From Candidatus Micrarchaeota archaeon (GTDB lineage: Archaea > Micrarchaeota > Micrarchaeia > Anstonellales > Anstonellaceae), in assembly GCA_043806415.1 (NCBI GenBank), contig JAZDHB010000077.1, positions 1 to 38,921 on the forward strand: DNA of 38,921 nt, written 5' to 3'. The translations under genes and the position numbers were made by a program. Of the stretch, positions 1-38,921 are shown piece after piece; position 1 is the stretch's first letter; every line of letters starts with the position of its first letter. The notes beneath the pieces are model-generated. The model had not been told where the DNA came from. It worked only from the letters and a program-made list of their open reading frames with translations, and ran no database searches.

Positions 1-126
1 GAGTATGGGGATTGTAGTGAAGACAGGAAGTTCCAGATGGTTCCAAACAACGAAATCCAGAAAAATATCGTCGATAAACTGGACCTGTCAAGATACGTGC
101 CGGTTCTCACTACAAAGCCGAAATGA
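1..126 (+). CDS. 3' end of an upstream CDS (partial, unknown function)
   Basis: Frame 1 is open from base 1 (EYGDCSEDRKFQMVPNNEIQKNIVDKLDLSRYVPVLTTKPK*). Its TGA overlaps the next ATG (ATGA at 123-126), typical of coupled genes. Confidence 0.6.
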   Translation, partial: EYGDCSEDRKFQMVPNNEIQKNIVDKLDLSRYVPVLTTKPK

Positions 127-2639
127 GTTCAGAAACACAGGCTATGGGTCCTGTCCAATATATCGAGAAATCCCGTCCGGCAACCAAAACGCTGGCCGTC
201 AATCCGGTGCTGGATGCCTTACTGGACGTTCTGAGAGACCCCAAAGGCATATACACGGATGCGCAAAAGCTTCAGACGCTAAAGGACATCCAAAACCTCT
301 ATTCCACGTCCACTATCACGAACGAGGACGTCGGCCAGACCCTGCAGGTGTTTGCCGACCTTTTATCGCGCAGCAGCAAGGTGGGCGACGAAGTCAAGAG
401 TACGACCTGCGATGTAATCTGGCGTTTTGGAAGATACTTCGACGAAACCCACGATACGTTCGCTTTGAGCACGCTCGCCGGGGTTATCGGGGATACTGGC
501 CAAAGCGTATCCCTGAGGCTGAGCGCGATTAATTCTCTCTTCAATTTATCAACGGGTCGCACGCTTTCAGAAGCATCGCTCAACGCATTTCTTCCCACCC
601 TCCTATCCATCCTAAATGATGCGCACGAAAACCGCGAGGTCGTCGCATCTGCCCTGACCATTGCCGCGCTTGCCTTCCATTGGGTGTCTGGTGTATTCAA
701 AAACTTGAGCGAAGAACAGGTCCGTCAGCTTCTCGACGCCACCTGTCAGGCAGTCAATAATTTCTCCTATGATGCAGGTGTCTGCGGTTATGCCGCGCAT
801 TCCATCTACGCGTTTTTCAACTCCGCTTATGGTAAAGTCACCTACGGGCCGGACGACACGAAAAAGGCGCTTGCCGCATTGTCGGGAATTATTGACGCAA
901 ATCCAGATGCATCCGGCTCGGTCGGTTCCTTCGGCTCGTTCAACGCCTTCGATGCGCTCGGGATGATTTTTTACGGCCGGACCGAGGTCGACAATTCTTC
1001 AGCCGTGGTCGACAATTCAGATGTCAAACAGACGCTGGGCATCCTCAAATCCTACTGCCAGAAAGCACCACAACCCTTGGACAATCTCTCCCGTGTTATC
1101 GTCCCTCTTACGACTCCAAACAGGATCCTTCTCCTATATGACGATATCACCGACATCACGGACCTTCTGGTGCAATTTATTCCAAACTCAGAATTTGATT
1201 ATTATCTCATACCGGTCATCATCAATCTTACCAAACCCCGCCGCCTCCCATCCCCCCAGATTGACCGGCTGCTGGCCAGATTGGACAAAGCCAAAGAGGA
1301 TGGACAGGCCGACCCCAATGTTCTGGATCTCACCACCCTCCTGCTCCTCGCGCTGGAGCCCGCGCGCATGGTCAACCTCAAATACAGCTCCAGATTTGAT
1401 TTGGATGCCACTACGTTCGGCAGTATGATCGCAAAAGCCCCCGACTGGCCCTGCCACATCCAGCCGCCTGACGAGCCCGGAGGCGCTGCCTCTGAACAAA
1501 AGGTGCATTATATCCCAGACCTCCAAGCCATCATTCAGCTGGCGAAGGACCATCCAGGCGAGCATCGGGCCCAGACCCTGTATGAGGGAGCCGGCTGGGT
1601 GTATGACTCCATCCACACTTCCAAGTATTATGACTATCTCTTCCGCTTCCTCACCGGCCAGATCAATATCTCCAATAAGGAACTTTTCATCAACTTCCTG
1701 GGCACGCGGGGATGTTTCGACTCGTTCGTAAGAAGTATCGATGCAACGGCCGACGCAGCTTTCAATGAACATGGCGGCACCCCGGAGAAGAATTACTCGG
1801 ACGGCGAAATATTCTTCCTTTCCATCCAGCCCGGCAACACCGACGAGCTGGCCCGCATCCGAAAATGGCTGGGCGAGCATATCAAGGACGGGAATAAGCC
1901 GTTCCTCTCTGCCCGGAAGTTTTCGATGTTCATGTTCAGCATGCACGGCTCTCCAGAGAGAATGGTGATGAACATCGGAGAGGGGGGCGGACAAGTCGGT
2001 ATAACAGATTACTCGAAGTATCTTATCCTGCGCGACAACCCCGAATTTCTCAAAATCATCGGACAGGACTGGATTGAGCCTCCTTCCTCAAGTCTGCCAT
2101 ATTATTACCCCGTGGGCGTGAACAATGCCTGCGCGACGGGACTGGGGGATTACACCTCCCTCGCGCAGGCCATGGCCGACAATGTGCCAGCCGTCGTGGT
2201 GGCTGCCACCACCACGGCGTATGCTCTTGATCACCTTCCTTTCAAAAAGACCCAAAAAGGCTGGACCCTGGAGCTTTTGGAAACAGCTGGGAATTATGAA
2301 AATTTGACCAACCCCAAAGTTTTCTACCCCCGCTCGACGACTGGTGTATGGGACGATTTCCATCTGACCGAATCCGGCTTGCTTCCGAATTTCCCCAATC
2401 CATTCAGCGGCTACACCCAAATCCTGTTCCATCTCTCCAAGGCCGGAAACGTTTCCATCGAGATTTACGATTCCTCCGGCCAAAAAGTGGCCACTCCGCT
2501 TGAGAGCAGCCCGCGCCAGGCCGGAGAAGATTCAATCCTCTTCGAGTCGGGCGCAATGGCGAACGGGAATTATTTTGTGCGCCTCAAAGTGGATGGGCAA
2601 TATGTTTCCAAAGCCCTTCCAATCGAGAAGGTCAGATAA
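123..2639 (+). CDS. Large protein: N-terminal HEAT/ARM-like helical repeats, putative clan CD (gingipain/CHAT/caspase-like) His-Cys peptidase region, C-terminal T9SS-CTD/FlgD-like Ig domain
   Basis: 838-aa ORF with a Leu/Ala-rich helical N-terminal half, SMHGS...NNACATG motifs, and C-terminal NFPNPFSGYTQILFHLSKAGNVSIEIYDSSGQKV...GNYFVRLKVDG. Confidence 0.7.
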   Translation: MSSETQAMGPVQYIEKSRPATKTLAVNPVLDALLDVLRDPKGIYTDAQKLQTLKDIQNLYSTSTITNEDVGQTLQVFADLLSRSSKVGDEVKSTTCDVIWRFGRYFDETHDTFALSTLAGVIGDTGQSVSLRLSAINSLFNLSTGRTLSEASLNAFLPTLLSILNDAHENREVVASALTIAALAFHWVSGVFKNLSEEQVRQLLDATCQAVNNFSYDAGVCGYAAHSIYAFFNSAYGKVTYGPDDTKKALAALSGIIDANPDASGSVGSFGSFNAFDALGMIFYGRTEVDNSSAVVDNSDVKQTLGILKSYCQKAPQPLDNLSRVIVPLTTPNRILLLYDDITDITDLLVQFIPNSEFDYYLIPVIINLTKPRRLPSPQIDRLLARLDKAKEDGQADPNVLDLTTLLLLALEPARMVNLKYSSRFDLDATTFGSMIAKAPDWPCHIQPPDEPGGAASEQKVHYIPDLQAIIQLAKDHPGEHRAQTLYEGAGWVYDSIHTSKYYDYLFRFLTGQINISNKELFINFLGTRGCFDSFVRSIDATADAAFNEHGGTPEKNYSDGEIFFLSIQPGNTDELARIRKWLGEHIKDGNKPFLSARKFSMFMFSMHGSPERMVMNIGEGGGQVGITDYSKYLILRDNPEFLKIIGQDWIEPPSSSLPYYYPVGVNNACATGLGDYTSLAQAMADNVPAVVVAATTTAYALDHLPFKKTQKGWTLELLETAGNYENLTNPKVFYPRSTTGVWDDFHLTESGLLPNFPNPFSGYTQILFHLSKAGNVSIEIYDSSGQKVATPLESSPRQAGEDSILFESGAMANGNYFVRLKVDGQYVSKALPIEKVR

Positions 2640-2679
2640 ACGAGGGCGGCCCATCCATTTCTTATTCTTTCATCCTGAA

Positions 2680-3627
2680 ATGAGCTTAGATGGTGATACC
2701 ATAGACACGCCCGCGCTCGAACAGCACCTCAAATCCCTGCCCAAAGACCTCGCGAAGCTCATCCTTGCCTTCTCGCAAATCTCCATGGACATGCAAACCC
2801 AGTTCCCGAAATATCTGAGCGGGGCATTCGGGAACAAGAACAAATATGGGGAGGCCACCGCCAAGCTCGACCAATGGGCCAATGGGCATTTGTGCGACGC
2901 GCTCATCAAGACGGGGCTGGTGCGCACGATCCACAGCGAAGAGCTCGTCCAGCCGCTTTACCACAACGATACTTCTCCTTTTGTCATCACCCTCGACCCT
3001 CTCGACGGCTCCTCCAACATCGTCACCAACAACTCGTTTGGCATCATCCTGGGCATTTACCGCGATGATTTGCCCCAGACTGGGCGCCAGCTCACGGCCG
3101 CCGTGTACAAGCTCTACGGCCCGGTCAACACGCTCGTCTATTCGGCCGGGAACGGCATGGGAGTGCACGAATTCGTCAAGCACTATCACGACGACGGGAC
3201 GGCGCAATTCCTGCTTCTGAACGAAAACATCCAACTGCCCAAGAAGGGCGAGGTCTTCGGCATCGGGGCAAATCCAGATGAATGGGATCCGAAATTCCGC
3301 GCCTTCGCCAAGCAGCTCGTATCGGCTCACCATCTCAAGACGCGCTACTGCGGCTCGTTCGTGGCCGATTTCTCGCAGGTGCTGCACAAGGGCGGATTTT
3401 TCTCTTATCCGGCCACTTCCAAAAGCCCGGAAGGGAAATTCCGCCTCTATTACGAGTGCATTCCGCTCTCCTACTTGTGCGAGGAGGCGGGCGGCCTGTC
3501 CTGGGACGGCTCGTCATCCGGTTCGTCCGTGCTCGACCGGGGGGCCGGCGATGCGGACGCGCGCTCGCCTCTTTACCTGGGCAACAAAGAGCTCGTCGAA
3601 AAACTCAAATCCGCCATGAAAAACTGA
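2680..3627 (+). CDS. fbp: Fructose-1,6-bisphosphatase class I
   Basis: Motifs SEE, DPLDGSSN, RYCGSFVAD, GGFFSYP and GKFRLYYEC. Start placed at ATG 2680. Confidence 0.93.
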   Translation: MSLDGDTIDTPALEQHLKSLPKDLAKLILAFSQISMDMQTQFPKYLSGAFGNKNKYGEATAKLDQWANGHLCDALIKTGLVRTIHSEELVQPLYHNDTSPFVITLDPLDGSSNIVTNNSFGIILGIYRDDLPQTGRQLTAAVYKLYGPVNTLVYSAGNGMGVHEFVKHYHDDGTAQFLLLNENIQLPKKGEVFGIGANPDEWDPKFRAFAKQLVSAHHLKTRYCGSFVADFSQVLHKGGFFSYPATSKSPEGKFRLYYECIPLSYLCEEAGGLSWDGSSSGSSVLDRGAGDADARSPLYLGNKELVEKLKSAMKN

Positions 3628-3725
3628 AATCCATGTCATTGTCTTATATGAAACACCATATTTAAGAGGGAAAATTCATCCTATCCAGCATATCGACCCA
3701 GCCAATGCGATGCGAGGTGTGCATT

Positions 3726-4964
<1,239 letters not shown>

Positions 4965-4991
4965 GCCCGCCCCTGCGAGAATGGGTTGTCC

Positions 4992-5888
4992 ATGGAAATC
5001 CCCAAGAGCCCCGCCCTACTGATACTGCTGGCCTGCGCGGTCTGGGGGCTCACCTTCCCGCTCACGGACTATGCCCTGCATTTTTTTGACCCTTTTTTCA
5101 TCCTCTCCTTACGTTTCCTCATCGCGCTGCTCATCCTGGGTGGTTATCTGTTATTCACGGGCCGCTTCACGTTCAGCGCCGCTGAGCTCAAAATCGGTCT
5201 GCTCGTGGGCGCCGTTCTTTTCCTGACCTTCGCCACGCAGATCGTGGGCCAGAAGACCGTGAGCCCGACCTCCAGCGCCCTCATCACCGGCCTCTACGTC
5301 ATCTTCGTCCCCCTGTTGGCCGGCCTGGTGCAGGCCCGCACTCCCTCTTGGCGCCTCCTGACCTGCGCCCTCCTGGCCTTCTTGGGTCTCTTCCTGCTCT
5401 CCGGGGCGCAGTTAAGCATGGGCATCGGTGAATGGCTCACCGTGATCTGCGCCGTCTTCGCGTCGGTGCACATCCTGATGCTCTCCAAATGCGGGCACAT
5501 GGATTCCACCCGCCTGGCGTTTTTGCAGGTGGGCACGTGCGCCCTAATGAGCGTGCTGGCCATTCCGGCTCTTGGTGCCATTCCGGTCGAGCTGCCCCTC
5601 CAGCCCCTGCTGGCCATCGGATTCATGGGCGTATTCGCGTCCGCCTTCGCCTACTGGGCCCAGACCACGGCGCAAAAAAGCCTGCCGGCCGAGAAAGTGG
5701 CCGTCTTCTTCCTTTTCGAGCCCATGTTCGCCGCGCTCTTCGGCTGGCTGTTCTTCGGGGTCCTGCTCGCTCCGCTGCAATGGGCGGGCGGGGCGCTCAT
5801 CCTGCTGGGCATGTGGGGTGTGCAGACCGACCGCTCGGCACTTCTCTCCAGCGCCCGCCTCGAATCCAAAGAGAGCCTGCATCCCTAA
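4992..5888 (+). CDS. DMT/EamA family transporter
   Basis: About 10 hydrophobic helices, with AVWGLTF at the N-terminus and FLFEPMFAALFGWLF near the C-terminus. Start could be 4986 or 4992. Confidence 0.88.
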   Translation: MEIPKSPALLILLACAVWGLTFPLTDYALHFFDPFFILSLRFLIALLILGGYLLFTGRFTFSAAELKIGLLVGAVLFLTFATQIVGQKTVSPTSSALITGLYVIFVPLLAGLVQARTPSWRLLTCALLAFLGLFLLSGAQLSMGIGEWLTVICAVFASVHILMLSKCGHMDSTRLAFLQVGTCALMSVLAIPALGAIPVELPLQPLLAIGFMGVFASAFAYWAQTTAQKSLPAEKVAVFFLFEPMFAALFGWLFFGVLLAPLQWAGGALILLGMWGVQTDRSALLSSARLESKESLHP

Positions 5889-6143
5889 TTGTTCGATCTT
5901 TTTGTTTGTTTCATCTCATACATTTTCCTATTTTCTGTCTCCTTTGGAATGGTATTTAAATAACCGGCCCGCGCTGCTCCACCATGCCCTTGGTGCAAGA
6001 ATAAAACACAAAAGAACATTTTTGTTTTATTTTAAACAAACGCCTAAATAGGGCCGGGCGCGCCCATCTTCGATAGGCTTAATTAGCGTGGGTCTGGAAT
6101 GATTTCAGTCTCACCCCGATATATCATCTCATCGGTGATCCTC

Positions 6144-7328
6144 ATGAAACTCTGGAACAAAGGCATCGAACTTGACAAGCAGGTGGAGGCCTACACGGTG
6201 GGCCATGACCCCCAAACCGACCTGCATCTGCTGCCCTACGACTGCCAGGCCAGCATCGCGCACGCGCGCATGCTGCACAAGATTGGCGTGCTGAGCGAGA
6301 CGGAGCAGGAGCAGCTTGTTTTAGGCCTGCAGGAAATCCTCTCGCTGGCCAAGGCCGGCAAATTCTCAATCGAGCAATCCGACGAGGACGGCCACACCGC
6401 GATCGAGAAATACCTCACTTCCAAATACGGCGAGGCGGGCAAGAAGATCCACACCGGCCGCTCGCGCAACGACCAGGTGCTCGTGGCGCTCGCGCTCTAC
6501 CAAATCGACCAGCTCAAAGCAGTGAAGGAATCGGTTAAGGCTTTCGTGGCGGCTGCCGTCCAGGCGAAGAAAAAATACGGCTCCATCAAAATGGCGGGCT
6601 ACACCCACATGCAGAAAGCCATGCCTTCCAGCGTGGGCCTCTGGCTGGGTGCGTATGCGGATGCCCTGTCCGACGATCTCATCCTCATCGACGCGCAGCT
6701 CAAATTGCTGGACCAGAATCCCATGGGCACCGGCGCGGGCTACGGCATCCCGGTGTTCAATCTGGACCGCAAGATGACTGCCAAAGAGCTTGGCTTTTCA
6801 AAAGTGCAGGAGAACCCCATCTACGCCCAGCACGCGCGCGGCAAGTTCGCGGCCGGCACCCTCTCCGTTCTCTCGGCCGTGATGCTGGACCTCAACAAAT
6901 TCGCGACCGACCTCACGCTCTTTAGCATGTCCGAGTTCGGCTATGTCCGCTTGCCGGCCGAATTCACCACCGGCTCGTCCATCATGCCCCAGAAGCGCAA
7001 CCCCGACGTGTGCGAGCTCATGCGGGCCCAATACCACGTGGTGCTGGGCGAAGAATTCAAGGTCAAGAGCCTGATTTCCAATCTCATGCACGGCTACAGC
7101 CGGGACCTGCAGCTGTGTAAGGAGCCGCTGGTGAACGCCATGGGCATCGCCCAGGCCAGCCTCTCCATCGCCACGCTCGTCCTGGGCAAGCTTGAGTTCG
7201 ACAAGAAGAAGTGCGAGGCCTCGCTCACGCCTGAATTGTATGCGACCGAAGAGGCCTACAAACTGGTGAAAGAGGGCATGCCTTTCCGGGACGCCTACAA
7301 AAAGGTCGGCGAGAAATACAAGAAGTGA
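6144..7328 (+). CDS. argH: Argininosuccinate lyase
   Basis: Motifs MKLW, HTGRSRNDQV, GYTHMQKAMP and TGSSIMPQKRNPD. GGTGA ribosome-binding site upstream. Confidence 0.96.
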   Translation: MKLWNKGIELDKQVEAYTVGHDPQTDLHLLPYDCQASIAHARMLHKIGVLSETEQEQLVLGLQEILSLAKAGKFSIEQSDEDGHTAIEKYLTSKYGEAGKKIHTGRSRNDQVLVALALYQIDQLKAVKESVKAFVAAAVQAKKKYGSIKMAGYTHMQKAMPSSVGLWLGAYADALSDDLILIDAQLKLLDQNPMGTGAGYGIPVFNLDRKMTAKELGFSKVQENPIYAQHARGKFAAGTLSVLSAVMLDLNKFATDLTLFSMSEFGYVRLPAEFTTGSSIMPQKRNPDVCELMRAQYHVVLGEEFKVKSLISNLMHGYSRDLQLCKEPLVNAMGIAQASLSIATLVLGKLEFDKKKCEASLTPELYATEEAYKLVKEGMPFRDAYKKVGEKYKK

Positions 7329-7332
7329 CTCT

Positions 7333-8682
7333 CTATCCGTTCGTGCGGATCTGCATCCCGAAATAGGGCTTGTAGATCCGGCCGGCGTAATCAAGCTGCC
7401 CGAACGCCACCATGTGCAAAAGGCGGTCCGTCTCCTTTTCAGCAGAGGCTGTTCTGGAATCCGAAAGCGAAATTCCCGCCCGGCGGGCCGCTCCTTTGGC
7501 CCCATCCTCCTCTCCCCCTGTTTTCCCGCTCTCAACTTCCCCCTCGATTTCCAGCGCCGTTTTTTTGGGCGGGGTGTAATAGCCCAGTCCGTCGTCCCCA
7601 TATGCTTTTTTCACGCGGATATACGTCTGCTCCGTCCGGCCCTCCCCGTAAAGCACGAAGCCCAGCTCGCGGCCGTCTCCGTCCGGCGGGAGCGCCATCC
7701 CGTCCACATCCGTGGCCTCACCCGCCGGATCCAGCCGGATGTCCACGTCCCGGCTCAGGTAGGACGAGAACCCGAACGGCCGGGCGCCCGGCGCCCCCGC
7801 GGCCATGCACGAGAGGTCCACCCGCGGCAGCCAGATCCTGCCGTTGCAGGCGCGTCCCGCCATGTCCTCTCCTTTGAAGCGGACGATCGCCCCGAACATG
7901 CTCTCCAGCGAAAAGGCGGGCCCGCCGCTCAACGCGAAGCAGCCCATCCTAAACGAGCGCACGTGCGCGGGGAAGCGCGCGTTCACCTCTCCGAATTTCC
8001 CAGCATCCATTTTTCCCCCCGCCTCGCGGACGCTCTCCTCCATCCAGCCCATCCCCCGCACGAGGGCGGGATCGGAGGCGTCCGAAAACGTCGCCATCCT
8101 CCCGTCCGCGCCAAAGCCCGTCGAGCGGGCCAGGAGCCGCCCGGCCTTCTCGACGGCTTCGTAGGGGTCCGGACCCAGGGCATACGCCCCATCCTCTTCC
8201 ACCAGGTAGAAATTCCCGCTCTGGGGCGCGCGGATGAATCCGGCCATCCGGCTTCCTTGAGCCCCGGCGGCGCTCAAGCCGGCATGGTCCAGCCCGAACG
8301 AGAGCGCGAGCCTTTTGTGGAAAGCGCCCAACCCATCCGCGCCTTCCTGCCCGGGCGGCCCGGCGGCCAGCCGGAGCACCATCTCGTCCGCATCCGCGGC
8401 ATGGGCATTTTCCCCTGGATGTTTGGTGCGCAGCCAGTTGGCCCAGCAGGCGAGGGCCCGGATCCGGCCCTCTTCGCCGAGCCGGTCCTGCACCTGCGCG
8501 TTGAGCTTCCAGAACCTCGTCGGGTCATTGCCGTACGGCGTGCTTAGCAGGCGGGAGAGAAAAGCCCCGTCCGCCGCCCCGCGCCATTCCGAGTCGGGCG
8601 TTCGCGCCTCTTTCGAAAACAGCCGTTGGAGGTATTCTTCCCGCAGGCCCGGGTTGATCGGGTATTTTTCGCTTCGCGGCAT
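7333..8682 (-). CDS. Hypothetical protein
   Basis: Long ORF filling the gap between argH and endA, co-oriented with endA. No recognisable motif. Start uncertain (8682 ATG or 8721). Confidence 0.65.
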   Translation of the reverse strand: MPRSEKYPINPGLREEYLQRLFSKEARTPDSEWRGAADGAFLSRLLSTPYGNDPTRFWKLNAQVQDRLGEEGRIRALACWANWLRTKHPGENAHAADADEMVLRLAAGPPGQEGADGLGAFHKRLALSFGLDHAGLSAAGAQGSRMAGFIRAPQSGNFYLVEEDGAYALGPDPYEAVEKAGRLLARSTGFGADGRMATFSDASDPALVRGMGWMEESVREAGGKMDAGKFGEVNARFPAHVRSFRMGCFALSGGPAFSLESMFGAIVRFKGEDMAGRACNGRIWLPRVDLSCMAAGAPGARPFGFSSYLSRDVDIRLDPAGEATDVDGMALPPDGDGRELGFVLYGEGRTEQTYIRVKKAYGDDGLGYYTPPKKTALEIEGEVESGKTGGEEDGAKGAARRAGISLSDSRTASAEKETDRLLHMVAFGQLDYAGRIYKPYFGMQIRTNG

Positions 8683-8800
8683 GGAATCTCTCTTGTGGAA
8701 CCTTATCTGGTGGCCTCCCAATCGAGGCGCGAAAGACCGCCCGGTCCGCCGGCTGTTCCGGGTCTTCCCCGCCTGCCTGTCCGTCCTGCGCTTGCCCGTT

Positions 8801-10006
8801 TTACGGCTGCACCCATTCGATCTCGTAATACTCGAACAAGGATCCGGGTATCTGGATGCGGTGCACGGCGTAATACGTCACGCTCGTCTCCCGGTCCGCG
8901 ATGGCGATCATCAGCTCCAGCCCGATGCGCTTGCAGTCCTCGATGGCCGCCGCCATCTCCTCGCCGCCCAGGTATTCCTCTTCCGAGAGCGAGAGCATGA
9001 GGTAGCGGGGCTTGCCGCTCTTGGGGTTCTCGATGTTGGTGCCGTTGCGGTGGTACAGCAGGAAATCCAGCATCGTGTGCAGCACGCCCTTCTTTTCCTT
9101 CTCGTGCGCCTTCTCCGTCTTCTCGTCCGCGCCCTTCTTCTGGCCCGGGATGGCGAGCACGAAGGTCTTTCTCACCGAATGCGCCACCCGGATCGCGCGC
9201 GCCCATTCGGAGATGAGCAGCCGCTGCGCCCGGGGGAAGACGTGCAGCACGTGCTGGCTGTGCACCCATCCCTCACCTTTCGCAGGCGAGGCGCCCGGGA
9301 AATAGATCCTAAAATGCGTGCCGAACTTGAACCCGCTTTTTAGCGTGAACCCCTGCAACCTCCAGTCCTCGTACACTTCGTACAGGGAGCCGAAGTCCGG
9401 CCTCCTCTCCAGCGCCACCTTCATCACCTTCCTGAGGCTGGCGTTCTCGAGCACGAGTCCGGAATGCTTCATCAAGAAGAGCGTCTCGTACACGTCCAGC
9501 TTGCCCAGCTTCCCCCGCTGCTCGGCCTTGTAGGTGGCGTATTGCCCGAACCACCAGCCTTGGTAAAGTTCCTTGGCGGCCGCGTCGTCGTCCACCACGG
9601 CGACGAGGTCGTCCTCGTAGAACCGGGCTTTCACCGAGAATTTGGGCGCCGTGAATTCCCCCTTGGGGTAGCTGCGCGAGGGGTTGCGTCCGAAATTCTG
9701 CGAGATCTCGCTCACCTGCCGGACGATGAGGCCCCGGTCGCGCCAATCCTTGTAGGTGAAATACCTCGCCATCTGCTTGGGGCTGTCATAGACGGCCGCC
9801 ACCTGGTTGAAATTGTACCCGTTCTGCGCCGCGTCCCGGCACGAGGCGTTGCGGATGTCGATGAGGTAGAGCGCCTCCTGCTCGAACAGCTCGATCACGC
9901 CCTTCTTCATGTACCCGAAATACCCGCTCGTCAGCGAGCTGACGCTGGCGGGCTGCGTGACGCGCACCAGCTTGTCCTTCTTGTCCAGTTCCAGCTCGAC
10001 GGCCAT
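8801..10006 (-). CDS. endA: tRNA-intron (splicing) endonuclease, about 400 aa, three-unit epsilon2-like architecture
   Basis: Two N-terminal-type units (EALYL...YKDWRDRGL and ETLFL...VYEDWRLQG), catalytic KSGFKFGTHFRIY...H...RVAHSVRK, and a third C-terminal unit. Confidence 0.88.
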   Translation of the reverse strand: MAVELELDKKDKLVRVTQPASVSSLTSGYFGYMKKGVIELFEQEALYLIDIRNASCRDAAQNGYNFNQVAAVYDSPKQMARYFTYKDWRDRGLIVRQVSEISQNFGRNPSRSYPKGEFTAPKFSVKARFYEDDLVAVVDDDAAAKELYQGWWFGQYATYKAEQRGKLGKLDVYETLFLMKHSGLVLENASLRKVMKVALERRPDFGSLYEVYEDWRLQGFTLKSGFKFGTHFRIYFPGASPAKGEGWVHSQHVLHVFPRAQRLLISEWARAIRVAHSVRKTFVLAIPGQKKGADEKTEKAHEKEKKGVLHTMLDFLLYHRNGTNIENPKSGKPRYLMLSLSEEEYLGGEEMAAAIEDCKRIGLELMIAIADRETSVTYYAVHRIQIPGSLFEYYEIEWVQP

Positions 10007-10151
10007 GAAGGGTTAGGCGGGAGCGCAGAATAAAAAGGCGTACGCTCGATGACGGGGAAAACCGCGAAAAAGGAAAAAGACCAAGAAAAAACAGAACGCC
10101 TCTCGCTCGCGCGTCCCTGACGACGATCGAAAATCCGTTTATCTGGTGCTG

Positions 10152-10235
10152 CGTCTGCTTAACCGCTGTTGCGCTTAAGCATCTTCGTGGCTCTGTCAAG
10201 CCACGTCTGCTTAAGCACTGCCGTGCTTAAGCATC
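10152..10235 (-). repeat. 32-bp imperfect direct repeat duplicating the dys 3' end, separated by a small hairpin
   Basis: 10152-10183 and 10204-10235 are 27/32 identical by manual alignment. The spacer forms the hairpin cgtggct-ctgtca-agccacg. Confidence 0.8.
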
Positions 10236-11218
10236 CGATAGGCCAGCATGGGAAAGACCAGCGTGGCATCTGCGTCCACGTGCACGGTCTTGGCCCCCTC
10301 CTTGATCTTGCCCCAGCTCACCGCCTCCGACGTGCGCGCGCCGGAGAGCGAGCCGTCGTAGGGCGTGCCCGTGCTCACGTAGACTGCATAATCGAAGCCT
10401 TCGCGCAAAATGTTCGCGCCGATGGCATGGTGCTTGGCCACCCCTCCGCCCAAGATGATCCCGGCCGTCTTTTCCGCATCCAGCACAATCTGCCCAAGTT
10501 TTGGCAAATCTCCGGACGCGTCCACTCCGAATCCGGGGTACGCCTGCTTGAAGAAGTACATCTGCAGCCCGAACGCGCCGTCGGTCGGCGCGGGGCAGAA
10601 GATGGGGATGTTGTTCTTGGCGGCCCAATAAACGAACGATTCCTCGTCATCGAGCTCCAGCCCCAAGTCCCGGATCATCTCGTGGGGCGCGAGCAGGCGC
10701 TTAAGTTTCTCCTGCTTCTGGAGGCATCTTAAGAAGAACGGCTTGAGCATCTTCTCCAGCTCGACATATGCCTCGTTGGGGATGATGATGTTGCCCACCC
10801 TATTCAGCCCGGCCTTGTGCAGCGCCCGGTCGTCCTCCTCGAAGGTGGCGAGACGGAACGGGACCCTCGTCTTCATCACGTCCTCCTCGATCGAGCCGAT
10901 CGCGGTGATGATAGCATTCACTTTCTTCTCCCTGCACAATCGGGCGAACACCTCGCGCATGCCGCTGGAGACGAGGTTGGTGGTAAAAGTGAGGATGATC
11001 TTGGCCTTCGCTCCTTGCGCCTCGGCGATGATCTCGTCCGCCTTGGCCAGCTGGCTGGCCTGCAGCCCGCACGAGCGCATGGAGCGCAAGAGCTCGTCTA
11101 AGGTCATGTCTTCTTTGAGCGCGATGCCCTCGATGGGCGGGCGCGCCGAAGCGTCCGAATCGCGCCGGGCTCCCGGGCTTGCCCCAGGCGCCTTATCCGT
11201 CGTCTTCTTTGCGGCCAT
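10211..11218 (-). CDS. dys: Deoxyhypusine synthase
   Basis: Motifs TTNLVSSGMRE, EEDVMK, NRVGNI, IFCPAPTDG, GGGVAKHH, DGSLSGARTSEAVSWGK and DATLVFP. Start placed at ATG 11218. Confidence 0.95.
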   Translation of the reverse strand: MAAKKTTDKAPGASPGARRDSDASARPPIEGIALKEDMTLDELLRSMRSCGLQASQLAKADEIIAEAQGAKAKIILTFTTNLVSSGMREVFARLCREKKVNAIITAIGSIEEDVMKTRVPFRLATFEEDDRALHKAGLNRVGNIIIPNEAYVELEKMLKPFFLRCLQKQEKLKRLLAPHEMIRDLGLELDDEESFVYWAAKNNIPIFCPAPTDGAFGLQMYFFKQAYPGFGVDASGDLPKLGQIVLDAEKTAGIILGGGVAKHHAIGANILREGFDYAVYVSTGTPYDGSLSGARTSEAVSWGKIKEGAKTVHVDADATLVFPMLAYRMLKHGSA

Positions 11219-11229
11219 CAAAAACGCCT

Positions 11230-12183
11230 CTAAGCGGACGGAGCCTGCGGCCCCAGGTCCATGCTCTCCACTTCGCCCACCGGCGCGTGGTGCATGAGAG
11301 CGCGCGGCAACGAGACGTAGGCCGGCGGCTTGATGTTGGCCAGTTTCATGCGCCGACTCTTCAGCTCGAGGTAGAGCGTCTGCATGGCGTCGAATTCCTT
11401 GCTTTCCTCTTCGGACAGTTCGCCGGCCTGCTTTTTGGCCATGAACAGCTGGATCTTCTTGGTCACGTCGGAAATATGCTGCTCGTTCTCTTCCCACTCG
11501 CCCAAGCGGTCCTTGAGCACCCACGCCCTGACTTCCGTGCCCTGCACCCGCACGTTCCTCTCCACTTCCTCTAGGGAGCCCACGTACGGGCTTCCTTCAA
11601 ATTTTTTTTTATCCGTGGAGAGTGCGTTGTCGGCCACGTAGGCGGCGACGCCCAGCCTTCCGAGCAGGGTGACCAGCTCCTGCTGCTGCTCGGTGCTGAA
11701 CGCGTCGATCGTGATGTTCTGCGAGAAGTCGGATTCGACCACGGCCTTGAGGTTCTGCGCCTCTTTTCGGGGAAGCATGTTGAGCATGATGGTGAGCCGG
11801 GCGATCTCTTCCTTGTGCTCGTAGTTCTTGCGCGTCATCTCGGCGCGCTGGCGCATGAGCTCATAGACCGGCCCGCTCTTCTGGCGGACGGCCGCATCCA
11901 GCTGCTCGCGCCCGTGCTGGTTGATCTGCTCGCTCAAGGCCGTGATCTCCCCTTTTTTGGGCACCACGGTGATCAAATCCACCGCCTTGATCTTCTCCTC
12001 GATGGGCTTGAGTTTCGTGTCGATCTCGCCCAGGACCGTGCCCAGCGCGGCCACGTGCGTGTCATCGGCGTTCGCGCCGTTGCGAAGAAGGAAGTCGCGC
12101 CTGAACATCGTCTCGGTGCGCTTGCGGTTGAACACCGTATGGTCCACCAAGTCGGTGCTGGTGATTACGATAGGCTCGTCCAC
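11230..12183 (-). CDS. Hypothetical coiled-coil-rich protein
   Basis: 317-aa ORF with host-like codon usage, 11 bp upstream of dys. GTG start. Confidence 0.75.
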   Translation of the reverse strand: MDEPIVITSTDLVDHTVFNRKRTETMFRRDFLLRNGANADDTHVAALGTVLGEIDTKLKPIEEKIKAVDLITVVPKKGEITALSEQINQHGREQLDAAVRQKSGPVYELMRQRAEMTRKNYEHKEEIARLTIMLNMLPRKEAQNLKAVVESDFSQNITIDAFSTEQQQELVTLLGRLGVAAYVADNALSTDKKKFEGSPYVGSLEEVERNVRVQGTEVRAWVLKDRLGEWEENEQHISDVTKKIQLFMAKKQAGELSEEESKEFDAMQTLYLELKSRRMKLANIKPPAYVSLPRALMHHAPVGEVESMDLGPQAPSA

Positions 12184-12228
12184 GTCATTTTATGGGGAAG
12201 AAATACTTAAAAGGAGAAGCCCGCGTCG

Positions 12229-12456
12229 GAGCAGGCCATTGCGGAACGCCCCCTGCTCATGTTCGCATCCGCAGGCGGCGTTCTTGCGGGCAGGCCCCTC
12301 GCCCGTCCGTTCATTGCCAACTGGGTTGATACTCCGCTGCTTGCAGCGGCATTCCCAGTTGGCAATATCTCGGTCGAACGGCGGATACCCCACGTCGGCC
12401 GCAGTCGACCGATTGCCGCAGCAATCGCCCTTGGGGTGGGGTAGCCTTCGACCGAG
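12229..12456. other. Highly structured intergenic element (nested and tandem hairpins); candidate ncRNA or miniature palindromic mobile element
   Basis: Stems 12229-35/12252-58, 12269-75/12283-89, 12313-25/12354-66 (enclosing ccgctgc-tt-gcagcgg), 12369-78/12447-56 and 12386-93/12436-43. The last encloses two CGCA-loop hairpins. Confidence 0.6.
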
Positions 12457-12476
12457 TTCATCCTGCGCTCAGCTGC

Positions 12477-12821
12477 TCATCCGAGCCGCTCCAGCACCCT
12501 TGCCGCCTCTTTCGGCGCGATCTGCCCCCGCTCCATCCTCGCCCGCGCGAGCATCCGCAGGCCCCCCAACAGGTTGAGCGCATCGAAGCCCAGCGCTCCG
12601 AGGATCTGGCACGCCCTGTCCGAGCGCCCGCCGGTACGGCAGACGAGCAAGAGCGGTTTGTCTTTTGGAAGCTCCTTGGAGCGCTCCTCTAATTCGATCA
12701 ATGGAATATGGGCGGCCCCTTCCTCGTGGCAGGCGTCCCATTCTGCCTGCGAGCGCACGTCCACCATGAGGTAGCGCGAGGGGTCTTTTAGAAATTCTTC
12801 GGGGGAAAGATTGCGCTGCAC
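12477..12821 (-). CDS. Rhodanese-like domain protein
   Basis: Motifs VDVRSQAEW...H...GAAHIPL, VCRTGGRS and NLLGG. Overlaps the lig 3' end by 34 bp. Confidence 0.85.
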   Translation of the reverse strand: MQRNLSPEEFLKDPSRYLMVDVRSQAEWDACHEEGAAHIPLIELEERSKELPKDKPLLLVCRTGGRSDRACQILGALGFDALNLLGGLRMLARARMERGQIAPKEAARVLERLG

Positions 12822-14872
12822 GAGTAAGCCTCCTTTTCCTTATTTCCCCTTGTCTTCTGCAAATGATACAGCTTCTCCACTTCCGAAACCGTGGTGGCAT
12901 CCGCCGGCCCCTTGTCCTCGCGCATCTGCACGAGGCGCGGGAAGCGGAGCGCGTACCCCTTCCCGTCCACCAAGCCGGCCGTGTGCTGGGGAGAGAGCGA
13001 GATCTCGTCAGATGACACGGTGCAAACTAATTTGGGCTCCACCCAGAAATCGGGCTCGATCGAGGATTCGAGCGTGGCGGGCTTGGTCTTGCGCTTGATC
13101 CCGGAGAGCATCTTCTCCAGCTCCACCATCTCGTCTTCCGTGAAGCCCGAGCCCACGCGCGCGATGGTCTGCAAAAGCCCGTTCTGCTCGTTTCTCACGG
13201 CCACAAGCAGCCCGCCGAACCCGAATCCCGTGCGGGCGCCCTCGCCGCGGTAGTAGCCCACGATCACCACGTCCAGCGTGTCGGCCAGCGCCCCGTAGCT
13301 TTTCTTGAGCTTGATCCAGGCCCAGTCGCGCGCTCCCGGGGTGTAGGGGGCGGACGGGTCCTTGGCGATGATCCCCTCTAATCCGGCCGCGAGGCAGTAG
13401 CTGAAGAAATTCTCCAGCTCGTTCGCGCTTTTCACCTGCTTGATGGACGACACTTCGATGGCCTCGCTGCCCGCCACCAGTTTCTCCAGCGCCGCGCGCC
13501 GGGAGGAATAGGGCTGCACCGTCCAGTCCACCCCGTCCGCGTACATCAGGTCGAAGGCGAACAGGTGGAGGGGAAGCTCCTCCGCCATCTGCGCCACGCC
13601 GTGCTTGCGTTTGCGCTGGATGGTGGTCTGGAACGAATAGTACCGCTTCTCCTTCTTCGAGTAGGCCAGCGCCTCCCCCTCGAACACGAGATGGCGCGCA
13701 CCGAGTTTTTTGGCCCCTTCCACCACCTCGGGGAACGCGTGGGTGACGCGCTCGAGCTTGCGCGAGTAGAGTTCGACGCGCTCGCCGTCCTTGTGCACCT
13801 GCAGCCGGAACCCGTCGTATTTTCCCTCGGCGGCGCACAGCCCGAGCTTCTCGATGATATCGGCCGGCGTGGACAGGCGCTCGGCCAGCGCGGGGCGGAT
13901 GGGCGAAAACAGCCGGATCCGGAATTTCTCCACTTGGGAATAGTCATAAAGCGCCAGTTCGGCCACGTGCGCCAAATCCGAACTGAGGTTGAAGGCCCGC
14001 TCCATGGGCGCGCGCACGCTTTTCTTGAATCCCATCAGCACGGCGCGGTAATGCTCGGGCTTGTCCTTGAGCGGCCTAATCTTCTGCACCGTGATGTCGC
14101 GCAGCGGCTCCAGCGTGCCGTCCAGCAAAATCTCGATCTTCGAGCCGTCTGCAAGTCCCTCGATCGATTTGGCATCAGAGCATACGAACACGAATTCGAG
14201 CGAGGCGTCTGAATCCTCGTTCTTGAGCTCTTTCTCCTTCTCCCCTGTCTCGTAATCCCATTCGGGCTCGATCGGGATCTTTTTGCCGTCCGGCAGGCTT
14301 TTGAGCGCCCTCACGCACTCTTTTACCTTGGGCACGCGCAGGAGGGCGAGGGCGTCGAGGATGGTGGGTTCGGCCACGCCCAAGCGCAGTTTGCCCACGC
14401 AGAAGCGCACGATATATCTCGCCTCGAGCGGGGTGGCGGAATTCAAAAGTTCGGCCAACGTCTTGATCTTCCCCTCCTGCGAGCCGTGGCCTGACAATCT
14501 CGCGAGCCGCACAAGCGAGGCATACACGCCGGTCAACTCTAGCTCCTCGGCCCCGAGGCTGGTCTGCTTCTTCTTGTCCAACGCCCATTCCGCCGTGGCG
14601 CCCCAATCCCCGCTTTTCTTGAAATAAGCGTCCAACTCCTTATCGCTCCTCCCCGACACGAGCGCGATGGCCTGCTCGGCCAGCCTCTCCCCGAGGCCCA
14701 GCTCCAGCCCCTCGTAGGGCGGGGCCAGGATGCCCTGGCAGAGCAGCACCAGCGCCCGCACTTCCTCCCGTTTGGCGCTCGAAAGCAGTCTGGAGAGGTG
14801 GAGCGCCATCTCCAGACGGCCGGGCGCAGCCTCGACCTCGGCCCATACCCCCGCCACTTCGGAAAAACGCAT
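12788..14872 (-). CDS. lig: ATP-dependent DNA ligase with an insertion of about 100 aa
   Basis: Motif I EGKYDGFRLQVH, plus FEGE, FAFDL, EGIIAK, WIKLK and LRFPR. Confidence 0.96.
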   Translation of the reverse strand: MRFSEVAGVWAEVEAAPGRLEMALHLSRLLSSAKREEVRALVLLCQGILAPPYEGLELGLGERLAEQAIALVSGRSDKELDAYFKKSGDWGATAEWALDKKKQTSLGAEELELTGVYASLVRLARLSGHGSQEGKIKTLAELLNSATPLEARYIVRFCVGKLRLGVAEPTILDALALLRVPKVKECVRALKSLPDGKKIPIEPEWDYETGEKEKELKNEDSDASLEFVFVCSDAKSIEGLADGSKIEILLDGTLEPLRDITVQKIRPLKDKPEHYRAVLMGFKKSVRAPMERAFNLSSDLAHVAELALYDYSQVEKFRIRLFSPIRPALAERLSTPADIIEKLGLCAAEGKYDGFRLQVHKDGERVELYSRKLERVTHAFPEVVEGAKKLGARHLVFEGEALAYSKKEKRYYSFQTTIQRKRKHGVAQMAEELPLHLFAFDLMYADGVDWTVQPYSSRRAALEKLVAGSEAIEVSSIKQVKSANELENFFSYCLAAGLEGIIAKDPSAPYTPGARDWAWIKLKKSYGALADTLDVVIVGYYRGEGARTGFGFGGLLVAVRNEQNGLLQTIARVGSGFTEDEMVELEKMLSGIKRKTKPATLESSIEPDFWVEPKLVCTVSSDEISLSPQHTAGLVDGKGYALRFPRLVQMREDKGPADATTVSEVEKLYHLQKTRGNKEKEAYSCSAIFPPKNF

Positions 14873-14984
14873 GATAAAAGAAGGATAGATGGGCTAAAAA
14901 GATTATCCGCCGAACCCGGCCCCGGGCCGCGCCGTTGCGATGCGAGCGGTAAAAAACATTCCTCCCCCATATCCATACGATTAT

Positions 14985-16295
14985 ATGGACTGTCTATCCG
15001 ACTCGTTCACCCCCATCGCCGACATCCTCGCCGGCAAAGCCGAGGGCAAGCTCGTCAAGGTCCGGGGATGGGTGCACCGCGCCCGCTCCTCCGGCTCGCT
15101 GGCATTCCTCGTGCTGCGCGACGCGGGCGGCGTGCTGCAGTGCGCCCTGAAAAAGGACGCCGTGGGCGAGAAGACGTTCGAGGCTGCCAAGTCCGCCTAC
15201 ATCGAATCCTCGTGCATGCTTTCGGGCACGCCAAAAAAGGACGAGCGCGCGCCCGGCGGCTGGGAACTGGCGGCCAGCGAATTCGAGTTCATCCACCAGG
15301 GCCAGCCCTTCCCCATCTCCAAGGACCAGTCCACCGAATTCCTGCTCGACGTGCGCCACCTCTGGCTGCGCAGCCAGAAGCTTTCCAAACTGATGAAACT
15401 GCGCCACGCCGCCCTGCGCTCCCTGCACCAATTCTTCGACGAGCGCGCCTTCTTTGAGCTCGCGCCGCCCATCATCACCAAATCCGCCTGCGAAGGAGGA
15501 TCCACCCTCTTCCAACTCGATTACTTCGGCTCGCCCGCCTACCTTTCCCAATCCGGACAGATGTATGCCGAGGTGTTCATGACCGCGCTCGAGAAGGTCT
15601 ATGTGCTCGCCCCCTCGTTCCGCGCCGAGCCCAGCCGCACCGTGCGCCACTTGGCCGAATACTGGCACCTCGAGCCCGAGATGGCCTTCTACAACCAGAA
15701 GATGAACATGCAACTGCAAGAGGATATGATCGTGCACGTCTGCCACGACCTGGGCAAGAACCAGGCCGGGCTGCTCGAGGACATCGGGCGGGACCCCAAG
15801 AAGCTGCTCGCCGTCAAGGGCCCCTTCCCGCGCATGACGTACGAGAAAGCGGTCGAGAAATGCCGCTCGCTTGATTGCAAAATAGAATTCGGCCAGGATT
15901 TGGGCGCGGACGAGGAAGCCGTCCTCACCAAGGACGCGGCCCAGCCCATCTTCATCCACAACCATCTCAAGGAATTCAAGGCCTTCTACATGCGCGAGGA
16001 CCCCAACCATCCGGGCACCGTGCTTTCGGCCGACCTGCTCGCGCCCGAAGGGCACGGGGAAATCATCGGCGGGAGCGAGCGCATCTGGCAGAAGGACGAG
16101 CTGCTCGAGCGCATGAAAGAACAAAACCTTCCGCTCGCCGACTACCAATGGTATGTGGACTTGCGCGAATACGGTTCGGTCCCGCATTCCGGCTTCGGCC
16201 TGGGCATCGAGCGGCTGTGCAAATGGATGTTCGGACTGGACCACATTAGGGATGCCATTCCGTTCCCAAGGACGATCAACCGGGTATATCCGTAA
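14985..16295 (+). CDS. asnS: Asparagine--tRNA ligase
   Basis: OB fold VRGWVHRAR, plus [50 protein letters not shown] and [15 protein letters not shown]. Confidence 0.95.
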   Translation: [436 protein letters not shown]

Positions 16296-16345
16296 GTCAA
16301 GGCACTTCCAACCCGTTTATATACTACTAACTACCTGATTATTTT

Positions 16346-17821
16346 ATGCCTCTAAGCTATAAACGCCTGTTGAACTTCTTCGGGAAAGAACAACAGAAGA
16401 CCCGTGATAACGGTTTCTTAAATGCCAAACTTCTCGACAAAGTTCCGCCCAAGTTCATCGGCAGCGAACGGATCAGGATAGAACTTGAATCAGATCCCAA
16501 GCGTGCTTCCGGCGCGGCTTCCCGCTACCAAGAACTGGTAGCCAAAATCGTCTCAAAGCTTGAATCGGGATTGTCTGAAAAATGCTTTATAGAACAGCTA
16601 TGGAAGTCTGTCAGCTCTTCCGTCCATTTCACAGAAAAACAAGCCTCAGGTTTTCTGGCGGATGCACTTGAAGGGGGTTTTGATTGCGATGCCTCGGCGT
16701 TTCTGCTGTATGACGTGGCCCGGGAAATGGGCATCAAATCCAATCTGGTTTCAACCACTAAACACGCGCTGCTCCTGTTCTCATCTTATGCCCTTGAAAC
16801 CACCAACGGGAAGTATTTTCCGGCCAGCGAACTTCATTCGCACTATCCCTATCATGTCGTGCTTGATGACTGGCAGGTGCACTCAATTACCTACGATGCT
16901 CGCGGCACTGTCTATTCCGAGCTCGGCCAATACGAGAACGCCATCTCCGACTACAACAAAGCCATCGAACTGAACCCAAATTGTGCCGAAGCATTCTACG
17001 GCCGCGGCAATGTCTATCTCAACCTCGGCGAACTCTACCGGGCCATCGCCGACTTCACCAAAGCCATCGAACTGAACCCAAAACGTGTCGAAGCGTTCAA
17101 CAACCGCGGCAATGCCTATTTCAGACTCGTCCAATACGACAAAGCCATCAGCGACTACAACAAAGCCATCAAACTGAACCCAAATTATGCCACAGCGTTC
17201 TACAACCGTGCAATTGTCTATTTCAATCGCGAGCGATACAACAAAGCCATCGCCAACTACAAGAAAGTCATCGCACTGGACCCAAAGTGTGCAGGTGTGT
17301 TCAACAACCGTGGCTATGCCTATTCCGAGCTCGTCCAATACAAGAACGCCATCGCCGACTTCACCAAAGCCATCGAACTGAACCCAAATTGTGTCGAAGC
17401 GTTCAACAACCGCGGCAATGTCTATCTCAACCTCGGCGAATACGATAAAGCCATCAGCAACTACAACAAAGCCATCGAACTGAACCCAAATTGTGTCCAA
17501 GCGTTCTACGGCCGCGGCAATATCTATCTCAACCTCGGCGAATACGATAAAGCCATCGCCGACTACAGCAAAGTCTCAGATGTAGACGCGCTCAACAACC
17601 GTGGCTATGCCTATTTCAGACTCGGCGAATACGATAAAGCCATCGCCGACTACAAATTCGTCGCACAGGACCCAATATATCGCTCAGTGTTCTACAGCCT
17701 CGGCCATTCCGGGTACCTTGGGTACATCAGCGACCTCGACCAAGCCGCCGCACTGAACCCAAGATATGCCCCAGCATTCTACAACCTCGCCATTCCCCAT
17801 TACAATCAGCCGCGTGAATGA
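16346..17821 (+). CDS. Transglutaminase-like N-terminal domain plus TPR repeat protein; probable frameshift near the 3' end
   Basis: FDCDASAF...KHALL...ETT followed by about 8-9 TPRs (AFxNRGNxYxxLGEYDKAIxDYNKAIELNP). Visibly more AT-rich than the flanking core genes. Confidence 0.85.
   Translation: MPLSYKRLLNFFGKEQQKTRDNGFLNAKLLDKVPPKFIGSERIRIELESDPKRASGAASRYQELVAKIVSKLESGLSEKCFIEQLWKSVSSSVHFTEKQASGFLADALEGGFDCDASAFLLYDVAREMGIKSNLVSTTKHALLLFSSYALETTNGKYFPASELHSHYPYHVVLDDWQVHSITYDARGTVYSELGQYENAISDYNKAIELNPNCAEAFYGRGNVYLNLGELYRAIADFTKAIELNPKRVEAFNNRGNAYFRLVQYDKAISDYNKAIKLNPNYATAFYNRAIVYFNRERYNKAIANYKKVIALDPKCAGVFNNRGYAYSELVQYKNAIADFTKAIELNPNCVEAFNNRGNVYLNLGEYDKAISNYNKAIELNPNCVQAFYGRGNIYLNLGEYDKAIADYSKVSDVDALNNRGYAYFRLGEYDKAIADYKFVAQDPIYRSVFYSLGHSGYLGYISDLDQAAALNPRYAPAFYNLAIPHYNQPRE
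16890..17660 (+). repeat. Intragenic 102-bp tandem repeats encoding TPR units
   Basis: aaagccatcgaactgaacccaaa and cgcggcaatgtctatctcaacctcggcgaa recur with 102-bp periodicity. Confidence 0.85.
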
Positions 17822-17893
17822 AGCCTTGTCGAATTTCAAGGCAGCCAACCGGCTGAATCCGGGCATCCCGATTCCACTTTTGGAATAGGCGGC

Positions 17894-17995
17894 ATGCTTT
17901 CGAGAAGGCTGGAGCTAGCGCGCGAAATGATTAAGCTTCAGCGCGAAAAACTGGAGCGTCAGCGCAAAAAACCACTTGGCAAGCCAAAAAGGTAA
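17894..17995 (+). pseudogene. 33-aa basic ORF or gene remnant (MLSRRLELAREMIKLQREKLERQRKKPLGKPKR)
   Basis: ATG at 17894, with a stop immediately before the first asnS-tail copy. Below the length cutoff of the ORF track. Confidence 0.35.
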
Positions 17996-17996
17996 T

Positions 17997-18055
17997 ATTC
18001 CGTTCCCAAGGAAGATTAACCGGGTTTATCCCTGGCGCGCAGGGCGTATCCGTAA
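17997..18055 (+). repeat. Displaced asnS 3'-end copies (IPFPRKINRVYP, then a mini copy RAYP*)
   Basis: attccgttcccaaggaagattaaccgggtttatccc matches asnS 16257-16292. agggcgtatccgtaa at 18041-18055 is a second, shorter tail. Confidence 0.85.
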
Positions 18056-18086
18056 TTCTCTTAAACTATCCCGCCGTTTCTCTTCC

Positions 18087-18251
18087 ATGTCGAGCGTGCA
18101 TTACCCAAGCTTCGAGGAAATCATCGAGCTTAATATGGCAGACCATCCGGGCAATGCACCAGTTCTCAGGGGTATCCGCGAGGGATATCATCTCGATGAT
18201 GAGATTGTGGAGTGGATTAAGCATGGAAAAATCAGGCCTTATATCCGATGA
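18087..18251 (+). pseudogene. Internally deleted Fic/Doc-family toxin remnant
   Basis: YPSFEEIIELN joined directly to VLRGIREGYHLDDEIVEWIKHGKIRPYIR. These resemble the two termini of archaeal Doc-like proteins, and the HxFxxGNxR core is absent. Recognised from memory, not by search. Confidence 0.55.
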
Positions 18252-18252
18252 G

Positions 18253-18345
18253 ATGCGCCTGCGTGTCGTATCCGAGGAATTGGTCTCATTCGAGCGCCTC
18301 ATTGCGGGGCATCGCAAGCTCCTATGGGCCATCGGCAATCTCTGA
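18253..18345 (+). CDS. 30-aa putative antitoxin partner of the Fic/Doc remnant (MRLRVVSEELVSFERLIAGHRKLLWAIGNL)
   Basis: Starts 1 bp after the remnant's stop and encodes an amphipathic helix reminiscent of small Doc partners. Confidence 0.45.
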   Translation: MRLRVVSEELVSFERLIAGHRKLLWAIGNL

Positions 18346-18353
18346 TATGCGGT

Positions 18354-18482
18354 GAATACGGCTCGGTGCCGCATTCTGGTTTTGGTTTGGGCATCGAACG
18401 CCTGTGCAAATGAATGTTCGGCCTGGACCACATTCGGGATGCCATTCCGTTTCCGAGGACGATAAATCGGGCGTATCCCTAA
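18354..18482 (+). pseudogene. asnS: 129-bp displaced asnS 3' end ([41 protein letters not shown])
   Basis: Colinear with asnS 16167-16295. Of 42 codons, 16 differ synonymously, 1 is nonsense and 1 is missense (manual count). Confidence 0.95.
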
Positions 18483-18555
18483 ATCAGGGTCATCTCGTAT
18501 TCCTCGGTCGTATCCCTCCCATACATTTATAATTTCTTATAACCTATTATAATCC

Positions 18556-18768
18556 ATGTCTTTCACCACCATCCAAATCGACAAGTCGCTCCTCGCCCTT
18601 CTCAAGAAGCGCAAAGCCCACGCCCGGCAGAGCTACAACGAGGTTCTCCACGAAATCCTGGGCCGGCCCTCTTCTGCCCAATACGACGAATATCTGCACC
18701 ACGTCCAGAAGGCCAAGATGAAGGAGCTCTGGGATAACGCAGACGACGAGGCTTGGGATCATGCATAA
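18556..18768 (+). CDS. Putative antitoxin (RHH-like)
   Basis: TTIQID...LKKRK...SYNEVL N-terminus and acidic ELWDNADDEAWD C-terminus. Overlaps the MazF start. TTTATAA about 30 bp upstream. Confidence 0.75.
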   Translation: MSFTTIQIDKSLLALLKKRKAHARQSYNEVLHEILGRPSSAQYDEYLHHVQKAKMKELWDNADDEAWDHA

Positions 18769-19078
18769 AGCGGGTGATGTGGTGCTGGCGTGGGTGCAAT
18801 TCACCGACACGGCCGAGCAGAAGAAGCGCCCCGCCCTAGTGCTCTTTGAAGAGTTAGGCAATGTGGTCGTTGCCGGCATCACCAGCAACAAAGCCATGAA
18901 AGGCATCGTCATCGGCCCAAAAGACGGCCTGATGAAAGAGAGCGTCATCAAGACGAATTACATCTTCACCCTCACGGCACAGGCGATCGAGAAAAAGCTG
19001 TGCGATCTGCCGCCCGCCAAACGCCGGGAAGTCCATGCGGCGCTCATGGAAAAACTGTCCGGGCTCATTCAGGCGTAA
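18761..19078 (+). CDS. mazF: MazF/PemK-family toxin
   Basis: Motifs GDVVLAWVQFTD...KKRPALVL...VAGITS...GLMKESVI. Confidence 0.88.
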   Translation: MHKAGDVVLAWVQFTDTAEQKKRPALVLFEELGNVVVAGITSNKAMKGIVIGPKDGLMKESVIKTNYIFTLTAQAIEKKLCDLPPAKRREVHAALMEKLSGLIQA

Positions 19079-19266
19079 AGGAATGTTTCGGCCTTGAGCA
19101 CATCCGCGACGCCATCCCGCCGTCAAGGCCGAGCCGGCGCAAGGCTTGGCGGGAATTCCCGCATCGGCCCGCTGGCCGATGGGGCACCGTCGGCTCAAAG
19201 GAGCCGACGATTGCGCCAGCAGGCGAATCAGATTCCCTAAGGACGATCAACCGGGTATATCCGTAA
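19077..19266 (+). repeat. Displaced asnS 3' end (FGLEHIRDAIP / RTINRVYP*) interrupted by a 113-bp hairpin-rich insertion
   Basis: ttcggccttgagcacatccgcgacgccatcccg, then insert 19120-19232, then ttccctaaggacgatcaaccgggtatatccgtaa, whose final 28 nt are identical to the asnS end. Confidence 0.9.
19120..19232. mobile_element. Miniature multi-hairpin insertion (MITE/REP-like)
   Basis: Splits the asnS copy between Pro and Phe codons. Contains five adjacent palindromes: 19128-50, 19149-62, 19162-81, 19188-209 and 19209-29. Confidence 0.6.
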
Positions 19267-19272
19267 CTCGTC

Positions 19273-19554
19273 CTATTCCAGCCACTTATAACCTTGGTTG
19301 CGCCGCACGATCTCGGTGATCTTCACTTCTTTCCCGACCACTGCATAGATGATTCGATACTCGCCCACTCTCAAGCGGTAGAATGGGGGTTCGAACGAGC
19401 CTTGCAGCTTCTTGATGTCTGCCCCGCTGCGGGGCCGGTAGGGGTCTTCTTTCAGCGCATCCCAGCCCCGGCGGATTCTTTTCTGCGCGTCCGGCTCCAG
19501 CTCGTCAAAAGCATGCCGGGCGGTCTTGGAAACCAGGACCAAAAAACCGCTCAT
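19273..19554 (-). CDS. relE: RelE/ParE-family toxin
   Basis: Motifs LKEDPY...DIKKLQG...YRLRVGEYRIIY. Confidence 0.9.
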   Translation of the reverse strand: MSGFLVLVSKTARHAFDELEPDAQKRIRRGWDALKEDPYRPRSGADIKKLQGSFEPPFYRLRVGEYRIIYAVVGKEVKITEIVRRNQGYKWLE

Positions 19555-19733
19555 AACCTACTCACCGGGGCGAATTCCTCATTCTCCAGAATCCACTTCT
19601 GTTTGAGCAAAAATCCATGCATCTTGGCGACTTCCATGAGGTTCTGGAGGATGTCCTGATAGGTCTGACCTTTGGTGCCAAATTGCTTGAGCTGCTCTTT
19701 GGTCTGCATGTCTATAGCGATTGTCGTTTGCAT
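19551..19733 (-). CDS. Putative antitoxin (RHH-like)
   Basis: MQTTIAID...KEQLKQFGTKGQTYQDIL with a 4-bp overlap with relE. A tandem catataatca repeat at 19731-19750 overlaps the start and may be an operator. Confidence 0.8.
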   Translation of the reverse strand: MQTTIAIDMQTKEQLKQFGTKGQTYQDILQNLMEVAKMHGFLLKQKWILENEEFAPVSRL

Positions 19734-19777
19734 ATAATCACATATAATCATTATATCTAATTATATTTAAGCCTTTC

Positions 19778-19807
19778 GTCAACCGGCTGCATCCGTAAGT
19801 TGAGGCA
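19778..19807 (+). repeat. Degenerate terminal asnS-tail copy (VNRLHP*) marking the right boundary of the array
   Basis: tcaaccggctgcatccgtaagttgaggca versus asnS tcaaccgggtatatccgtaagtcaaggca. Similarity extends past the stop codon. Confidence 0.7.
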
Positions 19808-19840
19808 AATCAACAAAAACCCCTCTTGCGTGTATCCGGC

Positions 19841-20341
19841 ATGGACCCCCTCATTTCCATCCAGCGCTATCTTTCCGCCCTGCGCTCCGGCGCGTCCGCC
19901 TCCACGGTTCTTTTCCCCGAGCAGCGCCGGCAATTCCGCGTAGTGCTCACCGGCGGGGTGTTCGACGTCATCCACCCCGGTCATTTGCACACCCTCAACG
20001 AAGCGAGGAAGGCGGGCGCGAACGCGTCCGGCAAGCCCGTGGTGCTGGTGGTCGTGGTCTCGACCGACGAGAACGTGGCGAAGCGCAAGGGCCGCGAGCC
20101 GCTCCATTCGGCCGCCGAGCGCTCCGCGCTTGTGGAGGCGCTCAAGCCCGTGGATCTGGCCATCGTTGGCGTCTCCCGCTGGCAGGACACCCTCGCGCGC
20201 GTCGCTCCCGACGTCGTGGTGTTCGGATACGACCAGACGCCCATGCCTCTGCCGGACGAAATCAAAGTCGTGCACCTCACCAGCCACGGGGCGAATCCCA
20301 ATTCGAAGACCGGCAAAGTGCGCGACCGGCTGGGTTTCTGA
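19841..20341 (+). CDS. ribL: Cytidylyltransferase-family protein, probable archaeal FAD synthase
   Basis: Motifs GGVFDVIHPGH (HxGH), VVVVSTD, KGREPL and PDVVVFGYDQ. Confidence 0.78.
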   Translation: MDPLISIQRYLSALRSGASASTVLFPEQRRQFRVVLTGGVFDVIHPGHLHTLNEARKAGANASGKPVVLVVVVSTDENVAKRKGREPLHSAAERSALVEALKPVDLAIVGVSRWQDTLARVAPDVVVFGYDQTPMPLPDEIKVVHLTSHGANPNSKTGKVRDRLGF

Positions 20342-20405
20342 TCACCTTGTGGATTCTATTCTATATTTATTCTTTTCCCCCCACAGTATAGCCGGAGGGG
20401 ATACC

Positions 20406-20735
20406 ATGGCCATAGCCTCTGGACAGTTCAAGCGCTCCTTAAGCGTAATCAAAGACGAAATCAAAAAGTTCAGCCAGCGGTATCCCAATTACTACGTCCT
20501 CTTCTACATGGCAATGAAGGGCGCAAGAGCCGAAGATCTGGCAATCGTCGACCGCCACCGCACGATCCACTACTCGAAAAACAGGGTCCAGGAAATCACG
20601 CACGCGGTCCTCGTTCCCGGCGAGACCATCCTCGAGCATGCGAACGCCTTCAGTGAAAACTACAAAAAGGAGAACCTCTTCCAGTTCTCGTTCTGCCGCA
20701 TCGAACCTCTCCTTGACTGGTTGGCCTCGGACTGA
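20406..20735 (+). CDS. Hypothetical protein
   Basis: ATG at 20406 preceded by GGAGGGG; 109 aa with plausible composition. Confidence 0.7.
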   Translation: MAIASGQFKRSLSVIKDEIKKFSQRYPNYYVLFYMAMKGARAEDLAIVDRHRTIHYSKNRVQEITHAVLVPGETILEHANAFSENYKKENLFQFSFCRIEPLLDWLASD

Positions 20736-20806
20736 CCGGCCTTCAAACGCGCCCCGACCGGTCGAGAACCGCATCATCGACCCGGATGAGCCTGGCCGAC
20801 CGGCCT

Positions 20807-21547
20807 TCAAACCGGGCTCCTTCTCTCGATGAGCGCGCACAGGAAAGCCTGCTCCACCATCTCGCGCCGATGGAGAAGCCCGCGCGACAAAAAGTCGATG
20901 GCCCCGCCTTTCTTGCCGATCTCCTCCACCCCGGCCATTTCGGAAACCACGTGCCCGAGCGAGCGGAGAGGTTTTTCTTTCGGCTCGTCCGGGGCGCTTC
21001 CGTCCGTTCCGATCGCGCCCGGAGCGCGCTTAAGCGTCCCGAATATTCTTTCCTTCACTTCATGCGGCAACGGGAAGCCCATCGAGCAGCCGGCGCTGAT
21101 CGTTTTGCCGTCATAGAGCGCGCAGAACTGGATGTCGAAGTATCTTTCCCCGAAGCGGATCAGCCCGCTCTCGAGGCCGGCCGTATAATCCGCGTCCGGG
21201 AAACGCTCATGCGCCCCCTTCGAGCGGTTGCACGCCCCGGTCCATGTCTCGTCGAAACCGAGCGGCTGCTCGCCCACCGCGCTGTTGGCCTCCACTCCGA
21301 ACACCTCGACGCGCGCCTGCGGGAAAGCCCGTCCGGCCGCGCGCCGAACGCCCTCCAATTTGACGGGGTTGAGCGAACCCACGGCGATGCGGATGATTTT
21401 GTGTTTTGGCGAGTCGGCCCTGATGCGGGCGGTCCCACGAATGCGCGAGCCGACCATGCGCTCGTTCCGTACGCCTTTTCTATTTCTTGACGCGTGCGTT
21501 TTTCCATCTGCCGCGGACGCGCGGGCTGTCGGTTTTTTGGCATTCAT
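20807..21547 (-). CDS. yjjX: Non-canonical purine NTP phosphatase (inosine/xanthosine triphosphatase, YjjX/DUF84)
   Basis: Motifs AVGSLNPVK, EQPLG...ET..GA.NR, GLESG and GAIDFLS. Start uncertain because of a long basic N-terminal extension. Confidence 0.87.
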   Translation of the reverse strand: MNAKKPTARASAADGKTHASRNRKGVRNERMVGSRIRGTARIRADSPKHKIIRIAVGSLNPVKLEGVRRAAGRAFPQARVEVFGVEANSAVGEQPLGFDETWTGACNRSKGAHERFPDADYTAGLESGLIRFGERYFDIQFCALYDGKTISAGCSMGFPLPHEVKERIFGTLKRAPGAIGTDGSAPDEPKEKPLRSLGHVVSEMAGVEEIGKKGGAIDFLSRGLLHRREMVEQAFLCALIERRSPV

Positions 21548-21599
21548 GCTCCTTTTCCCTTCCGCCAAACATTATAAACGGTGTTTCCCTCTTTTTTAC

Positions 21600-22049
21600 A
21601 TGACAAAAAGGGGCCAAGGCTCGGTCGAGACGGTCATCCTCCTCGCGGCCGTCCTTCTCATCGTCACGGTCATCTTCGTCTCGGCGAACGCCCGCCTTCT
21701 CTCCTCCCAGCGCGCCCAAGCCCGTCAAATCGCGGCCCAGAGCGTGCAGGACCTCGCCTCCGCCGCCGACGAAGTCTATCTGGCCGGCGAGGGCGCGACC
21801 CGCAAGGTCTGGGTGTCCATCCCCGAGTCCGTCCAGCTCGAGAGTTCATTCATCGGCTCGCGGCCCGGCACGGGCGCGTGGGCAAACAACAAGACCATCG
21901 ACCTCAACCTCTCGCGCGTGGGCGACGTATTCGCCATCACGCGCGCGCCGCTGTGCGGGAAATGGCCGGCCCAGCCCGGCCGCTACTCCCTCGTGCTCGT
22001 GTACAATTCGACATCCAAGGCCCACGTGACGATAAACAATTCGTGCTAG
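21600..22049 (+). CDS. Class III signal peptide protein (archaeal pilin-like)
   Basis: MTKRG/QGSVE followed by a hydrophobic helix, then ADEVYLAGEGATRKV. Confidence 0.85.
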   Translation: MTKRGQGSVETVILLAAVLLIVTVIFVSANARLLSSQRAQARQIAAQSVQDLASAADEVYLAGEGATRKVWVSIPESVQLESSFIGSRPGTGAWANNKTIDLNLSRVGDVFAITRAPLCGKWPAQPGRYSLVLVYNSTSKAHVTINNSC

Positions 22050-22132
22050 GAGAGGGAGTAAAAGGAGAGAAAGAAAAAGGAGGAAAGAACAGGTCAAAGA
22101 AGAAAAAGGAAAAAGAGGGGGCGGAGCGCGCG

Positions 22133-22588
<456 letters not shown>

Positions 22589-22817
22589 ATTCCCACCTCC
22601 ATGTGCGGCCGGCGAAGCGATCATACTTCTGTTTTCCCGGGTCGGGGTATAAAATACACCAGTTACGGTTTCGTTTCCTGGGCCGCCTCCGGATTTTTCA
22701 ATTACGGTTCAATTTTGGTCAAATTATACCCTAACATCGGTAAATTCTATTTAAGCGGCCATCCGTTCCTTCTACTGCGAAGACGCGCAAAAGCGCGGAC
22801 CCGCAGAGGTGAGGGAT

Positions 22818-23132
22818 ATGGAAAGAAAAACGATGGTGGCCCCGGGCCTTCTGGCCTTGGTCGGCGCGATTCCAATCGCGATGGCCTATGCCGGTTCCGG
22901 GCAGGATACGTTCGCGCCCGGCTTCGGCATGATGGGCGGCGGCTCGGTGAACATGATAGGTTTTGGCTGGCCGGGCACCGGCACTCAGGACGCTGGAGGC
23001 GGATGGGAGGCGATGAGGCGGATGCACAACCCGATGCACGGGACGGACTATCCGGCCGAGCAATTCGCCAATCTACATGCCGCCGGCATGGCGCAGTACG
23101 GGCCGGGTGATGGCGGATTTGGCTGCCATTAA
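22818..23132 (+). CDS. Small secreted Gly/Met/His-rich protein
   Basis: Signal-peptide-like N-terminus, GMMGGG and MHNPMH motifs, C-terminal GCH. GAGGTGA ribosome-binding site upstream. Confidence 0.6.
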   Translation: MERKTMVAPGLLALVGAIPIAMAYAGSGQDTFAPGFGMMGGGSVNMIGFGWPGTGTQDAGGGWEAMRRMHNPMHGTDYPAEQFANLHAAGMAQYGPGDGGFGCH

Positions 23133-23176
23133 GCGGTCCTTTTCCATTTTTCAAATTCAGAACCGGCGGCGAGGTG

Positions 23177-23704
23177 ATGGGAACGGCATACCCCTTCGAT
23201 TCAAAAACCGATGAGGCGAAAGCGCTCATGGTCTTCAAGCCCAAGCTCCATCATATTCTGGCCGTCGTTCTGGTCTTGAGCGTTCTCCAGTTCATGCTCT
23301 TGGCGGCCCATCTGAGCGGTTTTTATTCCGGGGATTTGCCATGGCTGTTCTGGGCTAATGTCGTCATCCTGGGGACATTCACCGTCATCTTCCTCCACCT
23401 TCTCGATCTGAGCCGGCGCATCTACGTGATATCCGACCGGGACGTGAACGAAATCAGCGGGCTGATACGAAGGGAGAAGCGGACCATTCCACTGGGCAAA
23501 GTGTTCGGCTACCGACTCGACCGTTCGGGCTGGGATCTCGTGCTGGGCACCGCCAATCTGACCATCTTGGCAAGCAGCGGGACGCCCATGCTGGAGATAA
23601 GCGCCGTCCATTACAGCGACGCGTGCAACGCCGAGAACCTGCTGGGCCGGCTGCTGGTGCTCCGAGGACCGGCAAACGCCATGAAATCCGGAGGGCCGAA
23701 CTAA
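23177..23704 (+). CDS. Membrane protein with bacterial PH-like (bPH_2) domain
   Basis: Two TM helices, then YVISDRDV...SGLI.R....IPLGKV and LVLGTANLTI. Confidence 0.7.
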   Translation: MGTAYPFDSKTDEAKALMVFKPKLHHILAVVLVLSVLQFMLLAAHLSGFYSGDLPWLFWANVVILGTFTVIFLHLLDLSRRIYVISDRDVNEISGLIRREKRTIPLGKVFGYRLDRSGWDLVLGTANLTILASSGTPMLEISAVHYSDACNAENLLGRLLVLRGPANAMKSGGPN

Positions 23705-23752
23705 CCATTCTTTCAAGGGCCGGTATATTCTGTTGGGCGTGAGGTGTTTTTC

Positions 23753-24019
23753 ATGGACTTTTCGAAAAATCACATGTTGTGGATGGCACTGGGCTGCCTG
23801 ATTCCCATCCTGCTGCTCTTCGCTCTTCCCTATTTCGGGATTCCCGGCAGCTGGCTTCCATTCCTATTCATCGCCGCCATGGTGGTTTGCCACCTGATGA
23901 TGATGGGCGGACACGGGAAGCACCAAGAGCATGGCGCAGCCAGGGACTCTCAAAATGCAGACGAGAGGGGCAAGGCTGGGGAAAAGCACGAAAAAGAGGA
24001 ATCGGGTTCATGTCACTGA
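23753..24019 (+). CDS. Small membrane protein (DUF2933-like) with His-rich tail
   Basis: HMLWMALGC...CHLMMMGGHGKH...GSCH. GAGGTG ribosome-binding site upstream. Confidence 0.7.
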   Translation: MDFSKNHMLWMALGCLIPILLLFALPYFGIPGSWLPFLFIAAMVVCHLMMMGGHGKHQEHGAARDSQNADERGKAGEKHEKEESGSCH

Positions 24020-24061
24020 CTTCACAAGGCTTTAAATTCGGGCTTGGAGTAGGGGACCGTG

Positions 24062-24346
24062 ATGACGCTCAAGAAGCTGCTCTACTGGCTGGTGGCCGGC
24101 TCGCGCGGAGGCCCCAACCGGGCGCGCCTGCTCATGCTGCTTTCCGACCGCCCAGCAAATGCCAAGCAGATATCCGACTCGCTGAAGCTTGACTACAAGA
24201 CAGTCCAACACCACGTCGAACTGCTGCTCAAGCATGGCCTCTTGGACGCGATTGGGGAGGGCTATGGAAAAGCCTATACGCTTTCGCCAGAAATGGAGGG
24301 GATGATGGATGAAATCCGAAAACTTGTCAAAAACCGCAAAGGATGA
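24062..24346 (+). CDS. ArsR-family winged-HTH regulator
   Basis: Motifs LLYWLVAGSRGGPNRARLL, PANAKQIS..L.LDYKTVQHH and GYGKAY. Confidence 0.87.
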   Translation: MTLKKLLYWLVAGSRGGPNRARLLMLLSDRPANAKQISDSLKLDYKTVQHHVELLLKHGLLDAIGEGYGKAYTLSPEMEGMMDEIRKLVKNRKG

Positions 24347-24764
24347 CGGGTTGGGAGGCGTAAGCTTCTCCTCGATCGCGATCTCGCTTGCGCTCGTGCT
24401 GCTCACCATCCTCGCCATCGCCCTCTTCGGCCAGTTCGCTCTCCCGGGTCCCGCCTCCTGCGGTTTCATGTCCTTCTCCGGAGACACGGCGCTGTGGGTG
24501 GGTGTCGGCCTAAACCTGCTCAACCTCGGCCTGCTAGCTTATCTGCTTGCCCAATACACCGACCTCTACTGGCAGTTGCACAGCGAGTTCACGCTGGGCC
24601 TCATCATCCTGGCCTATGTGCTGCTGGCCCATTCCATCATGGCCAGCCCGGCGCTGTTCGAGGTCATGGCCGGCCGTGGCATGATGGGAGGTTCATTCCA
24701 GTTCCTGCCCGCCATCTTCACCTTCATCGCCGCATCGGTGCTGCTCTACCTCAATTCGAGGTGA
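24309..24764 (+). CDS. Membrane protein commonly adjacent to archaeal ArsR regulators
   Basis: Four TM helices with LY...SEFTLGLII. Start uncertain. Confidence 0.65.
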   Translation: MKSENLSKTAKDDGLGGVSFSSIAISLALVLLTILAIALFGQFALPGPASCGFMSFSGDTALWVGVGLNLLNLGLLAYLLAQYTDLYWQLHSEFTLGLIILAYVLLAHSIMASPALFEVMAGRGMMGGSFQFLPAIFTFIAASVLLYLNSR

Positions 24765-24792
24765 TGAACGTGCTGGATAGCAGGCGCATGGG

Positions 24793-25539
24793 GTGGAGCG
24801 CGTGACAGGTTGGCTGCTGCCCGCATGGGCGAACGGATGGCTGGTCTTCTCACTGGCATTGCTGGGCGTCTGGGCCCTGCTGTTTGCCGTGATGCCCTCC
24901 TCGCGCAGGAGGATGCTCATGGCTGGCCTTCTGACCTCGCTGTTCGGGCTGACCGAGCCGCTCTTCGTCCCCGCCTACTGGAATCCCCCCTCGCTCTTTG
25001 ATTTGGCTGCCCGGACCGGATTCGATTTGGAGAGCCTGATTTTCTGTTTTGCCATCGGGGGCATCGGCGTGGTTCTCTACGAGGCGCTGTTCCCCGTGGT
25101 GCATCGCAGGATGGGTGCGCATGCGATGCATGCCAATCGCCATCGTTTCCACCAGCTGGCCTTGGCGGCGCCGGTTATCGTCTTCCTGCCCCTCATGGCG
25201 TTTACCCGCATCAACCCCATCCATTCGTCCAGCCTGGCCATGCTTGTCGGCGGGATTGCCGCCATATTCTGCCGGCCTGACCTGACGAAGAAGATTCTGG
25301 TCGGCGGGGCGCTGTTCCTTGCCCTCTATTTCGGCTTCTTCCTAGCCTTCAACCTGGCCTATCCGGGGTTCGTGCAGCAGGTCTGGAACCTCCCCGCGCT
25401 CAGCGGCATTCTGGTGCTGGGCGTGCCGCTGGAGGAGCTTATGTTCGCATTCACATTCGGCATGATGTGGTCGAGCGCATACGAGCACGTTTTCTGGTCA
25501 AGGCTGGCGCAACCGGCCAAGCAACGGAGGCGGGTGTGA
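24793..25539 (+). CDS. Lycopene-cyclase-domain-like membrane protein
   Basis: Duplicated TM module with EPLFVPAYWNP...DLESLIF and VWN...GILVLGVPLEELMFAF. Start uncertain. Confidence 0.7.
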   Translation: MERVTGWLLPAWANGWLVFSLALLGVWALLFAVMPSSRRRMLMAGLLTSLFGLTEPLFVPAYWNPPSLFDLAARTGFDLESLIFCFAIGGIGVVLYEALFPVVHRRMGAHAMHANRHRFHQLALAAPVIVFLPLMAFTRINPIHSSSLAMLVGGIAAIFCRPDLTKKILVGGALFLALYFGFFLAFNLAYPGFVQQVWNLPALSGILVLGVPLEELMFAFTFGMMWSSAYEHVFWSRLAQPAKQRRRV

Positions 25540-25541
25540 GC

Positions 25542-27749
25542 ATGGGAGAGTACAAATGCCAGAAATGCGGGATGGAATACGACAAACCCGGAAAGTGCGA
25601 GATGGACGGCACGAGGCTTGTCAAAACGGGGGGCGGCAGCCCCCCGGTTTCCACTTACGAATTTCAATCACATGGCATGACCCATGGCGAAAATATGGGC
25701 TGGTGGGAAAAATTCAGGATGAGTATGGGCATGACCATGGGGATGGACCACACCGGCCTGGCGGGCCGGGAAATGGCCAAGCTCATGGAAGAGGACATAC
25801 GCAACAAGTTCTTCGTATCGCTTTTATTGACTATCCCCGTGGTGCTCTATTCGCCGCTGGGCCAGTCGCTCGGCCTGAAGCTTCCCTCCCCAATCCCGAT
25901 CCCGTGGCTGCTCTTCGCCCTCTCAACTCCAGCATTCTTCTATTGCGGCTGGATATTCCTCTACTCCACGTTCGTGGCGCTGCGAGAGCGCAAGCTTAAC
26001 ATGGCGGTGCTGATTGCCGTCGGCATCACGGCCGCCTACGGCTTCAGTGCGCTGCTCACGCTGATGGGCAGCAGCGACACGTTCTACGACGCCGCCGTCA
26101 TGCTGATAACCTTCGTGCTGTTCGGCCACTGGATGGAGATGAAATCCAGGCGCGGGACCACCGACGCGCTGCAGGCGCTGTTCAACCTCGTGCCCCCGCA
26201 AGCCAGGCTGCTGCGCAACGGGCGCGAGGCGCTCGTGCCGACAAGCGATGTGAAGCCCGGCGACGTCCTCGTCCTCAAGCCGGGGGACAAGGTTCCGGTG
26301 GATGGCGTCATCATGGGCGGGGAGACGCTCATCGACGAGTCCATGGTGAGCGGCGAATCCATCCCGGTGCAGAAAAAACGCGGGGACAAGGTAATCGGGG
26401 GCTCCATCAACCAGAGCGGCTCGGTCAGGTTCAGGGCCACCCATGTGGGGGCAGACACCGCGCTGGCGCAAATCGTGCGGATGGTGGAGGTGGCCCAGAC
26501 CTCCAAGGCGCCGGGGCAGAGGCTGGCCGACAAATTCGCCGGATACCTCGTGATTGTGGCGGTGGGCAGCGGTTTTGTCACGTTCGCGGCGTGGTATTTC
26601 GTAGCCGGGCAGCCGCTGATGATGGCGCTCACCTTTGCAATATCGGCAGTCGTCATCGCATGCCCGGACGCGCTGGGGCTTGCGACCCCCACCGCCGTGG
26701 CGGTTGGCACGGGGTTGGGCGCGAAGCACAACATCCTCATCAAGGACGCCGCCACGCTGGAGCAGGCATCCAAAATCCAAGCTGTCGTGATGGACAAGAC
26801 CGGCACGCTGACCGAAGGCAGGCCCCGGGTGACGGACATCATAGCCTCTGCCGGTTTCGGCGCAAACGAGGTGCTTATGCTCGAAGCGGCGGTCGAGTCC
26901 AACTCGACGCACCCGCTAAGCCGGGCTGTAATCGAAGAGGCCAAGAGGCGGAAAATTAGCTTCCCTCAAAAGGTGGCCAAATTCTCCAACATCTCCGGGC
27001 ATGGCGTGGAAGCGAAAGTGGGCAGCCGGCACGTTCTTGTGGGGACTTCCAAGCTCATGACGGACCGCAAGGTGGACATCGCGCCATTGAGCCGGGAGAT
27101 GGACCGACTGGTGTCCGAGGGAAAGACCGTCATGCTGCTGGCCGTCAATGGCAAGCTGGCCGGTGTCACGGCCGCCGCCGACCAGATAAAGCCGACCGCG
27201 AAGATGGCCGTGGAAAGGATGCACGAACTCGGGCTGGAAGTCGCCATGATAAGCGGGGACAATCAGAAGACCGCAGATGCCGTGGCAAAAAAGCTTGGCA
27301 TCGAGAGGGTGTTCGCGCAGGTGCTGCCGGAAGACAAGGCGAAATACGTGAAAAAGCTGCAAGAGGAGGGGAAATTCGTCGCCATGGTGGGAGACGGGGT
27401 CAATGACGCCCCGGCGCTCGCGCAGGCCGACATCGGCATCGCCATCGGCGCGGGGACCGACGTGGCCATCGAGACGGCGAAAATCGTGCTGATGAAATCC
27501 GACCCGGCCGACATCCTGCGGGCCATCCGGCTCTCCAAGGCCACCGTGCGCAAGATGAAGGAAAACCTCGTCTGGGCGTCCGGCTACAACCTGCTGGCCA
27601 TTCCCATCGCGGCGGGCATGCTTTATCCGGGTTATGGCATCGTCCTTCCGCCGGAAATTGCCGCCCTGCTCATGAGCGTCTCGTCCATCATCGTCGCAAC
27701 GAACGCAGTGCTTCTCAAGCGCGCCGAGAAGGAATTGATTGGCATCTGA
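25542..27749 (+). CDS. P1B-type heavy-metal (copper) translocating ATPase with CPD motif
   Basis: Motifs SGES, ACPDALGLATP, DKTGTLT, HP, GDGVNDAPALA, YN and MSVSS. N-terminal CxxC...C and Met/His-rich segment. Confidence 0.93.
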   Translation: MGEYKCQKCGMEYDKPGKCEMDGTRLVKTGGGSPPVSTYEFQSHGMTHGENMGWWEKFRMSMGMTMGMDHTGLAGREMAKLMEEDIRNKFFVSLLLTIPVVLYSPLGQSLGLKLPSPIPIPWLLFALSTPAFFYCGWIFLYSTFVALRERKLNMAVLIAVGITAAYGFSALLTLMGSSDTFYDAAVMLITFVLFGHWMEMKSRRGTTDALQALFNLVPPQARLLRNGREALVPTSDVKPGDVLVLKPGDKVPVDGVIMGGETLIDESMVSGESIPVQKKRGDKVIGGSINQSGSVRFRATHVGADTALAQIVRMVEVAQTSKAPGQRLADKFAGYLVIVAVGSGFVTFAAWYFVAGQPLMMALTFAISAVVIACPDALGLATPTAVAVGTGLGAKHNILIKDAATLEQASKIQAVVMDKTGTLTEGRPRVTDIIASAGFGANEVLMLEAAVESNSTHPLSRAVIEEAKRRKISFPQKVAKFSNISGHGVEAKVGSRHVLVGTSKLMTDRKVDIAPLSREMDRLVSEGKTVMLLAVNGKLAGVTAAADQIKPTAKMAVERMHELGLEVAMISGDNQKTADAVAKKLGIERVFAQVLPEDKAKYVKKLQEEGKFVAMVGDGVNDAPALAQADIGIAIGAGTDVAIETAKIVLMKSDPADILRAIRLSKATVRKMKENLVWASGYNLLAIPIAAGMLYPGYGIVLPPEIAALLMSVSSIIVATNAVLLKRAEKELIGI

Positions 27750-27760
27750 GGGGGATTGGA

Positions 27761-28159
27761 ATGGAATACTACTATCGCAAGGAAAACAAGGAAGGCTTCG
27801 GGAAAGCCGTTGAACGTCTCAAGCAGGAGTTGGGCCGTGAAGGGTTCGGGGTGCTGACGGAAATCGACGTGAAGGCCACGCTCAAGAAAAAACTGGGCGT
27901 GGAATCCGCAAACTATGTCATCCTCGGCGCCTGCAACCCGGTTCTGGCCCACCAAGCGTTGCAATCCGAGAAGAACATCGGCGTCTATCTCCCATGCAAT
28001 GTCATAGTGTATGATGAGAACGGCCTAACGTGGATATCTTCCGTCCGCCCCACCGTCGCCATGTCCCGCGTAGGGAACGAGAAGCTGGCCCCTATTGCGC
28101 AGGCGGTGGAGGAAAAGCTCAAAGCCGTCGTGGACCGCGCATGCAGTCCTGCTTTGTAA
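27761..28159 (+). CDS. DUF302 domain protein
   Basis: Motifs GFGVLTEID, YVILGACNP and LPCNVIV. Confidence 0.9.
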   Translation: MEYYYRKENKEGFGKAVERLKQELGREGFGVLTEIDVKATLKKKLGVESANYVILGACNPVLAHQALQSEKNIGVYLPCNVIVYDENGLTWISSVRPTVAMSRVGNEKLAPIAQAVEEKLKAVVDRACSPAL

Positions 28160-28437
28160 GGCAGGGTTTTTTGCGCGGGCATGCCGGCGAATGCGCGGCT
28201 GCGGGCATCTCGCGTATCAAACAGGGCGCGCAAGTCCATTTGTCATTTTATCGCATGCGATGTTATCGCGAGGCTGCAGCTGTGGTGGCGCCTGCACCAC
28301 GCCTCGCACTTTTTCGCCCATTCCTTCTCCCTATAGGAAAGGCCGCAGTCGCCGCATTTGAAAATTTCTGGAGATGCCATGCGAATCACCAGTCAACTGG
28401 AATGAAAAACAAAAGATGGGAGTCGGCCTCTTCTACC

Positions 28438-29076
28438 CTATCTTCTCGGTTTTTTTCCATTGCCTTTATTCTGGACATTCCGGTAGAGCCAGACAATCGC
28501 CAGCACCAGCGCGACCACGGCCAGCACCCAAAGGATGCCGCTGAATATCCAGCCATAGCCGTATGCCATCGATGCGCCAAAGCCTCCCATCATTCCATAG
28601 CCTTGCACGTATCCCGCCCCGGCCGACGGGACTCCATAGGCGCCCATCATGCCGTATCGCACCGGGTAAGCTGACTGTTGCGAACCATTGCCTGCATAGT
28701 ATCATGCCGGCGCGTTCCCGTAATCCGCCGCGCTGCCATAAGCATATCGTCCCATCATGGGCATCACGCCCATCATGCCGGCATAGGTGACGGGCGTGTC
28801 CGTCCGGCCGCAGTAGAACGCCTCCGCTATCTGGATGTGCGTATTGCGCAGGCTCGCAGAGCCCTCGCCGCCCATCACGCTGTCCATGTAGGCATGCGCG
28901 GCGCCGGGGTGCATCTGCTCCATGTAATAATCCCCGATAAGCTCAAGCTGGCTGTCATTCAGGTTCGCGCAGCTGACGTTCTGGCTGACGAGCTGGCGCG
29001 CGGCCGAGAAATCGTCCATCTGCGCCAGCACCATGCCCATCAGGCCGAGCATTGCCAATATCACCTGAGCTTTCAT
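28438..29076 (-). pseudogene. Secreted or membrane-anchored Met/His/Gly-rich protein interrupted by an in-frame TGA at 28702-28704
   Basis: ORFs 28702-29076 and 28438-28662 are in the same frame. The read-through sequence NAPA*YYAGNGSQQSAYPVRYGMMG joins a signal peptide/MEQMHPG domain to a C-terminal TM anchor. Confidence 0.75.
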
Positions 29077-29103
29077 GTCATTACCTCCCTCGCGTGTTAA
29101 TTC

Positions 29104-29661
29104 CTATTTTTGCGCCACCTCATTTGACAGGCCGTCCATAAGCTCGGACGGCATCTGGATCAGGTTGATTTTCCCGACCCTGCGCACCTCGACCACGCCC
29201 CGCGAGCGCAGGCGCTCCACAACGCGATGGGCCCGCACCTTCCCCATCCCGTCCAGCATGGCGATCTCGGACTGGTAGATGCTGCCTTTCCTCTCCAAGA
29301 CGAGCCGGACCACCGCCCGCTCGTCGTCGTTGAGGAACTTGAGCAGGAGATTGGCGTTCCATCTCACCTCGGCCCCCTTCTTCTCCAGCATCCCGCTCAG
29401 CAGGTAGAACGCGCCGGCCCCCACCGCCAGCCCCAGCGCGGCGATGGTCACCATGAATTCGACGTGATAGCTGACGAGCGGTCCGAACACGGGGGACGTC
29501 TGCATATGCTCGGCGCTCAAATGATATGTGAAGATGAGCGTGAGCACCAGAAAGACGAATCCGGACATCATGAAAATGAGCAGCAGGGCCTCTTTGCGGT
29601 TCTTGCCCGGCAAGACATCCAGCATCCGTTCAGCCAGCGACTTTTTTTCGTTGCTTGCCAT
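29104..29661 (-). CDS. Membrane-anchored winged-HTH transcriptional regulator
   Basis: Two TM helices, then FLNDDERAVV...YQSEI...KVRAHRVVERL..RGVV....GKIN. Confidence 0.82.
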   Translation of the reverse strand: MASNEKKSLAERMLDVLPGKNRKEALLLIFMMSGFVFLVLTLIFTYHLSAEHMQTSPVFGPLVSYHVEFMVTIAALGLAVGAGAFYLLSGMLEKKGAEVRWNANLLLKFLNDDERAVVRLVLERKGSIYQSEIAMLDGMGKVRAHRVVERLRSRGVVEVRRVGKINLIQMPSELMDGLSNEVAQK

Positions 29662-29681
29662 GGTTTCACTCACTCATAAGT

Positions 29682-29705
29682 ATGGTTTCATTCATATGTA
29701 ACCAT
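29682..29705. promoter_or_regulatory. Candidate operator (ATGGTTTCA-N6-TGTAACCAT)
   Basis: Imperfect inverted repeat upstream of the wHTH gene. The same GTTTCA-N6-TGAAAC pattern occurs upstream of its paralog. Confidence 0.55.
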
Positions 29706-29821
29706 AGGATGCATGGATTTAATCCGATATGAGGATTTATAATCCTGCCCAATTCGCAGGAAAGAGCATGAAAAACAAAACAAGCTGACACAAGAGTTCG
29801 AAGATAAAATCAGATTCGCCG

Positions 29822-29985
29822 AAGAGCACCCGGCACTAAAGTGCCGGGTTTGAAGCTCATTTTAGCGAATACTCGACACAAACAAGGCTCGACGCATCGA
29901 GCCTTGTTGCACCATCGGCTCGCGGCCGATGGTTGAGCCGGTCGACATTCACTCCGTGTCCTGAAGGGCACGGTTTCTCTGCCGG
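29822..29985. mobile_element. Non-autonomous IS200/IS605-like miniature element
   Basis: Terminal hairpins acccggcac-taaa-gtgccgggt (29828-49) and ccgtgtcc-tgaa-gggcacgg-tttc (29954-77) resemble IS200/IS605 ends. Internal hairpins at 29881-908 and 29911-33. No transposase ORF. Confidence 0.65.
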
Positions 29986-30087
29986 CTTGTCGATGATGGA
30001 CAGACAGTTCGAAGATAAACCGAGGGAAGGCAAGACGAAGATAAAATGAGAGACCGACAAGAACATTGGGTGGTTTGAGTGAGCGAT

Positions 30088-30981
30088 ATGTCTGAGAGCG
30101 AGAAAGTCCATATCTCCGAAGGCGAGTTCCGTTCTTCCAGCCACGAAAGCGAAGGCCATCATTCCGGGTATCATGCCGGCGGCCATTCGCCCACCGGCGA
30201 TCAAGGCATTCATCATGCCGGCGCCCATCCCTCCAGCGCCGATTCCGTCCTTTACCTGCTGGCCACCGTGATTCTTATCTCATCCGTGATCATCTCCGCT
30301 TCCGTTTTCTTCTCGGTATCCTCTTTCTCCGCCACGATGGGCGCGTGGTCCGCCTCTGCCGGCGCGCAGGCCCCTTCCAACGCCATCGCGCCGTCCCCCT
30401 CACCGACCGCGGCTCCGACTCAGGCTCCAGCTGCCGCTCCTCGGCCTTCCGCCCCCGCGAAAATCGACTTGAGCGGCCTCCCCTTCCAGGGGCCTGCGGA
30501 CGCCAAAGTCGCCGTGGTCGAATACGCCGACTTCCAGTGCCCCTTCTGCGCGCGGGCGTATCCCACCGTCAAGCAGGTGATGGGCGACTACAACGGCAAG
30601 GTCAGGTTCTATTTCAAGAATTTCCCGCTCTCCTTCCACCAGAATGCCCAGAAGGCGGCCGAAGCGTACGAGTGCGCGCTCGAGCAGGGCAAGCCTTGGG
30701 AATACCACGACGCACTCTTCACCAACGGGCAGGGGGACGGCACCGGATTGGACACGGCCAGCCTCAAGCAGTATGCGGCCCAGCTCGGGCTGGACACCGC
30801 GAAATTCGACGCGTGCCTGGATGGCGGCCAGATGGCCTCCCGAGTGGCCGCCGAACAGGCCGAAGGCTCCCGGAACGGCGTGAGCGGCACGCCGACCTTC
30901 TTCGTCAACGGCCAGATCCTGGTGGGGGCGCAGCCCTACAGCGCGTTCAAGTCGCTCATCGATTCGCAACTGGCCGGTTGA
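30088..30981 (+). CDS. DsbA-family thioredoxin-fold protein, membrane-anchored, with His-rich N-terminus
   Basis: Motifs EYADFQCPFC, NFPLSFH, GVSGTPTFFVNG and GAQPY. Confidence 0.92.
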   Translation: MSESEKVHISEGEFRSSSHESEGHHSGYHAGGHSPTGDQGIHHAGAHPSSADSVLYLLATVILISSVIISASVFFSVSSFSATMGAWSASAGAQAPSNAIAPSPSPTAAPTQAPAAAPRPSAPAKIDLSGLPFQGPADAKVAVVEYADFQCPFCARAYPTVKQVMGDYNGKVRFYFKNFPLSFHQNAQKAAEAYECALEQGKPWEYHDALFTNGQGDGTGLDTASLKQYAAQLGLDTAKFDACLDGGQMASRVAAEQAEGSRNGVSGTPTFFVNGQILVGAQPYSAFKSLIDSQLAG

Positions 30982-31034
30982 GAGCCGGTCGGGCGTTTAT
31001 GTCATAACCTAAATTCAAACTCCGGGGTGTTCAT

Positions 31035-31820
31035 ATGGTTGAAATGAAGCATGTATTCATCGCAGTCTGCGTGCTGGCGCTGGCGTTCGTGGCTTTCATG
31101 GCCACTTCCGCATCGGCCGCATCCGCAGCCGCATACGGGCGCGGCCCGGCCGGAGGCGGATTGGCAGGCGGCAACGGCGCGCCGTGCGGGCCGCAGGGCT
31201 GCGTCGGCATGGCCTTGGGTGATCCCAGCCTCAAGGATTTCGTCATCAAGGCCACGAAGTTCGCCTTCAGCCCGTCCACCATCGCGGTGAACAAGGGCGA
31301 CCGCGTGCGCCTCACGCTGCAGAACGTGGACGGCGCGCACGGCCTGTCAATTTCCGAATACGGAGTGAACCTCCAGCCCGGCTCGGGCCAGAGCCAGACG
31401 GCCGAGTTCGTGGCCGACAAGGCCGGCACCTTCAATTTCGCCTGCACGGTCTATTGCGGCAGCGGGCACCTCGACATGTCCGGCAAGCTGGTGGTGGACG
31501 ATGCGGCAGGCTCGCAGGCGCAGGCCCCCGCCCCGGCGCCAGCTCCTGCCCCGGTTGTACAGGAAATCCGCCTGCACGCCGGCGCCTACGGGTATGACAA
31601 CCCCGTGCTGTACGTGAAAGCGGGCCAGCCGGTCAAGTTCGATTTCTCGGCCGACGCGTCGGCCGGGTGCGGGCGGCAGGTCATCATCGATGGAGTGGGG
31701 GTGAACCTGATCTCGCGCAACGGGGAGACCGTCTCGGCCACCTTCACGGCGCCCAAACCGGGTCAATACGCCTACCACTGCGGCATGAACATGTTCCGCG
31801 GCGTGCTCACGGCCAGCTAA
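31035..31820 (+). CDS. Secreted double cupredoxin-domain protein
   Basis: Signal peptide. Domain 1 has HGL...CTVYCGSGHLDM (CuA-like). Domain 2 has GC...YHCGMNMFRG. Confidence 0.85.
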   Translation: MVEMKHVFIAVCVLALAFVAFMATSASAASAAAYGRGPAGGGLAGGNGAPCGPQGCVGMALGDPSLKDFVIKATKFAFSPSTIAVNKGDRVRLTLQNVDGAHGLSISEYGVNLQPGSGQSQTAEFVADKAGTFNFACTVYCGSGHLDMSGKLVVDDAAGSQAQAPAPAPAPAPVVQEIRLHAGAYGYDNPVLYVKAGQPVKFDFSADASAGCGRQVIIDGVGVNLISRNGETVSATFTAPKPGQYAYHCGMNMFRGVLTAS

Positions 31821-31826
31821 GGGGAA

Positions 31827-32351
31827 ATGATGATGAAGATCTGGGCGACCGGACTGGAGACCGTGTTCTCCAAGGGCAAGTACGCCTGGCTAGCCTTGGC
31901 CCTCTTTTTCGTTTTTCTTTCCATTTACGCCGTGCTCAATGACGTGGTGGTCCTCAATCCGTTCTATGCCGGCCTCCCGGCGCCCGACGGGCACGCCTTG
32001 CCCCCCGTCTCTCTCAATTCGAGCCTGTCCTGGTGGGATGCGGTGCCGACCGTGCTGCTGGCGGGCCTTGCCGCGCTGGGCTTCTCCATCGCAGCATTCC
32101 AGATGGCCGAACTCTCCCGGATCGCGCCCGCCTCGAAGCTCGGGGCGGCCGGAGGCTTCATGGGCGCGTTCGCCAGCGCCTGTCCCATCTGCCAGCCCGT
32201 CTGGCTGCTTTGGCTGGGTTTCGGAAGCGTGTCTGCCTTTTTGGTGGACTGGAGCATCTACATCTTCGCGGCCAGTCTCCTGCTGCTGGCCTTCTCGATC
32301 CACAAGAGCCTGCAGGCCGTGGCCAGCGGGTGCCCGGTGCGGAAGATGTGA
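31827..32351 (+). CDS. Membrane protein with intramembrane CPIC motif
   Basis: Four TM helices, ASACPICQP, and C-terminal GCP. Confidence 0.7.
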   Translation: MMMKIWATGLETVFSKGKYAWLALALFFVFLSIYAVLNDVVVLNPFYAGLPAPDGHALPPVSLNSSLSWWDAVPTVLLAGLAALGFSIAAFQMAELSRIAPASKLGAAGGFMGAFASACPICQPVWLLWLGFGSVSAFLVDWSIYIFAASLLLLAFSIHKSLQAVASGCPVRKM

Positions 32352-32377
32352 ATGCGCGCTCTTCCAGCTCCTATTAC

Positions 32378-33028
32378 TTACTTGCGCATGATATCCTCGA
32401 GCAGGGCCGCGAAATATGCTCCCATCGCGGCTCCGGCGATGGCCCCGGTAAGCATGCGCATGAAATTGGTGCTTTCCCAGAAGCCGAGCATCTGGGAGGT
32501 GCCGTCGATGCCCATCGGCACCAGCGCCAGGACAAGCCATACTGGCGAGGGGATGCCCCGCCGCCGCCCGCCCCGGACAACCGGGTATACGAGCATCGCG
32601 GCCAGCATCGGAATGTAGATCGAATAGTCCCTCGTGTCGTTGGCGAACTTGTATCCCACCAAGCCGTTGCGCTCGACCTTCTCGGCCTTGTTGCGCCCGA
32701 TCTGGTTTTGGGCGTAATGGGTGAATATGCCGTTGTAGGCCGGATTCCCGTTCAGCGTGTATATGGTGGAAATGTTCGCCTCCGTCTCCCGGCCCTGCAC
32801 GATGCAGTCTTGTATCGAAAATACGCCGGCCGGGCTCCGGAAGACGCATTGGGAGCGGTAAATCCACTGGTGGTCGTAGGAGTGGAGGTTGTAGAGCATG
32901 CCGCCCAGGTCCCCGAATCCCGCGAATATCAGGAACGGCGGCGCCATGATGGTGAGGATGAAAAGGGCCAATAGCACCACGGCGGCCTGGTAAACCCGGC
33001 CGCTCTCCATCCAGCCTCGAATATCCAT
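32378..33028 (-). CDS. DUF2085-like membrane protein
   Basis: Motifs HQ...RS, RD..IY and LVPMGIDGTSQMLGFWESTNFMRMLTG. Confidence 0.75.
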   Translation of the reverse strand: MDIRGWMESGRVYQAAVVLLALFILTIMAPPFLIFAGFGDLGGMLYNLHSYDHQWIYRSQCVFRSPAGVFSIQDCIVQGRETEANISTIYTLNGNPAYNGIFTHYAQNQIGRNKAEKVERNGLVGYKFANDTRDYSIYIPMLAAMLVYPVVRGGRRRGIPSPVWLVLALVPMGIDGTSQMLGFWESTNFMRMLTGAIAGAAMGAYFAALLEDIMRK

Positions 33029-33049
33029 CCTCTCCCCTCCAAAACCGGT

Positions 33050-33886
33050 CTACTGCAGTTCTTTCTCCCCGAGCGGGCTGAAGATCATCGCGTCCAGCGG
33101 CGTGCCGGTCTTATCGAGCACGCCGGCGACGAACACGTTCCGGCCGAAGAATCCCTTGATGGTGTCCCCGGTCGTGGCGAACATTTTCCCATCCCGCATC
33201 GCCTTCGCCTCGTCCGCGCCCAGAACGAGCGGGTAATACTTCCCGCCGCCCAGCTCATGGACGACATAATCCACCGGCTTGCCTTGGGCGAACGCCAGCC
33301 TCGTCGATCCGAGCTCGCTTGGATCGAGCCGGTAAAACAGCACCGGCGTATCGGAATCCGACAATTCGACGAATGGACGCTCGTCATCGCCTTTGATGCG
33401 CTCATAGGTTCCGGCATCCACGAAATGCGCCATGTCCAGGAAGCTGCCGGTCTTCTCCAACACCCCACCCACGGCCAGTTCCATTCCCGGCGCGAGGGGC
33501 GCCCGGTCCCCGATATTCGAGAACTCCTTCTCCTTGCGCATCGCCGCCGCCTCGTCCGCACCGAGGACCATCGAGTCCGCCTCGGGCAGGGGGTTGCCTT
33601 CGCTCGCCCTGAATCTGGCCATCGCGTTGTTGCGCGCGTTCGCGACCAGTTCGCCGTCGCCTTCCGGGGTCCAGACCATCTTGAGCCGAAGGCCGTCGAA
33701 CAGGCCGGATCGGCCTGCCGGGAGGGCGTTGCTCATGGCTCCCACACCGATTGCCAGAACCCGCCCTCCCGTCGCGTCGGCCAACCCGAACCGCCAGGCG
33801 TAGGCTGCGCTTCCCAGGACCATGATCGTCAAAGCGAGCATCACTCCCAGCCTGTTATTGCTGATATATTGCGAAAATCCCATCAT
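33050..33886 (-). CDS. Membrane-anchored protein with an internally duplicated MacB-periplasmic-like module
   Basis: VLGADEAxAMR...GD...VxGVLxKTGxxLD occurs twice. Start placed at ATG 33886 after GAGGTG. Confidence 0.7.
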   Translation of the reverse strand: MMGFSQYISNNRLGVMLALTIMVLGSAAYAWRFGLADATGGRVLAIGVGAMSNALPAGRSGLFDGLRLKMVWTPEGDGELVANARNNAMARFRASEGNPLPEADSMVLGADEAAAMRKEKEFSNIGDRAPLAPGMELAVGGVLEKTGSFLDMAHFVDAGTYERIKGDDERPFVELSDSDTPVLFYRLDPSELGSTRLAFAQGKPVDYVVHELGGGKYYPLVLGADEAKAMRDGKMFATTGDTIKGFFGRNVFVAGVLDKTGTPLDAMIFSPLGEKELQ

Positions 33887-34000
33887 CCACACCTCGTCAT
33901 TGGGGATCCGCGCACCGCAATCCGGGCAAGCCAATCTTTTTGCGCCGGCATTGCCCGCTTCGATCGCGGGATCCGTTCTTCTTCCTTCTCATCGTTGCGA

Positions 34001-36238
34001 TCACAGCCTCGTCCATCTCAATGTCAGCGAGTTGCTCACCACCGACACCGACGAGAGGGCCATCGCCCCGCCCGCGATGAGCGGCGAGAGCAGCCAGCCC
34101 GTGAAGGGGAACAGCACGCCGGCGGCGATGGGAATGCCAAGAATGTTATAGATGAGGGCCCAGAAGAAATTCTGCTTGATTTTCGAGATGGTGGCCCTCC
34201 CCAGCTTGATGGCCCGCGCCACGTCCTGCGCGTCCGAGCGCATGAGCACCACGTCCCCGCTCTCGATGGCGATGTCGCTTCCCGAGCCCATGGCGATGCC
34301 CAGATCGGCCTGCGCCAGCGCGGGCGCGTCGTTGATGCCGTCCCCCACCATGGCCACTTTGGAGCCGCCGGCCTGCAATTTCTTCACTTCCTCGGCCTTG
34401 TCCTGGGGCAGCACCTCGGCGATGACGTTCTCGATGCCGGCCTGCCGCCCGATGGCTTTCGCGGCGCGCGCGTTGTCGCCGGTGATCATCCACACCGTCA
34501 ATCCCAGCTTCTTGAGCTCGGCCACGGCCTGTATCGACGTGGGGCGCAGGGTGTCGGCCACGGCCACGAGCCCGATGGCCTTCTGACCTTCCATCAGGGC
34601 CATCACCGTCTTGCCCTCGTGCTCGAGCTTCTCCATGCGCGCAGCGGAGTCCGCATCCAGGCCGGCCCCCATCGTCTTGACCATCTTGGCATTGCCCAGG
34701 CCCATCCGTTTCGCGCCGATCTTGCCTTCTACGCCGTGGCCCGGCACGGCCTTGAACGAAACCACCTTCTTCAGCTCGATGCCTCTCGCCTTCGCCTCCT
34801 CCAGCACCGCATCCGCGATCGGATGCTCGGAATTCTTCTCGAGCGAGGCGGCGAGCATCAGCACCATCGTCTCGTCGCGCTTCGCGTCCAGGGAAACGAC
34901 GTCCGTCACCTTGGGTTTTCCTTCCGTGAGCGTGCCGGTCTTGTCGAAAAGCACGGCATTTATCTTGTGTGTGCCCTCCAGCGCCTCGGCATTCTTGAAC
35001 AGGATCCCCTTCTGCGCCCCCAGCCCGGAGCCCACCATGATCGAGGTGGGCGTCGCGAGGCCCAGCGCGCAGGGGCAGGCGATCACCAGCACCGAGACGG
35101 CCATGATGAGGGCGAACGAGAACGGGTCGGCCGGGATCGGCATGGACGGGAACCATGCTTTCGCCAGCCCGGAGCTGAGCGCGAAATACCAGACGCCGAA
35201 GGCGAGGAGCGCGACGACGATCACGATCGGCACGAACACCGCGCTGATCTCGTCCGCGAAGCGCTGGATGGGCGCGCGGCTGCCCTGCGCGTCCTCCACC
35301 ATCTTCACGATCTGCGAGAGTGCGGTGTCCGAACCAACCTTCTCGGCCCGCACGTTCAGCACCCCGTGCTTGTTGATGGTGGCCCCGAACGCCCGGCTGC
35401 CCTCTATCTTCTCCACCGGCATGCTCTCTCCCGTGAGCATGGCCTCGTCCACTGAGGAATGCCCGCCCACCACCGTGCCATCAGTCGGGATCTTCTCGCC
35501 CGGCTTGACGATCATGACATCTCCGACCACGATCTGCGCGGCGTCGATGGTCATCTCCTTTCCGTTTCGGATGACCGTGGCCTGCTTGGGGGCCAAATCC
35601 AGCAGCTTGCGGATGGCTTCCGAGGCTTTCCCCTTGGCCATGGCTTCCAGGTACTTGCCCAATATCACCAGCGTGATGAGGCTCGCGCCCACCTCGAAAT
35701 ACTGCTCCCGGGCGAAGCCGAGCAGCGCGGCGATGCTGTACAGATAGGCCGCGCTGGTGCCCAGGGCAATCAGCGTATCCATCGAAGCCGTCTTGTTTCG
35801 CGCGGCCGCGATGGCTCCCTGATAGAACGACCAGCCCACGATGAACTGAACGGGCGTGCTCAAAAGGAAGAGGAGCGGCAGGCGGTAAGGGAAGTCCATC
35901 AGGAACATGCCCAGCGCGACCGCGGGCACGGAAAGGACGGCGCCGGCCAGCAGTCTCATCTTCAGTTCCGAGATCTCGGCCGCCCGCAATTCCTTCTCGT
36001 GCTCGTGCGACACGCCCACGCTGGCGCCGTATCCGAGCGATTTGACCTTTTGCACGAGCGAGCTTTGCATCCCCTGCTCGTCGGCAATCTCTTTTTCGTC
36101 GTATTCCACCTGTGCCCTCCCGGCCGCGTAATTCACGTTAGCCTTCGCTACGCCGCTCACCTTGCCCAAGCCTCTGGTGATGAGCGTGGCGCACGAGGCG
36201 CAGTGCATCCCGGAAATGGTCAAATCAACCTTCTTCAT
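34001..36238 (-). CDS. copA: Copper-translocating P1B-1 ATPase
   Basis: HMA GMHCASC, plus [39 protein letters not shown] and MALSS. Start is 36238 or 36253. Confidence 0.95.
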
Positions 36239-36383
36239 TCTCCCACCTGCCATTTTTCATATTTGTAATCGATGAACGCAATGAATCTCAAATCCATGAT
36301 CCCCGAACGCGAACCCATTTTCGCTCAAGATGAACGGGAGGAGGCGTTTTCCATCCGCCCCCTCCCCATCTTCCACACCGCTC

Positions 36384-36995
36384 TTATCCCATCATCCCGC
36401 ATCCGCATCCCGCGCCCATCCCGCACGAGCCGCCGGCGGGCTTGGCCGCGCCCGGGACCGGAGCCACGACCTTGCCGTCGCTGGTCTGGACGATGAACTG
36501 CCCGTTGCCCATGCCCATCGGGCAGGACATCTGGTAGGTTCCCGGTTTGTCCGCCGTGAATTCCATCACATTATTGCCGGCCGACACCGGGAAGCGCTCC
36601 TGAATGCCCCAGATGTTGAACGTGCTCATGCAGCCCCTGAAGGTGGCCGCGTCCATGACCAGCTTCACCTTGTCCCCCTGTTTGACCGTGATCACGCGCG
36701 GTTCGTAAACGCCGTTCACCACCTTGATGGGGATGGTCACCGCTTGTCCGCTCCCTCCCGTTCCAGCGGCGCTGCCGGTCGGCGAGCCCGTTGTTCCGGT
36801 TCCCGCGTTCGTGGTTGGCGTTTGCGCTCCGGCGGCCGCGTCGGGCGCATTTGCCGTGCCCGCATAATTCGGCGTGGCCAGTCCGGCGTTCTTGCCGCTG
36901 GCATAAAGCCCCGGAGCCATCGCCGTGAATCCGACCCATGCGACCATCATGATCAATACCACGATCGCCGTGAATTCATGCAGTTTCATTGCCAT
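36384..36995 (-). CDS. Cupredoxin-domain protein with Cys/Gly-rich tail
   Basis: N-terminal TM helix, YEPRVITVKQG, GC, SCPMGM and C-terminal GSCGMGAGCGCG. Confidence 0.8.
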   Translation of the reverse strand: MAMKLHEFTAIVVLIMMVAWVGFTAMAPGLYASGKNAGLATPNYAGTANAPDAAAGAQTPTTNAGTGTTGSPTGSAAGTGGSGQAVTIPIKVVNGVYEPRVITVKQGDKVKLVMDAATFRGCMSTFNIWGIQERFPVSAGNNVMEFTADKPGTYQMSCPMGMGNGQFIVQTSDGKVVAPVPGAAKPAGGSCGMGAGCGCGMMG

Positions 36996-37034
36996 GTCTT
37001 CACCCTCCAATCACCATATGTCCTTGCCATATTC

Positions 37035-38015
37035 TCATCCTCCGAATACCGGACCGGAAACCGGCCCGTAAATCATCAAGACCGCCAATATGACGAAGAA
37101 AATCAAACACGTGCTGGCCATGGAGCTCATGTCCTCCACTTCCATCTTCTCCCCCAGCCTTCCCAGCTCCTTGATCTGCATGTAGGCCAGCGCGGCCAGG
37201 ATAAGCACGCAGAAGAATGTCAGCAGCCAAAGGAACGGGATCAGCGGCGAACCCAGTAGCATCACGGAAAGCATCGCCCCCATGGTGCCGGACATCACGC
37301 CGGCCATGAGGCCTTCCATGATGCCCATCACGCCGCTCAACCGCCCCGCCCACACGCCGGCGATGCAGCCGATGATCATGCCCAGGACGGTACCCCAGAA
37401 CATGCCGTTGGTGGCCCCCAACAGCGCGCCCACGAGGAATCCGGTCATCATGCCGAACGTCATGCCCTCCATCATCCCCAGCGAGCAGGAGATGGGCTTG
37501 TGATAAGACGCGAAATGATAGCCCGCCGCCACGATGGAAACGACCGACACGGCCGCAATCGCCAGCAGGGACATGCGGGCCTGCCAGAATCCCGGCACGC
37601 TTTGCCACACCCCCAAGTACAGGAAGGCCAGCAGCACCAGCATGGCGGCCAGCGAGCCGGCCGAGCTGATCAGCAGCTTCCTTTCCGCCTTCCATTCCGC
37701 TTTTTCATCGAGGATGCCATAGATGACTTCCTTGACGCTGACGATTTCGCCGATGATCTCCGTGCCTTTCTCCTCCCCTCCCATCTTTCCCATGCCGCCC
37801 TCGCTGCGGCAGCAGTCCCCGACTTTGTAGCCGGCATCCGCAATCGCCTTCTTGACGTCTTCGAGCCGGTCTTCCCTGGCCTTGAAGACGAGCCGTCCCT
37901 CTCCGGCGCTGATGTGTTCGACTTGCACTCCGTCGATTCTGGAGACGGCCTTGGAAATGGCGTGCTCGCACGAGACGCAGGTCATGCCGATGATTTTCGC
38001 TTCGTAGTGTTCCAT
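37035..38015 (-). CDS. HMA domain fused to a Met/Gly-rich multi-TM domain
   Basis: GMTCVSC, with TM segments CSLGMMEGMTFGMMTG and GIMEGLMAGVMSGTMGAM. Confidence 0.8.
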   Translation of the reverse strand: MEHYEAKIIGMTCVSCEHAISKAVSRIDGVQVEHISAGEGRLVFKAREDRLEDVKKAIADAGYKVGDCCRSEGGMGKMGGEEKGTEIIGEIVSVKEVIYGILDEKAEWKAERKLLISSAGSLAAMLVLLAFLYLGVWQSVPGFWQARMSLLAIAAVSVVSIVAAGYHFASYHKPISCSLGMMEGMTFGMMTGFLVGALLGATNGMFWGTVLGMIIGCIAGVWAGRLSGVMGIMEGLMAGVMSGTMGAMLSVMLLGSPLIPFLWLLTFFCVLILAALAYMQIKELGRLGEKMEVEDMSSMASTCLIFFVILAVLMIYGPVSGPVFGG

Positions 38016-38041
38016 ATAATCACGATCCGCTCGCTCCCTTC

Positions 38042-38245
38042 TCACTCCTTGACTTTGTATCCTTCCGCCCGAATGGCCTTGAGGAGCGCCTCATAAGTCG
38101 CGCGGTCCGGCACCGCCACCTTCGCCTCGCCTCCCTTGTGGCTGATGGAAAGCACCTTGGCGCCCGGGATGTCCTCCGCCGCCATCCGGATGAGGTTCTC
38201 ACAGCTCGCGCAGTGCATTCCTTCTATATGTATGGTCATTTCCAT
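38042..38245 (-). CDS. CopZ-like heavy-metal-associated chaperone
   Basis: Motifs IEGMHCASC...AIRAEGY; 67 aa. Confidence 0.88.
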   Translation of the reverse strand: MEMTIHIEGMHCASCENLIRMAAEDIPGAKVLSISHKGGEAKVAVPDRATYEALLKAIRAEGYKVKE

Positions 38246-38384
38246 ATTCCCACTCCTTCTCGCCCTCGCGGGCGTTTTGTTTTTCATCTTTCAATCCTGC
38301 TTTTTCTTTCTTCTATCCCAAGCCGTTCATTTCTTTTCCGTTTTCAATATCTCGAACGTGTCCTCGCGGACATATCTTATTAAT

Positions 38385-38466
38385 ATTTCATTTGCATGAA
38401 ACAATACATATAGATTCGTGAAACAATCGCAATCCCCATCAAAAAGGTGTTTCAATGGTCGGAAAC
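38385..38466. promoter_or_regulatory. Two candidate operators: ATTTCA-N6-TGAAAC (38385-402) and GTTTCA-N6-GGAAAC (38449-66)
   Basis: Inverted repeats with the same 6-nt spacer in the divergent promoter between the copZ-like operon and the regulator. Confidence 0.55.
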
Positions 38467-38921
38467 ATGCATTTAAACCAACGTCTGTTAATCGCCATTT
38501 CCATTCTCTCCGGTTTCATCCTGCTGGTGCTGGCCATGCTTCTGAGCTGGATCCTGGTCACGAACGGAATGGCCGCATCTCCCATCCTCATGCTTTTGTA
38601 TAACTACCATCTGGAAGTGATGATCCTCGTCTCCGTGCTGGGCATCGTGGTGGGCGCCTCGATGTATTTCCTCATGTCCGGGCAAGTGCAGGTGAAAACG
38701 CGGGAGGCGACCGGGAACGCCAAGCTTCTCCTCTCCTTCCTCTCCACGGAAGAGAAAGCAGTGGTCGAGTTTCTCCTCTCCAACGAGGGGCACACCACCC
38801 AGGCCCAGGTCTCGCGACTGGAGGATATGACCCGCCTCAAGGCCCACCGCACCGTCCTGCGCCTGGCCGAAAAGAAAATCGTCCGCATCGAGAAACTGGG
38901 AAAGACCAACCAGCTCTGGCT
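38467..38921 (+). CDS. Membrane-anchored winged-HTH regulator, paralog of 29104-29661 (partial, runs off the window)
   Basis: Not in the ORF track. Manual translation gives MHLNQRLLIAISILSGF...YHLEVM...NAKLLLSFLSTEEKAVV...TQAQVSRL...KAHRTVLRL.EKKIVRIEKLGKTN. Confidence 0.85.
   Translation, partial: MHLNQRLLIAISILSGFILLVLAMLLSWILVTNGMAASPILMLLYNYHLEVMILVSVLGIVVGASMYFLMSGQVQVKTREATGNAKLLLSFLSTEEKAVVEFLLSNEGHTTQAQVSRLEDMTRLKAHRTVLRLAEKKIVRIEKLGKTNQLW

Follow-up and report, generated by a model that had tools for sequence, protein, structure and literature searches.

In chromosomal integrons, cassettes of one or two genes stand in tandem, and many are toxin-antitoxin modules; every cassette ends in a recombination site, and insertion is newest first. 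In tycheposon arrays, cargo-only remnants and partial repeats of the target gene occur. As far as the cited part of the source describes them, tycheposons are integrative elements that build variable islands in streamlined Prochlorococcus (10.1101/2020.12.28.424599). Tandem islands are also found in Dehalococcoides, downstream of the single-copy essential gene ssrA, whose 3' end recurs as a direct repeat at the boundaries of every island; in the accessible text of that report, some units are without an integration module and are discussed as cis-mobilizable elements gathered by accretion (PMC3146451). Finally, the icd/icdC pair of Escherichia coli and the excision of prophage e14 are described in the available sections of PMC13626634, where Hill et al. 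1989 is cited. Here we analyse an array of repeated ends of asnS, the gene for asparaginyl-tRNA synthetase, in an archaeon. Our literature search, most subscription journals lying outside its scope, found no paper on asnS as an integration target or on such arrays in Micrarchaeota.

The window, that is, the whole 38,921-nt stretch of DNA that was analysed, comes from a Micrarchaeota (DPANN) archaeon. The best 23 relatives of its asnS in a search of genome contigs all belong to Micrarchaeota, with 62-91% aa identity, and the relatives compared here are metagenome-assembled genomes. An ATP-dependent DNA ligase gene lies upstream of asnS, and genes for a tRNA-intron endonuclease and deoxyhypusine synthase are among the neighbours. 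The asnS ORF is open from 14940, the alignment of relatives begins only at residue 16, and the opening 15-19 codons of this long ORF have a low GC3. Translation probably begins 15 codons inside the longest ORF, at the ATG at position 14985, with 14940-14984 as extra sequence. Aligned with 22 relatives, the ORF is complete to the conserved C-terminus; the target gene is thus intact despite the inserts.

The usual right-hand neighbour of asnS is a cytidylyltransferase-like gene, which in the window is found 3.5 kb downstream. Between the two genes lie four small cassettes bounded by five copies of the asnS end, i.e. direct repeats of the 3' end of the gene (Table 1). The composition of this island is foreign, with GC contents of 0.50-0.53 across 16001-19000 and 19501-20000 and of 0.60-0.65 in the flanks. 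Elsewhere in the window, an 838-aa protein (123-2639) has a C-terminal Por_Secre_tail match (type IX secretion sorting), which is unexpected for an archaeon. A metal-resistance neighbourhood is present downstream of the island, with two P-type heavy-metal ATPase genes (25467-27749 and 34001-36253) and cupredoxin, DsbA-like and DUF302 genes.

Table 1. Features of the asnS locus (positions in the window).
Feature	Position	Strand	Basis
asnS (asparaginyl-tRNA synthetase), intact working gene	14985..16295	+	Pfam tRNA-synt_2 2e-72, tRNA_anti-codon
T0, working asnS end (42 codons + stop), reference copy of the repeat	16167..16295	+	Repeat analysis
Cassette 1, TPR-repeat protein gene 16346-17821	16296..17996	+	Pfam TPR_1 7e-84
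T1, two cut-down asnS-end remnants 9 nt apart	17997..18055	+	Repeat family D7, tblastn
Cassette 2, deleted Doc (Fic/DOC) toxin gene 18087-18251 (54 aa) and 40-aa ORF 18223-18345	18056..18353	+	BLASTP to L001
T2, displaced full-length asnS end, in frame, one internal TGA	18354..18482	+	Gapless alignment to asnS end
Cassette 3, 70-aa ORF 18556-18768 and PemK/MazF-like toxin gene 18761-19078	18483..19082	+	Pfam PemK_toxin 1.7e-11
T3, broken asnS end	19083..19266	+	tblastn, repeat comparison
Cassette 4, ParE/RelE-like toxin gene 19273-19554 and DUF7557 partner 19551-19751	19267..19778	-	Pfam ParE_toxin, DUF7557
T4, last 20 nt of asnS end with stop	19779..19798	+	Repeat family D9
Cytidylyltransferase-like gene (RibL/FAD-synthetase-like), right edge of island	19841..20341	+	Pfam CTP_transf_like

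The repeat copies are 77-91% alike and uneven in length (129, 36+14, 129, broken and 20 nt). The two parts of T1 are 17997-18032 (tail positions 91-126, 36 nt) and 18042-18055 (the final 14 nt with the stop), and this double end may mark the place of a fifth cassette that has been lost completely. The second part resembles T2 in having the alanine codon described below. T3 is composed of 19083-19119 (tail positions 61-96, with a 1-nt insertion), a 109-nt insert (19120-19228) and 19229-19266. The final 28 nt of T3 are identical to those of T0. The simple model of integration set out below does not predict this identity, which suggests gene conversion or else a crossover close to the right-hand limit of the tail. 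In T4, both codons that differ change the residue. T4 joins host DNA, and its similarity to the T0 flank continues for ~9 nt beyond the stop.

We analysed the divergence of the only full-length displaced copy in the window, T2. Its 129 nt align gaplessly with T0 and keep the asnS frame; 19 nucleotides differ, by 13 transitions and 6 transversions. The preliminary description of this DNA had set it against 16167-16295 and counted 16 silent codon differences, one V to A change and one TGG to TGA change, which our alignment reproduced exactly; the V to A replacement is a two-base change, GTA to GCG. The repeat was also recovered independently as family D5, with 85% identity. With the TGA codon set aside, the Nei-Gojobori count gave S=30.2, N=92.8, Sd=17 and Nd=1, hence dS=1.04, dN=0.011 and dN/dS=0.01. 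For as many as 17 silent changes among 18, the binomial probability is 5.8e-10; counting the nonsense change as non-silent raises it to 4e-9. When 19 random substitutions with the same transition:transversion ratio were placed on the asnS end in 100,000 simulation runs, a mean of 12.3 codons changed residue, and two or fewer in no run. Similarly, the six pairs that can be formed from the four full-length tails of the window and of its closest relative, L001, all have dN/dS values of 0.01-0.09, not near 1. That the displaced tail diverged under purifying selection, as initially proposed, is therefore well founded.

The alanine variant is natural, since four of 22 relatives (L004, L011, L012 and L019) have an NRAYP end. 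Hence, the stop codon is the only clearly degenerative change of T2 within the aligned 129 nt. To the left of T2, ~10 nt of weaker homology (18343-18353) with a 1-nt indel represent a further clearly degenerative mark. The dS of 1.04 between T0 and T2 is larger than that between the asnS bodies of the window and L001 (0.57). Thus, T0 and T2 separated long ago and spent nearly all that time as coding sequence.

These values bear directly on the simplest alternative, a local tandem duplication of the asnS end followed by decay in place. T2 is indeed a direct repeat in the same orientation 2.2 kb downstream of T0, and the two are each other's nearest relatives in the tail tree. However, 17 of the 18 scored changes are silent where ~25% would be expected under neutrality (P=6e-10), only 2 codons change residue compared with the simulated mean of 12.3, and a dS of ~1.0 exceeds that between the gene bodies of two genomes. 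Because its divergence took place under strong purifying selection, T2 is not a local duplicate decaying in place. The dN/dS result refutes such decay, and we consider the probability of a local origin to be close to negligible.

Comparison with related genomes showed that the island is an insertion, as the cytidylyltransferase-like gene, distant from asnS in the window, is adjacent to it in relatives. An empty site is found in L004, L006 and L008, in which this gene begins 10-40 nt past the asnS stop, and the gene is also near asnS in six more loci (L003, L005, L009, L013, L019 and L020). Extra asnS tails are present in two of the 23 genomes examined, the window and L001. One search covered 23 loci and the window, and the other covered 22 loci and the window, without L022, where the contig ends within asnS; three of the loci have less than 700 nt of downstream sequence.

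In L001, the closest relative (91% aa identity for AsnS), asnS is followed by an intact Doc cassette, a first tail, a ParE cassette and a second tail, after which the contig ends. The cassette edges of L001 and of the window coincide, lying directly after the stop codon of a tail and at the start of the next tail. The Doc and ParE cassettes of the window are common to L001, where they are side by side, and the MazF cassette of the window sits between them. The tandem units bounded by att-like repeats, four in the window and two in L001, are devoid of recombinase genes. No integrase, resolvase or recombinase family (Pfam) was matched among the 41 window ORFs scanned. A further 27 ORFs, taken from L001 and, in 14 other relatives, from the region that follows asnS, likewise gave no match to these families. 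The horizontal transfer invoked in the preliminary description is supported by the low GC content, the broken adjacency of asnS and the cytidylyltransferase-like gene, the asnS-end repeats and the L001 array.

A third genome, L010 (45% GC; 70% aa identity for AsnS), harbours a Doc-cassette remnant that starts right after the asnS stop, with no second tail. At about 11424-11480 of L010, the C-terminal part of the 40-aa ORF is fused to the start of the Doc gene, with differences from the window that by inspection are mostly silent. The non-coding first ~33 nt of the Doc cassette match between the window (18056-18088) and L010 (11351-11383) at 29 of 33 positions, and clearly fewer match between the window and L001. 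This closer match of window and L010 at the cassette start may mean that the cassette moved between distant lineages, or that a promoter there is under constraint.

An array of this kind might also arise if strain variants downstream of asnS had been joined through a shared repeat in metagenome assembly. The relatives are metagenome-assembled genomes, the contigs of close relatives (L001, L002 and L004) end soon after asnS, as they do at repeats, and two tails share an identical 28-mer. In contrast, the copies are 77-91% alike rather than identical, with just one shared run long enough to mislead an assembler, and an array of this kind, whose three tails lie on a single contig, is likewise present in the independent assembly of L001. 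An assembly artefact is thus highly improbable.

The cassettes are very small (0.3-1.7 kb) and have their own AT-rich upstream regions, and one of them is inverted. Cassette 1 has a GC content of ~0.50, and no relative of the N-terminal part of its TPR protein was found in the 23 related loci. The end of the TPR gene is apparently frameshifted, as a TPR-like reading goes on in another frame to 17888 (region 17766-17888). In cassette 2, the Doc protein matches that of L001 by BLASTP over its N-terminal 17 and C-terminal 38 residues. The middle is absent through an in-frame internal deletion; in L001, the Fic/DOC family match (Pfam Fic and NCBIfam DOC_P1) lies in this missing part. The adjoining 40-aa ORF is left intact. 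This ORF overlaps the end of the Doc gene, its product has 80% aa identity to its L001 counterpart (L001 4352-4474), and the next asnS tail, T2 in the window, begins immediately after its stop codon. It has no family match; as a partner by position only, it may be the Doc antitoxin. The 70-aa ORF of cassette 3 similarly codes for a putative antitoxin of the MazF-like toxin, by position only, and this cassette has no relative in the 23 related loci. Cassette 4 shares 78% nucleotide identity with the L001 cassette at 4713-5237. From their sequences, the toxin genes with a family match and a small adjacent partner (PemK_toxin and ParE_toxin/DUF7557 in the window, and Fic/DOC and DOC_P1 in L001) are predicted to form type II toxin-antitoxin modules.

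The observations at this locus comprise silent-site divergence, arrayed repeats, a foreign base composition, unoccupied sites in relatives and one relative with shared cassettes. The likely explanation is that small mobile elements inserted one after another into the asnS 3' end and replaced the tail each time, that T2 is a former gene end which stayed behind in the process, and that the elements have since become integrase-less remnants. Each incoming element would have carried its own copy of about the last 46 asnS codons. Recombination within the shared stretch would have left asnS intact but ending in element-borne sequence, with the old end shifted beyond the insert. Tails of either kind would have served as the real AsnS C-terminus through their history, hence a divergence almost only at silent sites, which is the customary mark of mobile DNA that enters the end of a gene and supplies a new one. 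A displaced tail would then decay neutrally, which in T2 would have produced one stop codon and the left-edge indel. Repeated rounds, and the later deletions that the uneven tail lengths make necessary under serial integration, would have resulted in the present succession of asnS, the TPR cassette, the deleted Doc, MazF and ParE cassettes and the host neighbour. The integrase-less remnants would consist mostly of toxin-antitoxin modules, which resist loss, and any movement of these remnants would depend on a recombinase encoded elsewhere. We infer site-specific recombination by an enzyme encoded elsewhere or since lost, as we do the place of the crossover and the genome in which T2 last worked. 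Several points weigh against serial integration, namely that no recombinase was found, that only two of 23 genomes have extra tails, that T0 and T2 group together and that there is no sharp break at the tail boundary.

Some of these points would be accommodated by integrase-free, Campbell-type integration, in which small circular cassettes carrying an asnS 3' fragment recombine by homologous or short-repeat, RecA-independent recombination. Entry and exit could then occur anywhere in the ~140-nt shared stretch, giving rise to mosaic tails. This agrees with the lack of a recombinase in the window or next to asnS in relatives and with cassettes of only 0.3-1.7 kb. Moreover, the tails look mosaic, since in T0 a host-like left part, two thirds of the tail, is followed by 16 atypical codons, T2 has its atypical part on the left, and T0 and T3 share their last 28 nt without a difference. 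There is a precedent in a recombinase-less island that, in the part of the study cited, is excised RecA-independently (PMC5426353). However, tails ~85% alike, with T0/T2 identical runs of at most 16 nt, are a poor substrate for homologous recombination, and precise cassette edges that recur in three genomes are more typical of site-specific recombination. We therefore regard the Campbell-type route as unlikely, and favour serial integration of elements that brought their own asnS ends.

A conspicuous feature of some displaced tails is a GC-rich insert of ~100 nt with three consecutive hairpins, present in T3 (window 19120-19228) and in both displaced tails of L001 (4545-4646 and 5310-5411). 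It thus occurs in three of eight displaced tails and never in the working end. The insert folds well below shuffled controls (z=-4.6 and -4.8). Its fold is kept and its sequence is variable, with 8 of 32 predicted pairs changed on both sides, a covariation that rests on effectively two sequences. Scans of the window island yielded no Rfam family for the insert at gathering score or E<=1, those of L001 gave two chance-level matches, both outside the insert, and the insert has no tRNA or tmRNA match. No further copies were found in 80 loci and the window. A third source is a 62-aa database protein (P0001), which corresponds to a piece of the tail and has a shorter insert, placed as in L001. It is the only one clearly to have an L001-like insert among 182 short AsnS C-terminal fragments in our database survey, most of which come from short contigs and are indistinguishable from genes cut by contig ends. 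Inverted repeats were also searched for in the tails; there are none in the asnS end, and one AT-rich palindrome lies downstream of T2.

These inserts bring to mind an integron-like platform, with the asnS end as a fixed insertion site, cassettes that end in a structured site made of the tail and the three-hairpin insert, and a recombinase encoded elsewhere. New cassettes would enter beside asnS and push older ones downstream. The tandem one- or two-gene cassettes, most of them toxin-antitoxin modules, are in keeping with such a platform, as are the conservation of the fold without the sequence in three of eight displaced tails and the third source, with its tail fragment and insert at the L001 position. 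Several observations are at odds with it. The site is not flanked by an integron integrase gene, of which there is none among the 41 ORFs; upstream of asnS lies the DNA ligase gene. The insert is found at one of four cassette junctions in the window, compared with two of two in L001, and its position in the tail differs between the two genomes. In addition, one cassette is inverted, the cassettes have their own AT-rich upstream regions, and the covariation comes from effectively two sequences. An integron-like platform is, in our view, very unlikely. A broader conjecture, integron-like gene capture in this DPANN clade at a platform that has no recombinase on site, with the last ~46 asnS codons as a portable attachment site on one- or two-gene cassettes, is also quite unlikely. 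If it were true, the three-hairpin module would be a structured recombination signal, and the array would record captures each of which rewrote the end of an essential gene.

Returning to serial integration with tail replacement, we examined which tail is the imported one. The preliminary description had assigned this role to the present tail and called for a scan of codon usage along asnS. The scan located a change point at nt 16245, inside the tail, and the last 16 asnS codons have a mean log-preference of -1.41 versus -0.76 (permutation p=0.005). However, in 10 of 22 relatives, including the empty-site L004 and L006, GC3 of the last 12 codons is at least 0.1 below that of the gene body. The codon break may thus be a property of this gene end rather than specific evidence of import. 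A possible cause is a promoter for the downstream gene that overlaps the asnS end.

Silent divergence between the window and L001 (pS) is 0.71 in the tail versus 0.40 in the body, and a second peak occurs at codons 163-190. A sharp breakpoint at the tail boundary was rejected, as pS is raised, to 0.59-0.70, already from ~codon 355. In a tree of the tails, to which 126 columns lend weak support, T0 and T2 are nearest relatives (support 92/85) and both L001 tails pair (93/91). The gene body pairs with L001 at 100, while the T0 tail pairs with T2. The two window tails thus group together rather than with the different lineages that had been suggested. Over these 126 columns, AU tests reject neither window tail grouped with the L001 tails (p=0.10 and 0.18), nor all four together (p=0.45). 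The codon-usage break hints at an imported present tail, and the similar GC3 dip in relatives and the indecisive tail tree speak against taking it further. T2 is the least host-like tail, with GC3 values of 0.57 and 0.67 in its two halves versus 0.86 in the gene body, and hence was probably imported by an earlier element rather than being the original end of this lineage. The copy near 19100 had been described as using host-like codons, and the T3 fragment 19083-19119 does have host-preferred codons; it differs from the L001 tails at 1/33 to 2/36 positions and from T0 at 8/36, which likewise speaks for import of the present tail.

The array had also been read as a chronological record. An order with the newest insertion nearest asnS is self-consistent, since T4 is the most decayed, T3 is broken, host-like and accompanied by the ParE cassette shared with L001, and T2 carries only a stop. 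The record is not clean, however. T1, expected to be younger than T2, is more cut down, to 36+14 nt, and the MazF cassette is misplaced relative to L001. Integration at inner tails, deletions between tails and gene conversion can scramble the order of such an array. Thus, purifying selection and horizontally acquired DNA stand from the preliminary interpretation, and an imported present tail and a chronological record are tentative.

With the silent-site signature, it can be proved cleanly, by counting, that a fragment once formed the working end of a gene. At asnS, this signature would date a series of insertions into an essential aminoacyl-tRNA synthetase gene of a DPANN archaeon; little is known about the mobile elements of this group. 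The tiny toxin-antitoxin cassettes would illustrate the reduction of accreted elements to their addictive modules in a genome of roughly one megabase, and the locus offers a concrete attachment sequence with which to seek the missing recombinase.

Compared with the systems described above, the asnS array is unlike integrons in that there is no IntI beside the site and no attC at most junctions, one cassette is inverted and the repeat is the coding end of a host gene. Tycheposons, as far as the cited part of the source goes, are bacterial and have their own integrases, unlike the archaeal asnS cassettes. Like the ssrA islands of Dehalococcoides, the array is made of tandem repeat-bounded units downstream of a single essential gene. 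However, the islands in the accessible text of that report are kilobases in size, with a 20 bp repeat of an RNA gene and, in many units, a serine-recombinase module, whereas the asnS repeat is a coding sequence of ~130-140 nt and no unit keeps a recombinase. As the repeat is coding, silent-site divergence can be read at asnS, unlike in the ssrA repeat. The resemblance extends further with the cryptic prophage e14 of E. coli K-12, a mobile element in the 3' end of a gene of an essential pathway, with an element-borne working end and a displaced end of similar length. By the measure applied to T2, icd and icdC across e14 have 12 differences over 165 nt, with Sd=10, Nd=2 and dN/dS=0.044. The repeat, the intact target gene, the silent differences and the empty sites of an e14/icd-type element are all present at asnS, but the integrase next to the attachment site is not. 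e14 is a single 15-kb element with its own integrase and excisionase (intE and xisE are annotated), whereas the asnS locus has four tiny tandem recombinase-less cassettes in an archaeal host, with a deeper divergence (dS of 1.0 versus 0.36). By this analogy, the asnS array is best described as an archaeal, multi-copy counterpart of e14/icd and not as a new principle.
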